64,000 bases of DNA from the human T2T-CHM13v2.0 reference genome, Homo sapiens (GCF_009914755.1 NC_060936.1), one strand, 5' to 3'; positions 1 through 64,000 are shown, counted from the first letter of the stretch. Translations and numbers: made by a program. The notes: generated by a model not told the origin, from the sequence alone.

Positions 1-59
1 TCCAGGCCCCCGTGCCACTGTGGAAGGGCCGGGACGGGCCTGCCCAATGCACTGCAGAT

Positions 60-1964
60 GCCCCGGTGCCCACTCCTCCTACCTCCCCGAGTGTGCCCAC
101 GGTGCCCGCTCCTCCCACCTCCCGAGTGTGCCCACGGTGCCCGCTCCTCCCACCTCCCGAGTGTGCCCACGGTGCCCACTCCTCCCACCTCCCCGAGTGT
201 GCCCACGGTGCCCCTCCTCCCACCTCCCGAGTGTGCCCACGGTGCCCGCTCCTCCCACCTCCCCGAGTGTGCCCACGGTGCCCGCTCCTCCCACCTCCCC
301 GAGTGTGCCCACGGTGCCCACTCCTCCCACCTCCCGAGTGTGCCCACGGTGCCCGCTCCTCCCACCTCCCGAGTGTGCCCCGGTGCCCGCTCCTCCCACC
401 TCCCCGAGTGTGCCCACGGTGCCCGCTACCTCCCACCTCCCGAGTGTGCCCACGGTGCCCACTCCTCCCACCTCTCCGAGTGTGCCCACGGTGCCCACTC
501 CTCCCACCTCCCCGAGTGTGCCCACGGTGCCCACTCCTCCCACCTCCCGAGTGTGCCCACGGTGCCCGCTCCTCCCACCTCCCGAGTGTGCCCACGGTGC
601 CCGCTCCTCCCACCTCCCGAGTATGCCCCGGTGCCCGCTCCTCCCACCTCCCGAGTGTGCCCACGGTGCCCACTCCTCCCACCTCCCCGAGTGTGCCCAC
701 GGTGCCCGCTACCTCCCACCTCCCGAGTGTGCCCACGGTGCCCGCTCCTCCCACCTCCCGAGTGTGCCCCGGTGCCCGCTCCTCCCACCTCCCGAGTGTG
801 CCCACGGTGCCCGCTACCTCCCACCTCCCCGAGTGTGCCCACGGTGCCCGCTACCTCCCACCTCCCGAGTGTGCCCACGGTGCCCGCTACCTCCCACCTC
901 CCGAGTGTGCCCACGGTGCCCACTCCTCCCACCTCCCCGAGTGTGCCCACGGTGCCCGCTCCTCCCACCTCCCGAGTGTGCCCCGGTGCCCGCTCCTCCC
1001 ACCTCCCGAGTGTGCCCACGGTGCCCGCTCCTCCCACCTCCCGAGTGTGCCCACGGTGCCCGCTCCTCCCACCTCCCCGAGTGTGCCCACGGTGCCCGCT
1101 CCTCCCACCTCCCCGAGTGTGCCCACGGTGCCCGCTCCTCCCACCTCCCCGAGTGTGCCCACGGTGCCCGCTCCTCCCACCTCCCGAGTGTGCCCCGGTG
1201 CCCGCTCCTCCCACCTCCCGAGTGTGCCCCGGTGCCCGCTCCTCCCACCTCCCGAGTGTGCCCCGGTGCCCGCTCCTCCCACCTCCCGAGTGTGCCCACG
1301 GTGCCCGCTCCTCCCACCTCCCGAGTGTGCCCCGGTGCCCGCTCCTCCCACCTCCCGAGTGTGCCCCGGTGCCCGCTCCTCCCACCTCCCGAGTGTGCCC
1401 ACGGTGCCCGCTCCTCCCACCTCCCCGAGTGTGCCCACGGTGCCCGCTCCTCCCACCTCCCGAGTGTGCCCCGGTGCCCGCTCCTCCCACCTCCCCGAGT
1501 GTGCCCACGGTGCCCGCTCCTCCCACCTCCCCGAGTGTGCCCACGGTGCCCGCTCCTCCCACCTCCCCGAGTGTGCCCACGGTGCCCGCTCCTCCCACCT
1601 CCCCGAGTGTGCCCACGGTGCCCGCTCCTCCCACCTCCCGAGTGTGCCCCGGTGCCCGCTCCTCCCACCTCCCGAGTGTGCCCCGGTGCCCGCTCCTCCC
1701 ACCTCCCCGAGTGTGCCCACGGTGCCCGCTCCTCCCACCTCCCCGAGTGTGCCCACGGTGCCCGCTCCTCCCACCTCCCGAGTGTGCCCACGGTGCCCGC
1801 TCCTCCCACCTCCCCGAGTGTGCCCACGGTGCCCGCTACCTCCCACCTCCTGAGTGTGCCCACGGTGCCCGCTCCTCCCACCTCCCGAGTGTGCCCACGG
1901 TGCCCGCTCCTCCCACCTCCCCGAGTGTGCCCACGGTGCCCGCTCCTCCCACCTCCCGAGTGTG
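60..1964. repeat. GC-rich minisatellite/VNTR, 34-36 bp unit (CGGTGCCCGCTCCTCCCACCTCC(C)CGAGTGTGCCC(A)), roughly 54 copies
   Basis: Direct tandem copies read from the sequence. The unit has essentially no stop codons in any frame, which explains the seven long ORFs here. Confidence 0.97.
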
Positions 1965-2112
1965 TGGCCAGGCCCACATCTTATGTCTGCGAACCCAGCA
2001 GCACTGAGCCACTATCAATCCCCGATAAATGGCAATCATCGTGAAGCAGCCTTGTGGTCTGGGGTAAATACCAAGGTTCTTGGTCTCATGGCCAAGGAGA
2101 TCGAGGTCGCAG

Positions 2113-2155
2113 ACAGACACACACACACACAGTGAGTTTGGAGCAGAAGTTTAAT
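2113..2155 (-). terminator. Probable DDX51 distal polyadenylation site (ATTAAA, CA cleavage near 2133, GU-rich downstream element)
   Basis: Minus strand reads ATTAAA (2155-2150), cttctgctccaaactCA, then (TG)n: canonical spacing. Implies a ~2.7 kb 3' UTR, consistent with my recollection of DDX51 gene length. Usage not visible from sequence. Confidence 0.65.
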
Positions 2156-2235
2156 AAGCAAAAAGGAAGAAGAGCTCTCCGTTGCAGAGGGGGCCTGAGC
2201 GGGTTGCTAAGTTGTAGTAAAGATGTCAAGGTTTC

Positions 2236-2506
2236 TTTTTTTTCTGTCGCCAGGCTGCAGTGCAGTGGGCTGATCTTGGCCCACTGCAACCTCCACCTCC
2301 CGGGCAAGTGATTCTCCTGCCTCAGCCTCTTGAGTAGTTGGGACTCCAGGCACACGCCACCACGCTCAGCTAAGTTTTGTATTTTTAGTAGAGATGGGGT
2401 TTCACCATGTTGGCCAGGATGGTCTCGATCTCCTGACCTCAGGTGATGCGCCTGCCTCAGCCTCCCAAAGTGCTGGGATTACAGGTGTGAGCCACCGTGC
2501 CCGGCC
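2236..2506 (-). mobile_element. AluS element inserted into the LTR
   Basis: Alu consensus in reverse, with an 11-bp target-site duplication TGTCAAGGTTT at 2224-2234 and 2507-2517. Confidence 0.95.
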
Positions 2507-3284
2507 TGTCAAGGTTTTTACAAATGGGCTAGTGACGAGGGGTTAGAGGAGGGATGTCTTGTCCTCCCAGGGCCCAGGGTTTTAGCTGGGACAAGGTGTG
2601 CTATTTGTATAGAGAGTTTCTGTCAGACTCAGTCTGTGCTGCTCTGTGACACTTTTCTGCGAGGGTCTCTGGGTCTGCTCCCAGACATCTTCTTGGGGTT
2701 ACAGGCACCCCTCAGTCTGCTTTTAGCTTCCCTTAGTGCACCTAAGGGGACGGGAATGTGCTTATTAGGGTCCACTGTTTTACTGGGGCCCATTGTGGAA
2801 GTGTGAAGTTTGGTGATCACCCAGGAGACACCCCCCGCACTCCTGTGCCCGAGCTGTCTCATCTGTGATTCACAGTCTGCTCTTTCTGGCTGCTTGTCGT
2901 GAGAAGTGATTTTGAACCCCGAGGTTAGAAAGGGAGCTATTTTTGAGCTGCTTTTTGTTAAAAGGCAAATTTTCTGCTGGGGACTGGCTTTACCCCGTCT
3001 ACCTAAATCATTTCTTTCTGCCTCCTGTAACAGTCGCCTTTTGTGTTCTGCTGGCATTTGTTTGAACACAGTCCACAGGTTCAGTGGTTGCATCTCTAAT
3101 CAGCTGCCAGTCCCCATCCCAGACATTCTTTGCATCTAAGCTGAGGTCTGAACTGAGTGGGGTGGGCTGGTGTTTCCATCCTCACAACTCCAGTGAGCCG
3201 GGTGTGGCCGTGGCCTGCGTCTCCCTGGCGGTTAGTGATGTTGGCATCATCCACCTTTTTCAAACAAAGCACTGGACTGAGAGA

Positions 3285-3830
3285 ATTCACACACTGTATC
3301 CACCCAGTCCATGGTTTTTAGTAAAAGGTTTATAGAGGTGAGCAGCCATCACCACACACAACCTAAGAACATTTTCATCATCCCCAAAACAAACCCACAC
3401 ACTGGCCACTGTGTCCCCAGCCCCAACCCCCACCAACTCCCGGCCCCGGCACCCTTCAATCTCTGGCTGTGCCTGGGACACTCCCTATAGCCGGAGCCTT
3501 CCTTCAGTTAGCGTCAGGTTCCGGGTTCATCCACGGGGTGCCTATGCTGGTGCCTCACTCCTTTTTCTCTCCTGGTGTGGATTTCCCACGTTTTATTCTC
3601 CATTCATCAGCTGACGGACATGTGGTTTCTAGTTTTTGGCTACTGTGAACAGTGCTGCTGAGAGATTTGTGTACGTTTCTGTGTGGATGTAGGTTTCATT
3701 GATCTGGGGTGTACAAGGTGCATAGGAGAGGAAGTGCTGGGTCATGAGTGACTCTGTGTTTAACGCCCCAAGGCTTTGCCCAGCTGTCTCCACGTGACCT
3801 TCCCACCAGCAATATGTGAGGTGTCCACTG
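3285..3830 (-). mobile_element. Old L1M 3' fragment in the DDX51 3' UTR
   Basis: Diverged L1M 3'UTR-type phrases (CAGCCATCACCAC...AGAACATTTTCATCATCCCC; TTTTGGCTACTGTGAACAGTGCTGCTG). Boundaries approximate. Confidence 0.6.
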
Positions 3831-3866
3831 AACAGTCACAAGGTTCACAAATCTGGGGAGGAGAGC

Positions 3867-4467
<601 letters not shown>

Positions 4468-4814
4468 TGATTTTTAACATTAGCTCAAGGTTAATGCCCC
4501 CAACTCTCAGCAAAAGCATGACGGGTGCCCGCGTCCGTCTGGGAGTACTTTTCACCGTTTTACTAAGGCTTCATTGCCCGCAGCCATCCTGACCTCCACA
4601 CTCTGAAAGTGACAAGCCCTGAAGTCTCCAGTCGGGGCAGGTGCTTGAGCTCTGACGCCCGGGCTGCCTGGCGCAGAGACCACGTGCTTGGGGAGGAAGG
4701 CTGTGTCCACTGGGGGATTCCTTTCCTCACATACAGGATCCAGTGATCAGCACTGCTCTGGAAGGAGGGTCAGGGTGGTGAGCGTTCAGTCCCTCCGGCC
4801 CTCTGAGCCCCAGC

Positions 4815-7800
4815 CTAGGCCGCCCTCTGCTTGCGCTCTTCCTGTGGAGGAAAGGGGAGGGCTCAGCACCACACACTCTGTCCCCTCATCGTCTGTGGGG
4901 CCCCGGGCTCTGCCCCTGGAACCCTGAGGACAGGAAGCCCTGTGCATGCAGAAACCAGGCCCTGGCCCCGCTGACAGCCCTCCCTGGTGCCACGTGTTTC
5001 CACCACTGGTGCCCAGGGGCTCCCCGCCCTTGGGCCAGAAGCTCGAGGACAACCTGTGTGACCCTCTGTTGCCTTCTCGCTTTCCTCTTTTTCCCTCTTT
5101 TCTCCACGTGTGGTGACGACGCCCTCTCTGCAAACGCCCTCCCCAGAGGGTTTCATGCCGGACTCTGGTGCCCTTACCTTGACAGACTCCTCCAGCTGGG
5201 ACAGGGCCTCCTCGTACCGAGGAACCAGCGGCTGCAGCAGCTTGCTGGAGAGCTCGTGCCGCTGCAACTCAGGTGCCCCAGCTTCAGTTAGCATTCGGAG
5301 GAATCTCCTCTCCTGGAGAGAAGCTCATGGTGGAAGGGGGTTCTTGGGCCAGCCCCTTAACACCCACCAACAGCAGAAACTCCCAAGACCCTCGCAGCCT
5401 CACCTGCACTTTCAGGAGCAGTGTGAAGGCCTGTCCAGTTTTCCCAGCGCGAGCTGTCCTCCCAACCCTGGAATCAAACGCAGCTATCTCCAGACTGGCC
5501 CCTGAGCCTTCAAGAGTCTGACGGAACGACAGCTTCTCTCCACACCAACCCCACCCCACGCCAGTCAAGACGGTCCCACATCAACGCCCAGGAGCTCACA
5601 AAGCCCCAGACCCCCCAGTGGCCGCTGCGCCAGCGCTCACCGGTGCACGTAGGTTCTCAGGTACTGGGGGGCGTCGTAGTTCACCACCAGCTCCACACCC
5701 TGCACGTCGATGCCTCGCGCGGTGGCGTCCGTGCTGATGAGCCTGCCGGGACACGCAGCATTGTGGGCCCGACGTGCCAGGAGCAGGGGCCGTGGCAGCA
5801 CCGGCCCTGCGGGGGGCAGCTCAGGCCTTTCTGGGAACTGGCTGCCATGGGGCTGGGGCACAGGAAGCCAATTTGCAGAAGGAAGCACCTTTTAGAGAGC
5901 CCCAGGCTGACCCTGGAGTGGGCACCCCCACCCCACAGAGGCCTTGCCCCTGCCCAGGAACTCACAGCTGGATCTTCCCCTGTTCAAACTGCTTCAGGAT
6001 CATCCTCCTCTGGCCAGGCCCGTAGCGCGAGGAGAACTCAGCCACGTCCACACCCCCAAAAGCTTGCACCAGCAGGAAGAGCCTAGGCAGAGAGAAGGCT
6101 GCGGCCAAGTGATGCTGGGACCAGAGGCCACCTCTGCCACCCCCGCCCAGCCGGGGCCTCACCTGTGGGAGTTCTCTCGGGAGTTAGTGAAGCAGAGAAC
6201 CCTCGAGAAGCCCATCTCCAGGACCAGGTGCAGGACGACCAGCGGCTTAGAGCTGAGGCTGCAGGGCACGTAGTGGTGCTACAGGGACGGCAGGGGGTCG
6301 GGGTGGAGGTGAGGGTTGGTTAGGGGCCCCAGGTTCCCAGTGCAACCCTCTGCCCACACGGTATCCCACTCACCGTGAGCCCAACAGGAAAGGCATACTT
6401 CCCCGAATCCCCGTCCCCATCTGTATCTTCCAGGCCCCTGTGTGCTAGCCCTGTGGAGAAAAGCCGGGGCTGGTGGAGGCCCAGCTGCTGCAGCTTTTCA
6501 GGGTTCTGGGTCAGAGTAGCTGAGAAGAGCAGCTTCTGCAGGGGCATCTGGGGACAGCAGGTGCTGGAAGAGAAGGGGGTGTTGCTGGCACCCTACCAGT
6601 GGCTGCCCCGAACCTCCAGGGAACAGGATTCCTCATGCTACGCACTGTAGAGACTGCCGCAGACCAGGAGCAAGGTGGGTCCAGCTCACGTGACAGTACG
6701 ATGCGGTTCTGTGCACCAGAGCTCAAGCCACCCTTATCTCTGGGCATTAAGGAAGGAGAGCTGTGTGCAGAGGACTCTGCTCAGGGGAGGCCAGCACCTG
6801 GGCGTGCTGCTGGATACCTGGCGGCTGTCACAGCCTGGGCCTGCCTTCGCTGGAGCAGGGCACAGGGGTCCGCGGGGTCCTCGCTCTGGAAGGCGGCCGC
6901 CACCACCCGCGGCAGCCAGGACTGATGCATGCTGTCAATCATCCGGTCAGCCTCGTCGATAATCTGCAGGAGACAGGGAGCCCGGGACTGGGTGGCGCGG
7001 CCCTGAGCTCAAAGCCCAGGCCCCTGGGGCGGGGACCTACCAGGAAGCGGAGCTGCTGGAGGCTGAATCCTGGGGTCTGGTCGATGTGGTCCACCAGGCG
7101 GCCGGGGGTGGCTACCACGATGTCAGCCAAGCAGCGGTACCCATCAGCTCTACAGACCAGAGAGCAGCTCGAGAGAAGGAAGCTTTCTCAAGGGCTTCCG
7201 GATAGCAAGACGCTGCCTCACCCCACAGCCCCGACTCCACCCCACATGGGAAGGGGGCCGGTGGGAGCTCCTCCTCTTCACGGGAACAGGTGGTTAAAGA
7301 TGGTGGCCCCTCCTCTGCTCCCACGGTGCCTCAGGCCACCTGCAGGGCTGAGCAGGGACCCCCTGAAAAACCCGCACCCTGACACAACCTACGTTTTCTG
7401 GACGAGGCTCTCCTGCTCCTTGGCCAGAGACTTCTGTCCCGTAACCAGGGAGACTCTCAGAGGTGTGGCATCTGTGTAGATGTTGAAAACTTTGCTCACC
7501 TGCAGGAGAAGTCTGTCACTGGCCTGGAGGTAGCTGGTGTCCACCTACTGCAGCAAAAAGGACCCCAGATCTAATCTGGGTCCCCCAGGGGCTGATCGCT
7601 GTGCACTCAGCAGGGAAGCTGAGGCGGGCGGTGCCACGCTCCAGGTCTAGGGTCCACATACCTGCCGGGCCAGCTCCTTGGTGGGCAGCACAACCAGGGC
7701 ACGGATGTGGCAGACCACTCTCGAAAGCAGGGCCTGAGGGGGAAGGAGCGCCTGCGTCAGCAAGGCTGTTACCTGTCCTCTGCACACCCGCTGTAGAGAA

Positions 7801-9839
7801 AGGGGACCCTCACACAGACCTGCACCACAGGGATGACGAAGGCCAGTGTCTTCCCACTGCCTGTTGGGGCAGAAACACAGAGGTCGCTAGGCCGGTAGCC
7901 ACCTCTGCCCACCAGAAACCCACAGGCTGCGCTCTCCAGGAGGGCAGGAATCACAGCTGCCTGGACTGGATGAGGAAAGGCGAGAGAGAAGTCGTGTTTA
8001 CGCCTAGGCCTAGGCCTGCCGCTTCCCTGCCTGTGACCTCTGGGCTGGGCTGCTCTGCTGGAGGCCTGGGAACCGCTCCCCAGAGGGATGGCACCAAGGC
8101 CCAGAGGAACGCCAGCCTCAGGAGACCCAAGTGGGAACCATGAGCTTGAGAGTGCTGAGACCACACTTGGCACCGATGTGGCAGGGACGCCTGACCCACG
8201 GCCACTCACAGCCTTGTGTGTGGGTGCCCAGGGAGGTGTTCCCTCAGCTGCCTGCCCGGGGCTGGGGCACCTGGAAAGTAGGACGAGATGCCGTGTGCCC
8301 GCAGCTGCTTCTGCAGGTCAGGATGGACGTCAGGGATGTCCTCGATAGGAACCAGGTCTTCGGTGACATTCCTTCTGACACAGTTAGGCTCAGCCAGCCA
8401 CCTTGGCAGGAAAGGCTGGACCTGCCATCAAAAAGAAAGAGAGGCCAGGTGAGCGCTTTCCAGGCTCTCGCGCAGAAGCCCACGGTGGAAAAAGCTAGGG
8501 GAGGGAGGCTGGGGAAACCTCTGTCGTCTTCAGCTCCTTCTCAGCCCCAGGATGCGCTTTCCATACAGCCTTCAGAAGTTAAACAGTAAAAGCAGATGCC
8601 ACTCCCTGAGCAAACTCACTCTGTAGCCTCCCATCAACCCACAGTGGCACCCACCCTCCCGCAGCCAGGAGGTCCTGTGACCTGGCGCTCGCCTGCCCCA
8701 GCCACGCCGGCGTCCCTGCCTCGAGGCCTCTGCCTGGCACCCCCAACCCCCAACCTTGACCTGGCTTCAAGTCTTTGCATCCCAACTCAAAGAGAACCTC
8801 CTCCACCTGCCCTACCTAAGGTGCCCGAGCACTCTGTCAAACTTCTCGCTTTCTTCACCTGTCTCGCCGGAAATCTCTTTACCGAAAACCACACGTGCTA
8901 AGCAAAAACACCAACGGTCAGGAGCTTGCAGAACGGCCTCTGACTTACTCCTGAGGCGGTGAGCGCACAGCAGGAAACCCCGCACGTTCACGCAAACACA
9001 TCTTGCAGAACTGGCGCGGCGCGGCGGGAGGACAGGGGCAAGCCTAGCAGAGGAAACGGGAGCTCTGCACGTGCAGGATCCAGACCCCTAGGCGATGAAA
9101 CTGCAGACCTGGCAGCGAGGCGCGGCTGTGACCCGGGAACATTCGCTGAACGAAATCTTCCGGGGCGACCGCCGCACTTAAGAATCCGCGCAGCCTACCC
9201 TCTCACGCCGACCACCCTCCCGCCCGCCGAGGCTCACCTTCGGCGCCTTCCTCTTCCCGAACCCCCCCAGCACCAGGCCGGGGACCAGGGGTCCGGCCGC
9301 CTCCTCCAGGGCCGGTCCATCTGGGGCCGCCTCGGCGCTGGCGCTGGTGCTGCGCTCCCCCGGCGCCTCCTCGCTGCTCCCTGCGCTGGGCTCCCCTGGC
9401 GCCTCCTCGCTGCTCCCTGCGCTGGGCTCCCCTGGCGCCTCCTCGTTGCTTTCTGCGAGGCAGACACCCACCCGGCAGCGCGTCAGCACCGAGTCGCCGG
9501 CGCCCCAGAGGGAGCCCGCTCGCCCCGCGGCCCACCTGCGCCCGCGTCCTCGCCGTCCGCCTTCCGTCGCTTTCCCTGCGGCGCCTCCGGGCTCCCCGGC
9601 TCCGCGTCGTTCACCCGCCGCCGCCGCCGGGGCCGCCGTCGCCTCCTGGTCGCCGGCTCGGTCGATGCAGCCGCCTCGGTCTGCGCGGGCTCCCGCTGCT
9701 GCTGCCGTTCGCGGGCCCGGCTCTGCAGCCGCTCGAGCAGCGCGCGGGCCCTGCCGTGCGCCCCGGCCTCCGCGCCCTCCGGCCCCGCCGCAGCTGCCGC
9801 ATCGGGGCCCGGGTACCGCGCGACGTAGAACAGCGCCAT
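4815..9839 (-). CDS. DDX51: ATP-dependent DEAD-box RNA helicase DDX51 (Dbp6-like, 60S/28S rRNA maturation), 15 coding exons, 666 aa
   Basis: Hand-spliced: complement(join(4815..4841,5178..5312,5404..5467,5641..5742,5966..6082,6163..6278,6374..6563,6818..6963,7041..7149,7393..7499,7662..7733,7820..7965,8271..8421,9238..9452,9536..9839)) = 2001 nt, all introns GT-AG, frame continuous. Starts [12 protein letters not shown], ends [11 protein letters not shown]. Motifs: Q (YFPVQ), I (APTGSGKT), Ia (PTKELA), Ib (TPGRL), II (DEAD), III (SAT), V (ARGID), VI (HRVGRTAR). Confidence 0.97.
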
Positions 9840-10450
9840 GGCCAGCCGCACGCCTGGGACTCGGGCGTGGCGCGCTGCGATGACGTCGGCGGCACGCCTG
9901 CGACTCGGGCTCCGCGCAAAAGATGGGGTTGGGGTACGGCGCGTAGAGATGACGTCGGGTTCTACGCGCAGTGGTGACGTCACGGGAGCGCCGGCGGCTG
10001 AGAATCCGCGTTGTTCCGTGTTGGGGGCGGCATGGAGCGGGAGCCGGGCGCCGCGGGAGTTCGCCGGGCTCTGGGCCGCCGGCTGGAGGCGGTGCTGGCG
10101 AGCCGCAGTGAGGCCAACGCCGTGTTCGACATCCTGGCCGTGCTGCAGGTGGGCCTGGCGGCGTCGCAGGGCCGGAGTCGCGGCACGGGAGCGGGACTTG
10201 AATGGGGGGCTGCGGCGGCAGGTCCCCAGGAGGTTCCGAGACGGCGTTGGGGGGTCAGGGTGGGAGGCGTGTGGGTCACGGGTCGGGGGTGACGGGGCTG
10301 GCGTCCCGAGGGGGAAGGGAACGGGTTGGGGGCAGCCTAGGCAGGGGCGAAGGTGACAGTTGGCGGCCGGGCACCCTGCCGCCGCCTCTCCTGCAGTCTG
10401 AGGACCAGGAGGAGATCCAGGAAGCAGTCCGCACGTGCAGCCGTCTTTTC
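9000..10450. promoter_or_regulatory. CpG island / bidirectional promoter shared by DDX51 and NOC4L
   Basis: Very CpG-dense. The divergent ATGs at 9839 (-) and 10032 (+) are 192 bp apart. Full CRE TGACGTCA at 9975-9982 and TGACGTCG at 9881-9888 and 9950-9957. Island edges approximate. Confidence 0.9.
9354..9445 (-). repeat. Coding 36-bp tandem repeat in DDX51 exon 2 ([12 protein letters not shown], ~2.5 copies)
   Basis: GCCTCCTCG recurs at 9365, 9401 and 9437 (period 36); in frame. Confidence 0.9.
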
Positions 10451-13400
10451 GGGGCCTTGCTGGAGCGGGGAGAGCTGTTTGTGGGCCAGCTGCCCTCTGA
10501 GGAGATGGTCATGACAGGTGAGCCCTGGAGGGCCCCGGGGCTGCTCTTCTCTTTCCGTGGGTCGGAGGGAGGCTTTGTCACCATGGGATGAGCGCCCCCA
10601 ACCCTGGCACAGGCCGTGCAGGCTGGTGGGAGGACGCACCAAGCCCACCGTGGAAGATGGATGGTGGCGTTGGGGCAGGGGTGACATGGGTGCCCTGCAG
10701 CTGAGTGTAGATGAACACTGGACAAGGTACGACTTTTTGTGTGCTTTGCACCCCTTTTGTAATTTGATGTTGACTGATCCTGACACGGTCGCTTAAACTC
10801 GGAGCTTCCTTTATGTCCCCATCCTGGGGACGTCAGGTCTTGGAGTAAAGAGAGGGGATGTGGATCCTGCTCCTGGCAGCTTGGCTGGGGCAGTCCTTGG
10901 GTAGGAGGTGCTCTTCCTGTTTGCAGGGCTCAGGGAATGTGCTGGTCTCAGCACAGGTCTGGGGGCCTTAGCGACCTGTTTCCACCTGCGGAGGCTGAGT
11001 AGAAGACAATGGGAGGGTGGAGCCAGGCCTGAGATTTTGGGCTGGGCCCAGGGTGGCGTATGTGGGCCTCACGTGGGCTGACCACCCTAACCTGTCTGCA
11101 GGGTCCCAGGGAGCCACACGGAAGTACAAGGTGTGGATGAGACACCGCTATCACAGCTGCTGCAATCGCTTGGGAGAGCTCCTGGGCCACCCCTCCTTTC
11201 AGGTCAAGGTGGGTCATTGGGCTGGCCTCATCCTTGTCCATCCCCTGCACCCCAACTCCCAGGTTATCCACAAAGCAGAGGTCTGGGGCTCCCACAATTG
11301 TCCAGGCAAAGCTGCTTCCTTCATGGGAGCATCACCCTGTGGGTGTTCAGTCCCATTCAGAAACATGGCTATCGAGTCCTGTAGTGAATATTGAAGACGC
11401 AGAATCCGTGTTCATTTCCAGTGGCATCCACGGGGATCTCTGTGTTTGCATAGAGCACGCACACCAAGCCTCGTGCCAGTCCACAGATGTGTTTGCTCAG
11501 ATCACACTGTGGTCTGCAGCCATGGGAATGCATTATGAGCTTTCTTAAAATCTGTAGTGAGGAATAACTGAGGCACAGTTTACCGTTTAAAGCTGAGAAG
11601 TTAGCATCTGTTACTGTGTTGTGCAGTGGTTGCCGCTATCCCAGAACATCTTTATCGCCCCGAAAAGAAATCCTGTACCAGTTACCATCGCTTCCATATC
11701 CCGCCCCTTTCCACCCCCAGCCCCAGGCAGCCACTCCTGGATCAGTGGTTACTTCCTGGATCAATGGGTTTGCTTTTTTTAGACGCTCCTCATAAGGGGG
11801 ATCATACGGTATGTGGCTTTTTCCACTCATCGGCGTGTTCGAAGTTCGTTCTCTTTGTGGCTGAGTAGCAGCGCGTCGTATAGCACAGCACGTATCGTTC
11901 AGCCGCTCGTAGGTTGCTGGGCATTTGCGTCGTTTCCACCTTTGGCTGTTACGAACAGCGGACTGTGAACGTTCGCGTACAAACTCTTGTGTGATGTTTC
12001 TTTTGCTTGAATATGCCTTATCAGTGGAATTACAAGGCCACACAGCAGCTGTGTTTTTAATGTTCTGAGGAACTACAAGACTGTTTTCCATAGTAGCTGC
12101 GCTATCTTACCCTCCCCCTGGCAGCATTTGAGAGTTCCATACTCCACATCCTCGCCAACACGTCTGTCTATAATTATAGCCGAGCTGCAGACTTTTAAAT
12201 GTTGGGGAGATACCACGTGAAAATAACCAGTTTCCACCTTCTCAGAAAGAAATAATCAGTTCTGTCAACACGGGGTCTAAGTTTGTTCATGGCTGCGATT
12301 GGCTGGAGGGAGAGTCAGAGACAGCTCTGAGACAGCCGTGTGCTCCTGTCATCCCGCACGAGGCTCTTTTGCTTTGTGGTGTCATTTGCCTGGGCCCTGA
12401 AAGCACTGAGTTTGCCACCCCGAGATGAGAGCTTCCAAGCCTGGGTCTGAGTTGGGCACCATGCTGGCATCACACGCCTGTGTTTTCACAGCTGTTCCCA
12501 AGGGTTATGGTGGCATTCCCGTGACACAGGTGACGAGAGAGCAGTCAGGTGGCCCATAAAGCAGACCTGGGCTGTGTACCCTTCCCCCGCCAGACTCTGT
12601 CGTGAGCACTGGATCTCTTTAACTAGAGATCTTGTCATCTCTACGTCATGGGTGGGACACGGAAGCCCAGAGTGGCATCTGGTGGCGTGTGGAGCAAGAG
12701 AAGGCCCGGCCGCCCTTTTCTCAGCTCTGGGCCTAGATGGGAGGGGCTCCCTGACTGGGCTGAGCTCTGGGCCCATCCGTGGGGTGAGGGCATCACAGCC
12801 ACCCTGCACTGCCCCCTTCCCAGGAGCTGGCCCTCAGCGCACTCCTGAAGTTCGTGCAGCTGGAAGGAGCGCACCCCCTGGAGAAGTCCAAGTGGGAAGG
12901 CAACTACCTGTTCCCCCGAGAGCTCTTCAAGGTGAGGGCCTTGCTGGGGACTCCCAGAGGGCCTGGCTGGCTGGCCAGATCCCAGGATGGCCCCGTAGTG
13001 GGGGCGGGGCCTGCTGAGCTGAGCCTGGCTGTTGGCTGGGACACTCCTGTGGCTCCTGTGGCCCACCCAACCAGGAGGAGTCTGCCTGGGGGGCTCGATG
13101 GGGCAGGGCTGCCTGCCTGGACCTTGCTGGCGTATGCTGGGCCGGGCAGGGCTGCTCACTGGTCCTTGCCCCTAGTTGGTGGTGGGAGGCCTGCTGTCTC
13201 CTGAGGAGGACCAGAGCCTGCTCCTGTCCCAGTTCCGGGAGTACCTGGACTACGACGACACCCGCTACCACACCATGCAGGCAGCCGTGGATGCCGTGGC
13301 CCGGGTCACTGGCCAGCACCCCGAGGTGGGTGATGGGGTCCTGTCGCCAGCATCATGCTGTTGCCTCCCAGGGAGGCAGGGACTGGGGGGCGGCGTCCAG

Positions 13401-16400
13401 GCACTCAGGCCAGGCTCCGCAGGTGCCCCCCGCCTTTTGGAACAATGCCTTCACGCTGCTGTCTGCCGTGAGCCTGCCCCGCCGGGAGCCCACCGTCTCC
13501 AGCTTCTATGTGAAGCGGGCGGGTGAGTGTGCTGAGAGTCAGGGGCGGACAGGGCTGAGCCTTGGTCTGCCTCCCCTGCGGGTCAGGTGACCTTTGCCCT
13601 CGCTTTCCCTGCAGAGCTGTGGGACACCTGGAAGGTTGCTCACCTGAAGGTGAGTTGCTTCTGGAGAGCCGGGCACCCTCCCGGGTTTGGGGGTGTGTGT
13701 GGGGTGCATGTGAGACCCCATGGAGGCTGCCGCCTTCCTCACCAGAGGAAACTCCCAGGGTACAGGTGGCAGCTTGCACGGCCACCAGGTCACTCGAAGT
13801 GTGGGAGGTGACGAGACCTGTGAACTCGGGACCCTCCCTTGGGTCAGAGGCCACCGCCGCCTCTTGGAGTCAAGCCTCTGGTGCCACCTGTGGGCCCCGT
13901 GGGCTGTTTTGGGCGCAGCCCCCCTCTTGGCCATGGTCTTGCCAAAGCTGCTTTCTTGGCTGTTCTGAGACTCCAGCCTCGAGGGCAAGGCGTACCTGAC
14001 TTGAATGGGGACAGGAAGAAGGAAGGCAGGGTCAGAAAAGTGGAGAGCAGGCTTGTGTTGGCTCAGGCTGGGCTTCGGGGTGCCCTGGCAGCTGCTCGGG
14101 CTCTGGTCTGGGGTGGGGAGGGCGGCGAGTGCAGTCTGGACCCCGTTGCAGGAGCACAGGAGGGTTTTCCAGGCCATGTGGCTCAGCTTCCTCAAGCACA
14201 AGGTAGGGGCCAGGCCGGGGAGGGGGCGGGGGCGGCATCCGGGTCTCCCCCAGGGCGGAGGCCTCACCCCGACCCGCCGGCCCCCGCCCACCCGCCCCTC
14301 ACCCCCACCTGCCGGCCCCCGCCCAGCTGCCCCTCAGCCTCTACAAGAAGGTGCTGCTGATTGTGCATGACGCCATCCTGCCGCAGCTGGCGCAGCCCAC
14401 GCTCATGATCGACTTCCTCACCCGCGCCTGCGACCTCGGTGAGTGCCGCCGCCTCACTCATACCACACCCCTAATCCCCTCGGTGAGTGCCGCCGCCTCA
14501 CTCCTACCACACCCCTAATCCCCTCGGTGAGTGCCGCCGCCTCACTCACACCACACCCCTAATCCCCTCGGTGAGTGCCGCCGCCTCGCTCACACCACAC
14601 CCCTAATCCCCTCGGTGAGTGCCGCCGCCTCGCTCACACCACACCCCTAATCCCCTCGGTGAGTGCCGCCGCCTCGCTCACACCACACCCCTAATCCCCT
14701 CGGTGAGTGCCGCCGCCTCGCTCACACCACACCCCTAATCCCCTCGGTGAGTGCCGCCGCCTCGCTCACACCACACCCCTAATCCCCTCGGTGAGTGCCG
14801 CCGCCTCGCTCACACCACACCCCTAATCCCCTCGGTGAGTGCCGCCGCCTCGCTCACACCACACCCCTAATCCCCTCGGTGAGTGCCGCCGCCTCGCTCC
14901 TACCACACCCCTAATCCCCTCGGTGAGTGCGGCCGCCTCACTCACACCACACCCCTAATCCCCTCGGTGAGTGCGGCCGCCTCACTCACACCACACCCCT
15001 AATCCCCTCGGTGAGTGCGGCCGCCTCGCTCACACCACACCCCTAATCCCCTCGGTGAGTGCCGCCGCCTCGCTCACACCACACCCCTAATCCCCTCGGT
15101 GAGTGCCGCCGCCTCGCTCACACCACACCCCTAATCCCCTCGGTGAGTGCCGCCGCCTCGCTCACACCACACCCCTAATCCCCTCGGTGAGTGCGGCCGC
15201 CTCGCTCACACCACACCCCTAATCCCCTCGGTGAGTGCGGCCGCCTCGCTCACACCACACCCCTAATCCCCTCGGTGAGTGCGGCCGCCTCGCTCACACC
15301 ACACCCCTAATCCCCTCGGTGAGTGCGGCCGCCTCGCTCACACCACACCCCTAATCCCCTCGGTGAGTGCGGCCGCCTCGCTCACACCACACCCCTAATC
15401 CCCTCGGTGAGTGCGGCCGCCTCGCTCACACCACACCCCTAATCCCCTCGGTGAGTGCCGCCGCCTCGCTCACACCACACCCCTAATCCCCTCGGTGAGT
15501 GCGGCCGCCTCGCTCACACCACACCCCTAATCCCCTCGGTGAGTGCCGCCGCCTCGCTCACACCACACCCCTAATCCCCTCGGTGAGTGCCGCCGCCTCG
15601 CTCACACCACACCCCTAATCCCCTCGGTGAGTGCCGCCGCCTCGCTCACACCACACCCCTAATCCCCTCGGTGAGTGCCGCCGCCTCGCTCCTACCACAC
15701 CCCTAATCCCCTCGGTGAGTGCGGCCGCCTCGCTCCTACCACACCCCTAATCCCCTCGGTGAGTGCCGCCGCCTCGCTCACACCACACCCCTAATCCCCT
15801 CGGTGAGTGCCGCCGCCTCGCTCACACCACACCCCTAATCCCCTCGGTGAGTGCCGCCGCCTCGCTCACACCACACCCCTAATCCCCTCGGTGAGTGCCG
15901 CCGCCTCGCTCACACCACACCCCTAATCCCCTCGGTGAGTGCCGCCGCCTCGCTCACACCACACCCCTAATCCCCTCGGTGAGTGCCGCCGCCTCGCTCA
16001 CACCACACCCCTAATCCCCTCGGTGAGTGCCGCCGCCTCGCTCACACCACACCCCTAATCCCCTCGGTGAGTGCCGCCGCCTCGCTCACACCACACCCCT
16101 AATCCCCTCGGTGAGTGCCGCCGCCTCGCTCACACCACACCACTAATCCCCTCGGTGAGTGCCGCCGCCTCGCTCCTACCACACCCCTAATCCCCTCGGT
16201 GAGTGCGGCCGCCTCGCTCCTACCACACCCCTAATCCCCTCGGTGAGTGCGGCCGCCTCGCTCCTACCACACCCCTAATCCCCTCGGTGAGTGCGGCCGC
16301 CTCGCTCCTACCACACCCCTAATCCCCTCGGTGAGTGCGGCCGCCTCGCTCACACCACACCCCTAATCCCCTCGGTGAGTGCGGCCGCCTCGCTCACACC

Positions 16401-18697
16401 ACACCCCTAATCCCCTCGGTGAGTGCCGCCGCCTCGCTCACACCACACCCCTAATCCCCTCGGTGAGTGCGGCCGCCTCGCTCACACCACACCCCTAATC
16501 CCCTCGGTGAGTGCCGCCGCCTCACTCCTACCACACCCCTAATCCCCTCGGTGAGTGCCGCCGCCTCGCTCACACCACACCCCTAATCCCCTCGGTGAGT
16601 GCCGCCGCCTCACTCCTACCACACCCCTAATCCCCTCGGTGAGTGCCGCCGCCTCGCTCACACCACACCCCTAATCCCCTCGGTGAGTGCGGCCGCCTCG
16701 CTCATACCACACCCCTAATCCCCTCGGTGAGTGCGGCCGCCTCGCTCACACCACACCCCTAATCCCCTCGGTGAGTGCCGCCGCCTCACTCACACCACAC
16801 CCCTAATCCCCTCGGTGAGTGCCGCCGCCTCGCTCACACCACACCCCTAATCCCCTCGGTGAGTGCGGCCGCCTCACTCACACCACACCCCTAATCCCCT
16901 CGGTGAGTGCGGCCGCCTCGCTCACACCACACCCCTAATCCCCTCGGTGAGTGCCGCCGCCTCACTCACACCACACCCCTAATCCCCTCGGTGAGTGCCG
17001 CCGCCTCACTCACACCACACCCCTAATCCCCTCGGTGAGTGCGGCCGCCTCGCTCACACCCCCAACCCCCACCCCGCAGCACCTCTTCCCCGATCCCACT
17101 GCCTCCACCCCCCACTCCCCTGCCCTGCATGTGGTCTCCAGCTTTGTGTCCGTGGGGGCTGTGGGAGGGGACAGCAGGGGCAGAGGCCACACTCCACAGA
17201 CTTACACTCAGTGTGGGCAGGGGGTAGGGTGGGAGCGAGGTCACTGCAGCTCCAGCCTGTGTCTGTCTGTCCGCAGGGGGGGCCCTCAGCCTCTTGGCCT
17301 TGAACGGGCTGTTCATCTTGATTCACAAACACAACCTGTGAGTGTCACCAGGGGTGCAGGTCTTCTTCCCAGTCTGCCCAGCCCTGCTCCTCTGTCCCCT
17401 TCCCACCCTGCCCCACGGGGTCCCCGCTTTCCTCACAGGCCATGGTGTTGGAGTCCCTGGGCGGGAGGAAGGGGCGCCGAGTGAGACCCTGGCCTTGGAG
17501 GCCTCAGTTCCCGGGCCCTGCTCCATCCGTTGCTCCTTCCCCCCGGCCCGCAGGGAGTACCCTGACTTCTACCGGAAGCTCTACGGCCTCTTGGACCCCT
17601 CTGTCTTTCACGTCAAGTACCGCGCCCGCTTCTTCCACCTGGCTGACCTCTTCCTGTCCTCCTCGTGAGTACCAGGGCACCTGGCTCTGCCCTGCTCTGT
17701 GCGGCTGCAGCCTGGGGCCAGGGGAGGGTGGTGGGGGCTAGCAGTCCGGGCCCTGTCTCACAACCACTGCCCTGCCCAGCCACCTCCCCGCCTACCTGGT
17801 GGCCGCCTTCGCCAAGCGGCTGGCCCGCCTGGCCCTGACGGCTCCCCCTGAGGCCCTGCTCATGGTCCTGCCTTTCATCTGTAACCTGCTGCGCCGGCAC
17901 CCTGCCTGCCGGGTCCTCGTGCACCGTCCACACGGCCCTGGTGAGTTGCGGGGCCCTCGGAGGCTGGGCTGGAGCTGGGGCGGGGGTGCCTGGTGCTGTG
18001 GACGGCAGACAAGGGCCCACGTCTCATTCCTAGAGTTGGACGCCGACCCCTACGACCCTGGAGAGGAGGACCCAGCCCAGAGCCGGGCCTTGGAGAGCTC
18101 CCTGTGGGAGCTTCAGGTGAGGGCGCTGCTGCCACACCCTGGGGCCTCCCGAGCCATCCTTCGGCCCCTCAGAAAGCCCAGCTCCCCGTGCCACCTCCCG
18201 CATAGCCTCATGTTGCGTCCCCAGCTGGCCACCTGGGTTTGTGGGTGCTGGGTGCTTGGCCTTCTCACGTGGCTCCGTCCCGACCCCGCCCACTCTGGTT
18301 GGGAGCACAGGGAGGCCATGGCTGGGGGCACAGGGCGGGGGCCTGGGGCAGCTGCCTCTTAACGGCCCTACTGCCCCAGGCCCTCCAGCGCCACTACCAC
18401 CCTGAGGTGTCCAAAGCCGCCAGCGTCATCAACCAGGCCCTGTCCATGCCTGAGGTCAGCATCGCGCCACTGCTGGAGCTCACGGCCTACGAGGTGCGGA
18501 ACTGGGCCAGGGTGCGAGGGTCTGGGCCACGGGGCGCTGAGCCAAGCCTGAGAGCCGCCGTGCTTTGTGCTTTGCAGATCTTTGAGCGGGACCTGAAGAA
18601 GAAGGGGCCCGAGCCGGTGCCACTGGAGTTTATCCCAGCCCAGGGCCTGCTGGGACGGCCGGGTGAACTCTGTGCCCAGCACTTCACGCTCAGCTGA
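10032..18697 (+). CDS. NOC4L: Nucleolar complex protein 4 homolog NOC4L (Noc4/CBF-Mak21 family, NOP14 partner, 40S biogenesis), 15 coding exons, 516 aa
   Basis: Hand-spliced: join(10032..10148,10397..10517,11102..11208,12824..12931,13176..13325,13423..13522,13615..13649,14152..14202,14327..14438,17277..17337,17554..17664,17780..17940,18034..18116,18380..18493,18578..18697) = 1551 nt, all GT-AG, frame continuous. Starts MEREPGAAGVRR (Kozak GGCggcATGG), contains LEYPDFYRKLY, AAFAKRLARLAL and ALESSLWEL, ends AQHFTLS-TGA. Confidence 0.97.
11545..12185 (-). mobile_element. Old L1M (L1MB-like) 3' fragment in NOC4L intron 3
   Basis: Typical phrases CCAGAACATCTTTATCGCCCC, CCCCAGCCCCAGGCAGCCACT, TTTCCACCTTTTGGCTGTTACGAAC, CTCCACATCCTCGCCAACAC. 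Confidence 0.75.
12185..12423 (+). mobile_element. hAT-Charlie DNA transposon relic (MER102-like)
   Basis: Ends TGCCTGGGCCCTGAAAGCACTGAGTTTGCCACCCC and contains GATTGGCTGGAG, resembling the MER102 consensus as I recall it. Confidence 0.45.
14434..17060 (+). repeat. 44-bp VNTR in NOC4L intron 9, ~60 units, each containing the exon 9 donor CTCG|GTGAGT
   Basis: Unit CCTCGGTGAGTGCCGCCGCCTCGCTCACACCACACCCCTAATCC. The GT falls at 14439, 14483, 14527 ... 15671 ... 16331 ... 17035; (17035-14439)/44 = 59 exactly. Confidence 0.98.
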
Positions 18698-18752
18698 CCC
18701 TGGCCCACCTGTGAATAAATCTCAGCTGACCCCAGCCCACCTGTGAATAAAT
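18689..18752 (+). repeat. 32-bp tandem duplication of the NOC4L stop codon plus poly(A) signal
   Basis: CTCAGCTGACCCTGGCCCACCTGTGAATAAAT followed by CTCAGCTGACCCCAGCCCACCTGTGAATAAAT (2 mismatches). Confidence 0.95.
18714..18751 (+). terminator. NOC4L tandem poly(A) signals (AATAAA at 18714-18719 and 18746-18751)
   Basis: Two AATAAA hexamers 16 and 48 nt after the TGA, inside a 32-bp tandem duplication, followed by TGTTTTT. Confidence 0.9.
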
Positions 18753-19049
18753 GTTTTTGCAGGAGAAAGGCTCAGGGAGTGTGGACTGGGGCGGCTGGAT
18801 GCCTCTGCCAGGCCGAGGGCCTCACATCTGCCTGAGCCCACCAGGCACATGGCAAAGCGAGGCCCCTGCCGACTCCACAGCCTGGGAGGGGATGGTGGGG
18901 AACCTGAGGCGTGGTCTTTCCCAGGGCCTCCGGCCCACCAGTGTCACCGGTCACCCAGCCTCCCTCATCCCCTGGCCCCAGTGACCTCCCTGTTGGCAGA
19001 GCTCGGGGCCTCTGCTGAGGTTACACTCCAGACACCTGGGAGGGAGCAG

Positions 19050-19330
19050 GGTTGGGGGGGGTTCTCTCTGCCTGGGTCAGTTGTGGTGGGAGGTGTATGG
19101 TGGTGTAGACGGGTATGGTGTGTGTGGGAGTGAGGGGAGGTGGTGTGAGTGGGGGGTCAGTGTGACGGGGGAGTTTGGTTGTGAGTGGGGGTGTTGGTGT
19201 GAGGGGAGAGTTGGTGTGAATGGGGGGGTGGTGTGTGTGGGGGGTGGGTTAGGATTAGTGTGAATGGGAGGTTGGTTTGAGTGGGGGGTGTTGGTGTCAG
19301 TGGGGGGTTGGTGTGAGTCGGGGGTTCCTG
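19050..19330 (+). repeat. G/T-rich low-complexity tract downstream of NOC4L
   Basis: Runs of GGGGG, GTGTG and GTTGGTGTGA with almost no C. Confidence 0.8.
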
Positions 19331-19399
19331 TGAGTGTCAGCATCCCACGCTGGCTGTGTCCTGCCGATCTGGCCTTCGTTCTGGGAGCCCCGCGAGGCC

Positions 19400-19520
19400 C
19401 CGGGTGGATGCCGCGTGGAGTTCTGGGTGGATGGTGCGTAGAATTCCGGGTGGGTGCTGTGTAGAGGCCCCGGGTGGATACTGCGTAGAGTTCCGGGTAG
19501 ATGCTGCGTAGAGTTACAGG
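19400..19520. repeat. Short degenerate ~23-bp tandem repeat (GGGTGGATRNTGCGTAGAGTTCC), ~5 copies
   Basis: Recurring GGGTGGAT...GCGTAGA...TTCC units. Confidence 0.6.
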
Positions 19521-20689
19521 CAGTGCCTGGGCCCCTCTGGAGTTCCCTGCCCCCACCCCCGTGGGAGGCCCTGGTCCAGCTGCAGTGGAGTTTCCCCCGC
19601 TGTGGGAGGCGCTGGTCCGGCTGCAGCACAGCCTTGTTATCGGGGTGTTTATTTTTAGGGAACCAAATTTATACCAAACAAACTAGGTTTTCTGTCTACA
19701 CAGTGACCCCCAGTTTCCTTTTGACAGTCTGCTTATTCGAGGACAGGGTGGGATGGGGCACTGGAACAGAGCTTGGTGCGCGTGGGTGTGGCTGGGGAGG
19801 GCGGGGAGTGCCTTGGCCGTGGCTTGGGGGTGTCACCCTGCCGGCCCAGCATTGGCCGGGACCCTCCGTGTGCCCAGCGGGGTTTTGGGGGGCAGAGTGA
19901 TGGTGGAGATGTTGCCTCTGCTCCCAGCATCCCCCTGGCTGCTTCCCTCTGCCCCAGCGGGCTCCTCAAGTGAACTGGCTCCTGCCCCAGGGCCTTTGCA
20001 CCAGCCACAGCTGTGGCCTCTGCCGCTTTTCCCTGTGTTGCCCTGGTTTGAACGTCCCGTCCCCGTCCCCCCGGGAGGCCTTCCCTGGTACCCCGTGCGT
20101 GGTAGTCCTGCACAGGCGCCCCTCCTTCCCCACTCTTCATGCTGTCCCGCCCGAGCCCTCTCAGCACTCCCGCTGCAGCAGGGCAGACAGGGCCCGTCCT
20201 CTTGCTGTGTCCCAGGCAGCCTGTCACACCGGGTACGCTCCAGAGCCCTGGCCCCCCTCCCCGCCCTCCTTGGGCTCCTGGGGCAGGGCTGGGCCTAGGT
20301 GCTGGCATCCTGAGCTCATGCGGCCACCAGAGGCCGCTGCAGCCTTGCCCAGGCCTGCAGCGCCCGAGCTGCCCTGCTAGGTTTCACCTCGCCGGGGTCT
20401 GCAGTATTTCCTGCTCGGATTCAGCCAGGGCCTCCCTCCTGACATCACGGAGGGTTTGTGCTGGGCTGTTAGGCGGATCTCGGATGATGGGCGAGGCCAG
20501 GAGGAGAGTGAAAGCGCCTCCGAGTCAGCCAGGCTTGGATTCTGTCGTCAGAGGGGCTCTGTGTCTAGCAACCTCCACGTAACCGTGTTCGGTCCTCTGC
20601 TCCCTGTGTTCCCCGCATGAGCCGGGCATGAACAGGGACCTCCTTCACCGCCTGAGGTCCCCTCTCCCTGGCTGGTGACCCCCATCTCT

Positions 20690-20937
20690 GAGAGCACGGG
20701 GACGTCCCCTGTGCTGTGGAGGAGCGTGTGCTCTCCGAGATCCAGGTGCTGCCCCCGAGGAGCGCATGCCCTCTGAGATACAGGTGTTGCCGCCATCCCC
20801 GAGAGCACGGGGACGTCCCCTGTGCTGTGGAGGAGCACCTGCCCTCCCAGATCCAGGTGTTGCCGCCATCCCCGAGAGCACGGGGACGTCCCCTGTGCTG
20901 TGGAGGAGCGCCTGCCCTCCCAGATCCAGGTGCTGCC
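20690..20937. repeat. ~73-bp tandem repeat, 3 copies plus a partial, with an internal palindrome GGGGACGTCCCC
   Basis: GAGAGCACGGGGACGTCCCCTGTGCTGTGGAGGAGC at 20690, 20801 and 20874. Confidence 0.85.
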
Positions 20938-20959
20938 CACCAGGCGGTGTTAGGAGTGC

Positions 20960-21215
20960 CTCGTCCGCAAGGGCGCCATCCTTGTTAATGGGATTCAGGC
21001 CTTTGTAAAAGTGGATTCTTCACGTGGTGCTGAGCCGGCTGCTCTCTGGCCTTTGGCCTCCTGTCAGGTTGGGCGCAGCCAGGAGGCCCTCGCTAGAGGC
21101 TGGTGCCTTCATCCTGGACTTCCCGGCCTGCGGAACTGGAGAGAAGACAGTGTCACTTTTTAGAAGTTACCTGCTCTCAGGTAACCTGTAACAGTGGTGC
21201 AGACGGACTGAGACA
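20960..21215 (+). mobile_element. MaLR LTR fragment (MLT1/MST-like)
   Basis: CCTTCATCCTGGACTTCCCGGCCTGCGGAACTG ... CAGACGGACTGAGACA resembles a MaLR 3' terminus. Confidence 0.65.
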
Positions 21216-21987
21216 CCGTCAGTTCCAGAATCTTAGAGAAGTTCCAGGGGCCCCTTCAATCACCTATGAGGCCAATACCCAGCCGGCACCTGCGTGTACC
21301 CGGCGGTGTCCTCACTGCACACGGAGAACAGCGCCGCACCAGTGGGGCCTCTCTCCCCCTGTGCTTCCCCCGCTCCCTCTCTGTCTTGTCTCTCCCTCTC
21401 CTCCCGTCCCCCGATTCCGGGTCTCCCTTCAGGAAATGAACGCGGCTGCCGGACAGTGAAGTCACAGCTACATCCGTAATGAGGGATAGCTGAAGAGCTG
21501 TGGAGCGCGCGTTCCGGCGATAAGGGACGCTGGAGCGTTTAATTGGCGTTGAGGAAATCAGCTGCGGAGAATCAGCAGTCGTTTCCCGAGCGTCGGTCGT
21601 GCTGGGAGCTGTGGCGAAGGCCCCGGCGGTAAGCGATTCCCGCTGGACAGCGAGGAGTGTGTCCGTTCCCTGCGGTGTCTGGGTCTTCCCCCACTGGGGC
21701 CAGCAGCCCACGGTGAAGGCCATGCCGCTCTCCAACGGCGCGGGCTCCACTCCCGGCTGGGAGGGTGGCACGGCCCCAGGCCTCAGTTGTCCCATCTGCA
21801 GAGTGTGCTGCCAGGGTCTATGCTCAGAAAGTGACTTCAGAACGTAGCGGTGTGGAACTGCAGCAGCACTGATTTCGCTCGTGAACCTGCAGTGTGGACT
21901 TGGTGGGGACGGCTCGCCTGCACTCCGGGTGGCAGGAGGTAGAGTTGGGTGTTGGGGGCTGGGGTCGTTAGAGCTCACCGTGCAACA

Positions 21988-24900
21988 TGACACACACCGC
22001 TACATACACACCACTACACACACTAGATACACCACTACACACACCACTACACACACTACACACACCACTACACACACACACCACTACACACACTACACCA
22101 CTACACACACCACTACACACACTACACGCACACAGTACACACACCACTACACACACTACACGCACACAGTACACACACCACTACACACACTACACACACC
22201 ACTACACACACACACCACTACACACACTAGATACACCACTACACACACCACTACACGCACACAGTACACACACCACTACACACACTACACACACCACTAC
22301 ACACACACTACACACACACCACTACACGCACACACTACACACACCACTACACACACACTACATACACCACTACACACACCACTACACATACTACACACAC
22401 AGTACACACACCACTACACACTACATACAAACCACTACACACACTACACACACACACCACTACACGCACACTACACACACCACTACATACACCACTACAC
22501 ACACCACTACACACACCACTACACACACACTACATACAAACCACTACACACACCACTACACACACACTACATACCACTACACACACCACTACACACACTA
22601 CACGCACACACTACACACACCACTACACACACACACTGCATACACCACTACACACACACCGCTACACACTACACGCACACAGTACACACACCACTACACA
22701 CACACTACATACAAACCACTACACGCACACTACACACACCACACACACACCACACACACCATTACACACACTACACCACACACCACTACACACACACCAC
22801 TGCATACACACTACATACACCACTACACACACTACACACACACTACACACACTACACACACAACCACTACACACACACTACACGCACACACTACACACAC
22901 AACCACTACACGTACCACTACACACACTACACACAACCACTACACACACCACTACACACACACCACTACATACACCACTACACACACCACTACACACACC
23001 ACTACACACACTACACGCACAGTACACACACTACACACACAACATACAAACCACTACACACACTACACGCACAGTACACACACTACACACACAACATACA
23101 AACCACTACACACACTACACACACCACTACACACACACTACACACACCACTACACGCACACACTACACACACTACACACACACTACACACCACTGCATAC
23201 ACACCACTGCATACACCACTACACACTACACACACACCACTACACACTACACACACACAACACACAACCACTATACACACACTACACACACCACTACACG
23301 CACACACTACACACACTACACACACAACCACTACACACACCACTACACGCCACTACACACTACACACACCACTACACTACACACAACACACAACCACTAC
23401 ACACACACTACACACACCACTACACGCACACACTACACACACCACTACACACACTACACACAACCACTACACACACCACTACACACGCACCACTACACAC
23501 TACACACACACCACTACACACACACCATTACACACTACACACACCACTATGCACACACATACACACCACTACACACACATTACGCTACACACACACTACA
23601 CACACCACTACAGGCACACACTACACCACTACACACACACTACACACATTACACACACTACACACTCCACTATGCACACACTACACATACACCACTACAC
23701 ACACACACTACACACACCACTACACGCACACATTACACACACCACTACACACACACAGCATTACACACACTACACACACCACTACACGCACACACCATTA
23801 CACACACACTACACACACCACTGCACACACTACACATACACACCACTACACACACCATTACACACACACTACAAACACCACTACACACACACTACACACA
23901 CACCACTACACTACACACACCACTATGCACACTACATACACACACCACTACTCACACACCATTACACACACACTACACACACCACTATGCACACACTACA
24001 CATACACACCACTACACACACACCATTACACACACACTACACACACCACTACACACCACTACACACACACCATTACACACACACTACACACACCACTACA
24101 CACCACTATGCACACACTACACACACACCATTACACACACTACACACACCACTACACACTACACACACACACCACTATGCACACACTACACATACACACC
24201 ACTACACACACCATTACACACACACTACACACACCACTACACACCACTACACACACATTACACTACACACACCACTACACACTACACACACACCACTATG
24301 TACACACTACACATACACACCACTACACACACCATTAGACACCACTACACACACACTACACACCACTACACACTACACACACACCACTATGCACACACTA
24401 CACATAGCACTACACACACACCATTACACACACACTACACACACTACACACTACACACACACCACTACACACTACACACACCACTATGCACACACTACAC
24501 ATACACGCCACTACACACACCACTACACACACGCAACACACACCACTATGCACACACCACTACACACACACTACACACACCACTACACACACTACACACA
24601 CACCACTATGCACACTACACATACACACCACTACACACACACATTACACTACACACACCACTACACATCACTACACCCACACCATTACACACACACTACA
24701 CACACACTACACACACACTATGCACACTACACATACATACCACTACACGCACACACCATTACACACACACTACGCACACGACTACACACACTACACACAC
24801 ACCACTACACACACTACACACATCACTATGCACACACTATACATACAGACCACTACACACTACACACACACACCACACACACACACCACTATGCACACAC

Positions 24901-25100
24901 TACACATACACACCACTACACACACACCATTACACACACACTACACACACCACTACACACACACTACACACACACACACCACTACACGCACACCACTACA
25001 TACACCACTACGTACACACACCACTATATGCACACACCACTACACGCACACACCACTACACACACACACCACTACATGCGCACACACACACGCGCACACG
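21988..25100. repeat. ~3.1 kb degenerate (CA)n/(CACTA)n simple repeat
   Basis: CACACTACACACACCACTA-type units, nearly G-free on the plus strand; source of the His/Thr/Tyr-rich ORFs. Confidence 0.97.
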
Positions 25101-25289
25101 CAGGCCCTGGGCCCCCACCCACCTTCCTCAGCGCCCTCCCTGCACGTGTGACACGGTGGCCCCCAAAATGCCTCTGACCCTGCCTGGTCTTCCTAGATGT
25201 TCTGCACCAGCTTTGCTGGTGTTTTCAGGGTGCCGACGGGGACCCCTCATCCCGCAGCCTTCACAGGGGGTGGGGTTCACTCCTCGGAT

Positions 25290-25712
25290 CTCACGGGGGC
25301 TAACGTGTCCCCCGGAAAGAGATGTCCCCGTCCTGGCCCCCAGCATCGGCGAGTGGACCTTATTTGGAAATAGGGTCTTTGCAGATTAAGGAGCCAGCTG
25401 AGATCATCCTGCATTCAGGGTGGGCCATCAGTCCGGTGGCCGGTGTCCTAGTCAGAGGCGTGAAGAGGAGGGCGGAGGCCGGAACTATCCATCGGCTCCG
25501 AGGGTGGAGCAGGGGCCTCTGGGAGCTGGAAAAGGCAGGAATGGGTCCTCCCTGAGTCTCTGAGGGCCCCGCCTGCCCACACCTGCCCATATTTGCCCCA
25601 ACCTGCCCACACCTGCCTCAGGACAGCATCTCGGTCTCCTGGCTGCTGGACTGTGATGAAGCTGCATGGTTCTAGGCCACTGGCTTGTGGTGACTTGTTG
25701 CATCAGCTGTGG
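25290..25712 (+). mobile_element. MLT1 (MaLR) LTR
   Basis: GACCTTATTTGGAAATAGGGTCTTTGCAGAT, GAGATCATCCTG...AGGGTGGGCC and GAGCTGGAAAAGGCAGG are typical MLT1 blocks. Confidence 0.75.
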
Positions 25713-26159
25713 GGAGCTCACACGGTAGCGCCTGTCCTGGGGGGTGCTGGGCGGGTGACCTTCAGGAGACCCCTGGGGCCCCGCTGCCCTCCCAATGCCT
25801 CCAGTCCCAGTGTCTCTGTGGTGGCATCCTGTGCTGAGGATGGTGCCTCGCGGAGTCTCCACTGCCCCGTGTGCTCCGCACCACGTCTGTCTCGATGGTG
25901 CCCCTCGAAGACCTCGGGAAGCTCCCCGTTCGCTGTGGCCCCCCGGGGTCTGTCCCCTGCAGCACTGTTCTCTGGGGGCTCGTGGTCCGAGTTCTGATAC
26001 TGCAGGTGGCAGGTCCCCTGAAGGCATAGTCAGAGGCTTTGCTCTGGGCTGGCGTGGAGGTATGGGCGTGGCGGGTTGTGGCTGGGCGTGGAGGGGCGTG
26101 GAGGTGTGGGCGGGGCTGGGCGTGGAAGGGCGGGGTGTGGAGGTGTGGGCGGGTTGGGC

Positions 26160-26450
26160 ACCTCTGGGGGTTCTGGGAAGACTCGTTGCTGACTTCTCTG
26201 GGCTCCAGAGTCTGCTGTGCTCCTGGGCTCTGGCATGGTCCCTTGCTTGTCACCCCGACCTCTGCTGCTGCGGCCACTGCTCCCTCTGCCTCTCCTGCCT
26301 CCATCCTGTAAGGACCATGTGATGAACTGGGCCGGGGTCATCCAGGAGGACCCCCTGCTAGACCCTCAGCCGGTCTCACCTGCAGAGTCTCTTCTGCCCC
26401 GTGGGGGACACAGCCACGGGCTCTGGGGAATGAGATGTGAACAGATGGGG
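26160..26450 (-). mobile_element. MLT1 LTR fragment
   Basis: TAAGGACCATGTGATGAACTGGGCC...ATCCAGGA...CACCTGCAGAGTCTCTTCTGCC resembles reverse MLT1. Confidence 0.55.
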
Positions 26451-27753
26451 CTGGCAGCAGGTGTGATTGGACCTGGGACTGAAACAGCATTGTTCTCTTC
26501 TCGCCTCTCTCGGCCCCTTTTCCTTCTTTCATTCGTTTCCCCAGAGCTTGGGCAGTGCTCACGTGGGTGTCTAGGCAGCCGCCCATGCCCACGCTGGGCG
26601 AGCCCTCTTCACCCCAGCTGGGGAGTGCTCTGCCAGGTCCACCCTGCTCCCAGCTCTGCTCAGCATGCTGGCCGATTGCTGTCTGGGCCACTCAGGCACG
26701 TGACAGTGTCGGGGAAGGAGCTGTGAACTGCCACAGACAGTGCTCCCCGAGGCCCGACGGGCTTTGCTGCTTGGGACAGCTGGTGAGTGGCTGAAGCCCT
26801 ACTGGCTGGCAGGCAGACGGGGAGGCGGTGGCGCGGTGCTGGGCTGATCCTGCTGTCATTCTAGTCCAGTGGTTCCGGCTGCATGAGAGAATGGAAACTG
26901 GGTAGATAAGAGGAAAAAGTAATGAAGAGATAACGGTGCGGGGGCCACGGGACCAGGCATCCTCTTCCAGATCTGCAGGCCCTGAGCCCAATGGAACCGG
27001 CAGAAAGCGAGGGGGTGGAGTGGGTGGGCTCGGGGGGCTCTGTCGGGGTCTCCTGGAAACCAGGGGACAGAGGGTCCAGCCCAGGGTTGCAGCACCCTCA
27101 GGACAGGCTGGGAGCTTCTTCACAGAGGTGGTGGGGGGACTGTCCCTGGTGGGACAGCCTCGTCCCCTTCCCTGTCAGCCCTTCAGGAAGTCCGGAGAGG
27201 CAGTGTCCACTGTCCCAGTGCGTGCGGCACGGTGGCGTGAGAGTTCACAGCCCCAGTGCCCTCCGCCTGTCCTTGCAATACCTGTGCAAGGTGTGATCAA
27301 GAAGGAAGAGCCGGGTGCTGGCAGGTTCCCCCAGCTGGTGTCGGAGGACAGCCAGGCTCAGGAGCCCTGCGTGCCCATGTGGGAAGTGCCTGACAGCCCC
27401 ACAGACGGGGCGGTGGAAGCAAGGCAGGCTGGATGGTGGCAGGACCTGGTGGCAGGACCTGGTGGCCAGAGGGGCCCGGAGACAGGGAGTGATCTTGGGA
27501 CCGACCGTCCTCCTCCCACATTCCCCCAGCTCCTGGCCCCCTCTGGCCGAAGCCCCCGCCCTTCCCGTTCCCTGGGCCCTCATCTCCTCTCCTGCTGGCC
27601 GCCTCCCACCAGGCCTGCTCCACCGCAGGCCCTCCCCTGAGAGCTTCCCGCAGTCTCCAGCCTCAGATCCCGGCAAAAAGATTCCGTGTGGTGACCCCTG
27701 ACCCCACCGATAAAGATGCTGCGGCCTCCAGCATCCTGGCTCTGCCCTGGACC

Positions 27754-28595
27754 CAGCTCCTCCCCACTCAGTTCCTCCCCACTCAGCTCCTCCTCCCTTA
27801 GCTCCTCCTCCCTCAGCTCCTCCTCGCTCAGCTCCTCCCCACTCAGTTCCTCCTTCCTCAGCTCCTCCCCACTCAGCTCCTCCTCCCTCAGCTCCTCCTC
27901 CCTCAGCTCCTCCTCCCTCAGCTCCTCCTCCCTCAGCTCCTCCTCCCTCACCTCCTCCTCCCTCACCTCCTCCTCCCTCACCTCCTCCTCCCTCAGCTCC
28001 TCCTCCCTCAGCTCCTCCTCCCTCAGCTCCTCCTCAGCTCCTCCTCCGTCACCTCCTCCTTCCTCAGCTCCTCCTCCCTCAGCTCCTCCTCCCTCAGCTC
28101 CTCCCCACTCAGCTCCTCCTCAGCTCCTCCTCCCTCAGCTCCTCCTCCCTCAGCTCCTCCTCTCTCAGCTCCTCCTCAGCTTCTCCTCCGTCACCTCCTC
28201 CTTCCTCAGCTCCTCCTCCCTCAGCTCCTCCTCCCTCAGCTCCTCCTCCCTCAGCTCCTCCTCACTCAGCTCCTCCTCTCTCAGTTCCTCCTCTCTCAGC
28301 TCCTCCCCACTCAGCTCCTACTCCCTCAGCTCCTCCTCACTCAGCTCCTCCCCACTCAGCTCCTCCCCACTCAGCTCCTACTCCCTCAGCTCCTCCGCCC
28401 TCAGCTCCTCCTCACTCAGCTCCTCCCCACTCAGCCCCTCCTCACTGAGCTGTTCCTCGCACTGGACTCTGCGGCTGGGTCATCACTCCTCCCCACTCAG
28501 CCCCTCCCCACTCAGCCCCTCTTCCCTCAGCTCCTCTCCACCCAGCCCCTCCTCACTGAGCTGTTCCTCGCACTGGACTCTGCGGCTGGGTCATC
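27754..28595. repeat. 15-bp pyrimidine-rich minisatellite (CAGCTCCTCCTCCCT)n, ending in a duplicated ~50-bp block
   Basis: Tandem units read directly. CTCACTGAGCTGTTCCTCGCACTGGACTCTGCGGCTGGGTCATCA occurs twice (~28441 and ~28552). Confidence 0.95.
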
Positions 28596-29884
28596 AGAGG
28601 CCCTGCCCTGCCCTCCACTGCGTGGAGACGCCACATCGTGAGAAAGCCGAAGCCCCACCATGGCTCATGACACCTGCCTCGGTTTTCTCAGCCTGGCTGT
28701 CTTGGGACCCCAGCAGCCACCTGAAGCCCCCATTTGGTGGGGCTGCATCCAGCCACCGCCAACCCACAGCATCAAGGAGGGAAGAAAACAGCGTTCCACA
28801 GCTCTGCCCTGGGGGCTGTCCTTCCCTGCCCTGGGACGGGAAACATGTGCCCTGCACAGATCCTCTCCTCTCTCCCCTCTCCTCTCTCCCCTCTCCCCTC
28901 CCCTCTCTTGTCTCCTCTCCCCTCTCCCCTCATCTTTTCTTTCTTTTTGGCAGACATAGGACACATTCCTCTCTGCTACTCTCAAATCCCCCTCGTCACA
29001 CATTATTTTGTCACCTGCAGCTTCTGGCCTCCAGAACGACCCCCAGGATGCCCCCGGGCTCACACCGCCTGGCCCTCCCTCATGCCTGGGCTTGGTCGGA
29101 ACTGCCAACACCTGGCACGAGAGGGTGCAGTGTATCCAGAATCCGGTCCTGAGGTGCTGTCCTGTCCTCCATGCTGTCCCCAGCCACCCCTCTCGGGTCA
29201 CCAGCCGCCCTGCCGTGAGGAGGCTCGGGGAGGCCCGTGGGGAGGTGGGAGGCAGGTAGGAGCCAGGGAAGCAGCCTCCTGGGCCAGCCTGTGCTCTGCC
29301 TGCTTCCTGAGCTGTGGCCACTACAGAGCTGTTTATTTTTATTGATGTGGCAACTGCACTCTGAGGGAAATTACTGTGTTAGGAAATATTTCCCCGCTAC
29401 CGCAGTCAATTTTGGTTTCATTTAAAATTCAAAAGCGGTGTTGGCCGCCTTCCCAGGCAGTGGGGGCACACAGAGTCCGAGTTGTCCCTGCCCTCCCAGC
29501 CCAGCTGGCTCCCGGGCAATGCAGCCACAGCAGACGCCTCATGGAGAGTGGGATCAGCCACCGAAGTCATGGGCAGGGCGGGGGCAGGGGCCCTTCTGAA
29601 ATTCCTTCCCCAAACCCTCCCATTTGGGCCATGAGGGTGGATGTCGCCTTTTCTGGAAGGCGGGAAGCCCTTGCTGAGCATCCCCTCCATCCCGGTGCTT
29701 GGCTGCTGGTGAGCCCTGGCTCCGGAGCCATTGGGAGCTTCCCTGGGCCCTGACCTCACCCATGGCCGCGTCACCTCCCTCACTGTCCCTCCTGCATGTC
29801 TGTTCCTCCCCTGACCCTGTCGTTCTGTTTCTAGCCCCAGGTGGCTCCATCCCTAGCTGCCGGGTCCTCCCCACCTGTGGGACC

Positions 29885-29986
29885 TCGACTCCGCCCTGTG
29901 CTGGGCACAGCTCCATCCTGCAGGTCCGAGCCACTTCGACTCCGCCCTGTACTGGGCGCAGCTCCATCCTGCAGGTCCGAGCCACT
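29885..29986. repeat. 51-bp tandem duplication
   Basis: TCGACTCCGCCCTGT...CAGGTCCGAGCCACT at 29885 and 29936. Confidence 0.85.
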
Positions 29987-30579
29987 CCAATGCCTTTTAG
30001 TTTCCTTCCCCCAGAAGCATTCTCAGTTGATGCTGGGTCAGAGCTGTCATGCACTGAGCTGCCCGTGGGGAGGGCAGGTGCCCCGCAGGAAGGTGGGGCC
30101 CTGCTGCTCTGGCAGAATGGGGGCTGCTCAGGCCAGGGGGTATAGGGGCTGCAGGACGCCCCCCAGGACGGGTGCCTGGCCTGCCCCAGAGGAGCAGCAT
30201 CACCTGAGCTCGCACCTGTGCCCTTGCCACCCTGCGTGGGCTGCCCCTGCCATGTGAGCTCCTCTCCCTGCTCTACACATATTTTAAAGGACAGGTGAGT
30301 AACCAAAAACCAGGTAGGTGCTGTGCAGAGCCAGGATGTGTGGCCCAGCCCTGAACCACGCTCACTTGCAGGCTGCCCAGGGTCCCCTGGGCGCAGGTCA
30401 CCCACATAATGGGGCCCGCATCGGGGCGCAGAGGGTGACACCCCAGCCTCCAGGAAGGTGCCTCATGGGTGGCTCAGCCCTGGTTAGCCCCATGGCTAAC
30501 AAAGCCAGGAATTACCGCAGAGCCTGGGCGTGCAGGTGGCACGGCCTCTGGAATTTGGTTTTGTCCTGTCACTAACTGG

Positions 30580-30800
30580 ATAAATGGCCCAGCAGTCTCA
30601 CCGTGTTCGTACTGTTAAAGAAGAGTCGCTGGGCTCCCGGCTGCTCAGGGATGTGCCGCGTGGCTGCCATCCTGTGGTAATTCCACATCTAATGTGTTCA
30701 GGACTCTCCAGACAGTTTTCCACAGTGGGTGCACCATTGACATCCCACCAGCAGGGCACAAGGGTCCAAGTTCTCCACATCCCCGCCAGCACTGGTCCCT
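30580..30800 (-). mobile_element. Old L1M fragment (left part of an element split by the repeat/LTR block)
   Basis: CCAGACAGTTTTCCACAGTGGGTGCACCATT...CCCACCAGCAG...TTCTCCACATCCCCGCCAGCAC matches reverse L1 3' ORF2/UTR phrasing. Confidence 0.7.
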
Positions 30801-31268
30801 TCCATCTCTCTCTGTCTCTCTCAATCATCTCTCTCCCCTATCTCTCTATCTCTGTGATCTCTCTATCATATCTGCTATCTATTCTATCTCTCTACCTATC
30901 TCTATTTGTCTATTTCAATCTATTACTTACCTGTCTGCCACATCTATCTATATTGATGATCTCTATCCTATGTCTATCATCTATATTCATTGATCAATCA
31001 TATATATCTGTATCATTTATCTATCTGTATCTGCCACTTAGCTAATCTATCACTTACCCATCCATCCACCCATCCGTCCATCAACCACTCATCCATCCGT
31101 TGACCCATCCATCATCCGTCCACCCACCCACCCATCCACCCAGCCATCCATCCATCATCCGTCTACCTAGCCATCCATCTATCCACCCATCCATCATCCA
31201 TCCAGCCATCCATCCATCATCCATTCATCCACCCATCATCCACACATCCATCCATCTACCCATCCATC
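30800..31268. repeat. Degenerate (TCTA)n grading into (TCCA)n microsatellite
   Basis: Read directly. Confidence 0.9.
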
Positions 31269-32674
31269 TGTTCTGTGCAGGAGATGCGTGAGGGGAGAAG
31301 AAAAGACACACAATACCTGTAACGGTAAACAACCTTTATTCCACGTAAATGGCAGTGCAGATATATAATAAGCAAATTGCAATGGGAAGGGGAAAAGGGA
31401 AAAAATATATATATATTTATATTATATATTATATATTATATTATATATATTATATAAATATATATAATGTATGTTATAAATATATAATATATAAATATAG
31501 TACATATTTAAATATATATCATATATTTACATATTTAAATATATATCATATATTTACATATTTAAATATATATCATATATTTACATATATAATATATTTA
31601 TATATTTACATATATATAAAATGTATATTATATATAATATATAAATATATATTATATATAATATACATTATATATAAATATATGTATTTATATATAATGT
31701 ATATTATGTATATTTATATATATAAATATATTATGTATATTTATATATATAAATGTATATTATATACATTTATATATATTTATATATGAATGTATATTAT
31801 ACATTCATATATAAATGTATATTATATATGTTTATATATAAATGTATATTATATATATTTATGTATAAATATATAATATATATTATATATTTATATATAA
31901 ATATATTTAAATATATGTTTATATATAAATATATTTAAATATATATTTATATATATTTAAATACATAAATATATTTAAATATATATTATATATATTCATA
32001 TACATAAATAAATATATTTAAATATATATTATATATATTCATATACATAAATATATTTAAATATATATTATATATATTTATATACATAAATATATATATT
32101 ATATATGTTTATATATTTAAATATATTTAAATATGTATATTTAAATATATATATTTATATATATAAATATGTATATTTAAATATATATTTATATATAAAT
32201 ATATAAATATACATATATATAAATATATTTAAATATACATATTTATATATATATTTAAATATATATATATGTATACTCACCAGACTATGGAGGATTCACC
32301 ACCAGACTGGGAAGCAACAGCCTGGGCTCCAGAGTCGGCTGCCCGTCTGTGCACAGATGGGGAGAGGTCTCATGAATCTTTGGCACGGTCTGGGACCTGA
32401 GCTCTTTTTGTAACGAGTTGTTTTTTCATGAGGCCTAGTCACAAGGGCCCTTCGCGACCAGGCTCAAGGAACGCAAAAAGGTCAACTTGTTCTTGCAATT
32501 GTCTGTTGTTTTTCAATAACTAATGTATAGGAATAGATTGAAATAGAGATTTCTCTGAAACAGCACTGGATGAATGCCTCAAGGGACTCACACGACCTGT
32601 TCCAGGACTTGGTGACCATTGTTAGTTTCCACGTTGAATTTAGTTCAAATTTAATATTTAACTTTTCCTGCACA
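31269..32674 (-). mobile_element. Solo ERV1 LTR (PABL_A-like) with an internal AT expansion
   Basis: Minus strand begins TGTGCAGGAAAAGTTAAATATTAAATTTGAAC...AATGGTCACCAAGTCCTGGAACAGG, matching PABL_A as I recall it. AATAAA at 31340-31335. Terminal inverted repeat TGTGCAGGA/TCCTGCACA. Flanks CCATC/CTATC may be a TSD. Confidence 0.65.
31405..32276. repeat. ~870 bp degenerate (TA)n / AT-only tract inside the LTR
   Basis: Almost exclusively A/T, with local higher-order repeats such as TACATATTTAAATATATATCATATATT x3. Confidence 0.97.
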
Positions 32675-32679
32675 CTATC

Positions 32680-34272
32680 ACCTACCCATCCATCCATTCA
32701 TTCACCCATCCATGCATCCATCATCCAGCCACCCACCCACCCATCCATTATCCATCCAGCCACCATTCATCCACTCATCCATCCATCCACCCATCACCCA
32801 CCCATCCATCCATCATCCATCCACCCAGCCATCCGTCATACATTCATTCATCCATCCATCACCCATTCATCCATCCATCCACCCATCAATCCATCCACCC
32901 ACCCATCCTTCATCCACCCAGCCATCCATCATACATTCTTCCATCTATTCATCCATCCACCCATCCATCCATCCAGCCAGCCAGCCATCCATACATCCAC
33001 CCACCCACCCACCCATCATCCATCCATCCATCATCCATCCACCCAGCCATCCATCCACCCACCCATCCCTCATCCACCCAGCCATCCATCATACATTCAT
33101 TCATCCATCCATCCATCCAGCCATCCATACATCCACCCACCCACCCACCCATCATCCATCCATCCACCCACCCACCCATCATCCATCCATCCACCCACCC
33201 ACCCATTATCCATCCATCCATCCACCCATCCATCCATCCAGCCATCCATCCATCCACCCATCCATCATACATTCATTCATCCATCCGTCCATCACCCATT
33301 CATCCATCCAGCCATCACCCACCCATCCATCCATTCACCCACCCATCCATCATCCATCCACCCAGCCATCCATCATACATTCATTCATCCATCCATCCAC
33401 CCATCCACCCATCCATCCATCCATCCACCCACCCATCCATTCATCCATCCGTCCATCATCCATCATACATTCATTCATCCATCCATCACCCATTCATCCA
33501 GCCATCACCCAGCCATCCATCCAACCATCCGTCCATCATCCATCCACCCAGACATCCATCATACATTGATTCATCCATCCATCCATCCATCCATCCATCA
33601 TCCATCCACCCAGCGATCCATCATACATTCATTCATCCATCCATCCATCCATCACCCATTCATCCATCCATCCAGCCATCACCCACCCATCCATCCATTC
33701 ACCCATCCATCCATCCACCCACCCATCCATCATACATTCATCCATCCATCCATTCACCCATCCATCCATCCACCCACCCATCCATCATCCACCCAGCCAT
33801 CCATCCATCATACATTCATTCATCCATCCATCCATCCCTTCCATCCATTCACCCATCCATCCATCCACCCACCCATCCATCATCCATCCGTCCATCCACC
33901 CAGCCATCCATCCATTCACCCATCCATCCATCCACCCATCCATCCATCCACCCACCCATCCACCCATCCATCCATCATCCACCTACCCATCCATCATCCA
34001 TCACCCACCCATCCATCCATTCACCCATCCATCCATTATCCATTCACCCAGCCATCCATCATACATTCATTCATCCTTCCATCCACCCATCACCCACCCA
34101 TCCATCCATTTACCTATCCATCCATCCACCCCCCCATCCATCATCCATCCACCCACCCATCCCTTATCCATCCATTCATCCACCCAGCCGTCCATCCATC
34201 ATACATTCATTCATCCATCCATCCATCCATCCATCCATCACCCATTCACCCATCCATCCACTCATCATCCAT
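32680..34272. repeat. ~1.6 kb degenerate (TCCA)n/(TGGA)n repeat
   Basis: CCATCCATCCACCCA units; source of the His/Pro/Ser/Ile ORFs. Confidence 0.97.
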
Positions 34273-34420
34273 CTGCGCCATCCCTTGGTGGTGAAGTGCA
34301 GTCTCCCTGTGGTTTGAGTGGTTCTCTCTGATGGCTGGTGAGGCGGAACCTCGTTTCTGCCTGTGCGTGCTGAGGCTGTTGGGCACAGCCATGCATTGTT
34401 TGCAGGTGTGTCTGGGGACT
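34273..34420 (-). mobile_element. Old L1M fragment (right part of the split element)
   Basis: GCCATCC...GTGAAGTGCAGTCTCCCTGTGGTTTGA...TCTCTGATGGCTGGTGAGGCGGAAC continues the L1 phrasing interrupted at ~30800. Confidence 0.55.
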
Positions 34421-36158
34421 CCCTCCTCCAGAGTCCCAGGCCACCGAGCAGCACAGGCACCCGAAGCTGCCATGCTGAAATGGCAACGCAGAGAGACCTC
34501 TGGGCCCTACTCTTCCTCTCCTTGAGCCAGACACTCCGACCACAGAATCCAAGGGAGGAGATAAAGTGATTGGCATTGCTTAAGCCACTCAGCTGTGGGG
34601 TTCTTGTTAGAAGGCAGTAGGCGGCCGCAGCTGTGAGCCTGAAGGGGTCACTCCTCCACCTAGGGTGGGCACCCAAGCGAGGAGCTTTTGGGAAAACACC
34701 CGGCTCGGGGCCACCCTCCCTCTCTGCAGCCTCTTCCCTGCCCGGAGCCCTGAGCCTCTCAAGGGCAAGCTGGAAGGAGAGTGGCCGGTGGCAGGGAGGC
34801 AGAGCTGGCATTGGGATTTGCTGGGGCGGTAAGTGTGCAGGACGGGGGCCATTCACACAGCAGCAGAGGAGGTCACGTGGGCCAGAACCCAGGCGGAAAT
34901 CGGTAGGTTTAATAACAACACACGAGGCCGAAACAGCGTCCCCAAGGGTTGCCCACGATGGCTTTGTTCTCGCCAGATGTGCACGCCCACAGCACGTGCG
35001 GTTTCCGAGGTGAATCAGCATTTCTGGAAACCTGGCAGGGATTGAAACCTGGGGATCCCGAGACACAGCTGAGTGTAGGGGTCGGGGAGGCGCTGGAGTG
35101 GCTGTGGAGGGCAGGATGTGGGGGCAGTCACTTTCTGGCCTGGGGGCTGAGCCTTCTGGGCTCTTCCCAGGTCAGAGCTGGTCTGGCGGCAGCGTCAGCG
35201 GGGCTGGACGAGGGTCCCCAGGAACGCTGCTGAGCCTCAGGCCCACGGGGCTTCCCAGCTGTGGCCTTTGGTTGGGCTGGACTGGAGGAGATGAACAAGC
35301 TGGGAGGAGGGGCTCTGCAGCCAGCCCTCTTGCTCGCCACTGAGGTCCTGAGCCTCAGTTTCCCCTGAGTGAAACGGGTTGGGAACAGCCTTCTCCATGG
35401 GCTTTCTGCAAGTCACAGTGAGGCCGGCCACACGTCCCAGCACAGTGAGCTTGTGGGGAGGGGGGCCCACTGGGGTCCTCTGGGGGCCGATGCTGAGACG
35501 GGGTCTAGGCCGGGATAACGGGATAGTCCATTGCTGGGCCAGGGCTGCTGAGCGTGGGTGGGGACTGCCGACTGCAGTACAGACCCAGACGGCAGGAGCC
35601 CGGCAAAGCCTGCCCTTCCGAGGAGCCTCACGTCGGAGGAGCTGCCTGGGCTGTGCTGGCGCCAGGCTTAGAAGCCGGGGCCCCAACTCCGATGGTGCCG
35701 GGGCTGAGGCTGTCCCTGGCTCTGGGGGTACATCCTTTCTTGATGCCAGGGAGCAGGATGCGGGGTTGGGAAGGAGTTGGGTTGTGGGCCAGGGACCCCG
35801 TGGGCCTTTCATGGGGCCAGCAGGGAGGGCGTCTGCTCCCACGGCGGGTGGTGGGATGGCTCCACGTGGTCACAGGGCCAGGAGCACCAGCACCGGCTGA
35901 GCCTTCTTAGAAATGCAGAGTCCCGGGTGCACCCTGCCTGCTGTGCCGCACCGGCTCCCTTTCTGGTGGGGTCCCGGCCCTCTGGCGGAGTGCACTGAGG
36001 GATCTGGGGGATAGGAGCCCCTGTGGTGGCCAGCACCCTGCCCCTCCCGGCTGGCCCTGGCGTCTGTGCACCGAGCTGGGGGCCACTGAGTCCTGGGTGT
36101 GACTCCCACGTGCCAGGGGCCCCTGGTCCTGGCCCCACCCCAAGGTGCTTTCTGGGGA

Positions 36159-36362
36159 AGGTGGGCCGTGTGGCAGGGGGAGACAGCGGGGAGGGTGGGC
36201 CACGTGGCAGGGGGAGAAGCAGGGAGGGCGGGCCACGTGGCAGGGGGGAGACAGCGGGGAGGGTGGGCCACGTGGCAGGGGGAGAAGCAGGGAGGGCGGG
36301 CCACGTGGCAGGGGGAGACCTCAGGGAGGGTGGGCTGCGAGGCAGGGGGAGACAGCGGGGAG
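36159..36362. repeat. G-rich 33/35-bp minisatellite, ~6 copies, with four GCCACGTGGC E-box palindromes
   Basis: CACGTG at 36201, 36234, 36269 and 36302. Confidence 0.9.
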
Positions 36363-38919
36363 CCAGGGCCGGAGCCGGCCAGTGTTCTTTAGGGAACACA
36401 GCCCCTGCCCGTGGCAGGCACCCCAGGGCGGGGACGCTGAGGGGTCTCAGCTCCTCTGAGCAGCTCCCACCTGCCCCTCCTGGCTGCTGGCCTGAGTTCC
36501 TCCCTGAGCCTGGGCCACCGCCAGAATCACGTGTCCAGCACGGGCAGTGGCAGGTGAGACTGGCAGGTGGCCCCAAACCCCGGATGTCGGCCAGGACGTC
36601 TGCGGCATAACCTCTGTCCATCTGACACGGGGGCCCCTGAGGCTGCTGGCCCCCCGCCTCCCATGGCACCTGGGTCCTGGTAGGAGAGCTGACCTGAGTG
36701 GGGCGTGGGCTTGAGGGGCATGGGTGGAAGGACCCTGGGTCTCATGAGGGCGCTCTCTCTGCACTCCCACCACGCCCCAAAAGAAGGGCAAAGGCAGAGG
36801 GGATCCTGTGAGTCTCTGCAGGGTGGACATGTTCCCTGGTGGGGAGGGCAGCTGGAGGTCTGATGCCCCTAGCCTGGACCAAGAACTCGCAGACTGGCCT
36901 GGTGGCTTCTGAGCACACACAACTGAGGTCAATTTTATGCTCTGGAATTGATTTCAAATTAAATTTTGTTTCTTTCGACCCAGTCAATACTTGGAACAAG
37001 TTCTAATCAGGAGAGCGATTCGGGGCTCACACCCTCCTTCTGTAGGCTGGGCTCAGGCCTCATTCTCAGTAAGGAACGTTGTGATGTCAGCCCTCTTCCT
37101 GCACTAGCAAAAGTGCCATTAATCAGCCTTTCTGACGGTTACAGGAATTCTTAATGATGCATTTATTTACACAGATTTCTCTGCTCTGGGTAAATTCTTT
37201 TCTCCCCGTGCCAGACCACAAAGTACATGGCAGTCGATAGCAGAATTATGAGAAACGCAATTTACTTTGCGGATCTAATGAGCAGATGAGTAGAAAGTCG
37301 CCAGCCCCAGCCTTGGCCGCCACACACATCCTGGCCCGCTCCTCCTGGGAAACGGGTCTGTACTGCCTGGTGCTGGGCGGGGGCGGCCTCGTCATCCTCC
37401 AGTCACATTTTTCCAAGCACACTGTGGTCGAGCCATGGCCCCAGCCCCTTTCTGTCCCCATCCCCCAATGTCCCCGGGGCAGGTCCCTTTAATACACAGG
37501 GGTGCCTTGGGCAGGCCCTGGCTGGGCCCTCTCCATCCTGGCAGACACTCCCAGGTTCTGTCCCGTGCTGGAGGTGAACACGCTTGTCACTGGCCAAAGA
37601 GTGAGCTGGAGACAGTTTGCACGGCAGGGGACCCTGTGGCCACAAATGAAGTCCCCCGGTGTGTGTGTGGAGAGGGGGGGAACAAGAGGACATTGGCTGC
37701 CCTGCAGCCCCATGAGGACGAGGACCATGCCCCGTCCAGCGGGAGGCTGGTGGACCCCGGGTTCCGATGACGCTGAGCCAGAGAGCCAACGCGACCACGT
37801 TTTGGGGAGGGAACCCCGGCACCTTGGGGCGTCAGCAAGGGGCATTGACTTTTGGCCACCTAAGGAGTACTGGACATCACACATGTGCACACCCATGAGA
37901 CCAGCACACACAGGCAGGCACAGGTGCACTCACACCCTCCAACACCAGGCAGAACGCGCGTGCAGACACCGGTGTGGCCTCAGTTTCTGTCCCTGGGGCC
38001 CGTGGAGCTGTTGCCAGATCAGGCTGTGCAGTGCTGCGTGGGACCCACCGAGGAACTTGCCCAGCCGCGTGCATGGTAGCTACGATGTGGAGACGTTGAC
38101 GGTTTCCATCTGCCTTGAATTGTGATGCTGCCGGTCAGGGAGCAGCTCTGGGGGACCAGGCCTGGCCACCTATGATGGTGTTGGTGGAGACGGCTTCCGA
38201 CGAGGTCGGGTTCGTGCCTAGGCGTGTCCTGCACATTCGAGGCCACAGACGTGGGGATGTGTGGGGTGTCGGGGGTGGGGACCGGGAAGACCTGGCAGGG
38301 GGTGAGGGGGCACCAGGGACACTGGAAGCCCTTCCAAAGCATCCGAAAGTCCCCGAAGGGCCACATTTTTCAGCCGTTCTGGGCCTGTAGCCAAGAGGCC
38401 CCTGCCCTGCCCACTGTCACCTCCCCAGGGGGCCAGGCCAGGAGCTCGGAGCCACCCGGGCCCTCCCAGGTGCAGCCCTGGGAAGGCAGCCCCACTCCTC
38501 GGAAGCTGTGTTTGCTCATCTGCAAAGGGGCGAGTAGAGCAGGGCCCTCCCAGGGCCGATGGAGGCTCAGGCGCTTTCTTGGCCCTGTGGGGCTCAGAGC
38601 GAAGGTATCACGGGTGGGAGTGGAGGTTATTTTCCTACCCTTGCCCCATGCGGAAGTCCTGCTCTTACCGTCAGCCACCTGTACATGTCTCTGCGCCTCC
38701 TTCTCCACACACAGCCTGGCCTGGAGCCCGTGGGCCTCCTGTCTCCCTGCTGGGTGCTGAGCTCAGCAAGGGCAGGGGCCCTGCAGGGCACTGGCCGACC
38801 CTCTGTGCGGCTGCTGAGGAAAGAGGGAATTACACGACCATGCCCCTCCATCTCAGGCTTGCTCAGGGCCGGAGGCTGCTCCAGACGCCTGAGTGCAGCT
38901 TCATCTTACCCCACAAGCT

Positions 38920-39010
38920 TATGAGGCAGATGCTGAATCTTACAGAGGAGGAAACTGAGGCCCAGAGAGGCACAGCAGCTGGCCCAACGTGGCACAGCAG
39001 CACAGGCGGG
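38920..39010 (-). mobile_element. MIR core
   Basis: TTACAGAGGAGGAAACTGAGGCCCAGAGAGG. Confidence 0.7.
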
Positions 39011-39345
39011 GCAGGGTTGAGGCCGTTCCACCGTGGGCCCCAGTGGAGCTTCCCCTCTGGAGCCAGTGATCCCGCTCTGGGACTGGCCTCCATGCCACTC
39101 TCTTGGCCGGGGGGATTCGTGCATCAGACCTGGGGCAGACAGGCTGCTTGTCTGATTATTGCTCACTCGGTTAAGGTGACCCGGGGGGTTTCTCCGTCCT
39201 GGCGACACCTCCCTGTGCACTGGAAGGTGACCTGTGGGTGACACTTCTGGGCAGTCGAGTATCCCATCCCAGTCCACCTCCCACCCGGCGGCTGAGCACC
39301 CAGGAGGGCCTGACGTGGGTCTGTTGTTGAGTGGGGATTTTCCAT

Positions 39346-39468
39346 GCTGCCCGTGAGCCCGGAGCCCACCGTTCCCGCTGCCCATGAGCCCGGAGCCCGC
39401 CATTCCCGCTGCCCGTGAGCCCGGAGCCCGCCATTCCCGCTGCCCGTGAGCCCGGAGCCCGCCGTTCC
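39346..39468. repeat. 31-bp tandem repeat, 4 copies
   Basis: GCTGCCCGTGAGCCCGGAGCCCGCCATTCCC at 39346, 39377, 39408 and 39439. Confidence 0.9.
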
Positions 39469-40909
39469 TCCGGGAAGCAGAACTCCCCTCCCCATCCCTT
39501 TTCTTAGACTCAAGGATTCTGTTGTAATTAGATATTTTTACTGTTTCTCTGCCCTTTTGAATGGTGCCAGGCCTGTCCCCTGTGTCCTTGAAATGCCCCC
39601 GTCACTGTCTGAGCAAGTCCTCAGGTCGGAGAGGTGGTCAGCCCAGACTCAGCCACTTCCCCAGCAGCCCTGGGCAGGGGTGGGGGACACCGTGTGCTTT
39701 CCTGGGTTCACGCTGGCTGCTGAGTGGAAGAGGCCGCAGGGGCGAGGGCGGCGGCCAGGACCGATGAGGAAGCAGCTGCAGGGACTCCAGCTCGAGCCCA
39801 GGGCGGCCTGGACCTGGGGGGCAGTGGGGGTCTGAGAAGTCAGGTCAGGCTGTGCATCAAAGGCAGAGCTGACGGAATTTGCTGCAGCAGCCACCATGGG
39901 TGGAAAGAGCCGCCAAGGCTGAACCCGACGCCCTGGTGTGATCACTTGTGGGGACAAAGTGGTCGCTAATGGGATGGGGGGCTTGGAGTGGACTCTGAGG
40001 CTGGGGAAAGGAGGGGTTTGGTTTTGCAGATGCTGGACCTGGGTGTCTCTGAGAGGTCCAGACGGAAAGGCACGTGGCGGGTGGATTTAGGAGGCTGCAG
40101 TTCATGGAGAGGTCCAGGCAGCAGCAGGTACCACTTGGAGATGACAGGTAACGGATGGTTTCTAAAGCCACAAACAGGGCGAGGCCCCGGGGAGAGGGCA
40201 GGCCTGGAGTCCCGCGAGGATCCGTGGTTAGAGGCGCCCTCCCACACCGCCCACAGGTCTGCAAGGTTTGCACGCCTCCGCTCTGCAAGGAAGCAGGTGC
40301 AGTTAGTTCCCTTGGCCTTTCCCAGCACAGGGAGACGGCGCGTGTGACCCGGTGATCTGTTGGGGAGGGGAGGGGAGGAGCAGGCAGCACGGGCGTTTGG
40401 GGGCTGCTGGGATGGATTTTGGGGTGATGGGAACTGAGGAACCAAAGGTGCTCCATGGTCTTTGGCTTGAGGGATGGGCGGGGTGGCATTCACTGGGAGG
40501 GGCACTGTGGGAAGAACAGGGTCTTCCTGTGGGGAGCAGCATGGACCTGTGAAGTCTGCAGGGCCCGTGTGGACCAGGCAGGTGTGCGGGGCGGCGAGGC
40601 CGGACCCAGGCAGGTGTGCGGGGCGGCGAGGCGGGGCTCCGACACCGGCTTTCTGGACACCCAGAAACAAGAGGCATCATGGAGAGACCCACAAGGGCTG
40701 GGGGAGGCCAGGCCCTCTCCAGGGGTCAGGCTGGGGATTTTGGTGTCTGCCAGGAGCGGCAGAGAGGAGGGGAGTTTTCGGGGTCCCCTAGGGGCTGTAG
40801 CGGGCTGGATGGTTCATGCTGCACTCAACCCCGGGACCCATTTTCCATGTGTCCCTCCGGCAATGGGAGGCCACTGGGAGGCTGCAGACACACACTTGGG
40901 TTTTCAGCG

Positions 40910-41030
40910 GCCTCTGCTGACTGGGACCCACTTCTGATGCCCTGAGCCCCCACTGCTGGCTGGGACCCACTTCTCACATCCTGAGCCCCCTCTGCTGACT
41001 GGGACCCACTTCTCACGTCCTGAGCCCCCA
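40910..41030. repeat. ~40-bp tandem repeat, 3 copies
   Basis: CTGCTGACTGGGACCCACTTCT...CCTGAGCCCCC repeated. Confidence 0.85.
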
Positions 41031-43764
41031 GTGTGGGTTGCCGCACAGCCCGGCCACCCCGGCCGAGGGCACGTGGCCACGTGGCGTTGGGGGCTGGGAG
41101 CCTCGGGACTCCGTGGAGAAGGGGCTCGGCTGGAGCCTCTCCTGCGGCCTGGGACGCCTGGGCTTTGCCTCTGCTGGTGCCGGGTGTCCACTGGGCCACC
41201 CCACCCTCTACTCCTGGATGCGCATGTCCACCCCAGGCCCACTGTCTTCAACAATCCAGAAACCTCCAGAACCTTCTGGAAAGACAGGCAGAGCAGCAGT
41301 GGAGCGGGCGTGAGGGTTTGCGCCCTGCTGTCCCGGCTTCTCCGAGCTTCTGGCATGTGGACCACCCTGCAGGCTGCTCACCCAGCACTCGGCCTTTGGG
41401 GACCTTTCTCCACTGCCAAACCAGGACACTCGCCAGAGGGGCCATGGGAGAGAAACAGGGCTCCGGGGGCTGCGGGGAGAGGCTGTCCTGGGAGAGATGG
41501 CGGCTTTCTCCTCCTTTTTGTTGCCTAGAATGTGAAAGTAAGGGCTGGGGCTGCAGCAGCTGCCGTGAGACCTCCAGGAAGGGAGAAAGGAAGTGAAGAC
41601 ACCTGGTTTTGATGTTGAACTAAAGCACCTGATTTACGGAAGGCACCGTTTTGTAGGGGTTTCTGTTTCTCACAGCTGAAGCTGACCCTTAGCCCATCCC
41701 CTCTGCCAAACAGAACGATAATTTGGGTTTTGTAAGAGGACTCACTAGGAAGTGGGTGTCTGGAACTTGGAGCCAGTGGAACTTGCTTCGTGATCTTAGC
41801 TTAGTTAGAATACAGCTCAGCTGTGGGCGTGTTTTCTGTTGAGCTGCTTTAGATAAGACGGTAGATCACCTGCCAAGTGAGGTGAGCGCATTGAAAAGCG
41901 TGAGCTGTTGGTTGAGGCAGGTCCACCCTCAACGATGTGGTCTCGGGAAGTGGGAAAACATGCTCCCGATTCATCTCAGAACACAAGGAAACGCCTCGGA
42001 CGGCAAAATAAACCCTGGTAGCCGGGCTGCTCTGGGAGGTGAGGAGGGCTGGGCTGGGCTGTGAGGGCCCTGTGGTGGAACTGAGGCAAAGCGGGGGGGT
42101 GCTGCAGGGCTGGCCGAGCTCAGGAGGAGAGGGGGGCCCCCAGGTCCCTGCCCACCTCGGCGAGGAGCGGACAGGGCGGCTGTCAGCTTCCCAGCGGCTT
42201 TCAGGGCTAACTGCTGAGCCACTGCCGGGCGACCCCCACCCCCACCACAGGCCTTGTGGGAGGTGTTGTGCCCTGGGGCTGCCGTGCAGAGGAATGTGTT
42301 CCCTCCACACCAGAGGCCTGAAGCCTGGAGCTGGGGTGTGGGAGGTCCTGGTCTCCCTGGGGCTCCAGGGCAGGGTACATCCCAGGCCTCTCTGGGGTGC
42401 CCCGTTTTGGTACCTCGTGTCCCGTGGCTGCGTCCCTCCTGCTCTGGCCTGTGTGTCTCTGTCTCCCCTCCTCTCCTTACCAGGACCCCACCCTAAATCA
42501 GGGTGGTCTCTTCCCAAGCCCCTCAGCTAGCGGATGTGATCCTGGTGTGCGTGGGTCATGGGGGCCTCTTTTTAACCCGCGGGACTGTGGCATCTGGACG
42601 TGGCTCTTGTGGAGGGGCTGAGTTCTGAGAGTCCCCAGAGCTGAGCCTGCTGAGGGCTGCGCAGGGCCGTGCTCCCTGGCCTGGGTTTCTGGGGCTCTGA
42701 TAGGGCACCCCCAGTGCCAGCCCCACACGGGAGGAGGAGGCAGTGTTGGGCCCGCCCCTGCCCCCCCACCCCCCAGGGCTGCCGGGTCCCACTGAGGGGA
42801 TCCCACCCAGGCTTCGGACCCCGCAGCTCAGCTCCCTGCTCAGCCCCCAGCTCAGCACCACCGTCAGGGCTGAGACTTGCTGTCCACCTGCCCCACGTGG
42901 GTCCTGGGCGGAGCCGCTGCTCTGGGGAGCCTGGCCTGGCCGCCCGAGGTCTCCCCACACCCAGAGCCTGCTCACCTCGCCCTTGGCTGGCTCTGCCCAC
43001 TCCCAGCCAGAGGGAGCCTCAGCCCAGAGCCTTCCAGCAGCTCCCACCCCCTCAGAGCCAGAGCCAAAGCCCTCACCTTGGCCCTGGCTGCACCCCTGAG
43101 GCCCCGTTTGCTCCGGGAACACCCCGGCATTTGCCTCCGCAGGGCGGCCCTCTCTGCCTGGAGGCTCTTCCCCGACGCCACGGGCGCTGGCTGCCCTTCC
43201 TGGGGCCTTGCTCCCACACCTCCTACCCCGCCGCCGAGCCGTCAAACGGCCCCAACCCAGGCTCCCGGCCCGGCTGGTCCCCTGTTCCTGCTGCAATACA
43301 ATAGTAGCTGGAAGCTGTTTGGTGGCTTCAACAACCCATTGATCCTCTCGGCTCCGTGGGCCAGAAAATGCAGTGCGGAGGCAGCCACGGTCCTCCTGGA
43401 GGAGCTGCTCCTGCTTTCCCAGCGTCCGGAGGCCGCACTCCTGGGCTGGGCCCTTCCCCTCCCTCCTGGCCTCCGCTTCTGTCACCACATGCCCTGTCCC
43501 CTCTGACACTGACTTCCTGTCCCGTGGGGGTGAATACATGCAGCCCCACCCCGTCACCCAGGCCGCCCTCCCGGCAGAGGGGAGGCGCATGGAATGGGGC
43601 TGCAGGGGTGAGGTCAGAGGCAGCTGCGGGGACCCTGATGATGCTCTGGAGATGGGGTGGCTGACAAGCAGGACTCTCTGAAACCAAGTCCAGGCGAAAG
43701 GAGCCGCCTCCTGGGAGCTCGAGGCCCGGGGTGTTAGCTTCTAGAAGCCGGGGGTGCTCTAGAC

Positions 43765-43905
43765 CCCTGATTCTCAAAGTGGGGTCCCTGGAGCACAGCA
43801 GCCCCGGGGAGCCTGTTAGGAATGCTAGTTCTGGGGTCCTTCTGGCTCAGAAGCTCCAGGGGTGGGCCTGCAATCTGCGCTTTTGCAGGCTCTGGGGAGT
43901 GCTGG
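43765..43905 (+). mobile_element. MER5A DNA transposon relic
   Basis: TTCTCAAAGTGGGGTCCC...TGTTAGGAATGC...TCAGAAGCTCCAGGGGTGGGCCTGCAATCTG follows the MER5A consensus order. Confidence 0.7.
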
Positions 43906-44574
43906 CTCCAAAGCACCCCATCGCGGCCCTCTCCCCCACATCGCTGGTCTGAGGACAGGGTCCCTCCTGCGGAGACTGAGGCTTGGTGGAGAATGTTCGC
44001 TCAGAGGCGTCGCTCTGCCCGGCGACTGGCTGCGGGCAGACATAAAACTTGCTCTTACTGTAAGGATGGATGATGTTTCCTAGAGCAGTTACAACTCATT
44101 TTCTGGGGATTGACAGGAAATTAAATTAGAGGGCAGTCACGAGGGGGAGGAGGCGGTGGGGAGTGACTGGAAGTGCCGTGGACTGTGCAGACGCAGCAGG
44201 GACAGCCTGGAGCTGAGACCGGTGGCTTTCAGCTTGTCACGGGCTGGGCGCAAGACTGATGGACTCACCTTTGAGTGGCACTGCAGGGTCGTGGGGTCTG
44301 TGCCCACTTCCCTGAGAGGAAAGGAGTGGGCTGATGGGTTGCTGGGCTCCGTGGGGAGGCTGCACGCCGGGTCTATTTCCAGAGCCCCTAGGCTCTAGGA
44401 GGAGGCGGCCATGCCCTGAGTCACAGGCAGGGGCCTGACGGGCCCAGGAGGGGCTGCACCCAGACCCCTTGCCTGGCTGGTGTCATGGGTGACCCACAGC
44501 CGACCACCTTGCTGCAAGGGTCCCTCAGCCAGGAAGAGACCCCTTGGCCCCATTCCACTCATCCCTGTAAAGAA

Positions 44575-44700
44575 GGGATATAGAAATAAGAAAAGAGAAT
44601 ATTTTCTTATTTCTTCTAAAATAAGAATGTTTTCTTATTTTTTCTAAAGTAAGAATGTTTTCTTACTTTTTCTAAAGAATGTTTTCTTACTTTAGAAAAA
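44575..44700. repeat. AT-rich ~23-bp tandem repeat (AAGAATGTTTTCTTAYTTTTTCTAAA), ~4 copies, at the start of an AT island running to ~45045
   Basis: Read directly. Confidence 0.7.
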
Positions 44701-45047
44701 CTATAGAATTTACAACTAATTACAACTTTATTAAAATGAATAACATAGTTATGATATATAATTACTATTTACAATTATAACTGAAAAAATGGTAGAATAT
44801 TTTCTTATTACAGACAAAACAGAAAAGCAAAATTAAGGCATGAAAAAAGTCTTTGTAAACTCACTAGTGCTATTTAATCACTGTGGTATTTAGGTATGTT
44901 TATTTCAAACCTTTTTATATGCATATACAAGTACATATTTTATTTACTAGGTAGAATTATCGTTTATATACTTTAAAGGCAAAAATTACCTTTATTGAGG
45001 TATGATTTACGTACAATAAAATGTGCATTTAAAAAAGTATTTTTTCT

Positions 45048-45325
45048 GCCGGGCACAGTGGCTCGCGCCTGTAATCCCAGCTCTTTGGGAGGCCAAAGTG
45101 GGAGGAGTGTTTGAGGCTGGGAGCTCGAGACCAGGCTGGGCAACATGGCAACAAAAAAAATTAAAAACTTAGCTGGGTATGGCGGTGTGCACCTGTAGTC
45201 CCAGTGACCGGGGAGGGTGTGACGGGAGGGTGGGGAGCCCGGGAGTTTGAGGCTGTACTGAGCTCAGAACCCGCCCCCCCCACCCCCTGCACTCCAGCCT
45301 GGGCGACAGAATGAGACCCCTGAAA
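45048..45325 (+). mobile_element. Diverged AluJ
   Basis: GCCGGGCACAGTGGCTCGCGCCTGTAATCCCAGC ... TGCACTCCAGCCTGGGCGACAGAATGAGACCC. Confidence 0.9.
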
Positions 45326-46299
45326 AGTGTTGGTTTCTGACTTTTTTCGTTTTTGAAATCGTTTCCGGCTGGCCCAAGTCGAAAAATAATGCAGATGTCT
45401 CCAGCTGTCCCTGAGAACACTTCCTGTTCCTTGATCTGTGGCTTGTGATTCTCCCCCCGCCCCCACTCCCCTTACATGGGGCTGTGGCTGCCCCCAGCCT
45501 TTCCCTTTCGTGACCTCAGGATTGTATGACTGCAGGTTGGGCTGTCCCTTGGGATTCAGGGCCTCAAATGTACCTGCTGACCAGTTGAAGAGTGCTGACC
45601 AGCTGTCCTGCTGAACACCTCTCAATCTGGATTTTTGACATTTCCCTGTGATTAAATTCAGGGAATCCAGCTTTGGTGACAGAGCCACTGAAGCAAGGCT
45701 GTTCCCTGCTTGGAGACGCACCCACTTTACACGTGTAGGGTGGCGAGTCTGACAAACGCAGCCACAGGCAGCCCCCACCGGGGGAGCCGGACGTTTCCAT
45801 CCACCCAGACAGCAGCGTTCACGCCCAGGACCATGTGGGCCTGCGCCCCGGGCCGCACCTGCCTCTCCTGCATTCCGTGTCTGGCATCTTGTGTCGTTGC
45901 CACCCTGCGTGCCATGTCTGGCTTCTCTCTCTCAGCGAGTGTCCTCCGTGTCTCCGAGTCGCGCCCGTTCTGTTGTGCGTAAATGCCGTTCTCAGAGCTG
46001 TTGTTTGTTTAGGGATGTATCATGTTTTCAGCTTAACATTTGTGCCATTCGTGTGCCCTGGCGAGCCCCGCCCCCTCCAAGTTACTGGCGTGCTGTGGGC
46101 GTTCTCGGGTTTCTACTCTTCCTGCTGTCGCCAGCGCAGCCGAAGCACCAAGCAGGAAGCTCTGCCGAGTTCTTGGCTTCAGGTAACGTGTCAGACCCAG
46201 GGCATGAGCTCCAGTCCCTCTTGCCTCCACAAAGGACAGCACATTTCCAGTTCAGGGTGCTGTGGCCGACACCGTGCGTGTGGCTGGGGCCAGTGTCAC

Positions 46300-46430
46300 C
46301 GCGAATCTCGGCTGCTCCACGCCCTTGCTGTGGGCTTGGGGCCAGTGCTTTACCTCTCTGGCCTCAGTTTCCTTATCTGTTAACAGGGTTGGTGTGAGAA
46401 TGAATGAGAAGGCATGCACAAAGCGGGGCA
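46300..46430 (+). mobile_element. MIR
   Basis: TTTACCTCTCTGGCCTCAGTTTCCTTATCTGTTAA...GTGAGAATGAATGAGA. Confidence 0.7.
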
Positions 46431-46998
46431 CAGCCTGCCCCAAAGCAAGGTCCCGATCCAAGTAGCTGCCGTTATTGCTAATAGTGGTCCCAGCGGAGCC
46501 ACAGTTGCTGAACGGTCCTGCAGAGATGTCCCCTTGGGTACAGGGCCCCCAGGGAGGAGCTGGGGACAGAAGGCAAAGCAGCTGGATCCACCCATGCCTG
46601 CAGCTTGCTCTTTGCTTAACTGGTTGTTAGAGTTGTCTGTGCAATGGCTGATGGGGATGCTGACAGCTCAGGAAAGGGTAGGGAGAAGGAAGCTCTGTCC
46701 ATGGTGGGCGGCCTCCGTGGCTTTGGTGGGCAAAGGTTGTGTTTCTGCAGAGCCATGTCTATGTGAGCTGGGGGCCTGGCCAGGCTCTTCAGGACTGGCT
46801 GGAACCCCTGGCACAGGCAGGGCCTGGGAGTGGGGCTGGCAGGGCAGGCCCTTCCTTCTCTGTCACCCACCACCTGCTGTAGGGAATGGGTGAGAGTTCA
46901 AGCCCCTGGCGGGGTTGCCTGGAGGTCGATGGAAGGAGGAGCTGCTCCTCGTCAAGGCTGCCCCAGCTCGAGTCCTTCCTTGAGATTAGGGCTGCAAA

Positions 46999-47290
46999 CA
47001 TACGCACACGTGCGTGCACACATACACACATCCATGCACACACGTTCATGTACACATCCATGCAGGCACACAATCCATGCACACGTGCACACACATCCGT
47101 GCACACTCACATCTATACACACATGCACACACATCCATGCACAAGCACTTCCATGCACAAACACATCCATGCATGCACATACACACACACACATCCATGC
47201 ACACGCACTTCCATGCACAAACACATCCATGCATGCACACACATGCGCACAGACATCTATGCATACACACACATATCCATGCACACATAC
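46999..47290. repeat. CA-rich low-complexity repeat (CACATCCATGCACA)
   Basis: Read directly. Confidence 0.85.
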
Positions 47291-47369
47291 CCCTCTTGCT
47301 CTCTTGGACATGTGAGGGCACGGTGAGAAGGTGGCTGTCTACGAGCCAGGAAACAGGCCCTCCTAGGGC

Positions 47370-47630
47370 TGGGGAGCTCGTGTCTCATGGGGACAAAGCC
47401 TGAGTTTGGAAGATGACAGGTTCTGGGGGTGGGGGTGGGGATTTCGGCTGCACAGAGGCCTGACTGCTCTTAATCCTGCTAAAGTGCACTGAAAAATGTG
47501 ACGATGGTGAGTTTTCTGTTATTAAATGAAATGATATATGTATGATTGTATGTATTCAATATCTGCATAAAATGCATATTACGTGTATTATAATACATAT
47601 AATTTTACACAATTAAAAAATGAAAATAGA
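47370..47630 (+). mobile_element. L1MB-like 3' terminus
   Basis: GGAAGATGACAGGTTCTGG...GTGCACTGAAAAATG...ATTTTACACAATTAAAAAA. Confidence 0.6.
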
Positions 47631-47999
47631 AACGAAGCCAGCGCAGCTGCTGAAACAGAGAAGGACTTAGCAGACTTGCAGCTCCGCGTGTCTCCGTCAC
47701 GGCCACTGCGGGAAGCCTCCTCACTGCTGGGAGGGCCTGTGGGTCTCGGGGTGTACACTCGTTCCGGCCCACGGGTGCCCCTGCATTCTGTGGGGCTTTG
47801 GGGGTGTCTGTGTGGGGTGCACGTGGACACCACGGCCCTGAAAGGTCTCGTGTTGGGCACTTCCAGGTTTGCAGGGAGTGTGGGCTCCAGGGAGGGCAGG
47901 TGTCGGCCCCGAGGGGAGAGCTGGGGTAGGGACCTGCCCCATCCCCGACGGCCACGCCGAGTTCTCATGTTTTACACCATCTTTGTCCTTGTGCCTTTT

Positions 48000-48595
48000 A
48001 CACACTCAGCAACATGCAACAACCCCCTGACACACCTAACACACACTCCCATCGCCAGTGCACACATAGCACACATGTTTGCACACTCACCCTGCACAAC
48101 TAATATGGCACACTCACCCAGCGCACGCTCACACCCAGCACAGGCTCAGCACATGCTCACACCCCACACAACACACACAGCACACACACAATGCACGCTC
48201 ACACCCAGCACAGGCTCAGCACAGGCTCACACCCCACACAACACACAGCACACACACACACCTCAGTACACACATCCTGCACAACTCACACCGCACACAC
48301 ACATGCTCAGCGCACGTTCACACCCCACACAACTCACACAGCACACACACGCACAGTACACACACCCAACACAACTCAAACCACACACACACTCAGTACA
48401 CACACCCAACACAACTCACACAGCACACACACACACACTCGGTACACACACCCAGCACGCACACATAGTACACACACCCAGCACAACTCACACTCAGTAC
48501 ACACACCCAGCACATGTACCCACCCAGCACACGTTCACTCGCACCCTGCACAGCCCAGCGCGCACACACCCAGCAGACAGCACATGCTCTCACAT
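48000..48595. repeat. CA-rich low-complexity repeat
   Basis: Read directly. Confidence 0.85.
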
Positions 48596-49009
48596 GCTGG
48601 CATCAGCCGTCAGCCTCAGCTGCTGGAGGGTGTGGTGGAGGCGGGCGGTGAGCGCTGGGTGCTGGGGTCCACGTCCTTCCAAGCCCCTGCATAGCGGCCG
48701 CCTTGGCTGGCGATGACTGGAGGGGGTGAGGGGTGAGGCCACCAGCACAGGTGTGTCCCTTCACTGTTTCCACCTCGTGTGCCCGCCACGCTGTCTTCCT
48801 GCCGCTGGTGAAGTCTGTCTCCCCACCCCCCCCCGAGTGATGGGGCGCCTCCGACTGCCCGGCCACGGTGCCTGCACCTCCGCTCCTCCTCTCCCTGCAC
48901 CCTCCAGGCCTGGGGGCCCCGGGGCTGACCTTGACCTTCCCACCCGCCCAGGTGTGGCCGGGACAGCACCGCAGTTGTGGCGCCCCTGGGTGGGCAGGAG
49001 GGCTGGAGA

Positions 49010-49505
49010 GTGTGTGGTGTGTGAGCCTCGTGTGGCTGCGTGGCGTGTGTGATGTGTTTCATGGGTGGTGTATTGTGTATGTGTGTGTTGTGTGGTTGAA
49101 TGTGTGGTGTGTGTATTGTGTGTGTGTCGTGTGGGTGTCATGTGGTTGAATGTGGTGTGGCACATGTGTTGCATACGTGTGTGTTGTGTGGTTCAGTGTG
49201 TGGTGTGTGTTTGGATGATGGTGTGTGTATTGTGTGTGCATGGCGTGTGTTGCATGTGTGCGTGTGGTGCGTGTTTGGATGATGGTGTGTGTATTGCATG
49301 TGTATCACATTTGTGTGTGTGTTGTATGATGGTGTGTATTGTGTTTATCATGTGTATTGTGTGTCGTGTGTGTGTCATGTGTCTTGTGTGTTGTGGTTGT
49401 ATGATGGTGTGTATCGTGTGCATCGTGTGTGTTGCGTGTGTTGCGTGTGTGGCGTGTGTGGCGTGTGTGGCGTGTGTGGCATGTGTGGCATGGTTGAACG
49501 TGTGC
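49010..49505. repeat. TG-rich low-complexity repeat
   Basis: Read directly. Confidence 0.85.
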
Positions 49506-50559
49506 TGGTGGAGGCAGCCGTGGCCACTGACCATCTGCCCCTGGGCGGCAGGAGGGGGAAAGCCTTGACTCTGAGCACTCCCAGGTGCACAGGTTCCGCA
49601 GGGTCCATGCGGGTGGGAAGTCGGTTTCTCTGCTCTCCACAGTTGAGTATTCCTGGAGAAGATGGCAATGGCCCAGGGTGTTGGTGGGAGAGGGGCTCAC
49701 GATGGGAAATTCTGGGGAAGGAGCTAAGGGCGGCGCGAGTGCACAGTATGCCCTCGATAAGTGCCTGGGGAATGAATGTGTGGAGTCGCGTATCTGTCCT
49801 CGGGTGAACGGTGCGTGGGGCCGCGTGGCTGTCCTCGGGTGAATGGTGCGTGGAACTGTGTGTCTGTCCTCAGATGAACAGGAGTGGGGCCGGACGTCCC
49901 TGTGTCCCCCTGGTGTTCCTCTCCTTCTCTCACTCTCTGTGGCTGTTTCTCCTCTCTCTGGGTTCCCTGAGAGCCCAGCCTCTTGGATCTGCCTCTCCCA
50001 GGCACTGCTCCCTTTCAGCTGGCAAACAGTCCAAACCTCCCATCCTAACAACAACAGAAAATGTCCCCCCAGGCCTCGCTCTTCCTCCAAACACGAAACC
50101 ATCCCCCTTTATGTTACTTAGGAGTCATTGGGTTGCTAGTGACAGAAAAACAAACCAAAACTGATTCAGGCAATCGGGAGTGTGTTGACTCCTATTGGTA
50201 ACTGCCTTCAGGTGTGGCTTGATCCAGGGCTCAATGGCCACCTCTGCTTTCTCTGGTTTGGCTCCATGTTCGGGCCTGTGCGGTAGCCCCTGGTGGCTTC
50301 AAGCTCTTGTCACCACAACTTCCAGCCTCTGGGAGTCTTTCCCATCCCACGAGTGTCCCAAGAGTCATTCTGGTCAGAATATTCTTGGTTGGAGCTCCTC
50401 ACCGAGCCAGTGTGGGGGCTGAGCATGAGTGTCAGATGGTGCCACTTTCTCCTTTCCAGCCAGACGCCTTTTCTTTTCTTTCCTGGCATGATGGCACCGG
50501 TGATGAGAGCTCCAGTGCTGGGCTGAGAGAGCATGGTGACACACTCACCCTGGCTGTGC

Positions 50560-52469
<1,910 letters not shown>

Positions 52470-52808
52470 ACCCATTGACTTTTGACATCAAGCATTGGCG
52501 TGATGCCTGGGGCTGACTTCCCTCTTGTCAGGGTCTGGCTGTATTTATTCCACCTGGATCATGTGCCAATATAAAATTCTGTGTCATCTTTTCCTGAAAC
52601 ACAGTCTATTTCAATGTACGGATTAATCCTTCTTTCATGTCAGGTGAATTTTCTTGTGTGATAGCTTTAAGCAGCTCTCCCGTTTTACTTTTGAGGTTTT
52701 CCTTCTTAGAGGCACCTCTTCTCCCTGTGCGGACTTATCTTTGTGTGTATTCCAAATAATTCATTATCGTTTTTTCTGTTGCTTTACCCTATGTATTAAA
52801 ACATTTTT

Positions 52809-53096
52809 GGCCGGGTGTTGTGGCTCATGCCTGTAATCCTAGCACTTTGGGAGGCTGAGGCAGGTGGATTGGTCAAGCCCAGGAGTTTGAGACCAGCCCA
52901 GGCAACACAGTGAGACCCAATCTCTCCAAAAAAACATGAGCCCAGCTTGGTGGCGTGCACCTGTGGTCCCAGCTACCTGGGAGGCTGAGGCGGGAGGATC
53001 ACCTGAGCCCAGGAGGTCAAGGGTGCAGGGAGCTGAGAACGTGCCCTACATTCCAGCCTGGGTGACACAGCAAGACCTGGTGTCAAAAACTAAAAA
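52809..53096 (+). mobile_element. AluJ
   Basis: GGCCGGGTGTTGTGGCTCATGCCTGTAATCC ... CCAGCCTGGGTGACACAGCAAGACC plus A-rich tail. Confidence 0.92.
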
Positions 53097-54149
53097 CCAT
53101 CTCGAATCGGCGCCCCCGCCACAAGCATTTTTTCTCGTCGGCAGCTCAGTTTTCAGCTGTGCTTAGTCTGGTTTCCGCTCCTCTGGGTTTTCTCGTTTCA
53201 TCTTGGTGTTTTTTGGGTGTTCTTTCGTTTATTCAACGCTGTGATCGGTTGTTTTCATCTCATTCTTCAGTTTTGTCACCTAAACCCCGTGGTCTTCTGT
53301 TACAAGTTTGCCAGCTTCGATCTTCTGAAGTGAGAGGTGCCTGCGCAGTGCTCTTCCATTCCTGGGGCTGTTTTCTTCCGGAATGGCTCTCTGTCTTGTG
53401 GCAACCTCTGCTTCCTCTCTTTTCTTTCCCTTTCTTTTCTCTCTCCCTCCGCCCCTCCCTTTCTTCCTTCCTTTTCTTTTTCTTTCTTCTTTCCTTCCTC
53501 CCTCCCTCCCTCCTTTTCTTACACATCTGAAGAGCTGCTGTGTTATTTTGTTTCATTTGAATATGTAGCAAGTCCCCATGTCTTCACTGGGTCAGAACCA
53601 GTAAAATTTCCCTGTTCCCTTCGCGGCTCCTGACCTCCCTCTGAGCCACGGTCGGAGTCGGTGGGAGGGAGGGAGGGAGGGCTGCGGTCAGCTGAGCCCT
53701 GGCGTCGACTTTGCTGCTGAGACAGGACCTCTTGCTTCCTGCAGCCCCCAAAGCCAGACAGAGAGAAGCGTGAGCACTGCCCAGGAGGCCGCTTTCATTT
53801 CTGTGGGGACATCGGGACCACCCACCGGACACCCCCAGGAAGGCCACGTTCTGAGGTTAGAAAGGGAAAAAATCAGATCTCACTGAACTATGCCCGTTAA
53901 GGGGGAAATGATCCCAGTTTTGAAATCCATCTTCAAAGCCCTGTAAGCGTGGCCCGGCGACGTTGTGCTCTGATGGGGAGCGTGTGCAGGGCACAGGCCG
54001 GGCAGCCAGCACTTCGCCGCCCAGGAAATACCAGCCGGTCAACTTGGGTTAGTGCAGATAAGCCATTTAATTTAATTTTAAAATGACTGTGGGGCACAGG
54101 AAAGAACAAGAAGAAACCACAAACAAGGCTCCCATCTTCTTTGTCCCCG

Positions 54150-57100
54150 AGCAGGTAACTGTGCAACTTATCAAGATTGTCAGTTTAATTAACTTTGGCC
54201 TCCAGAGGAGGCCATTCTTATCTACAGGACAAGCACCGCGGCTGTACCAGCCTCTGAGTTCCGACTCGGGTCCTGCAGGTGTGGCTTCCTGGCGCACGCG
54301 GGCTCTCTGAGCTCAGGGAGGCTCCGAGCCTGCCTCCAGGACGCAGCCTTTGTCACTCTGTCTTACTCCACCTCCATCTCAGACCCCCGAGCTACCGGGC
54401 CAGGCTGCCTTCTGCATCCGTGGAGCCCCAGTGCCCGTGAGGGTGTCCAGGCCTCACCCTGTGGGGCCGTGCATGAATCCAGGCATGGAGGAAGTGTAGC
54501 CGGGCTTCTCTAAGCTGAGACAAGTAAAGATGAAGAGGCCCCCAGGTACCCAATTCCTATAGGTGTGAGGCCAGGGCACCAGACAAAGGCGTGAGCTGCA
54601 AGTATGGGCGTCTCCTATGGAAAAAGTGGCTCACACCAGAGCCTGGGCCCCGGAGGGAGGAGCCACGCGCCTGGGAGACCACACAGCCGGGAGCAGGACC
54701 AGTGTGGCCCGGGGACACTCCCCAAGCCGGGACTCGGCGACAGGCCCGGGGGCCTCAGGATGTCGACGGGCCTCGTGTTGCCCTCGCTGCGGCCGTCCTG
54801 GCTGTCCTGGCCTATGTCGGGCTTGAGTGGGGTGGCAGGTTCCGAGATGAGGAGGAACCGCACTGAGAAGCCTCCTCTGCATCCGAACCCGCCACCGGTC
54901 ACAGGAACACGGACTCTGATTGGTGGGTTTATTTTTTTGAGCTGCCCATCATGAGCCGCCCTCTGCTGAGCTTTGATCTCGATGCCTTAATCAGATGGGG
55001 CTCTGGTGGTCTAGGGAGGGGAGAATGCGGTTTTATGAGAGGGGAAGGGACTCGCTGGGGCAGAGGGCGGGCTGCCGGATTCACCAAACCCGGGGCCCGG
55101 GCAATTCTCCCTGTGTCCATGCACTGGTGGGACTGTGACTGGGCGGCACCTCCCCTCCCGGGATGGGTCTGTGTCCCTAGGCCCTGGGTCTCGGTGGCCT
55201 TTGATTTGCCGTGGTTGGTAGAACATGGTGGAAGGGGTGTGGGGCCTTGCAACGCCTCTCCACTGGGCTGTGGCTCTCCCACGCCCACCGCAGAAGGAAC
55301 CGGCCTGACCTACAGGAAGGTGAGGGTGGTGTGCGGAATTTCTCCACAGGAGCCCTGGAACGTGAGGACGTGCGCCGTCCTCAGTTTAACTCAAAAGGGG
55401 GGTCATCGGGGTGGCCTCGCCTGCTCACTAGCCCCTCAGAGCCAGGAGAACTGGCCATGCTGTTTCCGGTTGGAAGATGGGAAGGGCCCTTGAGAGGAAG
55501 ATGCCGGCAGCCTTCAGGAGCCGAGAGGGGACCCGGCTGACAACCTGCAAGGAGGCCGGGACCTCAGCCCTGCCGCTGCAGGCCCCCAGAGCTGCCAGGC
55601 CCCCCCGCGAGCCTGCAGGCGGGTTCTTCCCCAGAGCCTGCAGAACGGCACCTGCCCTGCTGGCACCTGGACTCCAGGCTGTGAGCCCTGAGTGGCAAAT
55701 CCACCCACACCGTGGCTGAGTCCTGGCCATGGAAGCTGCCAGGGGATGAACTGGCGTTGCTCTGAACCGCTAGATACGGGGCTCATCAGAAACAGAAAAC
55801 TGAGGCAGGAGGCCGTGCGGAGGACAGCCCAGGCCGCAGCGACGGCCAGCCCCACCCGCCAGCTGCCAGGAGCCGTCTGCTGCCCGGCCTGGCCAGCCCT
55901 GCTGGTGACCATGGCGGCCCATGAGCCAGCCCAGGGAGCCCCCATGGACCCAGAGAATTGTGAGGACCAGGAGCCCAGCGCTGCTTTAACCTGCTGCGTT
56001 TCGGGTGGTTTAGTTCCCGTGTTGTGCGTGGACGCATCGTGGCACGGGGGATTCTGCCCAGCAACTGCTCTGTGTTCTGAGACACTAAAGGCCAGTGCAG
56101 CGTTAGAGTCAGGCTGGAGGTGGGGGCAGGGGTGAGGAAGAGGGGACGAGAAGTTGGGGGAGGGAGAGGAGCAGGAGCAGGAGGGAGGGTGGGGCTGCTC
56201 TCTGGGCAGCCAGGCTCAATACACAGAGAAGCTTCCCTCAGTGGCTAAACCGGGCCAGGAGATGCTGGTTCCGGGGAATGAGCCCACTGCTCTGCCCTCT
56301 TCCCGTCCCGGCTCCGCCACCTCCCCAGCTCTGTCCTGATTTCACACAAACCCATCATTCCATTTCACTCCAGAGATGAAATCGGTTCTGCAGCTCACCC
56401 TATCCCCATCTTGAGCACCGCCTGAGGGCGCAGGTGGGGTCCCTCCCTGCCCAGCGGGGGATGGGGTGGGGGTGGGGGGGCGCGCACCTGGAGCTGCGCT
56501 TCCCTCTGGCGGCCTCCCTGCCCGGTGAGGGGCTGTGCCTCCGGGGTCTGTCTCCCGGCATTTTTCATATTCCACGGGGTTCTGTCATCCTGACTGTGAA
56601 GGGCACACGGAGCCGGGTCCTGGCCCATTTGACCGGCTCGGCTCACCCCTGCGCTGCCTGTTCGCCTGTGTCCGTCTGTCCGTCCATCTGTCTGCTGGCC
56701 ACAGCTCTTCCACCCTCGGGGAGGTGTTCTTCCCCCTCTGCTGAGCCTGCATGAAGACGCGTGCGCTCAGGCCGGCGTCTGCAGTGTAGACACAGCTCCC
56801 TAGGCTCACTTGTGGTGTGGACGCTGTGCTGTGCCGGTGTTGCGCTGTGTCCGGTGCAGGCGCCGTCCTCTGGCTTCTCTGGGGTGTGTGCAGCGTCGAC
56901 GCTGTCCCGGCGGGGCTCGGAGGGAACCGCCCGGCGTAGTGTGAGGGGCGGGGCCGCTCCTGCGGAGTCCACGGAGCTCGGCCGGCCGCGGGGGCCTCTT
57001 CGCCGAGGGAGTCGGGGCGGGGCCCGTCCTTCCGGGGACGGAGCACGGAGGAGACGCAGCGACGGAGGAGTCGAGGGCGGGGCCTGGGGCGGCCCTTCGC
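54150..57100 (-). ncRNA. Possible lncRNA transcribed from the 57-kb CpG island (position fits my recollection of LINC02361, between NOC4L and GALNT9)
   Basis: CpG island/GC boxes at the right end; minus-strand poly(A) hexamers at 54933-54928 (AATAAA) and 54189-54184 (ATTAAA); no credible ORF. Identity and limits rest on recalled gene order, not on sequence. Confidence 0.35.
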
Positions 57101-57620
57101 CCTTTTAAGTCACTGCGCGCGGGTCCCAGGCGGCGCCCGTCTCGGGGGCAGGTCCGCGGGGTGTGACGAATGTTCCCGCGGCGTCTCCCCGCCCTCCCCG
57201 GCGCCTCCCCCGGCCTCGGGCAGCCGCTTTCTGCACGGCACCTCCGAAGCCGCTGGGCGTCTGTAACCAACCTGCACGTTGTGCGCATGTGCCCCAGAAA
57301 TTAAAGTAGAATAAACAACAACAAAACCAAAAGACCTTTTTACTTTGACGCAGTTTTAGATTCCCAGGACGTTGCACAGAAAATCCGGACGGATCCTGTG
57401 CCCTCCGCCCAGCTCCCGGGGTCACAGGCAGCCTCGGCTCCGACCCCGCCGGGCGCGCGGTGACCGGCTGTGCGGGTTCCAGGGGCGGATGTGCGCTTTG
57501 CCCGGCCCCTCTCCCGCCGCGCGGCCGCTCCTCCTCTCCGCCAAGGGCCGGTTCAGGCACAGGCCCCGCCGAGGCTGCCCCTGACTTGAGGGCTCACGCA
57601 CCGGGCTGCTTGCGGCTCTG
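56750..57620. promoter_or_regulatory. Second CpG island with Sp1-type GC boxes
   Basis: CpG-dense. GGGGCGGGGC at 56945 and 57014, GGGCGGGGC at 57075, AT-rich CTTTTAA at 57102-57108. Confidence 0.8.
57262..57325 (+). mobile_element. Short L1PA 3'-terminal fragment
   Basis: TGTAACCAACCTGCACGTTGTGCGCATGTGCCCCAGAAATTAAAGTAGAATAAA plus A-rich tail closely follows the L1PA 3' end. Confidence 0.8.
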
Positions 57621-58107
57621 GACTATTGTGAATAAGGCCGGTGTGAGTATTTTACTGTAAGTCTTTGGGGACGTGTCTTCATGCCCCTTGGGTGAATCCA
57701 GGTGTGAGATTGCCGGGCCGGGGTGCTGTGAGTTACCTTTGGTTATAGGGAGGTGGTGACCCATGGTGGCTCCAAGTGCCCGTGGCCTTTCGTGACCCCG
57801 CCAGCAGCGGGTGGGCCTTTGGGGCGCTCCGAGGCTCGCCCGTGCTGCCCGTGGGTGCTTCAGCCAGTCCGGCCGCCGTGGCTTTCCTCTGCAGCCCCCG
57901 GTGCCTGCTGGCGTCGTGCCTTTCCGTGTGCTCGTTGGCCACGCACATGTCGAGGGGCCGTTCTGACGATGGACTGAGGGGCTCGGGGATAGCACGTGTC
58001 CAGCGGGGCAGGTCAGCCTTTCTCTTCTCCCCACAGACCTCAGCACAGCTCTGCACCTCGGAGGACTCGGGGAAGTTTCTGGGCCTATTTGGGCAATAGG
58101 AGAAGGT

Positions 58108-58485
58108 CATGGGCTGTCTTTCCAAAATTCACGTCCACCCAGAACCCCCGAATGAGACCTATTTAAAGAGAAGGCCTTAGCTGATGGAACATTAAGATGA
58201 GGCCACCCTGGAGCAGGGTGGGCCCTGAATCCGAGGCTGCTGTCCCTGCAAGGTGACGAGAGGGTGCAGGCGTGGAGGAGACACATGGGGGTGGGGTGAG
58301 GAACAGGCCACCGGCAGCAGAGACGGGTCAGGCCCAGCGAGGGAGGAGGTGGGAGGAGCCCCGGAGCCCTCGGAGGAAGCCGGGCTGGCACCTGGGCCTT
58401 GGACTCTGGGACTGTGAGGGAATCAATTCTGCCATCTGAAGCCACCTGCTGTGGTCCTGTGTTACAGCAGCGCTGGGCACAAACA
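58108..58485 (+). mobile_element. MLT1 (MaLR) LTR
   Basis: CCAAAATTCACGTCCACCC...TTAAGATGAGG...AGGGTGGGCCCTGAATCC...GTTACAGCAGC...AAACA. Confidence 0.75.
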
Positions 58486-59467
58486 TGGGAGGGCCTCGTG
58501 ATTGGGACTGGGGCATTCACAGGCCCGGCAGGCTGGTGAGCCGGTGCCTGGCAGGTGGGGAGGACATGGTGTGAGAGGCGGCCTGCGGGCCGGCCAGTGA
58601 GCTCCAGCACGGGGACTGGTCACCAGCCAGTGAGCTCCAGCACGGGGACTGGTCACCGGACAGCAGTGTCAGCGTGGACGGTGATCCCTCTAGAAGCCCT
58701 CCTTGTGTCTCGGGCCGGAAGCCAGGCACTGCACGCGCTCGGGAATGGGCCGCTGCTGTGAGGGAGAGCGCCCGCTGTGCAGTGGGTGTCAAATGAATAT
58801 TAATAAACAAAAGAGCCAATTATCCTTCGTTGCAGACAAGTTTCTTTGCAGAAAATTTAGGAAATACAAGAAGCAAATAAAAAAATCAAAACCACCCAGG
58901 AATATAACAGTTATGATGTGCTTTTTTCCTAATCTTCAAAGCAAAGCTTTGGAGCCTGTATTATTTCTTGTTTGAATTAAATGCAGTTCAGAAGGAGAAA
59001 GTAATTTCCCCAAAGCTGCCCAGTGAGGAGAGGGCGCCCAGGTGTGTCTGCTGCTGCCCCTCTCTGCAGACCCCAGAGCTGTCCCTGCAGCCCTCTCAGA
59101 GGGGGCCCCCGCCCTGGAGTCTGCCCTTCACCTTCCCCTTGCTTCGACCAGAGCTAAACTTGCCTGTGATGACGAGGGAGTGTTTGGGAGACCCCCACGC
59201 TCTGTGTGGTTGGGCCCCTGGTCAACACCAGCCCGGCCTGCACCCCTGCTGGGGCCCTTCGAGGCTGCCCCGCTCCTGGGGACAGGCCCCCCCGCATGCT
59301 GCTTCCTGTAGGACCCACTCTTGAAGTCGGTCTGAGCCATAAATGAGACTCATCAGGCAATGGGCATTTTTATTAGAGGCAAAATTAAATTCGGATGCCC
59401 AGGATCTCTATCAAGAGCAGAGAAAGGAGAAGAATGACGTGTGTATTTGTTCACTGCTTCCACCAGG

Positions 59468-59612
59468 AGCGCCTGCTCCCGCACCGGCCGCTCCGAGCCC
59501 CGGTCGTCGGGCTGGGGGAGTGCCTGCACCCGTACTGGCTGCTCCGAGCCCCTGTCGTCGGGCTGGGGGAGTGCCTGCTCCTGTACCGGCCGCTCCGAGC
59601 CCCGGTCGTCAG
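59468..59612. repeat. 51-bp GC-rich tandem repeat, ~3 copies
   Basis: GCCTG at 59471, 59522 and 59573. Confidence 0.9.
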
Positions 59613-60230
59613 GTGCCAATGAACCATGTCAAACAGATGATGTGGATTTTTCTGAATCTGCTGCAGAGCCAGATTTTAATTGAATCAATGGGAGAAGCAG
59701 GCCTGCTATTAAGTTTTATTAAATTCTATTTGCTTGTATCCTTGCCATTTAAAACATGACTGTTTAAAAAGAAAAAAATACTGGGCAGCCAGGCAGGGTT
59801 GAAGGTCGCAGGTTTGGGGTCACATGGATCTGGGTGGGACCCCCTGGGTCGGCCTCTGTGATGCGTGTGTCTTGTATGGAGTCATTTTACTCCTCCGAGC
59901 CTCTGTTTCTCCTTAAGTGGGCACAGGAGTGCTCAGTACTACTTAAGGTATTTGAAGAATTAAATGGGATTAAAATTTCAGCCGTATATAAACATCTTCC
60001 TCCCTCCCTCGTCCTCCTCCTGTGTCCTCCCTCGTCCTCCTCCTGTGTCCTCCCTCATCCTCCTCCTGTGTCCTCCCTCATCCTCCTCTGTCCTCCCTCC
60101 TCCTCCTCCTCTAAGGAGAAGAGAATGGTTGGCAGCAGTTTTCCCGAGTACCTGGGACAGGAGCTGGCGTTTCTGTAGACCTTTGCTCTGAAAGGAATCT
60201 CTTGTGCGTCCTGTCTTAGTCACATCTGTT

Positions 60231-60410
60231 GGACTGGGGGCGTGCTCTGCGTCTCGGTCGCGTCCGTCGGACTGGGGAGGTGCTCTGCGTGTCTCGGTCG
60301 CGTCCGTCGGACTGGGGAGGTGCTCTGCGTGTCTCGGTCGCGTCCGTCGGACTGGGGAGGTGCTCTGCGTGTCTCGGTCGCGTCCGTCGGACTGGGGAGG
60401 TGCTCTGCGT
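60231..60410. repeat. 40-bp CpG-rich tandem repeat, ~4.5 copies
   Basis: GGACTGGGGAGGTGCTCTGCGTGTCTCGGTCGCGTCCGTC at 60269, 60309 and 60349, with partial/variant copies at 60231 and 60389. Confidence 0.92.
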
Positions 60411-60999
60411 CTGGGGGTTTTGGGAGAGCAAGTTGGGGGTGTGCTGGCCAGTGTCTGACAATAGGCTGTTGGAAGCGCAGCCGTGGCGTGTAGCATTGCC
60501 AATCATAGTGTCTGTATCTCTGTCTGTCTCTCCACCACGGACCGTTCCAGGCGACCAACACGCAGTCTCCAAGCTTGGAGTTGCCTGCTGTAGGCCCCCC
60601 ACCGACTGCCGGAACCCCAGCTCCCAGGCCTTCCAGCCTGTGGGTGTTGGTAGGCGGTTTCGGCAGTTGTGAGCCTGGTCAAAGCCTCAGCTCTTCCCTC
60701 ACTTGGGCAATCGGTCCTCCATATTAAATCCCTTTTGTTTGACTGGTTGGATCCCACCTGATACAATTGGGGTGGCCCCAACCAAGGACCTATGGTTACA
60801 AAACAGGACACGGAAGTCCATGAGGAGGAGTGATTGTGCCTTACAGGAAGGGACGTATCCACATGTGTCAAAGGGTTTAGGGGATCACGGTGGCTTCAGC
60901 ACAGCCCACGGACGGCACAGCCTACAGATGGCACAGCCCACGGACTGCACTGCACGTTTTCCTGAGCCCAGGGACTGTGCTGGGGTCAGGGCAAATGCA

Positions 61000-61389
61000 T
61001 GTCTCCATCCGTTTGGCATTTTGCTATTCATATAAAGGAACATCTGAGACAGGGTAATTCGTGAAGAAAAGGGGTGTAAGTGGCTCACGGGCCTGCAGGC
61101 TCTACAGGAAGCCTGGCACCAACATCTGCTTCCGGGAAGGCCTCAGGGAGCTTCTTCTCAGAGCAGAGGGGACGTGGTGAGGGAGGGAGCAGGGAGGGCA
61201 GTGCCAGGACCCTTCTAACAACCAGCTCCCTCAGGAACTACTAGAGTGGATGTTAGTTACCATGAGGACAGTGCTGGACTGTTCATGAGGGATCCACCCG
61301 TGACGCAAACACGTCCCAGCAGGCACCACCTCCATGTTGGTTAAATTTCTACCTGAAATTTGGAGGGGACAAACATCCAATCTACATCA
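61000..61389 (-). mobile_element. MST (MaLR) solo LTR
   Basis: ATAAAGGAACATCTGAGACAGGGTAATT...GGCTCACGG...ACAGGAAGC...CATGAGGGATCCACCC...ATTTGGAGGGGACAAACATCCAATCTACATCA. Confidence 0.8.
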
Positions 61390-62574
61390 GCATGTCACTG
61401 TGACTTAAACAGTATGGTTGGTTCCCATGTGGGGCACCCCTCTGAGGCAGGCGTGAGAGTCTAGGCCAGCAAGGACATCCTGGTGGCCACGGCCGAGTGT
61501 TGGCCATGCAGCCGTGCAGGGACCATCTTCAACAGCGACACCGTGTGGCAGCAGATGCAAAGGCAGCAGCGGACGTTGGGACATCTCCAGCTCTGCCCCA
61601 CCCATGCAAGGGTGGGGAGCTCTTTGGATTACATGATCTCTAGGATTCGTGGGTACTTTCTCCAGAACAGGGGCAGTTCTCAAGAGGCGTGTGGCCACTT
61701 AGGCAGGTAAGGACAGAGGGGAATAGTCAGGGAAATAAGGACACTTGGAGGTGTATTTGGTGAAGCAGAGTGTTTGGCAAGTCAAAGTCATGCCTGTTGA
61801 AGAGTCTCCTGTCCGGACAGCGTGGACAGCACCTCACCTCCGCTGCCCTGCAGGGATCTGCCATCCCAGGTGCTCCCCTCGGGACTCCTCCTGGTGCCAG
61901 GGAGGAGGGGCTGGGCCAGGTGAGGCGGAGCAGCCATAGGCTTCCCTCAGTGGGAGGGAACACTCACCTCCCTGAAGGGTGGGAGTTCTACTGAGGATTC
62001 GAGAGTAATTTTCCAGGTGTCAGGTTTTCTGTGGGATCCTGTGTGGGCTATGAACCAGCCAGCTTTGACTTGCCTGTCAATTTGCCTAATGAATTGGTGT
62101 GTGAGCGAGCCGAGTTTGCACCTGCCATCCTCTTGGTCTAAACTACAGGCACTGCACGTTGCAAGATAAGGGACGTTGCACATCCTTCACCTGGGAAACT
62201 TCTGGACTCCTAACTTCACCTGGGAAACTTCTGGACTCCTGTGAGTCTGGCTGGGGGTGGGGGGGGTCCCTGGCAAGCCACTCACTTTTGGGGCCTCACT
62301 CACTGCCCGTGTTTTGCCTCCATGATCTTAGAATTTTGGCAAGATCTGGACTAGACAGAGGGCTGAGGCTTGGGCTGGGGTTGGGAGAATTCTCTGCTGA
62401 GAACAGAGAAACTGGGACCCCTCAGGGCTTCTTACAGGAACAGGAAGCAACGACTGGGGAGTCCCAGAGGAAGGCGTTGAGCAGAGGGGCCGTGTGGTGG
62501 GTGGGCACCCCAGCAGGCAGGGTGCTGGGGGAGGAACATGAGCCCCTGCGGGCTTTGGAAAGAGCAGTGAAGTA

Positions 62575-62703
62575 CAGCCCCATTGCCTCTGCCCAGGGCT
62601 AGCGGAAAGTGAAGTGTTCCCAGCCCCATTGCCTCTGCCCAGGGCTAGCGGAAAGTGAAGTGTTCCCAGCCCCATTGCCTCTGCCCAGGGCTAGCGGACA
62701 GTG
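62575..62703. repeat. 46-bp tandem repeat, ~3 copies
   Basis: CATTGCCTCTGCCCAGGGCTAGCGGA at 62581, 62627 and 62673. Confidence 0.9.
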
Positions 62704-62803
62704 ACGTGTCCCCGCAGGCTGAACTCCGACTGGTGACAACGGGTCAGCGTCCTCACTCCCTGGAGACTCGGAGCCTGGACTTGCCAAATTTGGCACCTGC
62801 CCA

Positions 62804-63100
62804 TTTTTTTTTTTTTTTCTTTGAGATGGAGTATCACTCTGTTGCCCAGGCTGGAGTGCTGTGGCTCGATCTCGGCTCACTGCAACCTCCACCTCCCAGG
62901 TTCAAGCTATATTCTGCCTCAGCCTGCTGAGTAGCTGGGATTACAGGTGCCTGCCACCATGCCCAGCTAATTTTTGTATTTTTAGTAGAGATGGGATTTC
63001 ACCTTAGCCAGGATGGTCTCAATCTCCTGACCTCAGATGATCCACCCACCTCAGCCTCCCAAAGTGCTGGGATTATAGGCGTGAACCACCGTGCCTGGCC
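62804..63100 (-). mobile_element. AluS
   Basis: Full-length reverse Alu with poly-T. Confidence 0.95.
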
Positions 63101-63109
63101 TTTTAAAAA

Positions 63110-63500
63110 AAAAATTTTAGATTCATGGGTACATGTGTGGGTTTGTTATGTGGGTATATAGCTTGATGCTGAGGTTTTGGCTTCTAACGATCCCATCACC
63201 CAGGGAGTGAACGCAGCTCCCAACAGGTGGTTTTCCAGCCCTCGTCCTCGTCCTCCTCCCCCTCCCACCTGCCCCTCTGGAGTCCCTGGCGTCTGCTATT
63301 CCCTCTCTGCGTCATGTGCATGCAGCATTCAGCTCCCATGGATAAGTGAGAACACGTGGTTTTGGTTTTCTGTTCGGGTTGAGTTCTCAGGCTGACGGCC
63401 TCCAGCTGCATGTGTGGCTGCAGGGGACGTGCTCTCCTCCATTTTCCCGGCTGCATCGAGTTCATGGTCTGTCTGCACACGTGAGGCCACCTGCCAGGCC
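63110..63500 (-). mobile_element. L1PA/PB 3' end fragment
   Basis: GGTACATGTG...TTTGTTATGTGGGTATA...GATCCCATCACCCAGG...AGCTCCCA...ATAAGTGAGAACA. Confidence 0.8.
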
Positions 63501-63519
63501 ACATCCCAGCACAGGCGTC

Positions 63520-63710
63520 ATCCAGTGATTTCCTCATCGGCCAGAGTCTGCGTCTGCAGCTTTGTGAGCCACGCGGCCATGGCCTGACTCTGTGCCGAGA
63601 GCCCCGCAGCGGTGGCCACAGACAATAGTAAGCAACTGGGTGTGGCTGGGCGCCAATAAAACTGTATTTATTAAAACAGGCAAGGGGCTGGGCTGCGGCA
63701 GGGCCCAGGT
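63520..63710 (+). mobile_element. MER58A DNA transposon relic
   Basis: GCCACAGACAATAGTAAGCAACTGGGTGTGGCTGGGCGCCAATAAAACTGTATTTATTAAAACAGG. Confidence 0.75.
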
Positions 63711-63759
63711 GCCTGGGAAAGAGGTGGGACCGGGCCCCAACCCCCAGCTCGGCTCCCAG

Positions 63760-64000
63760 GAAGACACACACAGTGCTGCTGCCTAATCCTCTCTTTATTT
63801 GGTCTCTGCTGAAGCAGTCGTGCCAGCCTCCTAGACACGGCCTCAGGTTTGTCGCTGTCCATGTCCTCCAGCACCCCTCTTACCAGACCACAAGGAGCTG
63901 CATTATGATGTGTGACTTAGGTCTTGGTTGGAGGGCTGAGCGGCCGCAAGTGCTGGGGGAGGCTGCTTGGAGCATGGGAGGCCTGCGGGTGGAAGACACC
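63760..64000 (-). terminator. Minus-strand poly(A) site and terminal 3' UTR of the next gene (probably GALNT9, from recalled gene order)
   Basis: AATAAA at 63799-63794, then ~20 nt, then GU-rich TGTGTGTGTCTTCC. No coding sequence in the window, so the gene identity is inferred. Confidence 0.5.

What the first reader, a model, noticed from the sequence alone, without database searches (positions are those of the whole stretch)
14434..17276. NOC4L intron 9 is an array of 60 identical 5' splice sites, and only the first can be productive
Seen: the 44-bp VNTR unit begins inside exon 9 and copies the true donor CTCG|GTGAGT. GT recurs every 44 nt from 14439 to 17035 (59 periods, no net indels). Donor 2 adds 44 nt (frameshift). 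Donors 3-60 all include the in-frame TAA at 14516-14518. The last donor leaves a 242-nt intron, similar to the many short introns of this gene. Known: GTGAGT is a consensus U1 site, short GC-rich introns are often recognised by intron definition, and premature stops trigger NMD. Inference: exon definition (donor 1) competes with intron definition (donor 60) and 58 decoys, so copy number could tune the dose of an essential 40S biogenesis factor or retain the pre-mRNA via U1. I do not know whether this has been described.
Basis: partly seen in the sequence, partly recalled or inferred. Interest (0 to 1): 0.85.

Follow-up and report, generated by a model that had tools for sequence, protein, structure and literature searches.

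The report
Minisatellite repeating NOC4L exon 9 donor
A variable 44-base tandem repeat starts inside NOC4L exon 9 and copies its splice donor 60 times, which is a real but already known kind of arrangement (seen in F7, CBS, IFI6 and ABCA7) in which cells normally use the first copy.

Summary
A 44-bp array (14434-17060, 59.7 copies, no indels) starts 5 nt inside exon 9. It places TCG|GTGAGT 60 times at exact 44-nt spacing. Only donor 1 keeps the 516-aa frame: donor 2 frameshifts, and donors 3-60 read the TAA at 14516.

It is not a new kind of thing. This VNTR is a showcase example in Garg et al.: 43 copies in hg38, more than 10-fold copy-number range, associated with NOC4L expression independently of the lead SNV. 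Minisatellites that reiterate a donor are documented for IFI6, CBS, LMNB2, PDGF, F7 and ABCA7. In F7 only the first site is used. In ABCA7 the second-donor isoform is about 2% and independent of length, while downstream-exon skipping rises with length.

I found no paper noting that the NOC4L unit carries the donor.

The most likely reading is that donor 1 is chosen by position, the others are silent or leak slightly into NMD, and any dose effect works through array length or DNA.

A published rule for strong sites predicts exactly that.

Verdict: new member of a known kind, moderate interest.

The parts
14327..14438 (+). NOC4L exon 9 (112 nt, ends in codon phase 1). Its last 5 nt (CCTCG, 14434-14438) are the first 5 nt of the repeat.
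   Evidence: Hub annotation; CDS rebuilt and translated to 516 aa; TRF start at 14434.
14434..17060 (+). 44-bp minisatellite with 59.7 copies and no indels. C-rich on the sense strand (C 0.49, G 0.19), GC 0.68, 229 CpG with o/e 0.95. There are 10 unit variants among the 59 full units, and 5 of 44 columns vary.
   Evidence: Locus-specific: 59 of 59 genome matches lie here, with none on the reverse strand.
14436..14444 (+). Authentic exon 9 donor TCG|GTGAGT (cut after 14438). It matches 7 of 9 consensus positions, including all of -1 to +6.
   Evidence: hub annotation. All listed exons of other transcripts here also end at 14438.
14480..17040 (+). 59 pseudo-donors TCG|GTGAGT, with GT at 14483 + 44k up to 17035. 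They are identical to the authentic site from -5 to +8.
14516..14518 (+). TAA in the frame of exon 9. It terminates every transcript that uses donors 3-60 or retains the intron.
17061..17276 (+). Unique 3' part of intron 9. It holds all 8 G-runs of the intron (17154-17233), the pyrimidine tract and the only acceptor (CGCAG|GG). With donor 60 it would form a 242-nt intron.
   Evidence: The only AG dinucleotides inside the array are those within GTGAGT (60 of 60), so there is no internal acceptor.
17277..17337 (+). NOC4L exon 10 (61 nt) with donor CCT|GTGAGT (7 of 9). Skipping it, exon 9, or both shifts the frame.

Best explanation
**What it is.** This is a polymorphic, locus-specific, GC-rich subtelomeric minisatellite. 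It grew out of the exon 9/intron 9 junction of NOC4L, so intron 9 begins with 60 identical copies of the 5' splice site.

**How the donor is chosen (inferred from F7).** The spliceosome uses the first copy because of its position. It is the first donor downstream of the exon 9 acceptor, which is exon definition, or 'oriented scanning' in the F7 work.

**What the other 59 do (inferred).** They are functional in sequence but silent, or they leak at a few per cent. By analogy with IFI6, CBS and ABCA7, the leak would be mainly at donor 2. Every such product carries a premature stop and should be removed by NMD.

**The published link between copy number and NOC4L expression.** It is real as an association. 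By analogy with ABCA7 it more probably acts through array length than through the number of decoy donors. Possible routes are a longer intron, skipping of the 61-nt exon 10, intron retention, or the CpG-dense DNA.

**Shown versus inferred.** The anatomy, the frame consequences, locus-specificity and polymorphism are shown. The choice rule, the leak level and the route of the dose effect are inferred.
For: - **Anatomy and frames:**
- **Annotation:** the hub table lists 9 RefSeq transcripts, and all alternative exon 9 forms end at 14438.
- **Locus-specific:**
- **Polymorphic and an eVNTR:** 43 copies in hg38 against 59.7 here, a more than 10-fold range in GTEx, and an association with NOC4L expression that persists after stratifying on rs11543305.
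- **Class precedents:** the F7 37-bp minisatellite has 5-9 identical donors and only the first is used, although the pseudo-sites are functional when the first is mutated. IFI6 and CBS use the first plus two more. LMNB2 and PDGF use only the first.
- **ABCA7:** the VNTR includes the exon 18 donor. The one-unit isoform is 2 +/- 1% and independent of length. Exon 19 skipping rises with length and expression falls.
- **No local RNA structure singles out donor 1:** mean unpaired probability is 0.32 for donor 1 and 0.29-0.33 for donors 2-21. This leaves position as the discriminator, as in F7.
- **No sign of selection on the decoys:** 5 of 44 columns vary and none lies in the 9-mer. That has a chance of about 0.30 (my arithmetic).
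Against: - The NOC4L sites are stronger than the F7 sites: GTGAGT with 7 of 9 consensus matches against UGG/gugggu. The F7 paper itself found that pseudo-sites with a perfect consensus do shift splicing.
[quoted passage not shown] Applied here, that predicts donor 60.
- The gene has mostly short introns. Ten of the other 13 are 263 nt or less, and all are GC-rich, at 0.52-0.85. All G-runs of intron 9 sit in the 242-nt stretch that donor 60 would define.
- NMD would hide the products, so the annotation is a weak witness.
- I could not see the direction of the expression association. It is given only in a figure, and the journal version is not held.
- No RNA data could be examined here.
Confidence: 0.7

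Rival explanations
1. **Decoy competition.** U1 binds all 60 sites. The last donor is paired with the acceptor across a 242-nt intron by intron definition, and other decoys are also used. A copy-number-dependent share of pre-mRNA then becomes NMD substrate or is retained, and this sets NOC4L dose.
For: - All 60 sites are identical from -5 to +8, with a consensus intronic half.
- The 44-nt spacing sits at the roughly 45-nt threshold above which strong two-site constructs splice almost only from the intron-proximal site.
- The gene has short GC-rich introns, and the G-runs lie in the last 216 nt.
- An expression association with copy number exists.
Against: - F7: identical pseudo-sites never compete with the first.
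- ABCA7: second-donor use is about 2% and independent of length, with or without cycloheximide.
- LMNB2 and PDGF use only the first site.
- No annotated NOC4L transcript uses a repeat donor (hub table).
- The direction of the association is unknown to me.
Confidence: 0.12
2. **Length or DNA-level effect.** The donors are bystanders for dose. Under this rival the array changes NOC4L output in one of two ways. It lengthens an intron in a gene of short introns, causing exon 10 or exon 9 skipping or retention, all of which shift the frame. Or it acts as a 2.6-kb CpG-dense block, through methylation, chromatin or elongation. This is compatible with the best explanation on donor choice and competes only over the cause of the association.
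For: - ABCA7: downstream-exon skipping rises and expression falls with length, while pseudo-donor use does not change.
- F7: exon skipping grows as the first usable donor lies further away.
- The array has 229 CpG with o/e 0.95, against 0.56 for the gene.
- The Garg study reports many VNTRs tied to local methylation as well as expression.
- Exon 10 is 61 nt with a 7-of-9 donor, and skipping exon 9, exon 10 or both shifts the frame.
Against: - No NOC4L-specific splicing or methylation data were available to me.
- No exon-skipping transcript appears in the hub table.
Confidence: 0.35
3. **No causal effect.** The array is a neutral passenger. The reported association comes from linkage with other variants or from read-depth and mapping effects.
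For: - The region is packed with other minisatellites (58 TRF rows at score 100 or more).
- A different VNTR about 85 kb away is also listed with NOC4L expression in another study's supplement.
- Copy number was inferred from read depth.
Against: - The association persists after stratifying on the lead SNV.
- Read-depth estimates correlated with long-read genotypes at R2 = 0.81 across eVNTR loci.
Confidence: 0.15

Closest known systems
F7 intron 7 37-bp minisatellite (Borensztajn et al. 2006, PMC1557585; abstract, passages and discussion read)
   Same: The first unit spans the exon/intron border (4 nt of exon there, 5 nt here). The authentic donor is followed by identical pseudo-donors. Copy number is polymorphic. 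Only the most upstream site appears in normal mRNA.
   Different: F7 has 5-9 copies against 60 here. The F7 donor UGG/gugggu is weaker than TCG/GTGAGT. The F7 array spans a few hundred nt, so the last donor is never 2.6 kb from the first. The splice choice was shown experimentally for F7 and not for NOC4L.
ABCA7 intron 18 25-bp VNTR (De Roeck et al. 2018, PMC5954066; abstract, passages and section 21 read)
   Same: A large C-rich intronic VNTR that includes the exon's donor, in a GC-rich gene. Arrays run to kilobases. Use of the next donor gives a frameshift and NMD. Length correlates with expression. In the window's own genome it has 88.6 units and 71 GTGAG sites.
   Different: The ABCA7 units are heterogeneous: six 9-mer variants, 4% indels and 90% matches, with CpG o/e 0.34. 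NOC4L has 60 of 60 identical sites, 0% indels and CpG o/e 0.95. The ABCA7 donor has T at -1 and mostly C at +6. Disease association and splicing data exist for ABCA7 only.
CBS 31-bp VNTR at exon 13/intron 13, and the IFI6 (6-16) minisatellite
   Same: The repeat spans the exon/intron border. CBS is named c.1444_1467+7(16_21). IFI6 has 25 pseudo-sites. The donor is reiterated.
   Different: [quoted passage not shown] I saw these only as cited in PMC1557585 and PMC2630376. The original papers are not held.
eVNTRs of Garg et al. (bioRxiv 10.1101/2020.12.16.423078; passages read)
   Same: It is this very locus: a 44-mer with 43 copies in hg38, intronic in NOC4L, with a more than 10-fold range, associated with NOC4L expression.
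   Different: The passages I read call it simply 'intronic'. The paper's single use of a 'splic' word concerns ABCA7. There is no mention that the unit carries the exon 9 donor.

Membership tests
Minisatellite whose first unit spans an exon-intron border and reiterates the 5' splice site (F7, CBS, IFI6, LMNB2, PDGF, ABCA7) | Head-to-tail array of a 10-100 bp unit | tested here: met
   Period 44, 59.7 copies, 97% matches, 0% indels.
Minisatellite whose first unit spans an exon-intron border and reiterates the 5' splice site (F7, CBS, IFI6, LMNB2, PDGF, ABCA7) | First unit contains the annotated exon/intron junction | tested here: met
   The array starts at 14434 and the exon ends at 14438 (hub table).
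Minisatellite whose first unit spans an exon-intron border and reiterates the 5' splice site (F7, CBS, IFI6, LMNB2, PDGF, ABCA7) | Donor sequence repeated unchanged in the following units | tested here: met
   TCG|GTGAGT in 60 of 60 units, identical from -5 to +8.
Minisatellite whose first unit spans an exon-intron border and reiterates the 5' splice site (F7, CBS, IFI6, LMNB2, PDGF, ABCA7) | Copy number polymorphic in the population | tested here: met
   59.7 copies in this assembly, against 43 in hg38 and a more than 10-fold range in GTEx according to the paper. The population part rests on the paper, not on my own genotyping.
Minisatellite whose first unit spans an exon-intron border and reiterates the 5' splice site (F7, CBS, IFI6, LMNB2, PDGF, ABCA7) | mRNA made from the most upstream donor, at most the next one or two | not testable with these tools
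   Only indirect evidence. All exon 9 forms in the hub's RefSeq table end at 14438, and only donor 1 keeps the ORF. No RNA data are available here.
eVNTR (VNTR whose copy number is associated with expression of a nearby gene) | Significant association of copy number with expression, independent of the lead SNV | not tested
   Reported for this locus in the Garg et al. preprint. The direction and tissues were not visible to me, because bioRxiv supplements are closed and the journal version is not held.
CpG island by sequence criteria (length over 200 bp, GC over 0.5, o/e over 0.6; criteria recalled) | Composition thresholds | tested here: met
   2627 bp, GC 0.68, 229 CpG, o/e 0.95. Methylation state is unknown.

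The most novel reading that the evidence does not exclude
In this short-intron, GC-rich gene the intron-proximal donor 60 is used at an appreciable rate, and perhaps other decoys too. It would form a 242-nt G-run-rich intron, as the rule for strong competing sites predicts. NMD erases the products, so allele length or donor number quantitatively sets the dose of an essential small-subunit biogenesis factor and explains the published eVNTR. The more than 10-fold natural allelic series would then be an in vivo test between the 'first site wins' and 'intron-proximal site wins' rules.
Probability: 0.12. Interest if true: 0.6.

Novelty: new member of a known kind. Interest (0 to 1): 0.35.

Why it matters
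- **A concrete hypothesis for a published association.** The NOC4L eVNTR was reported without a mechanism. This anatomy gives a cheaply testable one.
- **An unusually clean locus.** It has 60 exact, strong donors at exact spacing, a single acceptor, and no internal AG other than the one inside GTGAGT.
- **Two published rules disagree here.** The F7 rule says the first site is used. [quoted passage not shown] A natural 10-fold allelic series could settle which one holds in vivo.
- **Caveat.** The same test is available at ABCA7 and other known loci. On precedent, the most likely outcome is that the first donor wins and the leak is small.

Tried and rejected
- **RNA structure masking the decoys: rejected.** Donor accessibility is the same for donor 1 and donors 2-21. 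The 281-nt fold is only modestly structured, z = -2.85.
- **Selection keeping the decoy donors intact: no support.** Five variable columns missing a 9-nt target has a chance of about 0.30.
- **Internal acceptors or cryptic exons within the array: rejected.** The only AGs are inside GTGAGT.
- **U1 protection against premature polyadenylation: no substrate.** There is no AATAAA or ATTAAA in intron 9.
- **Coding or structured-RNA content of the array: none.** No stop-free frame longer than 43 aa lies wholly inside the array on either strand. No Rfam family reaches its gathering score.
- **Dispersed repeat family: rejected.** All 59 genome matches lie at this locus. The tool warns that repeat counts are lower bounds.
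- **PRDM9-like 13-mer (motif recalled):** 0 matches on either strand.
- **Direction of the eVNTR effect: not obtained.** The journal version was not held under its DOI or its PMC id, and preprint supplements are closed.
- **Other VNTR-expression catalogues do not cover the 44-mer:**
  - Bakhtiari's target list holds only the neighbouring 35-bp and 32-bp repeats.
  - Eslami Rasekh's supplement has no NOC4L entry.
  - Lu 2023 lists NOC4L only with another VNTR, and one of its supplementary files was not searchable.
  - Hamanaka's splicing-TR catalogue excludes motifs above 20 bp.
- **Primate orthologues: not possible.** No primate genomes are available in these tools.
Full report

Yes. Tandem Repeats Finder reports a single array at 14434-17060 with period 44, 59.7 copies, 97% matches and no indels.

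A scan of 14300-17400 finds 61 GTGAGT. Sixty lie at 14439, 14483 ... 17035, with all 59 gaps equal to 44. The 61st is the ordinary donor of exon 10 at 17338.

The splice-site 9-mer TCG|GTGAGT is the same in 60 of 60 copies, and identity runs from -5 to +8. At -6 the exon has A and the units have C. At +9 the units have C or G.

The array therefore starts 5 nt inside exon 9, which ends at 14438 in the hub's RefSeq table.

**2. Frame consequences**

Joining the annotated coding parts gives an intact 516-codon frame. The part up to exon 9 is 901 nt, so the exon ends in phase 1.

| Splice choice | Result |
|---|---|
| Donor 1 | 516 aa, productive |
| Donor 2 | adds 44 nt, stop 24 nt into exon 10 |
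| Donors 3, 4, 5, 10, 30, 60 | stop at TAA 14516-14518 |
| Full intron retention | stop at TAA 14516-14518 |

I translated six of the 58 later donors. All of them must behave alike, because each includes that codon in the same frame.

Skipping exon 9 (112 nt), exon 10 (61 nt) or both also shifts the frame. Donor 60 would leave a 242-nt intron.

That such stops trigger NMD follows from the usual rule of about 50 nt upstream of the last exon junction, which I recall rather than tested.

**3. What the array is**

- It is locus-specific. A search of the window's whole genome with the unit, allowing up to 3 mismatches, gives 59 matches. All lie here on the + strand, with none on the reverse strand. 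The tool warns that counts for repeats are lower bounds.
- Five of 44 columns vary (+9, +18, +22, +23, +32), and the 59 full units fall into 10 types.
- Identical neighbours form runs of up to 8, as expected from local unequal exchange.
- The five variable columns all miss the 9-nt donor, which has a chance of about 0.30. There is no sign that the decoys are kept by selection.
- The sense strand is C-rich (C 0.49, G 0.19).
- The array holds 229 CpG with o/e 0.95, against 0.56 for the gene. By the usual sequence criteria (recalled) it is a 2.6-kb CpG island inside a gene body.
- It has no polyadenylation hexamer.
- It has no AG other than the one inside each GTGAGT.
- It has no open frame above 43 aa wholly inside it on either strand.
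- It has no Rfam match.
- All 8 G-runs of the intron lie in its unique last 216 nt.
- The window as a whole is minisatellite-rich, with 58 TRF rows at score 100 or more. That fits its position about 1 Mb from the end of chromosome 12.

**4. What is in print about this locus**

Searches for NOC4L with VNTR, with tandem repeat and splicing, and with human-specific and tandem repeat return one relevant paper, the preprint of Garg et al. I read passages only. It uses this very repeat as its example.

- It describes a 44-mer with 43 copies in hg38, 'intronic within NOC4L'.
- Copy number differs more than 10-fold among GTEx donors.
- The sign of the effect is only in a figure.
- The paper's one 'splic' word refers to ABCA7.
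- The journal version is not held.

Other catalogues do not cover the 44-mer.

So the VNTR, its polymorphism and its link to dose are known. I did not find in print the fact that its unit carries the exon 9 donor.

**5. What is in print about the kind**

Borensztajn et al. [quoted passage not shown] I read the abstract, passages and discussion. The cases they list:

| Gene | Array | Donor use reported |
|---|---|---|
| IFI6 | 25 pseudo-sites | first plus two more |
| CBS | 15-20 repeats | first plus two more |
| LMNB2 | 100-bp unit | first only |
| PDGF | 81-bp unit | first only |
| F7 | 37-bp unit, 5-9 copies | first only |

With 50 F7 constructs they showed three things.
- The pseudo-sites are functional but never compete with the most upstream site.
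- Only pseudo-sites with a perfect consensus shift the choice.
- Exon skipping appears when the first usable site lies further away.

The CBS repeat's name, c.1444_1467+7(16_21), confirms that it spans the junction.

De Roeck et al. 2018 describe the ABCA7 25-bp VNTR that includes the exon 18 donor. I read the abstract, passages and section 21.
- A one-unit-retention isoform exists at 2 +/- 1%.
- It is an NMD target and does not depend on VNTR length.
- Skipping of the downstream exon 19 rises strongly with length, and expression falls.

In the window's own genome I located that array with the paper's primers. It has 88.6 units and 71 GTGAG sites in six 9-mer variants, with 4% indels. NOC4L's 60 sites are therefore not a record, but they are far more uniform and closer to consensus.

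**6. How it most likely works**

Local RNA structure does not distinguish donor 1. The mean unpaired probability is 0.32, against 0.29-0.33 for donors 2-21. The F7 authors found the same for their case.

What distinguishes donor 1 is position and what lies upstream of -5. That is real exon sequence, including a purine-rich ACAAGAAGG at 14343-14351, rather than a C-rich unit. An enhancer role for such stretches is recalled, not tested.

I therefore take the first donor to be fixed by exon definition across the 112-nt exon 9, the 'oriented scanning' of the F7 work. The other 59 would be silent or leak at a few per cent, chiefly at donor 2.

By the ABCA7 precedent, the expression association is more likely a length or DNA effect than a count-of-decoys effect.

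**7. What speaks against this**

- The NOC4L sites are stronger than the F7 sites. The intronic half is the consensus GTGAGT, with 7 of 9 matches overall.
- By my recollection of the U1 5' end, -1 to +6 can pair continuously.
- Hodson et al. 2012 (passages read) report the opposite outcome. When two sites have high U1 complementarity and are both occupied, splicing is almost wholly from the intron-proximal site once they are 45 nt or more apart. The spacing here is 44 nt.
- The gene is of the short-intron, GC-rich type. Ten of its other 13 introns are 263 nt or less.
- The last donor would restore such an intron, with all the G-runs in it.
- NMD would remove the evidence, and short reads cannot place a junction among donors 3-60.

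I give it about 0.12.

**8. Verdict**

- It is a new member of a known kind at a locus whose VNTR and expression association are already published.
- Its value is as a clean natural test case, and as a mechanistic hypothesis for a reported eVNTR.
- Nothing here could examine RNA, methylation or other primates.

Noticed in passing
window 14262-14336: A 35-bp repeat (2.1 copies, 90% matches) spans the intron 8/exon 9 acceptor. The second copy carries the real CCCAG|CT, and the first has CCCACC with no AG. Exon 9 is thus flanked on both sides by tandem repeats that overlap its splice sites. The repeat is in the VNTR target table of Bakhtiari et al. under NOC4L.
   Followed up: partly
window 18689-18752: A 32-bp tandem duplication (2.0 copies, 93%) covers the last codons, the TGA stop (18695-18697) and the AATAAA of NOC4L. 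The gene therefore has two AATAAA signals (18714-18719 and 18746-18751), and the annotated 3' end at 18764 follows the second. It is also in the Bakhtiari target table.
   Followed up: partly
window 59-1964: A large 36-bp minisatellite (54.1 copies, 96% matches) with a 283-bp higher-order period lies just beyond the 3' end of DDX51 (2137).
   Followed up: no
window 21990-25099 and 32686-34273: Kilobase-scale complex AC-rich and CCAT-rich arrays. Overall the window gives 58 TRF rows at score 100 or more, typical of a subtelomeric region.
   Followed up: no
L010 703-2969 (G000 contig 19, ABCA7 intron 18): In the same genome the ABCA7 VNTR has 88.6 units of 25 bp, with 71 GTGAG sites in six 9-mer variants, 4% indels and CpG o/e 0.34. 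It is larger but far less uniform than the NOC4L array.
   Followed up: yes
window 14434-17060: The hub's list of the longest masked repeats does not include this 2.6-kb array, although it would be the longest in the window. It may be unmasked in NCBI's file. The window file held here is all upper case, so I could not check this.
   Followed up: partly
window 14434-17060, minus strand: Each unit carries CCCTAA (58 copies), which reads as the telomere-like hexamer TTAGGG on the other strand. They are single hexamers 44 nt apart, not tandem telomeric repeats.
   Followed up: no
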